The notes under the pieces: model-generated
Database searches by the model: none
What the model saw: only the letters and a program-made list of their open reading frames with translations
Told to the model about the DNA's origin: nothing
Shown here: piece by piece, positions 1-64,000 of the stretch
Numbering within the stretch: the first letter of the stretch is position 1
Layout of the letters: each line of letters starts with the position of its first letter
Source: Vitrella brassicaformis CCMP3155
Taxonomy: Eukaryota > Protista > Chromerida
DNA: 64,000 nt
Direction of reading: 5' to 3'
NCBI GenBank assembly: GCA_001179505.1
Contig: CDMY01000438.1
Coordinates: 12,320 to 76,319 of the forward strand
Made by a program: the position numbers and the translations under genes

Positions 1-940
1 AGAGGATGTGGCGTCATGGTGCATGGGGGCACACACGTACCTTCCTGCACGCGTCTGACTTGCCGAGGTTGGACGAGAGGAACTCATCCACCTGCAGCTC
101 GACCAGCCGACTCACCGACACCACCTGGGACAGATCCCTGACGCATCCACATCACACATAACACACCATTACACGCGTGGGGGCGTGCCCTTCTCAGCCT
201 TGTCTCACTTACCTGAAGACCTCCAGTGCCGCCCTTAGCAGTGCCTCGCCGCCCTCTTGCCCCAGTGAGGTCAGGTACCCCCCGATGGTGTTGAATATGT
301 CGTTGCATGCCTGCTGCAGTCCGCTGACGATCTCCAGCCGCCGCCGCTGGGGCAGACCACGGGTCGACTCATCACTGCACTCCTGAGCCAACTCGCGAAT
401 CACACCCATCACGATACTCGCGTGGGCGGCACTCGTGCGACCTGCACACAGGCAGACAAAGATGAAGACAGACAAACAGGCAGGTTGTTTGTTTGTCTGT
501 TCGTGGCGCTGACCGGCATTGAGAAGGCTCGGCATCAGCTCCTGCCAGCACTGGGGCCACTCCCGCCGCGCCACCTCGGCTAAGGCCACTGCACACTTTT
601 GCCGCACAATGGGCGATCGAAGACGGTCGGCCGGCAGCTGAGTGGGGTAGGACAGCAGCACCGCCTTGACCGATGCCCTCTGCTCCGGCGTCCACCTCTG
701 CCATTGCCTGCTGATGGCCTCGCGGAACAGCGTGTGGCCAAAGAACTGCACCCGCTCGAGCAGGGCGGCATCGAGCTGGCTGCCGTCGTGTGTGACGAGT
801 CTGTGGGCGATCTCACAGGCGCTAGGGTGGTCATAGAGTGAGGTGCAGTGCTGCTCGGCAACGACGCGGTCAGCATGCGAGACGTTGGGCTGGCCGGAGA
901 CCCTCAACGCTTCGATAACCGACCGCACGCTGGCATCCAT
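1..940 (-). CDS. Exportin (Xpo5/Xpo1-type importin-beta fold) N-terminal part; multi-exon, runs off the window start
   Basis: ORF 209-940 has 'QFFGHTLFREAISRQWQRW...IVRQKCAVALAEVARREWPQCWQELMPSLL', typical of the IBN_N/Xpo1 domains. GT-AG introns near 513-442 and below 218. Confidence 0.75.
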
Positions 941-1110
941 GGCCGCTGGATCTCCAGATCAGAGCAGTAAAGGATGAGAGCGCCGCAGAGCCGTCCGTCG
1001 AGGCAGATCACGCCTTCAGCTCATGCATGTAAGTCTGCAGATGGTCGCCATGACTCCAAACCCTTAAGGCCACACCAACCATGCGCCAAAAGGCCGTGAT
1101 TGCCAAGCTC

Positions 1111-1190
1111 GCAGATGCCAAGCTCGCACGATGTGGCCGGAGGGCTTGAATCAATCGACGAGAGGCATAGATGTTCTTCAACAACCTGCC
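1111..1190 (+). repeat. Degenerate direct-repeat copy of 4863-4967
   Basis: Both sites carry gcagatgccaagctcgcacga and aatcgacgagaggcat(a/g)gatgttcttcaacaacctgcc. Confidence 0.85.
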
Positions 1191-1649
1191 GTGTCCATGC
1201 ACCGCACCATGTAGGTCGACACACGCACGAGGGAGTGATAGAAGAAGTCCCTTCACTTGTCCCTTCACACACGAGAAACAACACACATGTACACCCACTC
1301 ACACTGGCATGGTATAGTTTCCGGCCACCCGCTAGCTATAGCTAGCCAGGCGGCAGGTGAGGCATCTCTGGTGGCATCTCCCCGTCTGCCTGCCTGCATG
1401 CCTGCCTGCCTCTTACCCGCCCGCCCGCCTTTCTCGACACCAACGCGCATGTGTCATGACACCGCCCCCATCGTGCCGGCCACCCAGGAAGCAGTCGAGT
1501 GTGAGTCAGGCACCGACAGCTATCCATCCATCCATCCATCCATCCACACCAAAGCCCCCCCACCTGCCTGCGCCCCTCATTCATCTATGTCGTCCACTAC
1601 TGCTCCATCTCATCGTCACCGCTCCTCTCCAAATCCCTCTGCGAGTCAG

Positions 1650-3320
1650 CTACTGGAGTGTGGCCCCCAGCTGCTGCCATGTGAACTGGCAGTCGGCATC
1701 GCCCAGGTGGGTGTTGAAGCCCTTGACCACCCCTTCCACGCCGTGGCGGGCCGCCTCGTCCATCCTGGCCCGATGAACCACCTCGCGCAGGCCCACACGA
1801 CCACGAGTGTGCACCGCCTCGCGCGGACGGCTGTCGACACCCTCGAGCACGAAACACTGCAGCTGCGGCACACGCACCACCTGTCCGCCCACGCTGGCCG
1901 TCCCGCCCACCACCTCCCTGTTGCTACTGGTCTGGTACACTGCCGACTTGACGAAGTGCTCCGCTGCCGCGCATACACGCCGGGCCATAACGGTGTGCCG
2001 CACACACTCGCCGATGGCTTCTGTGGTGGCCGATGCCGCTGCGTCCGCATCGAAGAGGTACGACGCGATGCGCCAGCCGAAGATGGGGGCCTCCTGCGGG
2101 CCGACGGCCAGCCGGGGGGTCAGGAGGGCCGCGAGTGACCGGTGAGGCGCGAGGGCGGCGTTGACGGCCGACATCACTGCAGGGCCCACCTCGTCTAGCA
2201 CCGTGGCGTACTCCATCAGCACAAACTGTCGCTCTCCGTCTATGGGGAGGCTGTTGATGTCGGCGCCCGCCCTCAGCAGCGAATGGATGGTCAGCTTGTG
2301 CCTGTCACATCGGGCGCGACACCCCTCCTTGGTGTCCTCGGGCGTCTCCGGGTCCTGAAGCTCTCGAGTGTACCAATCGAGCTCCTCGGCAGCTGTGGCG
2401 AGGGGCGTGTCGTCGCGGTAGTTCCGCCTATTGATCTGGTCAGCGGGCAGCTTGCGGCAAAGGTAGCAGGCCACTTGGGTAGAGCCCCAACATGCCGCGT
2501 CGTGCAGTGGTGTCCCTTGCGATGCATCGGACGCTGCCGTCATGTCGGCCCCGTTCGCTGTGATGAGGTCGAGGTAGGCGTCGATGAAGGACTGGGGATA
2601 GTCCCACCGTGCGGTGGCTGCCGTGTGCACCAGGTTGTAGCCACCGCTTGTTTCTTCGGTGGCGAGGGTGGGGTCGCGTCGGACGAGTCGCTCATACATC
2701 GACAGCAGCAGCTGCAGATACTCCGGGGGAGGCTGACGCAGGGGAAGAAGGGGCAGCTCCATCACCATGCAATACAATTGGCCCGCTGCGCGCAGGTCGA
2801 TGTCGTGACGAGCCGTCAGTATGTCGAGGGCCGTCTGATTGCCAGATGCAATCGCCAAGTGGAGGGGCGTCTGATCGGTCTGATGGGCTGCCGCATTGGG
2901 GTCGGCGCCTCCGTCGAGGAGTGCGGTCAGGACGGCCGCCTGCAGCTCGTCAGACGACCACTGTGGCAGTACGATGGGATGGCAGCCATCATCATCTCGG
3001 GCTGCGATGGTCCTGATGGTGTAGCCCGACTTGTTGTCAATGGCGATGGCGAGGAGGGGATAGACGAAGACGATGGGGTCGCTACCCTCGGCGACCAGCC
3101 TAGTCATGACATCTGGGTCGGCGCCCTGCTGCCGCATGAGGTCGGTCACTTGCCGTGCGTCGGTGAAGCGGCGGCCGATGATCCACCGTGACAGCTGCTT
3201 GCTGGGGTCGTTGGTGCCCTTGAGGAACCGAGCCTCCAGCTTATCGAGTCCGATGTGGCCGTCAGGCACAGGAGCAGCGGGATCCGCCAGGCCTACGAGA
3301 GGATACCCTGCCACACCCAC
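1650..3320 (-). CDS. Ankyrin-repeat protein with a long uninterrupted ORF; 5' exon(s) may lie in 3262-3744
   Basis: 556-aa ORF with ankyrin repeats 'LLDGGADPNAAAHQTDQTPLHLAIASGN', 'GTPLHDAACWG', 'DTPLATAA', 'SLLRAGADIN'. Confidence 0.85.
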   Translation of the reverse strand: MGVAGYPLVGLADPAAPVPDGHIGLDKLEARFLKGTNDPSKQLSRWIIGRRFTDARQVTDLMRQQGADPDVMTRLVAEGSDPIVFVYPLLAIAIDNKSGYTIRTIAARDDDGCHPIVLPQWSSDELQAAVLTALLDGGADPNAAAHQTDQTPLHLAIASGNQTALDILTARHDIDLRAAGQLYCMVMELPLLPLRQPPPEYLQLLLSMYERLVRRDPTLATEETSGGYNLVHTAATARWDYPQSFIDAYLDLITANGADMTAASDASQGTPLHDAACWGSTQVACYLCRKLPADQINRRNYRDDTPLATAAEELDWYTRELQDPETPEDTKEGCRARCDRHKLTIHSLLRAGADINSLPIDGERQFVLMEYATVLDEVGPAVMSAVNAALAPHRSLAALLTPRLAVGPQEAPIFGWRIASYLFDADAAASATTEAIGECVRHTVMARRVCAAAEHFVKSAVYQTSSNREVVGGTASVGGQVVRVPQLQCFVLEGVDSRPREAVHTRGRVGLREVVHRARMDEAARHGVEGVVKGFNTHLGDADCQFTWQQLGATLQ

Positions 3321-4945
3321 CGCCGCACAAGGGACGGTGATTGAATGCCTTTTCTACAGGATCCTCCCTCGCGTCTGTCTGGCGTACCTTCCTCCTCATA
3401 TTCGTCGTCATCCGAGTCTCTGTCATCGATATCGTCCTCTTGGTCGTCATCACCATCGTCCTCCTGCATGCCATCCTGACACACAACAAAGAGGCAAGGG
3501 AGAACACCAACACTGGATGAATCGCATGGACCAGTGTTGGTGTTGATGAGTGCCTCACCGATTCGTAGTCATTTCCTGCCTGCGGACCCTCCTCATCGTC
3601 GGCCGTCTCGTGAGGCATTCCGCCGTCACCCAGCTGCTGCTGCTGCTGGTCGTCTAAACACCACCACATAAATCGACCAAGCAGGCCTGAGTGAGCTGCT
3701 GGTGTGTGTGTGGAACGGTCTGTGTGGGATGGCTCGTAACTCACCCCTATCGACGCCGTCGAGATCTAGTTGCTCCGCCTGCCCACTGCCGCTACGCTCT
3801 TGCTCATCTACATCGCCTGCACACACCACAGATGTACAGGAATGATATGATCCTGCGTGTTTGATGTGCTGCATTAGTGTGATGCACCTGCATCGTCCTT
3901 TGCACATCCAGCGTCTGCCATGGCAGCAGAGGGAATCTAGGCATCGGGACGTCCAGACATCACTCAAACAGACACCAACAGCTGCACGAACCACACACGG
4001 GCAACAAGAGGTGGGGATCCCTTTGTGCCCCCGCTGTGGCTGTGCTCACCTTTGATGAGTCAATAGATCAATAGATGGCTGTGTAGAGTCGCTCAATCAG
4101 TCCGTGCTGCCCCGTTGGTAAAGCAGCTTTGCATTCCACAATATCGGCACACAGAGGCAGCAAACCACATGATAATGATGGCTCGTGCTAACCAATCAAT
4201 TGCATCCTCACTCACCGTCGGATGAGAGCTGATCCATGGACGCTGATCTATGGACGCTGATTCAGGTGGACCGAGCCCACCTGGACAACTCCCGACTGTC
4301 CAAATCTTCCATGCGGTTGGTTGGTTGGTTATTGTGTTTAACGAGACTCGTGTCTGTAACCCCGAGGGGATCCTGTCCAGGTCACGCACTAAACTAGCAG
4401 CATGCACATGCATAGAAGCATGCACACGGCCTGTCTCCCCATCCCACCCACCCACCCACTCGACACCCATCAATGGTCAGAAAATCGCTGTCGACAACGG
4501 TTGCAGGTATATGAGAATGACAGCCAGACATAGGCAAGACACCCAGAGGCTAGTCAGAGAGCTCGACGTCGAGCGCCCACTGATCTAAGACATGCTGTTC
4601 GTACAGCAGCTCGTCGTCTTCCCCTGCCTGACTGTCTGGCAAGAATGGGTTGAGAGCAAGCCACTTAGTGCATGTCGCCTGTGCTGACAGAAGAAAGTCG
4701 GCCGCTGCAGAAAGCACCGGCAGTTTGTCCGATTGCAGCACACAATAAGTGAACACAATTGGATGTGACCTGCGCCACAGACGATAACTAGAGGCATCAG
4801 GGGCAGTCACGCCATGCCGACCGACAATTGTGTGCAGAGTGTCCGGAAAGGCCCTCGGGCCCGCAGATGCCAAGCTCGCACGAGCGGTCAGAGTTGCTTG
4901 GCTTGGCTTGGCGTCCGGTCAGAAGGCATAATCGACGAGAGGCAT

Positions 4946-5794
4946 GGATGTTCTTCAACAACCTGCCTTTCACCTTCGCAGTAGGTCAGTCGCCGCATCG
5001 GCCGCCACAGATCTTCAACTTCGGAGCTCCGCCTCCCCCGCCCAAAGCCACCGAGGGACCCATTAGCCTGGTCGAGCAGACGCACCGCAGCTACCTCAAC
5101 TTGTCTGCGTGGTCCCTCAACAATGGCTATCTGGAGAGAAGCGCCGACGGACGAGAGGCTGCTGTGCTGAAGGCAAAACTGAAGTGTCGCCAACAAACCG
5201 ACCAAGCCAAGTGAGCGCATCAATAAATACACGGGACACGTACACACACACGTTCATCGCTGGCCGATTGCTTGATGGATGGATGGATGGGTGGATCGTT
5301 GCAGGCATCACTGTGTGTGGTGTGGGTACCTGGCGGCGGTTGCGGACCACATAGCAAGCCAGCTGTGGGACGAGCAGGAGTACCCACACAAGTTCACAGA
5401 GAGCAAGAACTGGCAGCGGCTGCACGACGACACAGCGAGGTTCGCCAAATACGTCAGGAAGGTACGCCACCCCCCCGCCCCATCCGCACACGCACACAGT
5501 CACACACATGATTGCCCCCCTCTGCATGTGTGTTGCGTTGTTTGTCAGGCTGCGAAGGAGGTGTGGAGTCGCTTGTCCGACGACAAGAAGCGCGAGGTGC
5601 GGGTGTATCGGATACTCGAGACCGACAGGGTGCTCTATGCCCTGTTGTGCAAGAAGATGACCCCGCCGCACAGGCGCAGTGAGAAGGTGCAGGAGAAGCA
5701 GAAGGAGGCCGGCACTGACACTGCAGAGAGGAAGGACAAGGGGGACGATGGCACAGAGGCCACAGGAGAGGGCGGCATGTCGGACATCGACTGA
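4946..5794 (+). CDS. Hypothetical protein, about 3 exons
   Basis: Open frames MFFNNLPF..., YLAAVADHIASQLW...YVRK and AAKEVWSRL...SDID* are separated by GT-AG microsatellite introns (about 5211-5305 and 5462-5549). The start codon is uncertain. Confidence 0.5.
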
Positions 5795-5959
5795 CTGAGC
5801 CGCCGGGACCCAACTGGTGTGGCAGGCAGGTGACAGGTAGTGTGTGGATGTGTGGGTGGATGTGTGGGTGGATGGATGGATGTGAGTAGCTGCACGTGTG
5901 TGTGTGTGTGTAGTATATCTATATGAGCCTGAGCCTTTTTCGTGTGTCCGGACAGTTCT

Positions 5960-7934
5960 CTACCTACCTTGCTTAGTGCCTGCCTGCCTGCCTGTGGGTT
6001 TATCTATCGGAGTGCCGCAAAGACATTTAACAGATGCAGGTCCGTGAATGCGATTCATGGATGCGATATGTTGGTGCGATTGACAGCCATGAGCACTCTT
6101 ACCCCATGCCATGCGATACCATTCAGCGCATGCAGAGACACATATATACTGTTCAGCAAGGTTCTTCTCTTCACACATAGGGGGATCCCTCTCCGCTTCT
6201 CGACTGCATGAACACGTGTGTGTCTCTGGGTGGGTCGGTGAGTAAATGGCACACCTGAACTGGCGTTCGTTGAGCGCCTTCTTCATCTTGATGCTGCGCA
6301 GCATCGACTGCACACACAATGGCGAGCAGAAGACTCGTTGGGGTGCCTGTTTGCCGGCCGCTGTGCTGTGCCTGCCTCATTCGCCTACCTCGGCAATGCA
6401 AGTGTTAATGACGCCGTGCTCGTCGACGTTGATCCGCCCGGCGCCACCAGAAAACTGCATCCATCCATCCATCCAGACGCACACATGTTTGTGTGTGGTG
6501 TGACGGCCTGCCTGAGTCACATACTATGATGGGTATCTCGGCCTTGAGTCGGTCCAGGTTGGCATTGCAGTAGCGCAGCAGCTGCCTGTCGTCGCGAACT
6601 GTCGCAGTAGTGGCATCCACAGAACCACACAGGAGGCGTGAGACATGACGTGGCGCTCTGTGTGTGTGTGTGTGTGTATACTTGTGAAAGTGCGATCCTG
6701 TGCCTCCCGCTCCTGGCGTCTCCTCATGAAGCTGTTCTCCCTCAGAGTCTGCAGCATCCGCGGCGTCTCGCGCTCGACCATAGCACGCTGCACGTGCACA
6801 GCCATGACATACGCAGCTCTGGTGTGTGTGTCGAAGGGCTGGCTGTCCGTGCGGACAAACCTGGACCAGCATTCTGACGTATCTGTAGAGGGGCACCAGC
6901 TCATTCTCATTCACTCCATTCTCCTCCACAAACTCGACCACCCTCTGACACACGGACACACTCACACACATGTACAAGCACCCGTCATCCCCAATCTCTC
7001 TCCCTCTCGCTCACTCACGCGTTTGCATTTGGTGCCGCTGGTCTCGTGCGGCTGGATGGTCAGCACAGCCGTGCGGTACTGCTGGTCGCTGCCCAGGCCC
7101 ACCTCCAGCTGCACAAGGTTCGGCCCAGCCCTGGGGTCGTTGGCCGGCAGGTATTGGAGGCTGGTGATCGGCTGCAGCACCACCCGCTCGGCTGCCTTGT
7201 CCAGCGACACAGGATGGTAGTGCCCAGATGCTGTGGGGGAGGCCACACTCTCCAGCAACGAACGAAGCGCACTCTCCCTAATAAACAGATAGAACCAGAC
7301 AGACAGAGGAGACAGGCCGCTTCTCCCTCTCTGTGTGTGTATGTGTACCAGTTGTCTCGCTCTCTTTCGTCTCTGAACTCCAGCAGGGTGAGTGCCGGTC
7401 TGCCGTGGCCACTCCCGGGAGATCCACCGCCGGCCATAGGCGAGGAAGGGTCCGGAAAGGCCGAGGGCGGGTGGCCTATGACCAGCACCGGCAGGCCGGC
7501 CTCCTCGGCATGCAAATCCGTGTAGAGCTGCGCCTGCAGACGACTGATCTTGCTGATGACGACTGCACCACGCATACATACAAACAGAAAAACCATGGCA
7601 CACAACCAGAATGACACTGCACGTGTGTTTGCGTGTGTTACTTTTGATGGGGTCGCCTCGCTTCTCGCTCGCAATGGTGAGGACCTGCATCTTGTTGTCA
7701 ACACTTACAATCGCACGCTGCAACGGGGAAACGGGGACAGCACAGCGGCAGCCACGCAGAACGAGTCGGACCACGATTCACCCCTGCCGGCTTCCTTACC
7801 TCTTTGGTGAGGTGTCTGGTGGAGCGGAAGTAGCAGCCCGTGGGTCTGCGGAGGACCTCCAACATGTGCACACCCGCCGTCGCTTTGAGGACCAAATGAA
7901 TGAGAAGAGTTGACTCTTTCGACGAGGCCGACAC
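5960..7934 (-). CDS. Hypothetical multi-exon protein
   Basis: Protein-like segments (e.g. ALTLLEFRDERERDNW, VVEFVEENGVNENELVPLYRYVRML) are bounded by GT-AG introns. No family recognised. Confidence 0.45.
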
Positions 7935-8146
7935 GCGGTCAGCCAGGAAAATGCGGCAGAAAGGAGACGAAAGTGCACAGCAAACGAACTGTAACCGTAG
8001 AATCCTTCAATTTGTCAATTTGTTTGGAAGACTGGGGGCACGCTGGGGGCGAGACTGCGAGCTACACTGCATGCCGATCTTCTGACCACTAACGACACCT
8101 CGGGGCGCCTCAATTGCTTGATTTCATGGTGTGAGGTTTGTAAGTC

Positions 8147-10238
8147 ATGGGGTGTCGGCTGAGCTGTACAAGCGAGGGCGGCCTGAGGGATGAGTACATC
8201 CTGGGCCAGAAGATCGGAGAGGGGGTACACACATACGACAATGCAATGCTGGCATTCCTTGCCCTTGTCCGCCCATTTCTGTGCTTTCTCTTCTCTCCAA
8301 TGGTATGCAATGCATTCACAGGCGTTCGCGCAAGTGCGTCTGTGCACGCACAAGAAGACGGGCGAGAAGCGGTGTGTCAAGTTGCTGCACAAGCCGTATC
8401 CGAGGCAGGACTTCGAGACCGAGATAGCGATCATGGAGGAGGTGTGCAATGGCGGGTGTGACAACATCGTCAGGTTCTACCAGCATTACGAAGACAACTA
8501 CTTCTACTACTCGGTAGGTTACAGAACCACGCCTGTCTCTCTCAACACGAGAACAAAGGTGTCTGTCTTATCGGCTGCTGTCATTTGTCGCTTACCCAGG
8601 TCATGGAGAACCTCAGGTATACAATACAGCACGGAGCACATGAGTACGTGTCTCTGTCTGTCTGTTTCCCTCCGTGTGCTTCAAGTGGTGGTGAGTTGTT
8701 CGACACGTTGGCGTCGCCGCAGCCGTTGACAGAGATGGAGATCGCCGACATCATGAGGCAGATGCTCACCGCATGCGCATACATTCACAAAGTGGGCATC
8801 GTACACAGGTGGGTAACAGATAGATACGGGCGGGTCACGGAACTGTACGTGCCATGTGGCTGTCTGCTGGGCTGGCGACTGACTGACAGGGATCTGAAGC
8901 CTCAGAATCTTCTCTTTGCAGCCAAGGGCAGCAACGTGGTCAAAATGATCGACTTCGGGTAGCAAGGCAGCGGATAAAGACACAGATATCTCGGCTGTGA
9001 CTCCTTTCTGTCTTCAGTCTGTCGTACAAGATGCCGAAGGGCGAGATGCTCGACGACCCCTGCGGCACCCCCGAATTTGTCGCACCTGAGATGATACTCG
9101 GCAAATACGGAAGGTACGCAGCGCAGGGGCCCCCAGACCATTCTCAAGACACTCATGTCTGTGTCTCGCCTGCCCCCAGCAAGGTCGACATTTGGGCGTG
9201 TGGTGTGATATTGTTCATGATGCTGTTTGGCGAGATGCCCTTTGCGGCTGCCAACGAGGAGGCTTTGTGGCAGAGGATAGTGGAGCACCAGCCCGACTTC
9301 AAGAAGGTGGCGCAGCGGGCGGGATACAACCCCAGTGAGGGCGCGCTCGACCTCCTCAAGAAACTGCTCACCAAGAAGCCACGGCACCGACCCACTGCCG
9401 AAGAAGCCGCCAGACACAAATGGATCAAAGGTATGAAAGTCCCATACAACACAACCAACAGACAAAGGGAGACATGTCATGGTTGTGTTGCGATGTCATG
9501 GTGGTGTTGCGTCTGTCTCCCATGGTTTTGCAGAGATGACACAGCCGACGGCAATGCCGGTGTTGCTAGAGCCGATTCCCCAGGATGTGCGCCGTAAGGG
9601 CCGGCTGGCGACCATCGACGTCAAGAAGAAGCACGACGAGATGGTCAAGCAGCAGGTGCCGCACCCGCCACAACACAACCAAATCGACAAACTGCAAGAG
9701 GAGCTTGACGAAGGTCAGCCTTCTGTCCACATATGGGGGTGGGTGGCTGCTGGAAGCTTCCGGCATCTGCAATGCGGGTGCGCTGTGCAGAGTACAAGCA
9801 CAGGAAGCAGGGCCGCCTGGCGTCTCTTGCTGTCAAGAAGCAGAAGGAGACCGATGGCGCACACAGGGAAGAACGCGACTCATCCCTAAGTGAGCGCCAG
9901 AAACGTAGGAAGCCGCAATATATGCCCCCGCCCCCCTGTCTATGTCCGTGTGGCTCTCAGAGGTGCCCCCTGCTGTCGAGCACGCCGCTCCGCCCACACA
10001 GCCAGCCGTCGAACGGGGCGAAGAAAGGCAAGGAAGAACCAGCCTGAAACAGACGTGTGCAACGCATGCATGGGTGGATGGCTTGTCTTGTGTGTGCAGG
10101 AAGACAACACGAACAAGGACGGCAGGCTATCAGAACTTCATGACAGAGCTTGAGAAGCTGAGAGCGCAGTACGAGACCATCAAGGAGGACAGCGGAGAAC
10201 TCGATGCCATGGGACCCGTGGATGAGAAGAGGCCATGA
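8147..10238 (+). CDS. Ser/Thr protein kinase, CaMK/CDPK-related, no EF-hands, N-terminal MGC acylation motif
   Basis: Spliced kinase motifs: IGEG|AFAQV, VKLL, HRDLKPQN, DFG, GTPEFVAPE, DIWACGV, RPTAEEA. Confidence 0.93.
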
Positions 10239-10794
10239 AGAGAAGAAGTGCCAGTGGGGATGCCTGGCTTATGCTGCTGCTGCTGCTGCTGGTCCTTTTT
10301 GAGTGCTGCTGGTGGTGTTGGGTTCTGCCGGTGCGGTGGATTGCGTGCGCCTTCGTACACTCACGAGCCCGCTGTCTCGGGTGTGGTGTCTGATGCTGGT
10401 TGGTGCCTGGCGCCTGTGTGACACGGCGCCTGTGTTCAGTGTTCATACTTAGATGAGATGCCTCGTACAGTACTACCCTCTGCCGTTAGTGTATAGGCAC
10501 GTGTCTTCTATCCTTTCCCCCGACCTCCCTCCCTCTTTCGCGTGTGTGTGTGGTGCCCCCCTCTCTCCCCTTGGATCTGATTCATGAATGGGTGAGTGGA
10601 CGGACATTGACCTGAGTGAAGCGGGGTGAACACGATTCGTGTTCGATACAACCATCACTGGCAAGAGCAACAAGTCGATAGATGAAGCGAGCCACACTGC
10701 GCTCGCGTAGTATGCAGAAAAGAGCGACGCCACAGAGGGCACACGACAGGAACAGACATGCCGGTCGTCTGTACGCACTTAGCTTTGCCCTTCC

Positions 10795-12870
10795 CTACCG
10801 TGTTTTCCATTCCTCGATAAAATGACCAAAAACACGTGTTCGCGGACACAGCGCTTCTTCCATGAAGCTCTTGTGCACACAGGCGTACAGATCGTCTGCA
10901 TGCAGGTATGGATTCTCCTTCTCACCGTGGAATGATGCCATTCACGCCAGCTCCTGCTGGCTGATGTGGAGACACACCGAAGGACACGCCCCCTCCCCCC
11001 TGCAGCTGCTGCTGTTGGATCAAGGCAGCCATCTGCTGACACGTATGGGCAAACATCTGCTCCAGCCGTTTTAGCTCAGCCTCTCTACTGTCATGCGGGC
11101 TGGCTTGTCTACTCGGCTGTGTGGGCGGATACGTGTTATCGGTCTCATTGTCGGCCGATCCCACGACAGTAAAGCGCCTCTCCTCTACCTCGGCCTCCCA
11201 TTGAATCCCCCTCAATGTGCTCTGCGGACACATTCAGTAGGCGCACACTCGATTGCATTGCGTCCCACCCACCAGGCCTAACTACCTGTTTCCTGTACAA
11301 TCTCCTGGCGTTTACTCGCTCCCGATCTCCCTGTGTCTGCAGGATGCCCCTGGGCTGCTCGACAATATCCGCTGCAGAGAGGGGCTTGTCGGGCATCGGC
11401 ATCTTGCCAGCCACGTCCGGCCGGAGTGAGGGCGACCTGTCATTTACAGGAAGGAGAAACCGTTTTGGCTTGGCCGCTGCGCTAGAGTCGATCGGATGCA
11501 TGTACGTGTCTGCACACCTTTTCACATGTGCGTGGCTGCTGTACCGCCTATAGGCCCTCTGGTGCGGCCATGATCGAGGATCCACCGGCACACAGAGCTG
11601 CATCTCGATGTCTCCCTCCTCGAAGAAGGTGTAGAGGGACGAAAGGAAGCAGTTGCGATGGTTCGCGTGGGACAAATCGAGCCACCCATGCAGACGAGTG
11701 ATGTCCGTCACAATGACCAGGATATAGGGGCTGTTCCCCAAGAACAACACCGTCATGTACAGGGCCGCACAGAACGGGGCATCTGCAGTCAGGTACACAC
11801 ATGAATGAATGCATCATATCATGTATGTCTCACTGACTGACCGTATTTGCGTGCCGCGTTGACCTCAATGAGCAGATCGGTGCTGTCGTCCATCCAGCTG
11901 GCGTGGTGGATATGAGTCCCCTGACCCGCGACACGACCAACGGCAGCCGGCACATCGTCCAGCCCCTCAAGAGACAGGGAAGAGTTTCGAAACAAAAGTG
12001 CCTTCTTGTCGTGGTAGGACTGGAGGTGGCGATCAGAGACACCACCGTAGCGCTTGTTGAGCCGCCCCAGGTGCTCCGTGATCCTGTGGCACACCGACGC
12101 ATCCCGCTCTTCCCTTAAGAGAATCTGCGGGGGATTCCCGAGCAACTCCCATGGTGTCCAGCCGGTGAGATTGCAAAACTGTTGACAGAGAGACAACAAC
12201 ACGCTGTGTTTCTTCCGTGTTGTGTGTCTGTGCGCACTTTGGTCGAGACAGCCACGATGGGACAGCCCATCATGGCCGGATCGCACAAAATGGCACACAG
12301 CTCCAGGCTGCGGAAGTACATGTCAAAGTTGGCCACCGGTAGGTCCTCTGCAGCTGTGCGAGGCCCTTGTCTGCCCTTGGGTGACGACGCGCTGCCGTAC
12401 CAGTTCCCGGATCGTACGAGCCGCGTTGGCTTCGGGTGTCTGTGTGTCCTGAGCTGATGCGTCGGGGACCGTCAACTCGTTGCTGGCGATGGAATGGGCT
12501 ATCACTGCAGACAAACACACAGATGCAGAATGCAGCGGCGCAGCAGTGCGTTTATCCTCTTGCGCTCACATTGCCTTTCCAGGCCCGAGAGAGCGTGTTG
12601 TAGATTTGCAAAGTCGGTCTGAATGAGGTCATCTGCAGTGTTGTGCCAGAGGTAAACCGGGTCAGACTGGTCCCCGGCCGTCACCAGCCCCCTCCTCACG
12701 CGCCCGACGTCCTCCGTCCCCTCCGGTGGAGCGTCATCATGATGGTCATCACGGGCTGATGGCGCTTCGCCATCCACTGACTCGTCGTCGCTGTCGAAGT
12801 TGCCTCTCCTGTACTTGATGTTCTTGCGGCATTGCAGGGACGGCAGCACCAGACAGCGGCAGCAGGACAT
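10795..12870 (-). CDS. PAS-domain protein (LOV-like, lacks the photoactive Cys)
   Basis: Spliced 'AILCDPAMMGCPIVAVSTK|FCNLTGWTPWELLGNPPQILL...EVNAARKY|DAPFCAALYM...YILVIVTDIT' follows the LOV/PAS pattern DPxxxDxPIvyaSxxFxxLTGYxxxEilG. Ends approximate. Confidence 0.7.
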
Positions 12871-13199
12871 AGTACTGAGGCCAGACTTGTCATGGGGGAC
12901 TGCAAACCCTGGCGAACGGAAGGCGAGCTGGCGGTTGTTGTCTTGTCGCGGCCCCCAGGGGCCCCCACGCAATTCCCACTCAATACCACTCAGGTGACAG
13001 CAACATGCAGAACCACGATGAACAGGCGGCTTGTGGTGGAGAGGCGGAAGCCGTTGATGAGCCAGAGGGCGAGGCCACTGTCGACGAAACTGTTAGAATG
13101 ACGCCGCCTCAGGCGGAGCCAGAGCAAGACACGGGGGAAACTGGTCACGCATAAGCGAAATGGGATGTATGGAGCCCCATACATCAAATTGCTCTGTTT

Positions 13200-15275
13200 A
13201 TGTGGACAGGCGGGGGTCACAATTCCAAGAGAGAGGTGGTCCGGGAAGAGGATGGAAAGGGCGGCGGTGCGCCGCCCATGCGTGAGCAAGAGGAATCGGG
13301 AGCTGTCGAGGACGGTGCGGTCGGGCCAACCGGCCCTGCGGCAGACACGATGGAAGGAGATGCGGAGGCTGGACATGCAGAGAGCAGTAAGGCAGGCCAG
13401 ACAGCACATCTGTTTTGCATATATCCATTAGCACATGCCCGCATCACTGCAGATGAGAATCAAGGGGTTGAGCCGTTGACACAACGCCAGGGGGAGGCCG
13501 CCACCATTGACACAGAAGAAACAGCTCCGGAGGACGAAAACAAGGACGACCCCCAACAAGCAGCTGCAACCCTACTGCAATCACACTGGAGGGGACACCA
13601 ATCAAGGAGACACACGGCAGAGAGGAGACTCAGGAGAGTGTATCGGGAGCAGCCAGGGGCAGATGAGGGGCACACCGAGCACGAGGGAGAGAACACTCAT
13701 CCTTTCGAGACTCATCAGCCTGACCTTGCCGTCACTGCAGCTGAGCAAACTGAGCATACCACCATGCTATCTGCTGCCGCGGACAACATCTCTATCGATC
13801 CCGACAGAGCGGTCACGAGGCTGCAGGCACAGTGGCGGGGACACCAAGCGAGAAAAGCTGCGAGACGTGGACGTGAGGAGGCTTCGGTACAAGTCACGGT
13901 CGACCAGGAAGCCAAAGAGGAAAGAGCGGCTGGTCCGTCTGTTGCTGTGGAACCCCCGAAGGAGAGCGGCATGGGTGAGGATGCTGGCGGCATCAGAGGA
14001 GAGAAAGGTCAAGAAGCTGCAGATATCCCTCCAGCCGCGATAAAGGCGATCGATGCGGAACAGGAGACACAGAAGCACCAACAACCTGCCCTCGACGAGA
14101 AGGCAGACGTGGCAGATATGGACGATGTGGAAGATGTGATTGTGGAAGGGCCAATGCCGGTCTCTGAGGCCGATGCAGAACTGGCAAAGGAAGCCGCCAC
14201 AGCCAGGAAGCACTTGGCCGCCACACGGCTGCAGGCGCATTGGAGAGGCTACAACACACGCAGATCTATGTCTACGGCAAACAAACCGAGACAGCATCAG
14301 CAGAGGGAGGAAGAGGACTTGGCCTGTGCCGCAACCAAGGTGCAGGCGCACTGGCGAGGGCACAAGACAAGGAAAAGTGCCTTGGTGGACCATGGCATCA
14401 AGCTATCGAAGAAATCGGTTCAAAGAGTCCTGTCACGGGACCGATCGACCTCCTTCTCACAGCTGCTGCCAGTCTCCCCGACACGGAGCCCTCGCACAAG
14501 GTCTGCGAGAGTAATTGACGCTATCACAAGAGACAGGCAGGAGTGGATGTGTCACGTCTCTTGGTGTGTGCGTTTCTCATGCAGCTCACGTGTTGCCCAA
14601 GCCAAGGCGACCAAGCGCACCCGTGACGAGAGCAAAGAAGCCAGCCTCAAGGCGATACAACCCCCCACATCCCCTCCGCCTCCCCCTGCCCCCTCCAGGA
14701 AGCCTCCATCGACTACCCTTCGCACCAGGAGGCTGCGGATCAGCACCGAAGATAAGAGACCCCCGCCGCAGGTGGATGAAGAGACACATGAGGGAGACAG
14801 GAAGACGAAAGAGCAAGACGAGAAGGCGTCGCCGCGTGCCCGGTTAAGGGCTACCACAGGCCGTGTACAGCGACAGAGAGAAAGCAAGGAATGCTCGTCA
14901 GCATGCGACACGTTCGTTCGTGTCTCCCCTGTGTGTGTGCAGTTTCGCATGAAGGGCCCGTATGCTGGACTGGATCGCATCACCGCCATCTACGGCCCGC
15001 CCCCCTACCGCACCTTCAGGACCCCCTACGCCACAGCAGGACACTGGCCGGCAGCCGACGCCATACACAGGACAGAACAGAGGAGACAACAGGACGTGGC
15101 CGAGAGCCCCAAGGGCTGCAGCCCCTGCAGGAAGGGCCCTGGCCGTGCGGTGACGCGGAGTCCTCGTGGCAGCATTGTGCCTCTGCCACCTCTCAAGATC
15201 GCCACCTCACCATACGCACAGACTCCCAGAGATGGCGTAAGCTCATCCATGGAAGATATATACCGAACACAATAA
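13200..15275 (+). CDS. IQ calmodulin-binding motif protein, acidic and low-complexity
   Basis: Four IQ motifs: LQSHWRGHQSRR, LQAQWRGHQARK, LQAHWRGYNTRR, VQAHWRGHKTRK. The ORF reads through a few in-frame introns. Confidence 0.85.
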   Translation: MWTGGGHNSKREVVREEDGKGGGAPPMREQEESGAVEDGAVGPTGPAADTMEGDAEAGHAESSKAGQTAHLFCIYPLAHARITADENQGVEPLTQRQGEAATIDTEETAPEDENKDDPQQAAATLLQSHWRGHQSRRHTAERRLRRVYREQPGADEGHTEHEGENTHPFETHQPDLAVTAAEQTEHTTMLSAAADNISIDPDRAVTRLQAQWRGHQARKAARRGREEASVQVTVDQEAKEERAAGPSVAVEPPKESGMGEDAGGIRGEKGQEAADIPPAAIKAIDAEQETQKHQQPALDEKADVADMDDVEDVIVEGPMPVSEADAELAKEAATARKHLAATRLQAHWRGYNTRRSMSTANKPRQHQQREEEDLACAATKVQAHWRGHKTRKSALVDHGIKLSKKSVQRVLSRDRSTSFSQLLPVSPTRSPRTRSARVIDAITRDRQEWMCHVSWCVRFSCSSRVAQAKATKRTRDESKEASLKAIQPPTSPPPPPAPSRKPPSTTLRTRRLRISTEDKRPPPQVDEETHEGDRKTKEQDEKASPRARLRATTGRVQRQRESKECSSACDTFVRVSPVCVQFRMKGPYAGLDRITAIYGPPPYRTFRTPYATAGHWPAADAIHRTEQRRQQDVAESPKGCSPCRKGPGRAVTRSPRGSIVPLPPLKIATSPYAQTPRDGVSSSMEDIYRTQ

Positions 15276-16097
15276 CCAAACCTTCCTCTTTGCTCGCGAT
15301 GTTGCTTGCAGGATTTTGCCAAAAGTTGTCCTGGCACTGGACGATTCAACGCCCTGCCCCCACTGGTATGTTAGCCGCACAGAGACATGCGTACGGGAAG
15401 GAGACAGCTGCATACTACACGTAACCTGTCTGTCCTTGATTCAGCTTGATTTCGGCACGACTCCCCGTGCAGTGCCGTCCCGTCAGGCGGACAACCACAG
15501 TGGGAGGCGGGGCAGCGGCGCCACAGTGGCCATGATGCAGATAGTCAATGCCACACCGAGACACGATGGGAGTGGGTTCGTTTTCGACAACAGGTTTGAC
15601 AAAAAGGGCGGCAAACCACTGTCCCCTACCAAATGTAAGCGGAGCATCAGAAGGAGCCAACACACACACCTGTGGACGACTTGTGGTGTGCCTGTGGGTG
15701 TGGTGTGTGCAGTGGTGTTTTTCTCGTGATGATTGGTGACAATTTCTGCTTGACGGGTGGGCGATTGGGGCATCATGGCATTTTCTCTGCTCAGCGGGGA
15801 TTGTGAATGGCAGGGAATAGGCTCTTAGGTAGAGAGCAGCCACTTGTCCACGTGCGCGTGCGTACGCTTCCATGCAGCCAGCCAGCGGGTGTTTATTTGT
15901 CCGCATGCAATGCTTCACTAACAAAGTCGGGCTATGCTATGCGCATACATATACGAGACAGTGAGTGGGTAGAGAGACTGTCATGTCCATGGCCTAACTA
16001 AGCTTTCGAGCCAAACTGCAGGACAGCGGGTCGTGTCACCTACAACACATCCACTCACTGCCTTATGAGACCTTAAATATCATCAGACACACAGGCT

Positions 16098-17479
16098 TCA
16101 CTCGGTCTGCGGCACAAGCGGTGACGGCACCCGCTCGCAATCAATCTTGTCACCGTCAATCTTGCATATCGCCAGCCCAATGCTGAAGGGCGTCTCCTTG
16201 ACATCAAAGGGGTCCTCCGCCTCACCCTGCCGCACGGCCACATAGTACAGCCACACCTCCTTCCCCTCATTGCGCACCACGGCGTTCGGCGTCCCCACGA
16301 ACCGCGAGTCGGCCGCCCCCTTGACGCCTATGCGGGGCATCAACACGGGCAGCGTGTAGAGGCTCCCCCAGGAGAAGCCGTCACGAGAGCCGAAGAGAGA
16401 GATGGTGTGCTCGTTGGGTGATGGCGCGACGCTCTCGCCAAACATCCACCATTGAGATGTGGAGAGTGTCAGGGCCCGGCCGGCATCGCTCAAGTTGGCA
16501 GCGGGTGACGATGCGTTGTAGTTGGGGTTGGCCACGACCCATCTCGTCCCCACCCCCCTGCTGTAATACGTGCCCTCCGGTCCCGCGCCGAGCAGGGGAT
16601 AGTCGAGCCTCTTCCATTTCCCTCTCTTGCCTTGGTGGATGGCCGCAGTGACAACGAAAGGTGCGCTGAAGTTGGCCTGTGAGTGATAGTAGAGAAGAGA
16701 TGTGGTCTCGTTCAGCTGCACAAACTGTGGCCAGCCCTCGCCGCTCCAGCCTTTCTCTGATGGAGCCAGCTCCAACAGCGGCTTCCTTGCTCTTCGCCAG
16801 TTGAGGCCATCTGTCGATGTGGCAACGCCGATGCGGAGAGGGAAGCCGCAGATCGTGTTGGATGCGTTGCTTGGCGAGGGGAGGCCGTCATTGAGGCTGC
16901 CACCGAAATAATACATGGTATACTTCGACTTGCCGTCATCAGATAGCTGACACACAGAAGACAGACAACAAGTGAGAGCAGTGCAGTGGATGCATCCACT
17001 GCGTCAGTCAGTCACTGTGCATGCTTGCGTACCATGACGTCGCCGACGCCCACATGAGCGCTGTCCCATGCTCCCTTCTTCGTTGCCGGCGCAAGCACAC
17101 TGCCGCCCTCCCCGGGCCCATCCAGCCGCCGCCAAGCGATGCCGTCAGCTGACTCTGCCAGGCCGACGTAGCCGGTGGGAAGCGGTGTTACATCCGGATG
17201 CTTTTCGATGAACTTGAAGCTCTTGCCGTAGTAGTACATGACCCACAGGACCCTCCTGCTGTCGAAGAACACTCGCGGCGCAGCGACTGCCTTGGTGTCG
17301 AACCGGTCTGAGTCGCGAGGAGCGACGGTGAGTACCTGAATGGATGGATCAATGCCTCAGCTTGGCAGATCTGAAAGCTCATTCATCACCTGTCCTTCAT
17401 TGAGCTGAGATCCTTGCAGTCGGGCACACAGCACTGACGCCACGCCGAGCAGCAAGACAAGAACAAAGCGCATAGCCAT
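16098..17479 (-). CDS. Secreted five-bladed beta-propeller glycoside hydrolase-like protein (GH43/32/130-type fold)
   Basis: Signal peptide MAMRFVLVLLLGVASVLCA. Repeated blade motifs: 'WVMYYYG...VGLAESADGIAW', 'YTMYYFGG...IGVATSTDGLNW', 'VWLYYVA...SIGLA', 'FDTKAVAAP', 'WDSAHVGVGDV'. Confidence 0.75.
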
Positions 17480-17996
17480 GATGAGAGAAGAACGGATCAG
17501 CTCTTCCTGCTAAGCTCGCAGAAGCGATCCGCAAGAAAAGCTGCGGCAGCTTCCCTGCCTTTGTGAGGACAGGACAATGGTCAGGCAGGTGACGCTAAGC
17601 ATTCTTGCCGAAAAGGAATGATGATAAACGAGCCTGTTTTAGATTCAAATCATTGCAACAGTGCGCACACGCCGGTCTGGTGCCATCCATCGTATGCTGA
17701 CTGACAGTTAGTCAATCGCCCATCCACATGTACACGCACCTCAGGTATGTGCATGCCATGCACTAACACACGCACGCACACATCGTCGTCTCAGAGTGCC
17801 CATAAAGACACTGACAGAAGAACGGGCGTTAAGACGTACAGGAAGCCCCGCCCCCCGCCGAAAGCATCCCTCCCTCCCTCTCCGTGATAACCCCTTCCTC
17901 TCTTAACTATGGTGCAGGGGCGCTACAGCTGTCTCTGCCCACCATTCATTGATTCATCCCTTAGGCACTCACTCTGTGTACACCCACCCGCAGAAG

Positions 17997-20921
17997 TCAG
18001 TCTCGAGACTCCTCCTCTAGCCTTCCATTGATGGCCCTGTAGGTCATCAAATCGTCATCCATAGGCTCTTCCTTGATCTTCTTGACCGACTTCAAAGTGC
18101 CACCATCGGTGTAGTCGTCGTCATCGGCCTCGCTCGCATCATGCCGCCTCCTGCCAGCCGCACCACCATACAGCTGCGACGCCTCAGCAATGGGCCTCCT
18201 GTCCACCATGTCCGGCTCCGTCTCGTCATCGGGGTCGACAGGCTCCCTCTTGATGTACACCCGGTCGGTGTCGATGACACTGGCGCCCGAACGAGAGGGA
18301 GATGGCACAAACCCCTCGTCGTCGTCTCTGTCCAGCAAAGGCAGGTCTGCGGACCGGGGGCGGGAATACGAGTCGGCGGCTGGCAGGCGATGGTCGTAGG
18401 GATTGTTCATCGCCCCAGTGGCAGTCCTGGCCTTGTCGCCGTGCTGGTTGGGGAGGGGTACCCTCGCCATCGACACTGGCGGGCCGTTGAGAGACGGATA
18501 GAGGCGGCGGGACGAAGAGTGAGAGTGAGACTGAGCGTGGGTGTGCTGCCCTCGTGATGAGCCATCATCACCTCCGCCCTGGCCGCGCCGTCGCTGCCTG
18601 ATGCCCGATGTATTGGCATCATGCCCATCGCCGTCACCTCCCCTCCCCCTGCCATGGCCCTGTCCGCCCCCCTCCCCCCCTCTGTGGTCGTCATGATTGT
18701 CGGGGTCGTCATCCGAGTACCTCAGGTTATACCTACCCGAGCGCCCCTCCTCTCCATCCACAGAGTCCTCCAGCTCCTCTTCGTCTTCCTCCTCCTCTTC
18801 CTCGCCGTTGTCGTATTCCTCGTCGCCCTCGCCCTCTCCCTCTCCCTCGTTGTCTCTCGCTGTGCGGTGCCTGCGATGCCCCCCGCCGTTCATGGGCGAC
18901 GGCCCCTCTGACCCGCCACTGCCGCTGATGCTGTCCTCGGACGAGCCATAGCGGTAGCCACCGATGGCCGTCGAGCTCTCCGCTGGCTCGCATTGTGGGG
19001 GAGGGTGGGAGTGGGGGTTGTTGGGATGGTGGTTGCCGACTGGCCCATTGATGTTATTATTGCCGTCGGCAGCCATGTCGGTCTCAGCCTGTGGGATGAT
19101 GTCTGGGAGGGGCTGGGGGCCGTACATCTCCAGGAAACGTTCGTCTTGGCCGTCGGGGATGGCCGGCTCTGACGACCAAGACAAGAGATGCGGTGGGTGG
19201 CACGAAAAGGGTCGGGTTTGTTTGTTTGTTTGTGTCTCTCTCTCACCGTCAAATTGCGGTTTGATATCTGCGGGGATGGGGAAGGGCCACATGACCCAGT
19301 TGCGGCCAAACACCTCAGTCAAGTGCAAAAGAAACGTGCGCTGCAAAGAGGCGCACACACAGACAACGGCACTGATACACTCCACTCCACATGGACTGAT
19401 TGACAGACGTGTTCCATCCCTCTCTCCCTCCGTCCCTCCCTCCTTCTCCTACTTGTCTGCCGTGTGTCCTCTTGTAGGTCTCGACCAATGTGGAGTTGGA
19501 GTCGATGGCCTCTATCTGCTCACTCAGAAAGTCCTGCGCCAAGAACACCGAACGAACAGTGATGTGTGGGCATCCATCGTGCGTCAGTCATCCCTCCCTC
19601 TGCAGCCAGCCATTAGCTCACGAGAGTGAAGAAGAGAAAGAAGACCCCTTCAAGCGCCGCAAAGCAGCCGAAGGCAAGGGCCCACTCACTGGCCTGCGGG
19701 AGGGACATATATCAACAGCCACAGCCACGAGAGCAGACAGCAGCAGATGAAGGTGGTTGTCGCCTAGACTCATTCATGTCAGGTATGGCAGGGGAGAGAG
19801 ACCTCTACTCCTGCCGTGAGATTGGCAGTGTCTCCCAGCCATACTGGGTTCTTGGAGTGACGAAACCACCAGAAGGCCCCCAGCATCAACAGCAGCACCG
19901 ACGACAGGCTGAACAGCGCTGCACACATAGACAGACACACAGACAGACAGACAGACAGACATGCAACCATAGTAACTAAAGCGATGGATGGATGGATGGA
20001 TGGGCTCTCTGTGTGTGGTGTGTTTGTGTTTGTGTTGCCTGCCTGCTAACCGACCGGTGTAGAAGAGGAAGAGGATGAACATCTTCTGGTTGTAGAGGCC
20101 CACGCAGTTGTTGATCCACGGGCAGTGGTGATCCATCCGAAATATACACCTGCACACACACGCACGCACACAGAGGGAGGCGTACCCATCATTACACCGC
20201 TCCCACAAGCTTGTGCGTTGCGCCCACGCCCACATTTTGCAGGTTTTGCAGTGGTGTGCCCTTGGTGGCTTCCAGTGGTTGTTGCACTTGTGACAGATGC
20301 GGGCCTGCGGGCCGTGCGATAAGGGAAACGGAGCCAGCCTCTGAATGAAGCAAACACACACGCACACGTGCCCATCCATCCCATGAGCGCAGCTGACCAG
20401 GCAGGGGTCACTCACTCTCTCTTCGTTGGCTGCTTTGCTTACTGGATATTTGTTAGGGCTGCCAGGGTCGCAGAAGATGGCTTGTAGGTGTGCCAGAACC
20501 GCGAACACCAGCAAGGCTTGGTAGAAAAAGAACAGGATCGTCCCCACAATGTCAAAAGGAATGCCTGACGTGGCCACGCACAGACACACACAACACATGG
20601 AGAGCAAGCCAAGCACGAATGAGATAGATGGTCTGTCGACAGACAGATCAAGCCAGCCGCGGTTCGTTCGCGCCTCCCTACCTCTCCACCTACCCGGCAG
20701 CATGGGGTCATCTGATGCGAACCACCCGTGGAAGGTGTACTTGATCACCACCCAGTCACCAAACGCCATCAACACCCACGTCTGCACCACAGCACCACGA
20801 TGCATCCGATACACAACACACAATAATACGGCACATGTGCGCACCTGCCATCCATCGTGTTGCGTACCAGTACGATGAAGCAGATGCCCAGCGGGTCGCT
20901 AACGAACCACACTAGCGGCAT
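17997..20921 (-). CDS. DHHC palmitoyltransferase with a long acidic low-complexity C-terminus
   Basis: 'ICHKCNNHWKPPRAHHCKTCK|CIFRMDHHCPWINNCVGLYNQKMFILFL' plus flanking TM helices. Confidence 0.95.
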
Positions 20922-21435
20922 CCTCAGCCTACTCCGCAGTGAACAAGCTTCCAAGTCGCCCAGAGAGGACGGCAGATGATGGATCAGCACGCGAGGTCGT
21001 CTGCAAGACCCCCTGTGCACCCTCTGAGGTCCAGTGAGTCTAGCGGTCACCCAGCATGGGCTGCAACACTTTCACTGAAGCTTCACTGAAGCCGAGGAGA
21101 AAGCTGCATTGCCTCAGCAGTCGATTAAGCAGGCTGCAGGTCCTGCAAAGCCACGGGTGGCCTGCGCTGAACACTCCTCCTCATCAGCTCGCAAAAAAGC
21201 TCGCGATGGAATGAGGAAACGAGGCAATGAGGCAGCTTAGCAGCACCATGTTATGGTTTGCCTTGAGCCACCTTCCACCGCTTCGTCCTTTTAACCTCTG
21301 TTTCCGGTGCAAGATCCGTGACTGACTATTGCACAAGTCCAGATCCGTCGGCATAGCTCTTTTCGCCTCTCTGCACCTGCCTGGCCCTTCTGAGACCTCC
21401 CAGCCATCCGATTCGGCATTTCTTGGCGGCCGGCC

Positions 21436-24400
21436 ATGTACCAAGAGTACCAAGAGTTGGATGAGGTTGATGAGAGGGCGGCGGTGCACCACCGCGAGAG
21501 GACACTGCAGTCGTACCGCCCGAGCGTAGCCTTCAACACTGACAGCCCGCGCAATTGGGTGGAGTCGGCCGATTCGACGACTGCGATGGTGGCCTTCGGA
21601 CAGACGGACGGCAACGGGCGCGCGGCGATGGACATAGTGGAGATGCTGGAGCATATAGATGCGTCGGAGGTGGATAGCTTCTTCGCCCGGCTGCTCGCGG
21701 CGTTGCGGCAGCGGCGGGCGGCGGTGCTGGCCATGGGTGATGATAGGCGGGCCGTCGCGGAGAAGATGAGCGAAATCGAATCTACCTTAGTCGGTGAGTG
21801 AGCAGCACAACGTACTGTACAGACAGAGCTGAGTGAAGTGAAGAGAGGGCGGAAAGGCTGACCTTCCTCTGTCCGTATGTGTGTGTGTGTGTATGTGGTT
21901 GTGTGCGGTGCAGGTATAGGTGACGTCACGGCGCGCATGAAGCACCTCTACACCAGGAGCATGGGCGACTTCGTCATAGAGCTACTCGAAGCATTCATCC
22001 AACACGACAAAATGGTGGGTGACTGACGACCACCGACAAAGCACACATAAACACACCACAGCACACCTCTCCCCGCCTCTCCGTGTGTCAGATGCCCGAC
22101 CGCAAGCGGCCCCAGGGCATGTCGATGGCGCTGCTCAAGGTGCTGGAGAGCCTCATCTGCCTCTGTGACGTCGAGCGGCGTTACCACGTGCGACTGTTCC
22201 GTCTGGTGTACGACCTCATGCGTGGCTCTGCGCGGCCCCACCAGCCGCGGCGGTCGCACCTGCCTGACATCGCACACAACCGCATCTTCTCCCTCATGAG
22301 CGTCCTCTACATGGTAGGCACATGAGGGCAGGCACGTGTCCATCAAGGTGGGTGGGAGAGACCGGAATGGGTGTGGTGTGTTGTGTTGTGTTGGTATACC
22401 AGGAGAATCACCCCTTCGTTGGCGGCGGTATGCGTGAGTTGGAGCCCCTGCCGCTGCGGGTGTCGCCTGCGGGTCAGGTGGACACGCAGCGGATAGAGCG
22501 GCAGCTCAACAACCTGCTCGGCGAGATGGCACCCAACACCGCCGACGTCCACGCCTGGACAGACGTACGCACACACCACACCCGCATACACATACACCTA
22601 CACCTAAACCACACACACAGACCTGCAAACCCTGTATATCTCTGTGTATCTATCTGCCTTGTTTGTTTGTTTATTCAGGCGCTCACTCGTCTGGCGGAAG
22701 TGGTTGACATGGCGTTCGCACCCTTCCTCACCGACCCCACCTCGCAGCAGCCCGTGGCCAAGCTGGACCTTTTGGGGTCGCTTGCCTCGGGGTTCGCTCT
22801 GAAGACGAGTGACGTGGACGTGTGTGTGCAGCTGCACCCCGAGGTGAAGCGGCGGCTGCAGAAGAGGCGGGAGGCGAGTGTGATAGGGGGGGTGCTGCCC
22901 ATGGGGGAGGGGGGCGAGGAGGGGTACGATAGAGAGGTCGACATGGAGGCCATCGAGCAGCTGCAGCGGGTGCTACGAGAGGTATGTATGCGTGTTGCAA
23001 GAGAGAGAGACAGAGAGAGAGGGGTGCTGCATGGCATGGTGCGATGGGAGTGTGTCTGTGTCTGTGTTTGTTGTATGTGTGTATGTGTGTGTGTCATTTA
23101 GGTGCATCCGCATGAGTACCGAGCGGAGGTCATCGACGCCAGAGTCCCCATACTGAAGCTGGTCTTCCTCGTAAGCAATTGACCACCACACAACACCACA
23201 CCCATGTGTTTGTTGCCCATCCCATGGGTCTATCTATCAGCGCGGGGTTCGTTCCGACCACATGGGTGATTTGGTGTGCATAGACGTGTCGTTCAACAAC
23301 CAGCTGGGCCCCATCAACAGCGCCCTTCTGCGAGCGTACGCCGAGTGCGACCCGCGGGTGCTGCCGCTGGGGCAGCTGGTCAAGCTGTGGAGCAAGGCTC
23401 GCAATGTCAACGACGCACACCAGGGGTAGGTGGGCACACACACACCACACACACATACATGTCTGCCTTTGTGGCGAGGGGCGTGTCATCATCTTGTTCT
23501 CATTATTTATCAGGACGCTGTCGTCGTACGCCTACATTCTGCTGCTCATCTTCTTCCTGCAAACACGGTGGGTGGATCACACACACCAACACACGATACC
23601 ACATACGCCCTCTCCTCTTTGCCTCTCTGTGTCCACCCACCCAAACACCCACAGCAACCCCCCAGTGCTGCCGAACCTGCAGGCGCCCCAGTCGCCCTTC
23701 GCCACATCGCCCACCCCCGCCACCCACACGACCACCAACAACACCACACACAAGCCGCCCGAGCGATGGGTGTCTTCCCTTGGGTCGCGGCACAACGCTG
23801 GCTTCCACGCGCCACCAGCGTTCGACATGGGCGGCCCGTCCATGACCATCGACTGTGGGGGGAGGAGCGTCGAGGTGCCCCTGCCCTATGTGCCCTCGGT
23901 GCAGGACAAGTAAGGGGGCTATGGGATGGGAGAGGGGGCAGGGCAGCTGTGTTTCATGGCATGGACAGATGGATGGATGTGTGTGTGCGTGTGTGCGTGT
24001 GTGTGCCGTGTTGGTGGTTAGACCGTGGGGTGCCGCGTACAAGAGTAGGAACAAGATGTCCGTCGGCCAACTCCTCTTCGACTTCTTCCAGTGAGCACAC
24101 CGCATCGACACCACACCACACCCACACACGCGCGCATTATGTGTTGTGTCAGGTTTTATGCCCACGAGTTCCACTTCTACCGTGACGTGGTGTCTGTGCG
24201 TCTGGCGCCGGCAGTGGTGCCCAAGGCCAAGCTGCTCCAATTCAACAAAGAACTCGCAAACATCAGCCCACCGACACCACCATGTAACTAACACAACACA
24301 CACACACCCTACCACACACACACACATCCGACACATCAAACAACCGTCCTCCTCTGTCTGCTGCAGATGCGGCCACTCACACCATGCGGCGTGTTGAACA

Positions 24401-27090
24401 GCATAATCCCCAGCAGCCGCAGCAGCAGCAGCCTTCCCCGGCCAGCCCCACGATGTCGCCCCCCATCCGGATTCTGAAGCGTGGCGCCCCCGCGAGCGGC
24501 TCATCCCAGTCGCCCTCTCCCTCTCCCTCTCCATCCCACGATGACAGCGGCAGCGGCAGCGATGACCTCGACCATGCCGCACTGCCACAGTCGGCCAATG
24601 CCAGTGCCAATGCCGCACCGGTCCTCAGTATCAGCGACGGGGCCGTCAAGCACCTGATGGAAGTCCTGCCGCACCTCGGTATATGAGACGGGACGGAGGG
24701 AAATGGCTGGCCGCACTCTCGTGTTGTGTTCGTTGATGTGACTGACTGTTGTCTCTCTCTTCTCACACAACCACACACAGGTTGGGAGGAGGCCAGGAAT
24801 CTGCTGAGGTTGACTCAGTGTGATCTGGCGCGTGCAGTGGAGCACGGCCTCAAGCTCAAGACTGGCAAGCACCACCAGCAGCAGGCGATGGACGGGGGGT
24901 GCGGGGGCGGGACGGGCGAGACAGCGGGCGGCATGGGTGGGCGTGAGAGGAGCAGCACCGCCACTGGCAGCGGCAGCGATGTGTCAGACGGACGGTAAGC
25001 ATCTGCACACAACACACACGCGGGCAGGGGACACTGGAGGAATGTCTCTGTGTGTGGGGGGGCGGGGGGGGGCTTAGGGATGAGAGGGTGCAGCAGGAGG
25101 GCGGCCCACAGCCGCCCGTACTACCATCGCACGAACAGACGCAGCAACAGAGGGACGCACTAGGGTCAGCCATCCACACGACCTAGCACAACACCGTGGC
25201 TATGACTCCCTCCCCCATGTGTGTCCGCCGCCATGCCTGCAGTGACGACATCGAGCGCAGCCGTTCTCTCGGCCAGCGGCTGCCGATGCTCTGCATTGAA
25301 GATCCATTCGAAGCAAACAGGATGCTGTCGCCCGACTACAAGGTGGGTGGGCTTCCCCAACGTACCCGCCCTCACGCATATGCCCATCCTCTGTGTGTGT
25401 GTGTGTGTGTGTGTAGGGCCAAGAGCAGATCTGCGAGCACCTGCGGCGGACGCTGTACCTGCTCCACGCCATGAACGAGGCCTCATGGGCGCCGGCGAGG
25501 CTCCGCGAGATCCTCAGCCCACGACCCGTCGACCTGCAGCGGTACGGCAAGGACGACTCATTCTGGCCGCCCATCCCGCACTCGTTCAAAGAGCCCCCCC
25601 ACCCTCAGCCCCAACCCTCACACACCCATGCCACCACCGTGCAGCCCAGACCGCCCCCTCCCCCGCACCAGCAGCACGCCAAACACCACCACCACCACCA
25701 CCAGGAGCACCAGAATCATCAGCAGTATCATTATCAGCATCATCATCAGCAGCAGCAGCAGCATCGACCATACATGAGGCCCCCTCCCCCTCCCCCCACC
25801 CACAACAGCAGTGGGCTGCCTTTCCTGACGTCGTACGATGGCAGCATCAAGCGAGGAGGGTCCGATCAGCTTCATGATGCCGTCCAGAAGGCATATTGGT
25901 CGAAGCTTCACGACGCTGGCCTACTCGGCGGGTTTGGGAGAGTGGTGTCTAGCGGCAGCAGCAGCGGCAGCAGCAACGAGGAGGCGACACGTCAGCTCAA
26001 CCAGATAGTTGCGAGCATGCGTATGCAGCGACCGGCGGTGGGAGGGGGAGGGGCCCAGCTGGCGAGCCCGTCGTCGGGCAATGTGGGGGTGTCACCCACG
26101 AGACGCGACGAGGGGCTGCTGCCCATCCCATCCCCATCCACGCACAGTATCAGCAACCGTGGACCAACAGCAGTAGCTACCAATGACTTCGACCCACACT
26201 GGGGAGGGCGTCCGTTGGAGCCATGGCAGCCGGCACCCAGCGGGCCATCGCATCTCCCGAGCTCTTCGGTGGAGTGGCCGCGCTCTGTCGACACCCATGT
26301 CCGCCCCCGCAACCACCCGCCTCTCGACCGCAGACTGGGCCGTCGCATGCCGGACGCACCCATGGCCAGCGGGGGCGGCGGCGGGGGTGGGCCTCCCATG
26401 ATGCAGATGGTGGGTCCCTCAATGGGCGGCAGGGCCGACTGGACGTATGGGGTGTCTTTGGACAGTCCGTCGATGGATGGGCCGCCACCCACGATGCAGC
26501 AGCCATCACCCATGCAGATGCCTCCTCACCCGGACCAAAATCACCACATGCCTGGCCGACCAGGCCCGCCCGTCGACGACATGGCGCCACGGCCCTTCGG
26601 TCTGGGCCTTCGTGACGGCTGCATCGGGCCCCAGCAATTCCCGCCACACATCAACCAGCAGCCACAGCCGCACCAGCAGCACCAACAGCGGGATCAGCAG
26701 CAGATAGGCGACAACACGCCTTACAGCAACCACAGCGGGAGCGACTTCCAGCAGCCGCCGCCCTACATCCAGGCACCACCCCTCGCCAGCCCCAGTGGAG
26801 TCCACGCACAGGTGCCCCCCAGCACGTCGGAGAGCATCGCATCGTCCTCGCCCAGCATGTCGCCCAGCGGCCGGGCGACCACCGCGGCAAGTGCGGCGAG
26901 CAGCAGTCACCAGTCGGTCCACCCCCCACAGCACCACCGTGTGAGTGAGGTGTTCGGCCCGCCCGCCGAGGCCAGGTCGCTGCGGGTGTTCCCCACCTCC
27001 ATCCCGCTCGACACGCATGGCGGGGCACTGTCGGCTGGGCAGGTGGACCAGCATATCAGACGCATCTGGGACGAACCGGCCGACCAGTAG
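21436..27090 (+). CDS. Cid1/TUTase-like non-canonical nucleotidyltransferase (PAP-associated domain) with Q/H/P-rich tail
   Basis: 'LGSLASGFALKTSDVDV', 'ARVPILK', 'IDVSFNNQLGPINSALL', 'VKLWSKARNVNDAHQG|TLSSYAYILLLIFFLQ', 'LCIEDPFE'. Confidence 0.92.
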
Positions 27091-28338
27091 CTGAGCTGAT
27101 GGTGGATGGATGGATGGGTGCAGTGAGGCAGATAGGCTGTGGGTCGGGTCGATGGGTGGGTGGGTGTCGAGTTGATATGACTGACTGACACGTGTGTAGC
27201 TTACTTAGCTGGGGCAAAGGAGAGAGGAAGAAAGGGAGGGAGGGAGTATGGGGGTGGGTGGGTGGGTACTCTACTCTGGTCAGTGAGATATGCATGTCAT
27301 GAATCTCATTGTCCTGTTGGGAGACAGAGACAGACAGACAGTGACAGAGAGAGAGAGATATCTGCTAGCTGTTCGTTCCTTGTGGACACCAAGCCCAACA
27401 CCACAGGGCACGGCCGACAGAGGCAAGTCGTGTCCCTGCGGGCGGACGGACTGCCTTGGTCGGTCGGTGGATGCGTCCGTCCTACTGTAGTACACTCATT
27501 AGTTGCCGTACGTATGATTGAGCTGCAGCCACACAGGCAGGCAGCCAGCCAGGCCGGCCGTCTACTCTCCATGCATGCATTGTATTTGTTTGCAATATAT
27601 ACCCTTGCAATATATTCCCTTGCTCGCTCCAACTTTTACGTTTGCACGTCTGTCTTGCTCTTGAATGCCTAACAGTCATCATTTATGCTGTCTGTGTACA
27701 GGTCCATACGTCCGTCTGTGTGTGTTTGATTCGATTCGGTTGCCGATATATTGTTGAGCCAGCCAGCCAGAGAGTGCGCATCCTGCGCGGCGCGTGTACA
27801 GGGAGGGAGGGACATCTAGGTACGAATAGACAAGGCGAGACGAGGCGAGACGACGCGAGAGGAGTCATGCGCCGCGCCCAGCCGTCAGTCAGTTGTGCTT
27901 GCATGCAATTAAAGACAACACACAGTGCACCTGTCTATATGTCTGTTTGCCGTGCTTGGTGGATAGAGGGGGAGGGAAAAGGGAATGGGGAAGGAAGGTG
28001 TGCGTTGGTGGATGGTGCGGTGATGGATGCGTTGGTGGTTCAGTGGTATTCAGGCGGGATGCGGACCGACCGCTAGGTAGACCAGCCAGACGGACAATGC
28101 TGACTGAGTGCAGGGCCTGTCTGTCTGTACGTCATGTTAATGTCAGTCGGCGGTCTGGCTGCCTGCCATTGCTGCGAGAGACACGAGTACATGTGGGGTA
28201 TTCACCCAGCCAGCCACATGCATATAACTAACTATACACATAAGCACCCCAAACCCACAAAGAACTGGTCCACATTCTCATCGTGAGTGAAGTGACACGC
28301 ACCAGACAGACATACTTGACACACACCGACTGAAGAAG

Positions 28339-30510
28339 CTAAGCCACTGTCCCTTCCCCGCCGGCCTGGTCTTTTCCCTCTACCAGCCATTCGAAAGGAC
28401 ACATCTGCGCGGGAGACACACCGATGACCTCCTGAATGACGGCACGTGATGGCACCACGCCGATATCTCGCTCCAACCGTTTGTTAAAGTTCACCTCCTG
28501 TCCTTGATCACCGTCACGGCACAGCCAGGTGCCACGAAAGTAGACCCTCGCTGCGCCCTCGTCTGGCGCCAGCGATGCGAGCGCTTCAGACAAACTGCGC
28601 TTGATGATGTCGACGGAGCCTCTGTCGGGGCCCGTCGCTCCCTCCTTGCACGGGCCGCCGTAGATTGTCGTCAAGCTGCCGTACTCGGTCACAAAGACGA
28701 AGAAGCTGAAGCCGTGGAGAGTTGAGTATATGGGCTTGACAAAATAAGAGACGTAGCGCTCTCCTGCGAGTGTCGGGTCCATCTTCTGGTGGAACTCGGT
28801 GATGAGATCCTTAAGCGTGTCCGGCTCCCTTGCAGTGATGACGCCCCCAAACTTGCATCCATCGTCGACTGCATCAGGGACCAGCTGGCCTGCCGCCCTG
28901 CTCAAGTAAGTGACGGTATCGATGGCTCCGATGGCCTTCAAGTGACTGTAGAGGAGTCGGAGGAGCACCCCTGCGCCGGCAACGCCCTCCCATGGAGGTT
29001 CCCATCGCCCTCAATGGCTGTTTGAATGACGTCTCGAGCAAGGTCCGCATCAAGACGAGGGGCTTCCATAGCTATAAAGGGCTCTCGAACCCTGTCTGGC
29101 TGCGGCGGCTCGTTGCTGTAAAAGAGCGTCAGCAAGCCAGGAGCCCGCCCAGTCCAGGAGACGATACCAGCGTGTGTGCCTGAGCAGATGCCGCTCTCGA
29201 TCACATCGGAGATTCTCTCGACCCTCGGGATTTGCGGTTTGTACACGCCGCGGAAGCTGAAGCTCGAGTAGTACCTCCGGAGACTGTTCCCGAGTGCGGC
29301 GACGTGGCTCGAAAACACAAAGTAACGCTGCCGCTTGTTCAGAAAGTGCTGAAGAACATAGTCAGCCAGCTCCTTTGCCAATGGCTCTTCCTCGAACACA
29401 GTGTCTGGGGGGATGCGCCGGTTGAGTTCGTCAACAAAGAGGACCAGAGGGTCGCTGCCGAGCCACTCCTCCATAGTCCTACGGCTGACGGAGACAGTCT
29501 CCACCCAGTCGTCGAAGGTGAGTTGGGCTGTAGGCTTTCCCAGAGCCTGTGCACCTTCTCGAGAGCCTCCGGTGTTGCAGTGGCCCAGGCTATCCGCAAC
29601 GAGATGGATTACAGCGGGCTGCAGGCAGATAGCTCAAAGTCAGTGGGCACTGTCTGCTCGTTGAACCTGCAGAACGATGGATAGATGGCCACACACAAGA
29701 AGAAACAAACAGCTCATCATTGCTCAGTGAGTGTACGTGAATCAGCCTCTGTCTCTGTCTGTCTGCTTCTACATGCATACGTGATGAATAGGGCAGGGAT
29801 GCCCTGCGCGTGGAGGCCTGCCCCGATCTGCTTCATTAATCTCGTCTTCCCCCCACGCGAAAAACGAGTGATAATCATTGGCTCCACACGGACCACACGG
29901 TCGCGGTCGTTCGCTTTATAGTGCCCGACAAGCTTTCGCAAAATGTCACCGACTCGCTCCTGGCCGATGTAGGGCTGCCGCTGACTGGGGTCGAGAGCGA
30001 TGCTTGGCACATCTCGGACGCCAGGATCAATGGGCTCGGTGAGCCTGGCGACGCTGATAAGGTCGCCAGCCTTGAGCTCCACAGCATTTCTGTCGCTGAC
30101 ACCCAGCGGTCCGACCTGCCCGGCAGACTCGACAGCTGAGTCTGACACAGACAAACAGACAGGCACACAGAACTTGAGTGAGTGCTTGTCCGCCTCGTCC
30201 TCTCTCGCTGGCTGGCTGGCTGTCTCGCTCCACCCATCCAGCCAGCTAAGGAAGGAAGTGTACCTTCGGGGAACTCGCCGCTCGTGGCAGTTCCTTGACT
30301 CATCGGCACCAGCCTCGTGGCTGTCTTGAGCCGCCTCACTCGCCGCCAGGCAACACCGCTGCGGCCGCGCTGGTTCGCATGTAGGAATGTCATAGATGCC
30401 GGCACCGCCCTCTCAGCCACGGAGCACAGGAGCCATCCTCCCAGGATGACGAACAAGTACAAGACAGCCATCATCCACCCAGCGGTGAAGCGACACTGAG
30501 GATGGATCAT
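28339..30510 (-). pseudogene. Disrupted P-loop NTPase + C-terminal PD-(D/E)xK-like domain protein (Crinkler/RHS-effector-like)
   Basis: Walker A-like 'TRFSRGGKT' and Walker B 'LVLFVDELN'. In-frame TAA at 29609-29611. Apparent frameshifts near 29545 and 28995 with no splice sites to rescue them. Confidence 0.65.
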
Positions 30511-31039
30511 AAAAGCCTAAGCTCAGCTGGGGGTTCCCACACTGCAGTCAGTCAAACTACAACACAAACAAACAGGCACAACCACAAACAGGCCATCATG
30601 GCCGTGATGTGCAGTGCAATCAACCAACGTCATGCTGGATGGTCTCACTCACCACGGATCTGATCTGCCGCAGGTTCCTTCACCGTCGATGACACCACGA
30701 GGCTGACCACAGCAAGGAGCAACTTCATGCAATGCACCAGCTGGCCGACTCTTGAATCACGGACGGAATCGAGCTGTTCGGTCGCTGCTTCACACGCACG
30801 TTCGTGCTATGTATTGCCACACCTGTTCTCGCAATGAAGCACTCAAGCCACAGGTCCAGCATCTACACGCGCACGCTCTTTCCTCGCTGCTGGCCTCTCT
30901 CCCTCGGGCGATCCAAGCTCGCAAGGGATTTCCCACGGGAGCCTCGCCGTCAGCAGAAGCTTCTAGGTCCAGCTGCTGCCACTATGCAGATCCTGATGTT
31001 ACAGGATCAGATCTGAGCCTATATATCCTTTTACTTATC

Positions 31040-33089
31040 ATGGTGAGCAGTGCGTGGTTCACCCAGCAGCGGGGTATCCTGGGCTGGTGGCTGCGGACAT
31101 CCACCATGACCAAGGCCACTATCTCTATCCCCGTCGTCGTCGGACCCACCTACCTCTTCGTCAACAGACAAAAGAGCGTCAAAAGACAACAGTTCTACTA
31201 CGAAAGCGTCACTGAGAAGGTAGGTACGCAGGCGGTCACGCCTGTGCTGTGGGTGCTGGGTGCTGCAAGCGACACACAAATGGTTGTCTGGGTGTCTGTC
31301 TATCTGCCTGTCTGTCTGTCTGTCTGGGTGTCTGCTGTCATGATGAATCAATCAATCAGGTGTATTTGGATTTGGCGATTGGTAACCGATACATCGGTCG
31401 GATTTTGATAGGTCTGTACGGCAACCAGGTGCCTCTGACGTGCGAGAACTTCGTGCAGCTGATCAAGGGCTACAAGGTGGGCGACAAGATCATCGGCTAC
31501 CGCAACACCCTCTTCTACCGATCCACGCGCAACGTCTTCATGATGGGCGGGGACGTCATCCGAGGCACCGGCACACACGGACTCTCCATATATGGGCCGA
31601 AGTGAGTCTGTCAGTGAGTCAGTCAGTCAGTGAGGGAGTCAGTGAGTCAGGGAGCAAAGAATGCTGCCTGCCAAAACAACGCTACTCACCATTCCTGGAG
31701 AGGAGCAACCGAGGACTGTGAGTATGTGTGTGTGTGTGCACAGGTTCCCGGATGAGAACTTTCAGATGGAGTTCATCCAGGACGGCGATGTGGCCATGGT
31801 CTCAACTGGTGGGGAGGGACACACGTCAATCCACCCGCTCAACCAACCAACCAACCAGTCACTCATTCGACCATCCATCCATCCACTGCTGTCTGTCTGT
31901 CTGTCTGTGGTGGGTTGCGTGTAGGTCCGAATTCGAACAACAGTCAGTTCTTCATCACGTTCTCGCCCATGAGCAGGATAGAGCAGGGCCGCTGTGTGGT
32001 CTTCGGCACCGTCCTCAAGGGCATGAGGGTCGTCAGAGAGGTCGAGCAGCACAGCACGCGCGTCGGCAGACCCTGTGCGCCCATACGGTACGTAGGTAGC
32101 CAATACCCTCACTCAGCACATCTAACAGACAGACAGACAGACACAGACAAGACATCACACATCCACCCACTCAATCAGTCAATGCTGGCTGGGCTGATTG
32201 ACGTGCTGTCTGCCCATTGTCTGGCACTCTTCAGGATTATTGACTGTGGTCTGTGGGAGCCTGGCAAGGGTCCCGACAGCTTTACACTGCCCCGTGTGGC
32301 CAACATGGCCTTCCCCGAGGGTTTTGAGGACGAGGAGAGCGAGCCCGGCGTCAAGGAGCTGCTCGAGAGGAAGGAGTTCCTCGAGAAGCAACAGGGGACC
32401 TACACGGCCCCCGCAGACCCTGGCGAACGTACGCAAGCACACACACACGCACACGCCACGGAGAAACAGACAGACGGGCTGGACACACCGCTTCAGCCAT
32501 GCCCACACACGTCATCCATCCACCTGTGTGTGTGTGTGGTTGCATTGTTTCAGGGCTTGAAAGGATGGAGCGCCTGATAGAGGACATGCAGGACCTGCCT
32601 GTGCCGGTGCCCGAGAAGCCGCACCGGCCGCAGAGTGCTCCGCCCAAAGCCGACGGCGCCAGGAAGCCCCCTCCCAAGTACACCGTCAGCGAGACGGACT
32701 TCCGCAATATGACGCCCCAGCAACAGATGCAACACATTCAAAAGTCCAGGGGCCAAGGTGCGCCACTCAGCTATGCATGTCGACACATACACACACACAC
32801 ACACGTATCTATCATATCCTCCATCCATTCACCCATTTGTGTGTGTGGTGTGGTGTGTGCAGGATTGCACGATCTGCCGTTCCCCCAGCCATTCAACGCG
32901 TCTCGCGACGAGATCGAGGAGACGCACCAGTTGGGCTACACCAGGAGGGAGAGCCAACTGCCCTTCTGGTGGCACAGCGTCAACACGGAAATCGACAAGT
33001 TCCTCCGCATTCGCGAGGAGATGGACAACAAGATCCGGGCGCTGCGAGTCGAGAAGTTCAAACAGCTCCAGGAAGATCAAGGAAGATAA
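31040..33089 (+). CDS. Cyclophilin-type PPIase-like protein with N-terminal extension
   Basis: 'VYLDLAIGNRYIGRILIGLYGNQVPLTCENF', 'GGDVIRGTGTHGLSIYG', 'FPDENF', 'GPNSNNSQFFIT', 'VVFGTVLKGM', 'IIDCG'. Confidence 0.93.
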
Positions 33090-33572
33090 TCAGATCCACA
33101 GACAGACAGACGGCCGGTGGGGCGGAGGGTTTTACGGGTGGGTGTCTTGCCTGCCTTATGTATGTGCCACCTTCTGTCCAGTCCATGTGTGTGAGCCGAT
33201 GGATGGATGGATGGATGGATGAATGTAGTGTAGTCTACTGTATACACGTGTCTGCAACGGGTGTGTGGGTGTGTGGGTGTGCATTTTCAAGGCACCCCCC
33301 TCCCCGAACCTTCCTTCATTCTGTGTTGTGTACACGAGTGAGTGAGTGGACGGACGATGCCCTGCCCGTGTGGGTTGATTGTCTCGTGTGTGTACTACAA
33401 GCTCTTGTCAGTCAGTCAACAGCAAACACACCTCTGCAAGTGTCAGATGAGGAATTCAACGAATCACACTCACGAGAAACACGTGTATACGAATGTCGCT
33501 CCAGACGCCCGCCCATTCCTTCCTTCGGCCACCCCCACCCAGGCAGGTCATGTCAGTCAGTCAGTCAGTCAG

Positions 33573-34378
33573 TCAATAGTCAGTGGCCCCCTCGATATAC
33601 GAGTCGGCATTCAACGCGCCGTCCTTCTCCTCCTCCTTTCCCTCTTGACCCTTTTCCATCGCACCAGCCTTAGCCCCCTTCTCTGATTTCTCTTCAGCCT
33701 GTCCCGCGTCACCAGAGGGCTGTGGTGGTGTGTCTTGCTGGTCCTCCTCCGTTTCTGTGTCGGTGTCCACATCGGTCTCCTCCCCCAGTATGTCCTGCTC
33801 GTCGATCAAAGGCTGACTCTCTTGCTCCTCCTGCTGTGTCAGCTGCGGTGGAAGGCCACGAGGCAACGCGACGCGACGACGCCATCTGAGAGAGGGGAGA
33901 GAGCAACGAACGAACAGTGGGCAGATTCAGCTGTTTGTCGTGGCTGCGTATATATGTGTGGCCACCGCCGGCCTACCTACCTGCTTCGTGTGGGTGGTGG
34001 CCTGAGCAGCAAAGGCGCCTCGTAGCCTGGGTCCAGCAGGGAGAACACATACGCCCGCGACACTCGATACGTATTCCGCAGCACCTGCAGCCAGGCGGGA
34101 GGGACCAACGCAGACAGGACAGACGCCATGAATCACCAATCATCCATTCAACCACTCAAGATTGACTGTCCTCTGCCTGGCCGCATGGTTGTGCCATTAA
34201 TTGCCATGTACTGACTGTACGTACCCTTCTGATGAGTAGGCGGTCGTGCTCGTGTCGGATCTTGACCACACTGCCGCCGCCTATGGCATCCACGCCCGTC
34301 AGGCACCACAAACATGACACCACGGCAGCGATGGTCCATGCGATGGCTCTGCAGGGGCCTGCGCACACCCTGTCCATC
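33573..34378 (-). CDS. Small hypothetical protein, N-terminal hydrophobic segment and acidic tail, 3 exons
   Basis: Exons splice in frame: ...AIAWTIAAVVSCLWCLTG...LLIRR|VLRNTYRVSRAYVFSLLDPG...|RWRRRVALPRGLPPQ...TDY*. Confidence 0.55.
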
Positions 34379-34528
34379 CTCGCTGAGTCGCGCATGAAGA
34401 GATCGGTGCGGATGGACACGCTGAGGAGCCATTCTCAAGCTCGCACAGTGTTTCAGGAAAAGCCCTAAGCACAGAAGTCGCCACGAGAGCGATGCAGAAC
34501 CACCAGAGGAATCTGATGGACGGTCAGG

Positions 34529-35920
34529 ATGCTCAGAAAACCGAAAGCACCGCTGTCTGACTCATTCTCATACGTTGTCTTGAGATCAGTTGTGAGCGGT
34601 CGTTTCTGCGAGTTCCTGGAGGTCTGCACTCACGCCATCCTTTGCACGCGCAACGTCTACCCCAAAGGCACCCATACATAACACACACTGTCACTGGAGC
34701 CTAGCCTGTGGTTGCTGGCTGGCCTGAATGCAGAGCTGTTCTCGAGGGAGCGGCGGCTGGGCGATCTGCGGTGGTGAGCAAATGGGTCGTAAAGAACAGA
34801 GGGCAGGCAGACAGACTGGTGCGATGGATGGATGGATGGATGGATGGATGGACGGTTGGCGTGTGTTTGTGTGTGCTGCAGGTGGTGCAGGTCGCCTCGT
34901 GTATGTGAGTACACTGACAGGGTGTTCAGCAGCCTCAGGGATGTGATGAAGCAGCGGCTCCTCAGCAAAGTCATCATCGCCATACGCAGACTCGGAAAGG
35001 AAGAACGATTCGTATTCAAAGTCAGCCACACGCCAACCACCTCCCTCACACGCACCCCCCCCCCCGACACACCAACCCACACACACACCCCTCTGTCCCC
35101 TGTCCCTCTCCCAGTTCGATGCCAGCTGGCGTGAGTACCACCCCGACAGCACGCACATCAAGGACATCCTCCGCAGCCTGGAGGAGAACTTTCACTGCGC
35201 CCTCCTCGCCATGGAGACCCAAGTCAAGGCACGATTCCCACTCGACGCTGACAACAACGGGCAGCCTGCCGCTGCTGCAGCGGCTGCGGGTGCGGGTGGT
35301 GGTGGTGGTGGTGGCGGTGGTGGTGGTGTGGCCCCAGCGCCTAATGTGAGTTGGGAGGTGCGAATCGAGACCACCGAGAAGATCGATGTGGCCATGGGGG
35401 AGGAGGGGCGGAAGAGACTCCAAAAAGGTCAGTGGGTGGGCGGGGGGGGGTGTGGTTCCTCAGATGGATGAGACTCAGTGTGTGTGTGTGTCTGTGTGTG
35501 TGTGTGTGTTGGTTGCCTTTCAGACATAGGATTCACTCGTCTGGAAGAAGTCCGTCCGCACACAGATGGATGGACAGATACACCAAGTCATCGGTTCGTC
35601 CATCTTTGTGTGTGTGTGTGTTCAGGAGCAGAGTGCCGTCGACCGTCTGCAGTGCAACTGGGTGGCCACCGAGATGGTCCAGTCCGACCTATGCCAGCAG
35701 GCGGCATTGCAGGAGGCGGCAGACGACGACACCTTCTTTATCCGCCTCATCGACACCGACAGGCCCCTCATGCGTGTAAGTGATACCGGGGGGAGGGGCG
35801 AAGCGAAGATGGAGTGCGTTTCTGACCTCTGGGATTGATTTGTGCTGCGTGCAGGTGTACAGAGAGGAGGTGACTGAGCATGATGGGGCCGCCGCGGCCA
35901 ATGGTAGTGGCGTAGTCTGA
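34529..35920 (+). CDS. REV7: HORMA-domain protein, REV7/MAD2L2-like
   Basis: Spliced 'FCEFLEVCTHAILCTRNVYPK|ELFSRERR...W|WCRSPRVCEYTDRVFSSL...KVIIAI...ERFVFK' matches the REV7 pattern. Confidence 0.8.
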
Positions 35921-36204
35921 GTCAGAGGCTATGCAATTGCTTAGCAGACAGTCTGCACGCAGCCGTTGTACATAGACAGACGTGTGCTCTCTTGGAGGCT
36001 CAACTCATGAATGCGATCGCACCTGCGAGCTTAGCTGACACAATCAGAGGAAGAGGAAGAGCCCCAAAGACCACAGGTGACCACAAAGCAGCGAATTCCA
36101 AAGGTCCAACGAATCGACACCGATTGGCGACAACAGCTGAGACTCCGCACACCAACCCCCCACCCCCTCCTTGCGGCCGTGTGACTGGAGGAGTGCCATC
36201 CATC

Positions 36205-39200
36205 ATGTACCAGCGGCCCGCTGAGAAGGTGTTCGAGCCTCTGCCGCTCAACTCCCGCACGCACGTCATGTCCACCAGGTCCACTCCGCTCGACAACGAC
36301 CACACACCAGACCCCCAATACGCTGCCACTGCCGTAGCAACAGCAGCAGCCACGGCCACGGCCACCACCTTCCCCTCCTCGTTCTTCAACCCGTCACGCG
36401 CCTCATTGCCCCGCTCCTCCCAGAGGCACTCGTCCCTCCATCTACCACCTCTCACCGTGCGTGAGGGCCGGTCCGCACGGCTGTCAGCTCTCGCAGCGGG
36501 GCTTGGGATGGCCGCCCTGCCGGGGCACATCTCGGTGCCGTCGGTCAAGTGGCAGAACCTCCAGGGGGAGGTCAAGGTGCTTGAGGGGCGAGTGGCGAGT
36601 CTGCAAGAGACGGTGCGGGCCAAGGAGATGACCATCGCGGCGCAGAAGCAGACAGTTGACTACCAGGAGGGACAAATCAAACGGTTGCGGGACACTGTCT
36701 TCCTTCTCAGAAGCCAGGTACGGTACGCACATCAATCTGTGTTATGTTCTCTCTGCGTGTGAATTTGTTCCTTCCGTCTCTGTGCGCAGGTGGCAGAGCT
36801 AGTTGAGACGATGAATCGTCATCTGATTGAAGTGCCGCCACTCTCAAAGCTGCCGGCCACAGACGAGGTCCTCGAGAATGCCCACGCATACAAAGCTGCA
36901 CACAGCCACGATGTAGCGAAAGGCCTCCAGCACAAGTTCCAACAAGACCTCGCCAACGCACTGCCGCCCGCCCCCACAACCGAGCCCCGTGCGGCACGAA
37001 GGAAGACAACTGTCATGCTCCGTGCTAGTGTGAAGCCGCCCACAGCTGCTGCCGAGGCTGCATTGGCAGTGACATCGGAGGGGAGCTCTCTGCCCGCCAC
37101 CACAGCTGCCGCGAGAAGGGACGCTGCTGAGACGGTGGAGAGGGAGAGGAAGACCGACAAGAGGCGGAGACAGTTCCAGAGTCTTTCGCTGGGCAATAAC
37201 CCGACGGCGACAAGGGAAGAGGCATCACAGCCGCAGTTGCAGACGGCCACACACACAGCAGCATGGCCGGTGGATACGAGAGACAGGGAGAGGGATGGTG
37301 ATCAGGCAAGGGTGACCCCTGCAACAGGCGGGCCGTCGCCAGTCGAGAGGGACTCGGCAGCTGTGACGACCATGGGCAAGAGGGAGCTGCACCCCAGCAG
37401 ACTGTACAGCTTTGAGGCGACCCCTCTGCTCAAGGTACACACGTGTGCATGAGAATGCATATATTGCGTCATTGGATGCACCGCTTCTTCGCTGTGTATG
37501 GTATCGTGTGTGGTGTGGTGTGGTGCAGTCTATACTGACATGTCAGTTCCGGAAGGAGGAGATGCAGCAGATACTGAGATTCCTGCTGGGGAACGAAGCT
37601 AGGGTGGGTGGAGCAGGGCAGACACAGGGAGATAAAGGGAGACACGACACAGCACATGACGGCGGGTTGTGTGTGTGTGTCTTCCATGTAGAGTCTGTTC
37701 GAGGAGAAGTGTCTGCAGCTGGTGGTGGAGGCCACCATCTTCTACCTCGTCTCAAAGAACATCGTATTCCACAACGACCTCCAGAAATTCATCCCACAGG
37801 TGACTGACCAAAGTCTGTCTGCCGTCAGACCCTTCTCCCTTCTCCCCTTCTCTCCATCCATCTCTTTGTTTGTGTGCATTTAACTACCTGATTGCAGTGG
37901 CTGCAGATACTGGTGGATGTGGTCGAGGCAGAGAGGGGCAGTATATTCATTTTTGATCCAGACAGGGGAGAGCTCTTCTCAAGGTACACAGACACACAGA
38001 CACACAGGCAGGCCACACCCACACACGGGAGAGACACGCCATCTTCTCTCTGTCCTGTCTGTCAGGTGTCTGACTGGTTCGTTCTCGATGCCCATCCGCG
38101 TCAAGAAGGGTGCGGGCATCATCGGCTCGGTCTTCGAGTCAGGAGTGCCGCTCCTCATCGACGACGTATACAAGGACCCCAGGTTCAACCCCACTGTCGA
38201 CAAAGGGACCAAGTTCAGAACCAAGAGCGTCCTCTGCGTGCCGCTTAGACTCGGCCCCAAGGTAGGTATGCAATCGAGAAGAATGGGCGTCTCTCTGTCT
38301 GTCACCCAGCCAGCAGCAATGCACGAGTGTGTGTGTGTGTTGTGGGTGTCAGGTGGTAGGTGTTGTGCAGCTGTTGAACAAGCGGTGCAACAGTGGCGAT
38401 GGGTGCTTCACAGAGGCAGACTTCGAGCTGGCCCAGTCGCTTGGCAACCTTATCACACCTGGCCTGACGTCGCCCAAGCTGCACAGGAAGCTGCGGTACC
38501 ACTACGACAACGAGAAGCGGCTCATCAAGCAGGCCATATCCGGCACCAAGGAACGCATTATGAGCCCGCTTGTGAGGGAGGTCATGCGCGGCGTTGCCAA
38601 CATCCTGCAGGCCGAGAGGTACCACTCACTGCACATACCATACCCACCCTACACACGTGTATGTGTATGTGTCTCTCTCTTTCAATCCTTGTGTCTCTGA
38701 TATACCAGGTGCACGTTGTTTCTGTCTGACGCGGCCCGCGGCAAGTTGTGGGCGATTGTGGCTCAGGGCATCGACAACATCCAGATCGAGATCCCCGAGA
38801 ACAGGGGCATCGCAGGCGCTGTCTTCATGAACAACATCCTGCTCAACATCCCTGACGCATACAAAGACCCACGGTGAGTCAGGAAGTTGGAAAGAATCCC
38901 CCTCTCCCTCTCCCTCTATCCCCCATGGCATGGCCACTCATCCCATCTCATGTATGTTTCGTGCAATGCAGCTTCAATCAGGCCGTCGATCGTGAGTCGG
39001 GGTTCCGCACACGGACCATTCTCGGCTCGCCCATTCGACATCCTATCGGCGGACAGCCCATCGGCGTCATACAGGTGGGTGAGTGAGACATGGCTTGTGC
39101 ATGTGGATGGTGGGATGCCTCTCTCTCTCTCTTGCGTGTATCCAGGCCATCAACAAGCTGGGAGGCGTCTTTACGCGCAACGATGAGGACCGCATGAACG

Positions 39201-40020
39201 TAGGTGTGTGTTGATGGCCATGTCTCCTGTCATCTTCATGGGTGGATGTATATCTGTGTGTGTGTATTCTATGCAGGAGTTGTGCAGCATCGTGGCCTCC
39301 ATCTTGCTGACGTCTGAGAGTCTGGAGGAGCTGACCCTCTCGGCAGAGCTCAACGAACGCGTCTTCCAGTGCCTCTCCGTAGCCCTGATTGTCGTATCAG
39401 CCCAAGGTATACACACAGGCACACACACCTTCCCCCAACACACACACACAGAGACATACGTGTACCCACCCGCGTGTGTGTGCGTCTGTGCAGGCAGCGT
39501 CATCAAGATGAACAGCGAGGCGGCCGACGTCTTTTACCTCGAGTCGGCTCAGCAGTGGCTGGGCCGCCACCTCAGCGAGCTCTTCGGCCGCACCAACCCC
39601 CAGCTCCTTGCCATGTGGACACAGGCCGTCGAGGGAGACAACGAGGTCCACACGCACACCAGGATATACCCCTTCACCACCACCGCCACAGGCGGCACCA
39701 CCAGCAGTGGGGGCGGTGGGGCCGATGCAGCCGAGGGCACTGTCAAGGCCGTCCGTGTGCTGCCAATCACCTCTGACGAGTCGGCACACGGCGTGATATT
39801 CCTCCTGAGCGACCCGCTGGAAGGGGGGCTCTCGCCGAGGTCGGCTGCAGCGGCCCTCAAGTCGAGGACATTCTCTACTGTGGAGGGGGAGCGGCCGTCC
39901 GACTTGCCTCAGCAGCTCAAGGGCGTGCTGAAGAGGAGCGGCACATTCAGCCCAGGGTCGCCTAGAAGTGGGGACGAGGCGCAGCAAAGGCGGACGTTCA
40001 TTACGCAGTCGCCGGTGTGA
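36205..40020 (+). CDS. Coiled-coil + tandem GAF + PAS sensory protein; start may be 36007, and short 3' exons may extend to about 40700
   Basis: GAF-A 'VEAERGSIFIFD...GIIGSVF...IDDVYKDPRFNPTVDKGTKFRTKSVLCVPL...VVQLLNK'. GAF-B 'AER|CTLFL...GIAGAV...IPDAYKDPR|FNQAVDRESGFRTRTIL...AINK'. PAS 'LIVVSAQ|GSVIKMNSEAADVF...WLGRHLSELF'. Confidence 0.88.
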
Positions 40021-40583
40021 TGTGTGTGTGTGTGTGGTGTGGAGGGAGATGTGTGTTCTTGTCGTTTGTGTGGGTTTGAGAGGGGAGTGGAGAGGGCTGC
40101 GTGGTTCGGCGTGCATTTGTGTGTGTGTGTGTGACTATTTGTCGCAGAGTAGCTGGTTGACTCTATCCATTTGTTGATCTGGTCATCAGACAGACAGACA
40201 GGCCGACAGTGTCTCTCTCTGTATGTCTGACTGTTTATGTACAGCAAAGCATCGACCATCCATCCATCCATCCACCCCACCCGCTCACTCATGCAATCAA
40301 TGCACACCAAGGCAGGCAGCTCTGCCTGCAACCCTGCCATCTGTGTGTGGTTACCAAACCGAGAGCAGCCCGCCCACTGCACACAGGAAAAACTTGGCGT
40401 GTCGTCGGATATCCATGTAAGCCGGCCTGCCTTCAGGCACGCCCCACTCACCCACCGCCCCCAGTACACAAGAACGTCACGTCCGTCAACTCTCATCTAC
40501 AACACACACATAGCTCTAAGGGGTTCAACACACAGACAGACACTGGGTGAGATCCTCTTGACACGCAGCAGGGAACGGCAATT

Positions 40584-40624
40584 GAGATCTGCGCTTTGGG
40601 GTTTGAGCCCCAAGCGCAGATCTC
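40584..40624. repeat. Near-perfect inverted repeat (17-bp stem, 1-nt bulge, 6-nt loop)
   Basis: gagatctgcgct(t)tgggg-tttgag-ccccaagcgcagatctc. Confidence 0.85.
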
Positions 40625-40814
40625 GACGCCCCTCTGTGCTGGACTTCAAGAGGAACTCACAAGGCATCAATCACACCAGAACACCGAATGACAGGCCACG
40701 GGATGGAAAAATTGTGCTGTCCACCACCCTGCCTGCCTGCGACTCTCGGGGCACACGAGTGCTTGCATGCGCGAGGCATCGAGGAGTCGCAGCCAGCAGG
40801 GTCTAAGTGTCTGT

Positions 40815-41647
40815 TCACAGGTTGCCCGCGAGCCAGTCGCCCGTCATCTCCAGGATGCCCTTATCCGGCCGCGCACCCACTTGCAGCAGCATGCCCAGCA
40901 CAGCCAACATCTGACACACACACACACTCGCAATAATCGATCAGACGTGTATGCCTTGAGTGCCTGACATACCGCGAGTCGTCCATGTTTGATCTCTGCG
41001 AGCGCCCAGTCTTCGCGAATTCCCTCGTCTGCGAGCCCCAGCGGGTCGAAGCCGAGATCGCCGGGCACTCTGGAGAACATGCCGCTCTTCTCCATCACCA
41101 CCTCGTTGCCCAATGACGCCAACTGATGGACCGATCGACGACACACAGTGACATCCATCCATCGACTCCTTTCCTGCTGTGTGTGNNNNNNNNNNNNNNN
41201 NNNNNNNNNNNNNNNNNNNNNNNNNNNNNNNNNNNNNNNNNNNNNNNNNNNNNNNNNNNNNNNNNNNNNNNNNNNNNNNNNNNNNNNNNNNNNNNNNNNN
41301 NNNNNNNNNNNNNNNNNNNNNNNNNNNNNNNNNNNNNNNNNNNNNNNNNNNNNNNNNNNNNNNNNNNNNNNNNNNNNNNNNNNNNNNNNNNNNNNNNNNN
41401 NNNNNNNNNNNNNNNNNNNNNNNNNNNNNNNNNNNNNNNNNNNNNNNNNNNNNNNNNNNNNNNNNNNNNNNNNNNNNNNNNNNNNGGGGGGGGGAGTACC
41501 TACCTGTGGGCGTGCTGATCCTGCGAGGAATCGTGTGTTGCCTGTTTGCACCAGCAGCCGCTCCTTCTCCGACATGTCGGTGATCCGCATCTTCATGCTC
41601 GGGTCCCACAGGAACTTGGCTGTGTTGAGCTGCAGATATCGCGCGCA

Positions 41648-41681
<34 letters not shown>

Positions 41682-42532
41682 TGGATAGAGAGAATGATCA
41701 CGGTGACTCACCTCGATCAGGGCGATGGCAATCAGGATCTGCATCAGACCGGCGGGCGGCATCTGCACACACACAAACGTACCACACACGGACCAATCCG
41801 TCCACACAGACAGCATCAGACAGACACCACGCCATGCACCACCACCCCACCTACCGCAAAGAGTGCCTTGAATGGGTTCATCTCGCTGAAGGCCGGCACG
41901 AACTCCAGCCCATCAAAGCCCGCGGGCTTCTGCACCAGCTCGGGCGCCAACAGACCCACAGCCGCCAACATGCACAGCCGACCGTGCTTCAGCTCGGCAT
42001 TACGGAGGAAGCCAACATCAGCTATCTTGCTCAAGCCCAGCGGGTCAAACCCTGCACGCACACACACACACACACACACACAGAACGCACCTCGTTGTGT
42101 TGCTCTCTGTGTGCGTGGCTGAGTGAGTGGGTCACTGACCGAAATCTCCGACGAGTGTCCCGTCGCCGATCTGTGGCTTAGCCACCCAGGGGAGGGCGAG
42201 AGATACGTCGGACGGCACACGGATCTGCGGCACATCCAGCCTCTCCCACACCTTCTGACCCTCACCGCCAGGACTCGGCTGCCGAGTGTAGTCGGCTGAA
42301 TCAAATCAATCCCACAGCAGCACAACACAACAAAACGCGCCCGGCCATATGTTCATTCCAACTGTGTACGCAGTTGTCGATATTGGATCGATGGCTTACG
42401 GAAGTCGACTCCTCTGACCTTGGCCTTTTGTTGCTGCTGCTTGCCCCTGGCCCTGGCAACCATCTCGAGGTTGAATGCATGGCTGACCGAGAGGGACAGA
42501 CCCACCAGCACGACTGACAGAAGTGACGCCAT
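40815..42532 (-). CDS. Light-harvesting complex (LHC) antenna protein with bipartite plastid-targeting leader
   Basis: Leader [20 protein letters not shown]. Helix 1 'FDPLGL...[14 protein letters not shown]', helix 2 '[10 protein letters not shown]', helix 3 'GFDPLGL...[10 protein letters not shown]|MLAVLG'. The gene spans the N gap. Confidence 0.93.
41186..41486. other. Assembly gap (run of N)
   Basis: 301 N bases inside the LHC gene. Confidence 1.
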
Positions 42533-42770
42533 GGATGTCAGACAGGAGCGGGGAAGCTGATGGGAAGAAGGAGATGGGTGGAATGCCTGCCACAGGAGAG
42601 GGGGGAAGGAGGCGAGCTCCGCAGAAACTTCCTCAAAACCCTATGACCCTATCTGTAAACTCTCGAGCAGAAATATTTGCCTGTAGGTCAATGCGCCCTG
42701 ACTGACAAAAGTCGACCCGTGTCTATCACTCAAGACATCCATCCATCCATCCAATCAATCAATCAATCAA

Positions 42771-43382
42771 TCAACTCCCCCCTGTTGATGCACTGCATCT
42801 CGCTCTGGCCGCCCCTTCCGGCTCATGAGCATTATTCATTTTCTGCAGCACCATGAGGCAGGCCGCCGCGACAATCAGCGCCGCACCACACACACTCCAC
42901 CCATCCAACGGGCGGCCCAACACGCACACCTGCACGCACACACGTTGAGTCGAGGGAGAGAGAAAGTGAGAGACCGACAGGAACCATTGATTCACTACAC
43001 TAACACACATTGAACCCACTTGTAGGATATAGGCGAGGGCCACATCCAAGTTGCTCACGAACGCTGCCACTCACACAACAACACTCACACGCATCCCATC
43101 CAGCCACCAGACGTCTCTCTCCTGCCCACTGACCTCCTGGCCCGGCCTTCTCGATTTGCAGCCCGCGATTGAGACACCAGTGCGCGGCGAATCCCAAGAC
43201 GCCGACAGCGGCCAGCCACCCCAGCAGCGAGAGGTCTGTGTTGCTGCTGTGACGGGGAGAAGGTCGGAGTGTGGCGACGAGCACAATGCTGGTCAGTGTC
43301 GTCGACACACTGAGGTACAAGACCAGCACCAACGCAGGCACACGTGTGCCGATCCGACGCACCAGTGTGTACGCGGTCGCAC

Positions 43383-43422
<40 letters not shown>

Positions 43423-44473
43423 GCGTTGATTGACGAGTCCAGTCCGCTGTATGCCATGGGATGGGTGTGCCCACCTGCCAGTGCGCCAGTGAGTGCCAGC
43501 AGGACGGCAACCACACGGGAAGTGACCACAGGGGTGGCCGAAGGGACGATGCTGTCGTGTGGGTGGATGCCATCGTGGTGGAAGAGGACATCTGGCTGAG
43601 CGATGAACACGACGCCAGCGAGAGAGCACAGAGCCGCCAAAGTGCACACGGCCGTCCACGGCTCACCCAGGACACACGAGGCAAGCTGATTGATTGATGA
43701 CATCCACCCACAGCAGCACAAGCATCAGAGTATCAAGTTCGTTCGAGTGCATACCCTGCCTGTGTGCTTAGCTTACCACAGCGGTGAAAATGGGTGTGGT
43801 GAAGAAGGCAGCTGATGCATCCCCGAGGGGCAGCTGCGATATGCAGAAGAAGAACAAGCCGATAGCACACGACCCGCACAACGCCCTGAGTGAGGACATC
43901 AGCAAACGCACCAGATAGATCTACGTAAGCGCACACGACACACAGCAGCTCAGCTCAGCCAGCGCCACAAACACCGGCTGACCTGACTGACCTGGCCACA
44001 AGTAGGTGTCTGATCTCTGGCAGTCCAAATGGCGATATCCACCTCCTCTCCACCACCATTTGCACCGCCAGACACGCGCTCCCACACACCAGCTCCGTCA
44101 GGCCCCTCGCCAGCAGCACATAGAACACGCTCGTCTTAGCAGCCGTCACCTTGACCAGCGTAGACGAGAGGGAGAACAACACCGCCGACACGCCGCAGAG
44201 CACCAGACCCGCCGCTCGCCTGCACAGACCGCCCTCTTCGCGTTTCCCTTCCGGCAGTGGGTCGTCATCTGACAGATGGTTGAGGGACGACAGCTCGGTC
44301 GTCAGCTTCGAGTAGGCGGCCTCGTGGGTGAATGCGATGAGTCGATGGCTGGGTACATCATGATGCCCGGCGGCAGAGTGTCCAACGTTTTCCTCTGAGC
44401 CGAGTGAGGCGTCTTTTGTGCTCGCTGCTGAAGCCCCGTAGACGGTGGGATGTACCGCAGCGCCGCTCACCAT
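42771..44473 (-). CDS. EamA/DMT drug-metabolite transporter (SLC35G-like, two EamA repeats)
   Basis: 'GLVLCGVSAVLFSLSSTLVK', 'LASCVLGEPW...LAGVVFIAQP', 'YTLVRRIG', 'WCLNRGLQIEKAG', 'LDVALAYILQ', 'WSVCGAALIV'. Confidence 0.9.
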
Positions 44474-44708
44474 CCCAGGGGCCAGTTCGGGTGCGCTGCG
44501 GCGCAGAGTGCCGGTTTTTCCTCAGATCTTCATCGAGGCCATACTCATGGTGCTGAAGTGTGCAGTAAGGATGCTGGAAGAAGGCCTGACGAAGCCGTCT
44601 TTTCTTCCACGCGATCACACCTGCGAGCTTGGCTCGCAGATCTCCAGGCTCGCTGCAGTTCTCATCGCTGAACGACGTCGATGTGTGGATGAGTGGCTTT
44701 CCATCGAG

Positions 44709-47362
44709 ATGGTCCAGATGGCAGCATGGGGACTGGCGCTCTTCATCTCTCACGCCCACGGCTTCCATCAACCATCGCCCATCTCACGACCACGTCCGTC
44801 ACGGCTCCATCACATCAGGCGGAAACACGTCAGCCTAAATGGATGAATGGAATGAGTTCACTGGGATGGATGGATGGATGGATGGATTTGTGCCTGCAGG
44901 TGCGCTCAGCTGTGGAGTCTGCTGGGCAGGCTGCTCAGCAGCAGCAATTGCAATTGCAAGATCTGCAACGGCTGATGGAAGAGCTGCATGCTGACGGCAC
45001 CACCGACAGGCAGTGGACCATCGATGACCTGCTGAATGCAGACGTGAGTGACCTCTCCCCGTCTGCACAGCAGATCCGTGACTCAAGGTGCGTGCGGGCT
45101 CCTGTAGGATCCCCATCCATCCATCCGTCCATCCTCCCGTGTGTGTGTGTGTGTGTGTGTGTGTGTCAGGTTTAGTGGTTGTGTCGAGAGTTCTGATGGG
45201 GAGAGGCAGACCGTCCAGCACACGCCCACCATCACCTACTCTCGCAAGGTGTTCATTCCGCTGACGCACCTCTGTCGCGATCGGTGCCACTACTGCACAT
45301 TCGCGCAGCCTCCCAAGGATGGTGAGAGGTGAGTGGAGTGGAAGGAGTCAGCCGGGGATGGCAACACACCAAACAAACGGATGGATGCCGGAAGGAACCG
45401 TGGTGTCTGTCGTCCGCTTGCTTGTCGTGTCGTGTGTAGGTGCTACATGACGCGTGACGAGGTACTGGATGTGGTGCGGGAGGGGGAGAGGCTGGGGTGC
45501 ACTGAAGCGCTCTTCACACTTGGTCAGCCACAGAAGAGAGGAAGAGTACCTGTGGTCAGGTGCCCATCTGTCCATTGTGTGTGTGTGTGTGTAGGCGATC
45601 GTCCCGAGACGAGGTGGCCGCAGGCGATGGAGGAGCTGCGCAGCATGGGATACACGTCGACGATTGAGTACCTCAGGTCGGTGGCGCCAAGACATCAGCA
45701 CACTCTCTCTGGGATGGATCTTGGTGTGTGTGGATGGATGGATGGATGTGTTCCTCCCTAGGGATTGCATGGCCATGGTGCTCACAGAGACCTCGCTCAT
45801 CCCCCACGCAAACCCTGGAGTGATCTCAGATGACGAGATGCTCGTCCTCCGTGACGTCAGTGCATCACAGGTGGGGTGGGTGACCAAACACACACACACC
45901 CCACCCACCCACCCACCCCAGCCATCCACGTTTCTGTGTTTGTGCAGGGCCTCATGTTGGAGTCAATATCAGACCGGCTGTGGGTGGAGAAGGGCCAGCC
46001 GCACTATGGCTCCCCCGACAAGCGGCCGGCAAGGCGACTGGAGACCATCGAGAGGGCCGGGAGGCATCGCGTGCCGTACACGACTGGTCTTCTGGTGGGG
46101 TTTGGCGAGACGAGGCTGGAGAGGCTGCTGTCCTTGGCGGCGATTCGCGAGCTGCACCAGCGATATGGACACATACAGGAGGTCATCGTACAGGTGAGTC
46201 GATATCAATATTGCCGGCACATGGAGCCACGCACCGTGTGTTTGTCTGTCTGTGCAGCCCTTCCGGGCCAAGGAGGGGACGGTGATGTCCTCAGCCCCCG
46301 ACTGCCCCCTTTCAGAGCTCCTCTGGACCACAGCCATCGCACGCATCATCATGCCGCCCTCCATCTCCATCCAGTCCCCACCCAACCTCTCACACCCACA
46401 AGACCTGCCGATGGTCCTGCGGTCCGGCATCGACGACTGGGGTGGGGTGTCGCCGCTCACAGCCGACTATGTCAACCCCGAGCGCCCCTGGCCGTCCATC
46501 GATCGGCTAAGGGAGGTGACGGAGCAGAACGGCTTCGCCCTTGTGGCCCGGCTGCCGTCTTACCCCATGTATGTCAGCGACGGTGTGTTGTTGGGGGAGT
46601 GGCACAGCGGGAGGGTCGCGAGGTCACTCCTGCGAGCAATGGATGGCACTGGGCACTCCAGGTGAGCATTGATGGACACTGACAACACGCCACCAGCGAC
46701 CACACACCTCCCCCCCTGACTCATTTGCGTGTCCCAAGGACGGAGGAGCCATGGTTTGCCGGCGATTCCGCCTCGTCCGTGCCCACAGATGGCCCAGACG
46801 CACCCTACCTACCCGGCGGCCGTCACCATCCACGATACGCGGACGCCCTCAGGCCTTTCGAGCAGCCGGTGCGGCAGCTCGTGAGCGGCCGAGACGATGG
46901 CGTGAGTGGGACCGAGCTGTCACTGTGGAGGGAGCAGATGCGCAATGTGCTGAGGAGGGAGGGGGTGTCCGACTGGGTGGCGGAGCTGCTGACACGCGCT
47001 CTATTGTCGCCAGGTAGACATGTGGATGAATGAATGAATGTACGAGCTTCCTTTCAGCAGGTGTGTGTGGTGGATTGTATATCAGAGATGGCGCGGGGTG
47101 AGAGTGGTCTGAGTGAGGGTGAGGCGACGTCGCTGCTCGAAGCACGAGGAAAAGATCTTGCAGCCATTGCCGCGGCGGCCGATTTACTGAGGTCGGTGAA
47201 CAGAATACACCGAAGACATCAACGTGCATTGGTGTGTGTGTGGTCTTCCCTCGATGGTCAGGCGAGTGGTGGCTGGCCACGGCGTGTCCTATGCCGTTGT
47301 GCGCAATATCAACTACACCAACGTCTGCTACTTCAGATGCCAGTTCTGCGCATTCAGCAAAG

Positions 47363-47394
<32 letters not shown>

Positions 47395-48751
47395 CCACAC
47401 ACCACACACCACACACCACACAGACGACACCCCTGCCCACAACCCTCCATCCATCCATCCATCAGGCAAGCTCAGCGAGGCCCTGAGAGGACAGCCATAC
47501 AACCTACCTCACGAGGAGATCCAGCGGAGAGTGAGGGAGGCGTGGGAGCGTGGGGCGACCGAGGTGTGTCTGCAGGGCGGCATACACCCCGACTACACCG
47601 GCCAGACCTACCTCGACATACTGCGGGCCGTCAAGGAGGCCGCCCCCCACACACACGTCCACGCATTCAGCCCTCTAGAGGTACCTGGGTGGGTGGCTAT
47701 GTCAGCATACAGTACATGGATGGATTGACACACAACACAACACGCGGCATTGTCTGTCGTCTCCGCATTGGCTGGCAGGTGCAGCAGGGCGCATCAACTC
47801 TCGGCATATCAGTGAGGGATTTCCTGACTCAGCTGAAGGAGGCCGGACTTGGGTCGCTCCCAGGCACTGCTGCAGAGATACTCGACGACGGTGTCCGTGC
47901 AGTGCTGTGTCCCGACAAGCTGTCGACCGAGCAGTGGGTGGATGTGGTGAGGGCGGCTCATGAAGTGGGCCTCAAGACCACCAGCACCATCATGTTTGGA
48001 TCGATGGAGGGCGCACAGATGCAGGCCAGACACCTGCTGCGGATTCGCGACCTACAGGCAAGCAGGACCGACGCAGCGAACACACTGCAGGCATCCGCCC
48101 GAGCGTGTGTGTGTGTATGCTTCAGAGGGAGACGGGCGGCATTACAGAGTTCGTGCCTTTGCCCTTTGTGCACCAAGAAGCCCCCATCTATCTCAAGGGC
48201 CGCGCACGCAGAGGCCCCACTTTCAGAGAGGTGGTGGCCCTTCACGCCGTGGCCCGCCTGGCCCTGCACCCCTACGTGACCAACATCCAGACGTCATGGG
48301 TCAAGAACGGCCCACTGGGTGCGTGGGTGGTGCTGCAGAGCGGCGCCAACGACCTGGGGGGCACTCTGATGAACGAGAGCATATCACGGGCAGCCGGGGC
48401 CACGCATGGACAGGTGAGTGAGTGGTCAAGGGACACGTGAGTGGGTGGATGGATGGATGGATGCAGGAGTTTGGTCCCCGTGAGATGGAGCAGTTGGTTG
48501 CATCTCTTCCCCTCGACGCCCCTCAGCAGCGGCGGACACCATGGCAGCGCACCACCCTCTACACGCCAGCATCGCAGGTCAGGCAGGACAGGAAGCACAC
48601 TGACGTATGTATGCACCATGGACCGACCATCGTGTCTGTGTATACATGTGTGTGTGCGCGCCAGGAGCGAGCACTGCGTGCCCTTGATGCGGCCCCATTG
48701 GCGCCTGTGGAGAATGCGCCGGCCAAGAAATACGAGCGCACGGCGGCGTAG
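44709..48751 (+). CDS. fbiC: Bifunctional FO (7,8-didemethyl-8-hydroxy-5-deazariboflavin) synthase, CofG-CofH fusion
   Basis: CofG '[24 protein letters not shown]', 'PHANPG', '[23 protein letters not shown]'. CofH '[23 protein letters not shown]', '[10 protein letters not shown]', '[12 protein letters not shown]', 'TEFVPLPF', 'NIQTSWVK', '[20 protein letters not shown]'. Two CxxxCxxC radical-SAM motifs. Confidence 0.96.
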
Positions 48752-49424
48752 ATTGTGTATGGTGTGTTTGCGGCAGTTCGTCTCATGTGTATGTGGGTGA
48801 TGTGTATCTAGCTGGATGGATGGATGGAAGCCGTGTGGCGTTTACGTGTATGCTGTCTGTATCTATAGGGACAATTTAAGTGAGTAGGGGGGTGGGACGG
48901 ACTGTTACGGGGTCATGCAATCATTCAAACCAGTGCTGTCTGTATACATGCGCTGGATGTCTGCACACGTCTGTGCACGAGCCTTGTGTGGTGTTGGCGG
49001 CCGCGTCACGACAGGCTACTCCTCTCAGTGCCGAGACTCCTGAGAGGAATGGCCTGTCAGATCGGCCTGCAACACCACGCAAGGCATATGAGAATCGCCC
49101 AATACACTCGCTGCCTATTCTTTCTTCTCTCCGTCAACAGTCAGTCATCCGATCACTGCAGCCGATGCTGTACACGCACTGCATGTCTGTCTGTCTGTCT
49201 GTCTGTACACGAGATATGAGATATCTCCTCGCACTCCATCCACGTTCCTACCATGCCCTTAAGGACCACCACGACACGATGCTCCAGCCAACGCTGAGGC
49301 CATTGGCAGGAACAGAATGTCGTGGCCAACCCCAACGCCACATTGCAAGGCGCATGGGAGGAAAGGCGACACACTCGTTCGATTCGTATGTCATTCTTCA
49401 CCACTACACTCGGTATGCATTGCA

Positions 49425-49861
49425 TCATTCTCTCTGCCCACTGCCCCGACCCCCAAGTGTCATGACGCCAGGCAGGAATGCGTTTCTGTCATAGTCTTCC
49501 AGCAGCTTGTCGTCCTCGTAGTCGACGAGACCCTGTAGCAGGGTGGCCAGTTGGAAGGTGAAGAACCCTTCCAGCAGTGGGAAGATGGGCAGCAGGTCCG
49601 GTTGCCGACTCCACACATACATCATCACACCGGGCACTAACAGCCTGCATGACACAACAAAACAAACAACGTCCACATATATTGGGAAAGGAGATGAGAG
49701 CATTCTTGGGTGGGTGGGTGGGTGGGTGGGTGGGTGGATTGCTCGCTCGTTTACCGACCGTATGGGTGTGTTGAAGAGGCGCTGCTTTTCGGCGCCGAGG
49801 GCCTCCACATACCGACCCAGCACCTGCACATACGCCAGACCTGCGCACACACATCCAACAC

Positions 49862-49892
<31 letters not shown>

Positions 49893-50699
49893 TGAGCCGA
49901 CGTGCTCTTTGGGCGCGGCGCATGTCATTCACGCACCGAATATGCCTCCAAACGCATAGCTGAGAGAGGGCTGGACTCCGACCAGGCCCCACTGGAGTGA
50001 GAAACCAACCACCAAGAGGAGCAGGAGGTCGCTGAGCAGCCGCGCCTTGCGCGCACTGTACACCAGCTGCTGGCGCGTCTGCTGCTCCTCTTTCTCTCTC
50101 TGCCGCCTCGCCTCGTCCGCCTGGCGCCTGGCGACCATCTCTTGCCTTTGTTGTGCATCTTGTGTCGGCCTCTCCGGGGCATCGATGGGTATACAGCTGG
50201 CAGTCTTGAGATCGTACGCCGCCTTGTTCTTCAGAACAGATGGCGACTGAGAGATAGAGACAGACAGGGTCCATGTCAGTCATGAGTGCACGCGAATGTG
50301 TTGGCTTGGCCAACTCCCACGTACCATGGTGAGTATGGCCTCTTCGCGCTTCTCCTGTCTTATTCTCTCGAGCTTGTCGGGTGCCAGTAAATAGAGAGGC
50401 CTCCCAAGCTCTTCACGCTGCAGATCCTCGGCACTCTTCCAGATGGGCTGACTGCCAGGCGCGCCGTACTCAGAGAAGCCGCCTCGCTCGTCGATGCCGT
50501 CAGCATCAGCAGCATCAGGGCCACCATTGTGTGTTGCATCACCGTGCAGGGCGTGCAGTGGCCTGTGTGTGCTGACGAGAGGCCGCCGGCGTGTGAGGGA
50601 TCTAAATGGCCGGCGGGGCGGCACGAGCAGCGGCGGCGCATGAAAGGCCGTCAAGGGAAGGGTCGTGGGCAGCGAACCGATGGCAAATGAGCCCGTCAT
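49425..50699 (-). CDS. Hypothetical membrane protein, paralog of 57025-58413
   Basis: N-terminus nearly identical to the 57025 ORF. TM segment 'LLVVGFSLQW...SY..GGI.G' is shared. Multi-exon, 3' end approximate. Confidence 0.6.
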
Positions 50700-50830
50700 T
50701 TCACGTTTCGGCCTTTCATCAAGGCTTAGCTCGCAGATGTGTGCGAGCTCAAAGATCTCACCCACGAATGCGCTCAAACACCGGGTTTCTGGATGCCGTC
50801 ACCTTGCTGGCAGTGAAGCAGAGAGGATCA
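50414..50830. repeat. Inverted duplication arm; partner at 56899-57310
   Basis: The reverse complement of 50830 downward (tgatcctctctgcttcactgccagc...) aligns with few mismatches to 56899 onward, through gaggatctgca. Confidence 0.92.
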
Positions 50831-50862
50831 AGCTGCTGCAGCCCGAAGAGGGCCATGAAGAG

Positions 50863-51672
50863 ATGATTCGCGGTCAGGTGTTTGAAGAGGGTGGCAGCGC
50901 TATTGGTTTCGGCCTTCTTGCTGGGCCGGATATCCTGCTCACGGCGGCACACGTGGCGCCGACCGCTGCCACGGTCAAGCTCGGTCAAGAGAAAGTCCGC
51001 GTCGATGGGTGCTATGTGATGCCCGAGTACATCCGCCACGGCCACCCCGACGTCGCCCTTCTCACTCTGACGACGCGAGTGGCATCCTTCGCCGGCCCGA
51101 TCCCCATCGCGACTCACCTCCGACCTCGCCACCTCCTCATGTGTGACACCACTCTTCACAACCGCTACTTCGGAGGGAGCGTCGTCAAGGTGCATACGGT
51201 GACAATCGGCGGCACGACGACAGAGGGCGGCACGACGATGCCCGTGTGGCTGCAAGTGCAAGGGACTAGCCCCCAAGAGGGTGACTCGGGCAGCGACCTG
51301 GCGCTTCCGTGCGGCAAAACGGCAGCGGTCGTTCACGGACTGTCGCCACACCGTGGGCAGGGTCGCCACGCCAGTCGACCGCGCAGGGAGCATCCCTACC
51401 CGTTCTTATACGCCTGCCCGCTCGACTGCTTGAGGCAGCCAGCGTTGTTTCATCGGATCCCCAAGGATCACCTGCCTCTTCTCAGCGCACTCGAGACCCT
51501 TCCGCCCACCTTCTTCGAGAGCCGCTGCGAGAAGATGAGCATCGAACGGTGGCTGCAGATGGTGAAATACGTGCCTCCCGCGGACATAGATGTACGGCTT
51601 ACTCGTACACTGCCTGAACAAGTGTGGGATTGTTCATCACAATATGACGATTTTGTTGGTGCAGACGAGTAA
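50863..51672 (+). CDS. Intronless trypsin-like (S1/PA clan) serine protease
   Basis: Catalytic triad motifs LLTAAHV, PDVALL and GDSGS in one uninterrupted ORF. No signal peptide. Confidence 0.85.
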   Translation: MIRGQVFEEGGSAIGFGLLAGPDILLTAAHVAPTAATVKLGQEKVRVDGCYVMPEYIRHGHPDVALLTLTTRVASFAGPIPIATHLRPRHLLMCDTTLHNRYFGGSVVKVHTVTIGGTTTEGGTTMPVWLQVQGTSPQEGDSGSDLALPCGKTAAVVHGLSPHRGQGRHASRPRREHPYPFLYACPLDCLRQPALFHRIPKDHLPLLSALETLPPTFFESRCEKMSIERWLQMVKYVPPADIDVRLTRTLPEQVWDCSSQYDDFVGADE

Positions 51673-51899
51673 ATTGCTCTCGGCCCCAACAACCATGCGG
51701 ATAAGCACACCACCTCGGCGGACCAGGCGTAGCGAGAATGCGAGGGGCAGCTCTGAAACCGGTGATGAACAGGGCAACAAGCCAGAGGTGCGAAAAGAAA
51801 TATCAAACGGATACGAATGCAATCCTGGGTAGACATGTGTGTGTGTGTGTGTGTGTGTGATGCAAAGACTGGTGGTGGTGGCTGGCTCTGCGGGTTCGG

Positions 51900-52287
51900 A
51901 GCTGCGTTGAGGAGCAGTGAGCCCGATTTGCGGACTGCCGTGACGGACGCTTTTAGCGAGATGAACGACCGATTTGGCATGCTGGTCACCGAGGTCAACG
52001 ACCGATTTGGCATGCTGGCCACCGAGATCAACGACCGATTCGACAAGCAGTATGAGCTGTTCGCTGGCTTCCCGGATCCCGAGCGCCCGCCATCAGTACT
52101 GCACTGGGAGCCATTCAAGACCGAAGCAAAGAAGATGCTCCATGTGGCGGACGCGGCGTTTGACAACTTACGCCTTGGCGCCCTCTTGGATCGTGTTGCA
52201 GCCGTCGTCCAAGAGGGGCAGGCTTTGACACAGGAACAGGTATTTATGCAGAATACAAGTCAGGCGCGGACATGCACTCGCACTTAG
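51900..52287 (+). CDS. Possible coding segment with an 11-aa coiled-coil repeat; gene model unclear
   Basis: 33-bp tandem repeat (about 2.3 copies, 51964-52040) encodes NDRFGMLVTEV-NDRFGMLATEI-NDRF. Confidence 0.4.
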
Positions 52288-53228
52288 ACAGGCCAACGGT
52301 GAAGGCGGTGTGGTCGCTGGATGCGTGCCTTTTTGCAGCTGTCTGCGTTGAACCTCACTGAGGCTCCTTCTTCTTCCCTGGGGTGTATAGCATAGGTGCG
52401 GCACACGGAGATTGAGCGGTGGCCTTTCTACCAACATCTCTCTCTCTCTCTCTCTCTGTGTGTCTGTCTGTCTGTCTGTGTGTCTGTGTGTTTGGGTACT
52501 TTGATGCTCTGTGTGTGTGTCTGGGTACTTCGATGTACCTAGATGATTCGACAGTCTGTCTGGGTGTATGCGCCCTTTCGTTCTTCTCAGTGATGGAACA
52601 TCCATTCTCGGTCCTGCCTGTGTCCAAAGGCGAGCCAGAATTGAGACAAGTCAGACGGCAACATGAGGGTGCATTTAATTGTGGATATCGATGTGTGTTG
52701 GTCTGGCGAACGCTATGTGTGCCATCGCATTGTACTGACAGACGTGTGTGATTGTGAAGTTTGCACGTGCGTATCGATGCACAAAGTAAATGAATACACA
52801 CACCACACCCACAAGCACACACACACACCAATTGACAGACACGTGTCGAGCACTGAGGCCGATCATTGAGTGCACTCATTGTTTTATTAAACAGACGTGT
52901 GTATGGAGGCGCATACAAGACATGTACATCCACACGCACACGGACCGGACGGACGCCGTGTGTGACCGACCAAAGCTGACTGACTGACTCAATAATTAAC
53001 GTGACGTGTCGGTCCGTTCGTGCCGTCCTGCAGCGTCTTTCTGCAGACAGAGGACGAACATCCCTTCTCTAGCACTACACTCGGCTAATTACGACCGCAT
53101 AGGTTACATATCTCTCTCTCTACGCATCATGTGTTACTACGGCAAAACCCAGTCAGTCTACCAAGTGATCAAATCAACCACCAAAATCCAGCTGCTACAT
53201 ATGGGCCTTGCTAGCTGTGGCCAGCCTC

Positions 53229-56200
53229 TCAGTCTGAACTTCGGCTTTTGAGCTTGGTTCCTCTGTTTGGTGGCTTCAATACCTGGGGGCGTTCGTATGA
53301 TGCAGACACACACACACACACACACACAGAGAGAGAGAGAAGAGAGAGAGAGGACGTCATGTGGCCGGCCGGACGTGTCGAGTGTTGACCGTGTCAGTCA
53401 GTGCGACCGACTTGCCTTGTAGATGCGGACGATCCAGTTTTGCGATGTGAAAGCCTCCTCGAGATGTTTGAACGTCACGTCCTTCTTGCCGATCTCGGAG
53501 TTTCTGATAGATAGATAGATCCACCGACCGCCCACACACATAACATACAAACGGAACCGTATGGATGGCAATGGGTAGGGGTGGATGTGGTGTGGTGTGT
53601 GATAGGCAGGCACCTGGCGTAGTCGAATCCTCTTGAGATTTCGGCGAATCGGTAGTAGCAGCACTTGTACATGAGCGAGTTGATCATCGTCTGAGAGGCG
53701 TCCTTGCCAACAGAATACTGCACGGACACACACACACACACACGGGGATGAGATGGTTGCTGCCATGTGGACTTCGTGTCGTGTTTGTGTGGCTGCCTGA
53801 CTGACCCCTCTGGTGGTTGGGCTCATGAAGTCGGCCTCCTGCACTCGTGGGTAGACACCCGATGCGATTCGGATCATCCACAGGAACTTGTTGATGTCGT
53901 CAGACTGGTAACGCGCCACACCACCGAACACAACCTACGTAGACACACAGAGAGAGGGAGGGAGGGAGGGAGAGAGGGAGAGACGCAGGCAATTTCGCTG
54001 TAGGCGGGCGGTATGGTGAGCTCACTGACTGACCAGGACGTAATCGACGTCATGTTTGAGCAGGATGGGGTAGGCGTCCTCCTCCTTGGATGCCCACGCC
54101 TGAGAGAATTGACACACTCACATGAGCGACGGACGGATGAGCCGTGATGCTGTTTCTTCCCCCCACTGACCAGTCCGACAGTAGCGATGTGCGTGTTGTT
54201 CCATGTGTTGTTGTCCACCAGGACTGTGCGGTTGCCCATCGTCGTTATCTGATAGCCGTAGTCCCACCTACCCATCCATCCGTCAGACAAACAGAGCCAT
54301 CCATCGATGTGTGTGTGTGTGTTTAGGAAGGGGTCGGCTGGTGTGCCTACCATGACATGATTCGCGATCTGGGGTAGGTGTTCTGCCTCAGCCAGTAGTA
54401 GGCCTCACGGAAGTCATCCTGGATGTGGCGCGCACCATCGCGGCCGCGGTGAGCTGCCAGACACACCACCCCACCCACACACATACCCTACCCGTCCAGT
54501 CAGTCGCTTTGCCTTTCACGTGTGTGTGTGTGTGTGTGTGGATACCCACCGAGCACGATGGAGGGGTGTGAGTAGGCGACAGAGGACGTCCATGTGCAGT
54601 GGGCCACATACTGCACGCACACACAAGACAGACACAGAGAGACAGGCGGTTCTTCTTCACACTTCTCTCTGTTTGACTTCATACCTTGACGGTGCAATAC
54701 AGGAGGAATCCCAGGCCAAGAAGCGCCAGCGTTCGCGACATATTGCCTGTCGGGGCCTCACCAAACGACATAAACGACGACAGCGACGCTCCCGCGCGGC
54801 TGCCCTTCTGCACAAACAACCAAAGGTCGGATACTGATTGCATGTGTGCGTGTCTTCGTCCTTGGGCTTTGGTGGATGTCCTACGGCCTTGAGCTTGGCT
54901 TTTTGGAGGGCGGTAGGTGACTTGGCGTAGGTGACGAAGGCGCTGAGCAGCCAGGACAAGCCGATGGCGGCCAGCACGGCAGCGGCGGGGGCCAGCACAA
55001 GCATCAAGCGGATCATCACACCTACACACACATCCACATCCACATCCACATCCACATCCACGTCCACGCATCCATCCATCAGGCTCTCACTCCCTCCTTT
55101 TCGCACGGACACACCCACACATTTGTACCTGAGAAGTAGACGGAGAGAATGCCGTATAGTCCGGCGAACACCATTCCGTCGGTCATGTGCTTGAAGCACA
55201 CCAACAGGCCGATGGGCGCCAGGAGGATGAGGATGTGAAGGTCCAGGATGTACGCCGACCAGGTCGTGGGCTGGTGCTCTGACACCGATGCTATGATCGG
55301 GATGTACCTGCAAAGTGATTGATGGATGCGAACGAAAGGCATCCATCCATCCGTCAACCATGTGTGTCATGTGTCTCTGTGTGTGTGTGTGTGGTGGTAG
55401 TACTTTGATGCGTAAGTGGGGTCCAGCAGAGTCATCGATCGCCCCGACCAACGGGACTTCCCCTGAGCGATGGACAAAACACACATTCCACATAGATGCG
55501 CCAGTGGCCAGCGGCTTCTCTTGTTCGGCCTACGGTGATGGTGAGGTATGAGAAGAGGAGCAGGAATGCGCCGACGACACCCACGACGAGCACCCTGACC
55601 AGGAACTTGATGCCCTCTCGCGGAATGAGATCCCGCAAATACTGACTCGCCATGTACGCCTGATCCATCCATCCATCCATCGATGCATTCACGCATTCAC
55701 TCATGGAGCGCGTGTGCACGTGTGTGGTGTACCAAGAGCATGAGGAAGACGCCGTGTGACGCCATGTGCTCCGATGAGGTGACGGCCTGGAAGTTGACGA
55801 ACGGGATGTTCAGACACAGCATCGTCCCAATGATGTACCTATTCGCCCACACACACAGGCAGGGTGCGGTGCATTTGTGTTTGCTTGTGTGTGTGTCTGT
55901 GTGTGTTTGTGAGCGTGTGTCATCATATTCAGTCGCCCACTCACTCACCAAGTGCAGAAGACGACAAAGTGTCTGCCTGTCACTCGCCCCAGCAGTGTCA
56001 TGGCCACCATATAGATGGACACTGTGTTGGTGATGAAGACGTAGCCGCCCCAGGCAGACACCATGTAGAAGTACGCCAGCGCCGCCAGCATGCCCCACAG
56101 CATCGTCCCCGTGTGGATGGCCTTGACGAACACGTAGAAGGAGAACACCAGCGCAAAGATGGCCACTCCCTCGTTGTCGTAAGACCCAGCCACCGATCGC

Positions 56201-56840
56201 GAGAGATATGAAGGCGCGATGCCCAGGAACACCGCGCCGAGCAGCCCAGCCTCAGACCGCCCGGTGACCTCTTTGGTGAAAAGGTATGATGCCATGGCGG
56301 CGCATCCCGAGAAGAGGGGAGCGAGGAAGACGCAGACGTCCTTGATGTCGATCATGATGCCGAAGAAGTGGAGGGCGTGGAATATGAGGTAGGATGTGGT
56401 CATCAGGCCGGGGTAGAGCGTCTGTCCGATGACGCGGCCGAGCGGGTACCAGGAACCCTCGTCGAACCAGTTCCAGAACTCATAGTAGCCCTCGCGCGAG
56501 AGGAAGCGCGTCGTGCGGAAGTTAAAGTAGGGGTCGAACTCGTGAATGACGCTCTCGAAGCGGATCACGGCGAACAGACGGATGAAGAAACTCATCACGC
56601 AGATGAGAAACAGAATCGAGTACTCGAGGACGGGAGACCATCGCTTGCCGACCTTATTGATGGTTCTCGTCACCTAAAGGACAAGCAAACGAAACGAGTG
56701 AGTGAAGCGCGGGGAAACAAACAAACCGAGAAGCAGACACGACAGGATGTGGCGAAGAGTTGTGTTGAGTGATCTGCTGTGTGTCTGCTTGCCTCATTGT
56801 CGAGCAGGAAGTCCACAGGCCCTTCACTGCTTGGCTTCAT
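53229..56840 (-). CDS. STT3: Oligosaccharyltransferase catalytic subunit STT3
   Basis: '[16 protein letters not shown]', '[15 protein letters not shown]', '[13 protein letters not shown]', '[10 protein letters not shown]', 'SW|WDYGYQI...[10 protein letters not shown]', '[12 protein letters not shown]'. Confidence 0.98.
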
Positions 56841-56898
56841 CTCTGTCTGCAACACCTGCCTGCCACTTGCACAAGGCGTCTCGTTCTCAACCAAAGCG

Positions 56899-57310
56899 TG
56901 ATCCTCTCTGCTTCACTGCCAGCCAGGTGACTGCATCCAGAAATCACGGCTGTTTGAGCGCATTCCACCTCAGATCTTTGAGCTCGCACATCGTCTGCGA
57001 GCTACGCTTGCCAAGAAATGCGAGATGACGGGCTCATTTGCCATCGGTTCGCTGCCCACGGCCCTTCCCTTGACGGCCTTTCATGCGCCGCCGCTGCTCG
57101 TGCCGCCCCGCCGGCCATTTAGATCCCTCACACGCCGGCGGCCTCTCGTCAGCACACACAGGCCACTGCACGCCCTGCACGGTGATGCACCACACGATGG
57201 TGACCCTGATGCTGCTGATGCTGACGGCATCGACGAGCGAGGCGGCTTCTATGAGTACGGCGCGCCCGGTAGTCAGCCCCTTTACAACGCCTCTGAGGAT
57301 CTGCAACGTG
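56899..57310. repeat. Inverted duplication arm; partner at 50414-50830
   Basis: See 50414-50830. Confidence 0.92.
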
Positions 57311-58413
57311 ACCAGATCATTGACGTGCGGGGCGGCTTTCGTGCCTTTGAGGTGCCAGGCAGTCAGCCCCTCTACATGGCCCCTCATGACCAGCAGCATG
57401 AGCAGCGCCGCAACGCTACCGATGATGCAGCCGCCAAGCGGACAAACGACACAGAAGAGGAAGAAGGGCCGCCGGGCATCATCACCAAATTAACCGAGGC
57501 TTTGTACGAGAGAGGAGAGATGGAGCGCGGCAAGGAGCCAGCGGAGCTGGTGTATGAGCGAGGAAAGGGACGGCTGCGGGCTGACATCGTGACGCTGCTC
57601 GTGGTGGGCTTCTCGCTACAGTGGTTCACGGCGGGTGTCGGCCGGGCAATCAGCTACACGGTCGGAGGCATACTTGGTGAGTGCATCCGTCGCTGGGAGC
57701 GAGATGCACGCATGCACAGATCTGCCTCGCTGGTCGTTACATATCTGTCTGTCTGTCTGTTCTCTCTGCGTGTTGTAGGCATGGTGTATGCGCTGATGCC
57801 GCGCGCATGGGCCTCGCTGCAGCGGCTCTTCAAGCCGATTTTCAAGCCGTGCGGCTTGCTCTTGAAGGCCGTTTGGTCAGCCGTCGAAATAGTCGACCGC
57901 ACGGCCAAGATGATATTTGAGGAGCTGCATCTGGGGCTGGTTTATGACCTGGCGCAGCTGTGGTTCCTCTTCCGGTTTCGGCCGAGGATTCCAGAGGATT
58001 GGGACACGACCCGGCTGAGGGAGGCAATGCATTTGGCCTTTTTTGCAGTGTACGGCTTCTGCGTCTCCTGCCTCGCCGTCGGTCTCCACTCGATCGTCGA
58101 TTGCATCATCCTGCTTACCCTTAGGGTAAGAAGGGGACTCTCTAAGTTTAGTGGGCGACTGCCCGCGTATGTGATGTCATCGGTCGTGTACACTGCATTG
58201 TACCTGAAGACGCCTCTTTCAGCGGAGGAGAGCGTTATACGAAAGATAGCCAGAGCCCTCAAGAAGTGCTGGTCCCTCGTGGTTACACGTGCAGTCCGGG
58301 TGTGCTATGTGTGTCTGTTGTATCTGTACGAGGGCCGGGGACCCTACCCTCCTGTCGACGAGGGCAAGGAGCAGATAGGGCGGGCCACAGAAGACAAAAG
58401 CCAGAGGCAGTGA
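57025..58413 (+). CDS. Hypothetical multi-TM protein with a transit-peptide-like N-terminus
   Basis: 462-aa ORF with one probable in-frame intron near 57679-57778, several hydrophobic helices, and an Arg/Pro/Ser-rich segment after 'TAF'. Confidence 0.65.
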   Translation: MTGSFAIGSLPTALPLTAFHAPPLLVPPRRPFRSLTRRRPLVSTHRPLHALHGDAPHDGDPDAADADGIDERGGFYEYGAPGSQPLYNASEDLQRDQIIDVRGGFRAFEVPGSQPLYMAPHDQQHEQRRNATDDAAAKRTNDTEEEEGPPGIITKLTEALYERGEMERGKEPAELVYERGKGRLRADIVTLLVVGFSLQWFTAGVGRAISYTVGGILGECIRRWERDARMHRSASLVVTYLSVCLFSLRVVGMVYALMPRAWASLQRLFKPIFKPCGLLLKAVWSAVEIVDRTAKMIFEELHLGLVYDLAQLWFLFRFRPRIPEDWDTTRLREAMHLAFFAVYGFCVSCLAVGLHSIVDCIILLTLRVRRGLSKFSGRLPAYVMSSVVYTALYLKTPLSAEESVIRKIARALKKCWSLVVTRAVRVCYVCLLYLYEGRGPYPPVDEGKEQIGRATEDKSQRQ

Positions 58414-58680
58414 GTGTTTATCGTCCTGCGTTGCATGATTTCTTTACATGAGTTTTTCTTGCTCCGTGTGGACTGGACACGAACAGGTTCGTGGAGACAG
58501 AGGGATGGGATGAATCATCAATTAATTGTATTCGAGCGCGTCAGTCGCGTGATTCCAGCTCTCTCATATGAGTCTGTCTCGTATCGCACGGGCACATGCA
58601 CGCAAAAGAAAAAAGAACGGTCATCCGTCTGCTGACAGACATGGCGTGGCGGCAAAGCACCACGTGATCGTAGTGGCTCT

Positions 58681-59247
58681 TTAAAGCTTGTTGTCTTTTC
58701 GGCTGCTTTTCCTCTTGCTCTTCTTGTTTGGGGTCACGGGCTGTCCTGCGGCCTGTCTCAGACTGGACTTGAGCTTGGCGCGCATCTCGTCCTGACGTGC
58801 CTGAGACGACATGAGAAAGCAGCCTGTGAACGAGGCCCCAGGGGTGCGTTCATGTACCTTGATCTCCTCTCGGGCGGCCTCGGTCTCGTGCTGGCACTGT
58901 TGGCCTTGGCTTTGCTCCAAAGCCATGTACTCCGGCAGCATCTTGTGCAGTGAGTCAACGCCGCAAACGGGGTCCAGCTGCTGGGTCATGCAGCAGGCCT
59001 CTCGCAGATGGGCGTCCCAGCAGGTGGGCAGCTTCCAGAGCGGATACCGAGTGCCGTCCTCGTATTTGAAGGGGACGCCGAGGTCTGGGATCACCGGCTT
59101 GGTGAACCGCACCTTGAAGCGTCGCTCGATGGGATGGCTCGTGTTGGCTCCGGCTGCCCCGATAGAGATAGTGTATGAGGATTCTCCCGTCGTTTCGTCG
59201 CGGCCTGTCCGCTCAAAGCGAATCTCAGCCTGCTCCGCTGCTTTCAT
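58681..59247 (-). CDS. Intronless hypothetical protein (188 aa) with basic C-terminal tail
   Basis: ATG-initiated ORF with protein-like composition and no microsatellite introns. No family recognised. Confidence 0.55.
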   Translation of the reverse strand: MKAAEQAEIRFERTGRDETTGESSYTISIGAAGANTSHPIERRFKVRFTKPVIPDLGVPFKYEDGTRYPLWKLPTCWDAHLREACCMTQQLDPVCGVDSLHKMLPEYMALEQSQGQQCQHETEAAREEIKVHERTPGASFTGCFLMSSQARQDEMRAKLKSSLRQAAGQPVTPNKKSKRKSSRKDNKL

Positions 59248-59604
59248 GCCTGTTTGTCAAGCATTGTGCATGAGGAACTCTGTTTGCATGCGCATCAAAA
59301 GTGCAACTCATGTCTCTGTCGGTCTTTGCTCACCGTAGCAGCAGAGGGATTTAGGCAGCTCTCCGAGATAGTGGAATCTGTCTAGGACAGAGTGGTGGAG
59401 TACTGGGGAGGTGTGCTGCTTGGCCGCACAGTCGAAGAGTCTGCAGCCGCGAACAATCACACACAAGCCACCTGGTGTGCATGTCTCCTCTCATTTCACG
59501 GCACAAATCCCCTACCCTCGAGGCCGGGTCACGGCAGCCATCCTGCGATGAGCAAAGAGGAGGCAGGAGCGCCGTGCAGTCAGAAAAATGGCTTTGTATG
59601 GCTC

Positions 59605-61350
59605 TCACCTAGCCGCCCCATTGCCAATGAGCGGAATGGAGGCCAGTTTCTTGAGCTGGCTGATTTGACCCTCCCAGCCCGCTGTGGCCGTCTGGTCGTG
59701 CACGTCGCCAGTCAGGTCGTACACATAGTTGCGAACACTAGAGCCGTAGTAAGAGGTCGACGAGACGCGCTGCGTGACGGCAGAGGAGGGCCAGGAGCTT
59801 TTCAGCAAGGCCCCGTGCGCCTCCATGTGCTTCAGCATGAACCTGACACACAAGCGCAAGGTGAGGGCATTGGGTGGGTGTACGGCGTGTCCTCCGTATA
59901 GGTATCGTGACGCACTGACATGAGGGGTATGTGAGACAGCCGGTGGCCGCCTTTCTGCCCGGTGAGCTTTCCATCCTCGTGCTCGTACATCCACCCACCT
60001 CCTGCGTCGGAATGATCGCCTGAACGCCCATCCACACAATGCATCCATACACAAACACATCCGACCCACAAAAGCCGGGGCGAAATGTATTTCCCTACCT
60101 GCAAACCAGACATTCTGAAACTGTGCAGGTCCCCGGGCGAAACGGCAGACGTCTTCAGGGGTGTTGAGTGTTGGGTAGGGGAGGCACTCCCAAGTCCCTC
60201 TCATCTCATCTGACAGATGGTCAATTCCATAACTTCTGGCCCCTCACCTCTTCCCCTTGTTCACCAGTCGCCAGAACATGGACCGCTTCGCGAGGGAGGG
60301 GCTCCATATCGACAACTAGCTCTGATGAGGGGGAGACACGCACCGGAGTATCGGCACCAACTCCCAGCTACCTCTGCATACTTTCGATGTTGAAGAAAAG
60401 GCTCAGTGTGTCGGCCACACCATCAAAGATGCCAAGAAAGTGGGTCTGAATGCTCCTGTGCTTGCGCTCATTGGCGAAGAGTGTGCGGCTGCCATCAAGG
60501 GTGACGTACGCGTCCTTTTAAAGCAGGCAGAACTCGTTTCGGAGCCGTCTCATGTCACTCCCGTCAGCCGGCAGACCATACGTCGCCAGAATGCCTATAC
60601 GGATAAGACCATATACGCTGGTATGAGTGCACCTCTCTTTAGCCCACCTTGCAGCAGCCGCGACTGCACGCCACTGCGGGAGAAGCCAATGATGTAGAGG
60701 CGGTCGTTTGCAGTCATGCCGTGCTTCATGAGATACTCCAGCGCTTGAAAGACATGTTCAGTGACCTGCATGGCATCAAACACCAGACGTGTGTCTCCGT
60801 TCCTCTGTCCTTCCTTACGCGAAGCCCGGTCATGAAAGACAGAGTGTCGGTGTACTCAGCAAGCTTCTCAGCCACCGGTTTCACCAGCTTGTCGGACATC
60901 GCCTTCCAATAGTTCTCTTCCAGCACCTCGGTGATGCATTTGCCTTGTTCGTGCTGCTCTCTGTACGCCGTCTTCGCCTCCGTGCCAGGCCCCGACCAGT
61001 ACCTGACGTACTGCTCACGCCCGTCTGGCCCCTTCTGGTGACATTCCCTCTCGTCGGCTGAAGCTCCACAGGCCGCCCAGAAGATCTCTGCTACACTCGT
61101 GAAGGGCCAGACGTCCCGAAACCCTTCGGTTGTGATGTTCTTGTCCTGGCCGGCGCCATCAAAAAGGACGATGAAGTTTCGGGGTCTTTCGGGCTGCCCC
61201 AGCGCATCCTGGGCGACCTCTGCACAGAAAAGAGGGTGGTGCTGCTGATGCTGACATGCACCAAGTCCTCTCACTCCTCTCACCACGTGCCATGGAGCAG
61301 GAGCACGTGAGAACCAGTAAAAGCATTGCAAGGGCGCTCACAGGGGCCAT
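59605..61350 (-). CDS. Secreted DUF2235 / Tle1-type alpha/beta-hydrolase (phospholipase-like); in-frame TAA at 60518-60520 suggests a pseudogene
   Basis: Signal peptide MAPVSALAMLLLVLTCSCS. Family motifs in order: 'FIVLFDG', 'YWSGPGT', 'LYIIGFSR', 'FLGIFD', 'AVHVLA', 'VWFAG|DHSDAGGG', 'LSHIPL'. Confidence 0.8.
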
Positions 61351-61464
61351 GATGGTCAGAGGGTGGGTATTATCTCGGTGTGTGCCTGGGGGCTTCCGAG
61401 TGGGGGGGCTCTGAGACCGAGTCTCAGACTGAGTCTCGCCAAAAGCATCCGGCAGTAAGTGCAG

Positions 61465-63244
61465 ATGGTGCCTGCGGCAGCTCTTTTCGACATTCCGCTG
61501 CTACTGATGGTGTGCGTACTATGCCTTCTTTCCGGTACTGAGAGCCGCGAGGTGCAAACGCTGACCAGCTGCAGTGAGCTGCAGGAATGGGCCAGCGGTA
61601 ACAGCAGCAGACCACGGACACTGTACGACGTCCTCGGTGTGACGACCAACGCCACACAAGAGGACATCAAGAAGGCATACAGGCAAAAGGTATACACACA
61701 AGGGGCCCGGCCGATTGTCCGCCCGAAGATGTACATGCGTGACGGTGTGGCGCCTGCAGGCACTTGTGTGTCACCCCGACAAGAACCCGTTGGCTAACAG
61801 GACTGCTGCAGAAGAGACCTTCCTGTGGATATTGACGGCCTACGACATCCTCTCCGACGACGCCAAGAGAGCAAAATACGACCAAGAGTGGCTGCAAGAC
61901 CGACAGGGGGCGGTTGACGGTGGTGGAGTGGGTGGCGACTACTATGGTGATGAGTGGGAGGTGTGGGCGGTGGAGGTGACCGATGTCTATGTGGTGGCCG
62001 ACACGAACGAGGCGATGCAAATGGACGAGGCACTGGCACTCTTTGCGGCCATATTCGGACAGGGGTAGACTAGAAGGGAATGTGGACCGGGGAAATTGCC
62101 ATTGGGGTCCCTGCTCTGTCTCTGTACGTGTACCTACTTCAGGTTGGCGCACATGTTTGGCAATGGTCTGTCAGTCGATGAATACATTTCGATTGACATC
62201 ATCGAATACGACGACACACTTGCGGTACCGCAAAACACCAGCCAACAGTCCGTTGTTTCTCCCTCCTCGGACCCTGTCGGCCTCCACTCGGTACTGCAGC
62301 GGCTCATCAGCGACTTCGGCAGCAGCAGCAGCAGCAGTGTCGGATTCCTTTCCCCTCGCCAGCTGCCCTCACCACCACCACCAGACCACAGACAGTCCGA
62401 ACCGCTCTCTCCGACTGGGGGGGATGTCCTGTCGACCATGACATCCACCCGGCTCATCAACGGCCACAACATCACAGAGACCCGGGAGATGCTGAAGGAC
62501 GGCACGCGTCGAGTCCGGCAGGAGCAGGCCAAGGCTTATGTGGACGGCCTTGGCAGCGTGGTGAACGTGTATGAGGTTGGAGGCGGTAAGAGTGAAGGCC
62601 GAGAGACTCTCACACTGCTCGAGGTGTATCCCAATGGGACGGAAGCTGTCAGGGAGGTGTACGATATGGGAGCCGTGAGAAGTGCATGACTTGATTGAGG
62701 AGACACATGTGTGTGTGCGGGTGCACACTTGCGGTTGTTCATGCGTCTCGTCTGTTGGTCAGTTGGTCATGCGTCTGCAGATTGGTCCATGATACATACA
62801 TCAATGGAACACGTGTTTATGCGATGCACTCACTGTCATCCATTCATGCGCTGACTGCGCCCCGCAGGAAGGCGAGACGGGCGGCGAGGGCTGCAGAGAG
62901 GGCATACCACAGACCCATGAGAGCGGAGCAGCAGATTGTGCGTATGGTGTTGGATTGGAGGCTGTGAGTGCCGCCGACATATCTGCTGCCTTGGCGAGCA
63001 CCCGGCCGGCCTCACACATTCCCTTCGTCAAGTACCAACAGGTGAGGTGACGACTCACACATGAATGCATAGACGAAGCGAGGTAATGCGGGTGTGTCTC
63101 GTGTGTGTGTGTGTGTGTGTGTGTTCCCTTCAGTGGCATGAGAAGCACGGTCGTGAATGCTTTAATTATGACGTTTGGTATATCGTGGAAAGACATCTTT
63201 ATTATGCGATACACGGTCGTCCATCCCTTCGATCATGCATGTAG
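61465..63244 (+). CDS. DnaJ/Hsp40 J-domain protein with N-terminal signal or hydrophobic segment; 3' end approximate
   Basis: 'TLYDVLGVTTNATQEDIKKAYRQK|ALVCHPDKN...AYDILSDDAKRAKYD' with an intact HPD motif. Confidence 0.9.
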
Positions 63245-63429
63245 TCGTGTCCACGTGTGTATGCGTCAATGCAGTACGAGGATAACATCAACCAATTAGG
63301 TCTGTCTGCCTCACCTCACGAAACACATACCCTCACGTGAAGGCAAGGCACGCACACGAGGGTCTGTCTGTCTGTCTGATCTGATCGGTCTGTGTGTCGA
63401 CTTGACTGACGTGCCTCACTCACTGATCA

Positions 63430-64000
63430 TCACAGCACCTGAAAGGTACACCTACACGACACACAACACACAACACAAGAGGAGGTGCATCTGGTGTGGG
63501 TCTGTGTCTCTGTGGCTGACCTGTGCAGTTCGACTTTGGACATCACTTTGCTGTCGTCGTATGTGATGTCGTGCAGCTTCGACAGGGGGTCATACGCAAC
63601 CACACGTGCACTGTGCCACACACCTGCACAACACAACACACAACACACAGAGATGGGTCTTATCTCCCGTCATGTTGGCCCCTTCCTGCTGCATCGATCC
63701 CCTACCGTCCTTCCACTTGCAGGTGATTTTCTGGTTGACGTACGCCTGGGGGTTGGCCAGCACACAGGCACGCTGAGTCATACGCGACGGACGACTGACA
63801 TCAACACAACACAATTCACACATCAATACACACAGACACACAGAGATCTCTTGTGTCCCCCTGTGGCTCACTTGGGCTGCTCCTGCTGTTTGTGCTGTTT
63901 GCTGTCCTCTCTGTCCTTCTTCTTGTGGTCATTCTTGTTGATGGGTGGCCGTGGCTGCGATGGCTTCTTGCTCTGTCTCTGCACAGCAGCATCGGCATCG
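63430..64000 (-). CDS. 3' end of a Tudor-like domain protein (partial)
   Basis: 'AYVNQKITCKWKDG|...WHSARVVAYDPLSKLHDITYDD' resembles PDS5/Agenet-type Tudor domains. Confidence 0.6.

What the first reader, a model, noticed from the sequence alone, without database searches (positions are those of the whole stretch)
44709..48751. Archaeal/actinobacterial-type deazaflavin (FO) synthase with an apparent plastid-targeting leader
Seen: a complete CofG-CofH fusion with both radical-SAM motifs. Its N-terminus [40 protein letters not shown] looks like a signal peptide followed by a Phe-initiated, Ser/Arg-rich, acid-free transit peptide, the same design as the LHC leader at 42532. Established: FO is the F420 precursor in archaea and actinobacteria, and the 8-HDF antenna of photolyases in cyanobacteria and some green algae. 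Inference: a red-derived complex plastid in an apicomplexan relative makes deazaflavin, for photolyase antennae or an unknown F420-like redox role.
Basis: partly seen in the sequence, partly recalled or inferred. Interest (0 to 1): 0.8.

Follow-up and report, generated by a model that had tools for sequence, protein, structure and literature searches.

The report
Algal deazaflavin (FO) synthase gene
This is an expressed, 16-exon nuclear gene of a chromerid alga (an apicomplexan relative) for the two-domain enzyme that makes the deazaflavin FO; it probably carries a plastid address tag, and it is a new lineage for a kind of gene already known from green algae.

Summary
Window 44709-48751 (+) is a 16-exon gene for a 950-aa CofG-CofH fusion (FbiC-type FO synthase). 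It has both CxxxCxxC radical-SAM motifs and 124 of 128 invariant FbiC residues. Spliced contigs in two public runs match the exon junctions. The transcript contig starts about 50 nt upstream of the proposed ATG, so the leader exon is in the mRNA.

The N-terminus looks like a bipartite plastid signal:
- an 18-aa hydrophobic signal-peptide-like stretch ending AHG, then Phe;
- then 27 residues with 7 K/R and no D/E;
- the same "SHA-F" junction in the LHC gene 2 kb upstream.
Localisation is inferred, not shown.

The closest protein is Chromera velia Cvel_6268, named "FO synthase" in UniProt (55% identical), so the window is probably Vitrella. In trees the two chromerid proteins are sisters. They sit in an unresolved three-way split with a green-algal clade and a mostly proteobacterial/Chloroflexota group, apart from the main actinobacterial group.

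Chlamydomonas PHR1, a bifunctional FO synthase needed for photoreactivation, is the precedent. An antenna role for photolyases and cryptochromes is the most likely function. I found no evidence for F420. Verdict: new member of a known kind, moderate-low interest. Note s1-218699 reads this same stretch.

The parts
44659..44708 (+). 5' untranslated leader as seen in the transcript contig. It holds two upstream AUGs: 44681 (3 codons) and 44689 (71 codons, out of frame).
   Evidence: The start of the X6 contig was inferred from per-bin depth. The uORFs were computed.
44709..44828 (+). Exon 1, the 40-aa leader. Residues 1-18 are signal-peptide-like (44709-44762), Phe19 is at 44763-44765, and a basic, acid-free transit-like stretch follows.
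   Evidence: 44709 is the first in-frame AUG of the observed transcript and has G at -3 and +4.
44900..45087 (+). Exon 2: the end of the transit-like stretch, a Gln-rich segment, and the start of the region shared with bacterial FbiC. Met66 is at 44975-44977.
   Evidence: GT-AG borders. The X6 depth in bin 44805-44985 (28.8) equals the value predicted from these borders.
45170..45328 (+). Exon 3, with the CofG radical-SAM motif CRDRCHYC at 45273-45296.
   Evidence: The junction at 45328/45440 is seen in the X6 contig.
45440..46661 (+). Exons 4-8, the rest of the CofG domain: 45440-45522, 45595-45676, 45762-45870, 45948-46193, 46258-46661.
   Evidence: Junctions are seen as GT-AG joints in the X6 contig, and three of the four also in X1 contigs. 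NCBIfam CofG pieces match.
46739..47013 (+). Exon 9, the inter-domain linker, with no family match.
47086..48577 (+). Exons 10-15, the CofH domain: 47086-47191, 47262-47362 (motif CYFRCQFC at 47326-47349), 47466-47680, 47779-48057 (followed by the GC-AG intron), 48126-48413, 48467-48577.
   Evidence: Joints and contig pieces in X6 and X1. The 423-nt length check fits. NCBIfam CofH pieces match.
48665..48751 (+). Exon 16, the C-terminal tail and the stop codon (48749-48751).
40844..42532 (-). Neighbouring LHC gene, used as an internal reference for a plastid leader ([19 protein letters not shown]|F...). It is interrupted by a run of N.
   Evidence: PF00504, E 5.5e-15.

Best explanation
This is a nuclear, intron-rich, expressed gene of a chromerid alga, most likely Vitrella brassicaformis. 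It encodes a bifunctional FO synthase. The CofH domain joins 5-amino-6-ribitylaminouracil and tyrosine, and the CofG domain closes the ring to give 7,8-didemethyl-8-hydroxy-5-deazariboflavin (FO, also called 8-HDF). Each domain uses its own [4Fe-4S]/SAM radical centre. The protein is made with a bipartite leader. A signal peptide takes it into the ER, cleavage exposes Phe19, and the basic, acid-free transit peptide carries it across the inner plastid membranes. In the plastid it meets its substrates (a riboflavin-pathway intermediate and tyrosine) and Fe-S cluster supply. FO then most likely serves as the light-harvesting antenna of class II CPD photolyase and 6-4/animal-like cryptochrome family proteins, as in Chlamydomonas. 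Shown here: gene structure, expression, domain content and conserved residues. Inferred: enzyme activity, plastid import and antenna use.
For: Gene model and splicing. The X6 contig of 4367 nt and X1 contigs carry the junctions with no base differences. NCBIfam piece sums are about 372 bits for CofG (cut-off 213) and about 399 bits for CofH (cut-off 374). The protein keeps 124/128 invariant FbiC columns and both Cys motifs. The closest protein is Chromera Cvel_6268, named 'FO synthase'. Leader: the best 9-mer hydrophobicity in the first 30 aa is 2.11, against 1.14 +/- 0.43 in 270 bacterial FbiC, of which 1 in 270 reaches it. A and G sit at -3 and -1, and Phe at +1. The next 27 residues have 7 K/R and 0 D/E. 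The LHC next door has the same SHA|F design. The conserved SRKVFIPLT motif starts at residue 127, against a median of 40 in 264 bacterial FbiC; most green-algal orthologues also carry N-terminal extensions. Literature: chromerids use a signal peptide + Phe + transit peptide and make riboflavin in the plastid (PMC6668581). Chlamydomonas PHR1 is a bifunctional FO synthase needed for photoreactivation (PMC6125616). Chromera has nine photolyase/cryptochrome-family homologues, including class II CPD and 6-4 groups, seven of them with Vitrella partners (PMC10739334).
Against: No signal-peptide or plastid predictor (SignalP, ASAFind, HECTAR) could be run. The hydrophobic core is short (9 aa) and the n-region has no basic residue. 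Phe at +1 is reported as less conserved in Vitrella (PMC6668581). Two out-of-frame upstream AUGs precede the start codon. The Chromera model has only a weak, short hydrophobic N-terminus. Introns 1 and 2 were not listed among the joints shown and rest on depth arithmetic and GT-AG borders. The whole-protein NF006687 cut-off (1018) is not reached by the piece sum (about 878) or by the Chromera orthologue (996.7). Neither FO nor a client photolyase was examined here.
Confidence: 0.6

Rival explanations
1. The enzyme is the same, but it is not (or not only) in the plastid. Either the hydrophobic N-terminus is a plain secretory/ER signal, or translation starts at Met66 (44975) and gives a leaderless cytosolic enzyme. 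The 71-codon upstream ORF from 44689 ends in a TGATG overlap with the Met66 codon. That overlap could allow termination-reinitiation and hence two isoforms.
For: One search shows two upstream AUGs, with the uORF2 stop at 44973-44975 overlapping the ATG at 44975-44977. Met66 lies before the region shared with bacterial FbiC, which starts at about residue 78-87. The signal-peptide core is short. FO is needed by nuclear photolyases.
Against: AUG 44709 has the best context (G at -3 and +4), while both upstream AUGs have T at -3. The SHA|F design matches the neighbouring LHC. The substrate pathway is reported in the plastid (PMC6668581). A 71-codon open alternative frame in 60% GC DNA is not rare (my rough estimate is about 0.1), so the overlap may be chance.
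Confidence: 0.2
2. FO is not only an antenna. It is extended to F420 or another deazaflavin redox cofactor used inside the plastid.
For: Some bacterial relatives are fused to CofC (PF01983 in P0118 and P0018), which shows how close FO and F420 synthesis are in bacteria.
Against: The window protein has no CofC domain, and its N-terminal exons match no family. A 2021 review states there is no evidence for F420 synthesis in eukaryotes (PMC8498797). The scan's notes on this genome hold no CofC/D/E or F420 entries, but that is a weak negative.
Confidence: 0.07
3. The gene is bacterial contamination, a recent unexpressed transfer, or a pseudogene.
For: Its best-scoring relatives outside Chromera are bacterial FbiC at 53-57% identity.
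Against: It has fifteen spliceosomal introns, sits between eukaryotic genes (an LHC 2 kb upstream), appears in spliced transcripts in two runs, has an uninterrupted 950-codon frame and keeps its catalytic residues.
Confidence: 0.01

Closest known systems
Chromera velia Cvel_6268 (UniProt A0A0G4HBX6, auto-named 'FO synthase')
   Same: A fused CofG-CofH protein of 947 aa, 55% identical over residues 65-937. It is the sister in every tree (99/97 support in the finished tree). A hydrophobic start is followed by Phe and a Ser/Pro/Ala/Arg-rich stretch.
   Different: Only 55% identical, which is about as far as either protein is from bacterial FbiC. Its annotated N-terminus is shorter (conserved motif at residue 89 against 127) and may be truncated.
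Chlamydomonas reinhardtii PHR1 and other green-algal bifunctional FO synthases (Cymbomonas, Botryococcus, Parachlorella, Closterium, Mesotaenium)
   Same: A nuclear-encoded fused FO synthase. Most carry an N-terminal extension beyond the bacterial start. PHR1 is needed for photoreactivation because it supplies the 8-HDF antenna (PMC6125616). The green clade is one branch of the unresolved three-way split that holds the chromerid clade.
   Different: The green-algal proteins carry simple transit-peptide-like extensions for a two-membrane plastid. This protein has a signal peptide + Phe + transit design for a four-membrane, red-derived plastid. Monophyly of all the eukaryote rows is not supported: 62 in the quick tree, and a polytomy in the finished tree. 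I did not have the Chlamydomonas sequence itself.
Bacterial FbiC (NCBIfam NF006687; Actinomycetota, Pseudomonadota, Chloroflexota)
   Same: The same two radical-SAM domains in the same order, 124/128 invariant residues, and 50-57% identity.
   Different: The bacterial proteins are about 790-820 aa, with no leader and a shorter linker. The window protein separates from the main Actinomycetota group at 98/99 support. The NF006687 whole-protein cut-off is not reached.
Split CofG + CofH of archaea and cyanobacteria
   Same: The same chemistry. The domain models TIGR03550 and TIGR03551 match.
   Different: These are two separate proteins. All nine exon pieces that match a split-subunit model score lower on it (NF004884, NF005609) than on the fused model. 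They were not included in my trees.

Membership tests
Bifunctional FO synthase (FbiC / CofGH) | CofG-type radical-SAM domain with a CxxxCxxC cluster motif | tested here: met
   CRDRCHYC at residues 138-145. TIGR03550 pieces sum to about 372 bits, against a cut-off of 213. This is a rough sum over exon pieces.
Bifunctional FO synthase (FbiC / CofGH) | CofH-type radical-SAM domain with a CxxxCxxC cluster motif | tested here: met
   CYFRCQFC at residues 613-620. TIGR03551 pieces sum to about 399 bits, against a cut-off of 374. This is a rough sum.
Bifunctional FO synthase (FbiC / CofGH) | Both domains on one polypeptide, with CofG before CofH | tested here: met
   A single 2853-nt frame runs across 16 exons. 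Spliced contigs join the exons. The pieces match NF006687 in order, positions 65-811 of 849.
Bifunctional FO synthase (FbiC / CofGH) | Whole-protein score above the NF006687 equivalog cut-off (1018 bits) | tested here: inconclusive
   The spliced protein has no reference and could not be submitted whole. The piece sum is about 878 bits. The Chromera orthologue scores 996.7, just under the cut-off.
Bifunctional FO synthase (FbiC / CofGH) | Makes FO from 5-amino-6-ribitylaminouracil and tyrosine | not testable with these tools
   This needs an enzyme assay or heterologous expression with an FO fluorescence or LC-MS read-out.
Bipartite plastid-targeting sequence of red-derived complex plastids | N-terminal ER signal peptide | tested here: inconclusive
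   Only heuristics were available. The hydrophobic 9-mer AAWGLALFI scores 2.11, and 1 of 270 bacterial FbiC N-termini reaches that. Small residues sit at -3 and -1 (A, G). No SignalP was available.
Bipartite plastid-targeting sequence of red-derived complex plastids | Phe (or another aromatic residue, or Leu) at +1 of the cleavage site | tested here: met
   Phe19 follows ...SHAHG. The LHC neighbour has ...SHA|F. This depends on the assumed cleavage site.
Bipartite plastid-targeting sequence of red-derived complex plastids | Transit-peptide-like stretch: basic, hydroxylated, poor in acidic residues | tested here: met
   Residues 19-45 have 7 K/R, 4 H, 8 S/T/P and 0 D/E.
Bipartite plastid-targeting sequence of red-derived complex plastids | The leader is part of the mature mRNA and starts at its first in-frame AUG | tested here: met
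   The X6 spliced contig starts near 44659. The per-bin depths fit exon 1-3 borders. There is no in-frame AUG between 44659 and 44709. The 5' end is a contig end, not a mapped transcription start.
Bipartite plastid-targeting sequence of red-derived complex plastids | The protein is found in the plastid | not testable with these tools
   This needs reporter fusions or immunolocalisation.
F420 biosynthesis pathway | CofC/CofD/CofE (FbiD/FbiA/FbiB) present in the same genome | not tested
   Only this 64-kb window was readable. The scan's notes hold no such entries, which proves nothing.

The most novel reading that the evidence does not exclude
Chromerids may be the first red-plastid (myzozoan/CASH) lineage known to make a deazaflavin. 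On this reading, an FO synthase from the same broad clade as the green-algal enzymes was refitted with a signal-peptide + Phe + transit leader for a four-membrane plastid. The photosynthetic ancestors of Apicomplexa would then have had plastid FO synthesis feeding 8-HDF-dependent photolyases and cryptochromes. An overlapping uORF that ends on Met66 could add a second, leaderless isoform.
Probability: 0.3. Interest if true: 0.45.

Novelty: new member of a known kind. Interest (0 to 1): 0.3.

Why it matters
FO/8-HDF synthesis in eukaryotes has been described for the green lineage: Chlamydomonas PHR1, other green algae and mosses. A chromerid copy with a complex-plastid leader extends it to a red-plastid relative of apicomplexan parasites. 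It also gives a concrete reason to test whether chromerid photolyases and cryptochromes use 8-HDF. The enzyme and its role are textbook, though, and the Chromera orthologue already carries the name 'FO synthase' in UniProt. The gain is in distribution and cell biology, not in mechanism.

Tried and rejected
1. Finding the window's own annotated protein. It did not appear in three word-index searches or among the 150 representatives. The organism name (Vitrella) therefore rests on the Chromera sister relation and on GC content of about 58-60% (PMC6668581).

2. Naming the unnamed sister clade P0122/P0384/P0017. The gene context (L081: GC 67%, GC3 86%, long spacers, in-frame upstream ATG) and an Ala/Arg-rich N-terminus on P0384 suggest a green picoalga. 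No named close relative turned up, and the ESM Atlas gave only bacterial clusters.

3. The C20 mixture-model 'careful' tree did not finish in two 300-s runs. I report its quick version and a finished LG+G4 careful tree.

4. The neighbour called an 'EamA transporter' in note s1-218699. Pfam on its open-frame pieces gave no EamA match even at E up to 10. The head-to-head layout is real, but the identity is not confirmed.

5. Literature. No paper in the library links FO synthase or deazaflavin to Chromera or Vitrella. The supplements of PMC6668581 do not list the gene.

6. I used the costly all-against-all protein search early. Exon pieces cannot reach full-length relatives through the length-limited word search, and the spliced protein has no reference.

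Full report
**What is there**

The + strand between 44709 and 48751 has no long bacterial-style ORF. It holds a string of short open pieces in changing frames. Nine pieces scanned first against NCBIfam match the bifunctional FO synthase model NF006687 in strict order, from profile position 65 to 811 of 849. The CofG models match the first half and the CofH models match the second half. Two further exons fill profile positions 132-194.

**Gene model and expression**

Contigs of four public runs were laid on 43900-49300.
- X2 carries unspliced, genomic-type contigs.
- X6 holds one 4367-nt contig, and X1 holds several shorter ones. These skip the stretches between the open pieces at GT-AG borders and show no base differences. 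They are therefore spliced transcripts, even though the runs are not labelled RNA.

From the listed joints, the contig pieces and a 423-nt length check, I fixed 13 junctions.

Introns 1 and 2 were not among the joints printed. They follow from unique GT-AG pairs that keep the frame. They also follow from the X6 depth per bin. With exon 1 ending at 44828 and exon 2 starting at 44900, the predicted depth in bin 44805-44985 is 28.8, and 28.8 was observed. The same arithmetic puts the 5' end of the contig near 44659.

The result is 16 exons, a 2853-nt frame and a 950-aa protein, with one GC-AG intron after 48057.

**Enzyme**

- Both CxxxCxxC motifs are present, at residues 138 and 613.
- 124 of the 128 columns invariant in 14 diverse FbiC proteins are kept. 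The four changes are conservative: A/V, G/S, A/S and V/I.
- Rough sums of the exon-piece scores pass the curated domain cut-offs. CofG reaches about 372 bits against 213, and CofH about 399 against 374.
- The sum falls short of the fused-protein cut-off, about 878 bits against 1018. The Chromera orthologue also falls just short as a whole protein, at 996.7.

I read this as a genuine FO synthase that lies somewhat outside the bacterial training set of that model.

**Relatives**

A search of representatives with the longest exon (collected) gave a 947-aa best hit. This is Chromera velia Cvel_6268, UniProt A0A0G4HBX6, auto-named "FO synthase". It is 55% identical over residues 65-937.

That relation, window GC of 56-62% apart from one bin that holds a run of N, and the published 59.6% GC of Vitrella transcripts (PMC6668581) make Vitrella brassicaformis the likely source. 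I did not find the window's own annotated protein.

Profile and single-protein searches added named green-algal fusions: Cymbomonas, Parachlorella, Botryococcus, Closterium and Mesotaenium. A genome scan added 80 labelled bacterial fusions.

**Trees**

I built three kinds of tree: a quick LG+G4 tree of 107 rows, a quick C20/PMSF tree of 56 rows, and a finished careful LG+G4 tree of 56 rows. The careful tree shows:
- The window and Chromera proteins are sisters (99/97).
- They join three unnamed environmental proteins, P0122, P0384 and P0017 (97/95).
- This clade, a green-algal clade (100/97) and a bacterial group (Pseudomonadota, Chloroflexota and Gaiellaceae, itself weakly supported at 80/69) form an unresolved three-way split.
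- That split is separated from the main Actinomycetota at 98/99.

A single clade of all eukaryote-like rows appears in one best tree, but with support of only 62.

The unnamed sister sequences look eukaryotic and green. Their contig has long spacers, GC3 is 86%, there is an in-frame upstream ATG, and P0384 has an Ala/Arg-rich extension. This is unproven.

Split cyanobacterial and archaeal CofG/CofH were not in the trees. The ultimate origin therefore stays open. "Actinobacterial-type" is right only for the fused architecture.

**Leader**

The conserved SRKVFIPLT motif starts at residue 127, against a median of 40 in 264 bacterial FbiC. About 80 residues are therefore extra, and they match no family.
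- Residues 1-18 ([18 protein letters not shown]) hold a 9-residue hydrophobic core with a Kyte-Doolittle mean of 2.11. Bacterial FbiC N-termini average 1.14 +/- 0.43, and 1 in 270 reaches 2.11.
- A sits at -3 and G at -1, and Phe follows.
- The next 27 residues have 7 K/R, 4 H, 8 S/T/P and no D/E.
- The LHC gene 2 kb upstream on the other strand (PF00504) begins [19 protein letters not shown], then F, then a basic stretch. This is the same junction.
- The Chromera orthologue starts MFLVINVTS, then F, then a Ser/Pro/Ala/Arg-rich stretch.
- Most named green-algal orthologues carry 50-100 extra N-terminal residues.

Published work shows that chromerids import plastid proteins with a signal peptide, a Phe at +1 (less strict in Vitrella) and a transit peptide. 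The same work places riboflavin synthesis, the source of the FO synthase substrate, in the plastid (PMC6668581).

I could not run SignalP or ASAFind. I put plastid import at about 70%.

**Start codon**

44709 is the first in-frame AUG in the observed transcript and has G at -3 and +4. Two out-of-frame AUGs lie upstream in weak context: 44681 (3 codons) and 44689 (71 codons). The longer upstream ORF ends in a TGATG overlap with Met66 at 44975. Met66 lies just before the region shared with bacteria. This may be chance, or it may allow a leaderless isoform. I list it as a rival and not as a finding.

**Function**

- The precedent is direct. Chlamydomonas PHR1 is a bifunctional FO synthase required for photoreactivation, and 8-HDF is the antenna of its class II photolyase and animal-like cryptochrome. 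The pathway is described as kept in the green lineage up to mosses (PMC6125616).
- Chromera has nine photolyase/cryptochrome-family homologues, including class II CPD and 6-4 groups. Seven of them have Vitrella partners (PMC10739334).
- An unchecked note from this scan reports a PHR2-like photolyase with a plastid-type leader elsewhere in this genome (s1-235956).
- A 2021 review says FbiC fusions occur in bacteria and eukaryotes, and that there is no evidence for F420 in eukaryotes (PMC8498797).
- Some bacterial relatives are CofC-FbiC fusions. The window protein is not one.

The antenna role is therefore the best-supported reading, and an F420 role is unsupported.

**Novelty**

No paper in the searchable library links FO synthase or deazaflavin to chromerids, and I found no description of FO synthase in any red-plastid alga. 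My searches cannot show that it is absent from those lineages. The gene is a new member of a known kind. Its value is in extending the known distribution and in the clean bipartite leader.

Note s1-218699 is another reading of the same stretch. Its head-to-head layout is real: transcript contig ends lie at 44613 and about 44659. Its EamA label was not confirmed.

Noticed in passing
window 44681-44977: Two upstream AUGs lie in the roughly 50-nt 5' leader. The second (44689, frame +1) opens a 71-codon ORF. Its TGA stop (44973-44975) overlaps the in-frame ATG of Met66 (44975-44977) as TGATG, a layout known from termination-reinitiation. It may be chance.
   Followed up: partly
window 43955-44613 (minus strand) against 44659 (plus strand): The upstream gene is head to head with the FO synthase gene. 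Transcript contigs of the two genes end only about 45 nt apart (44613 and about 44659), so the shared promoter region is very short. Pfam did not confirm the EamA identity proposed in note s1-218699, even at E up to 10.
   Followed up: partly
window 40844-42532 (minus strand): An LHC (chlorophyll a/b-binding, PF00504) gene with a signal-peptide + Phe leader. It is interrupted by a run of N (an assembly gap) around 41180-41500.
   Followed up: partly
window 48058-48125: Intron 13 is a GC-AG intron. It is confirmed by spliced contigs in two runs.
   Followed up: yes
window 44857-44897, 45109-45176, 45529-45890, 47358-47463, 48787-48967: These intron stretches hold (GGAT)n and (TG)n microsatellites that recur genome-wide. 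Contig depth there rises 10- to 50-fold, and many contigs from elsewhere join at these places.
   Followed up: no
P0118 residues 1-230; P0018 residues 1-270: Some bacterial relatives carry an N-terminal CofC (PF01983) domain fused to FbiC, giving a three-domain CofC-CofG-CofH protein of about 980-1016 aa. One such cluster has 239 members in metagenomes.
   Followed up: partly
L081 (JGI metagenome 3300020184) and L082: The closest non-chromerid relatives (P0122, P0384) come from salt-marsh-type metagenome contigs with 67% GC and 86% GC3. Gene spacing looks eukaryotic and the N-terminus is Ala/Arg-rich and transit-like. They may come from an unsequenced green picoalga.
   Followed up: partly
window 48752 to beyond 49300: The X6 transcript contig runs more than 1.4 kb past the stop codon. 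Either the 3' UTR is very long, or the unstranded assembly merged it with a convergent neighbouring transcript (minus-strand ORFs lie at 49425-50313).
   Followed up: no
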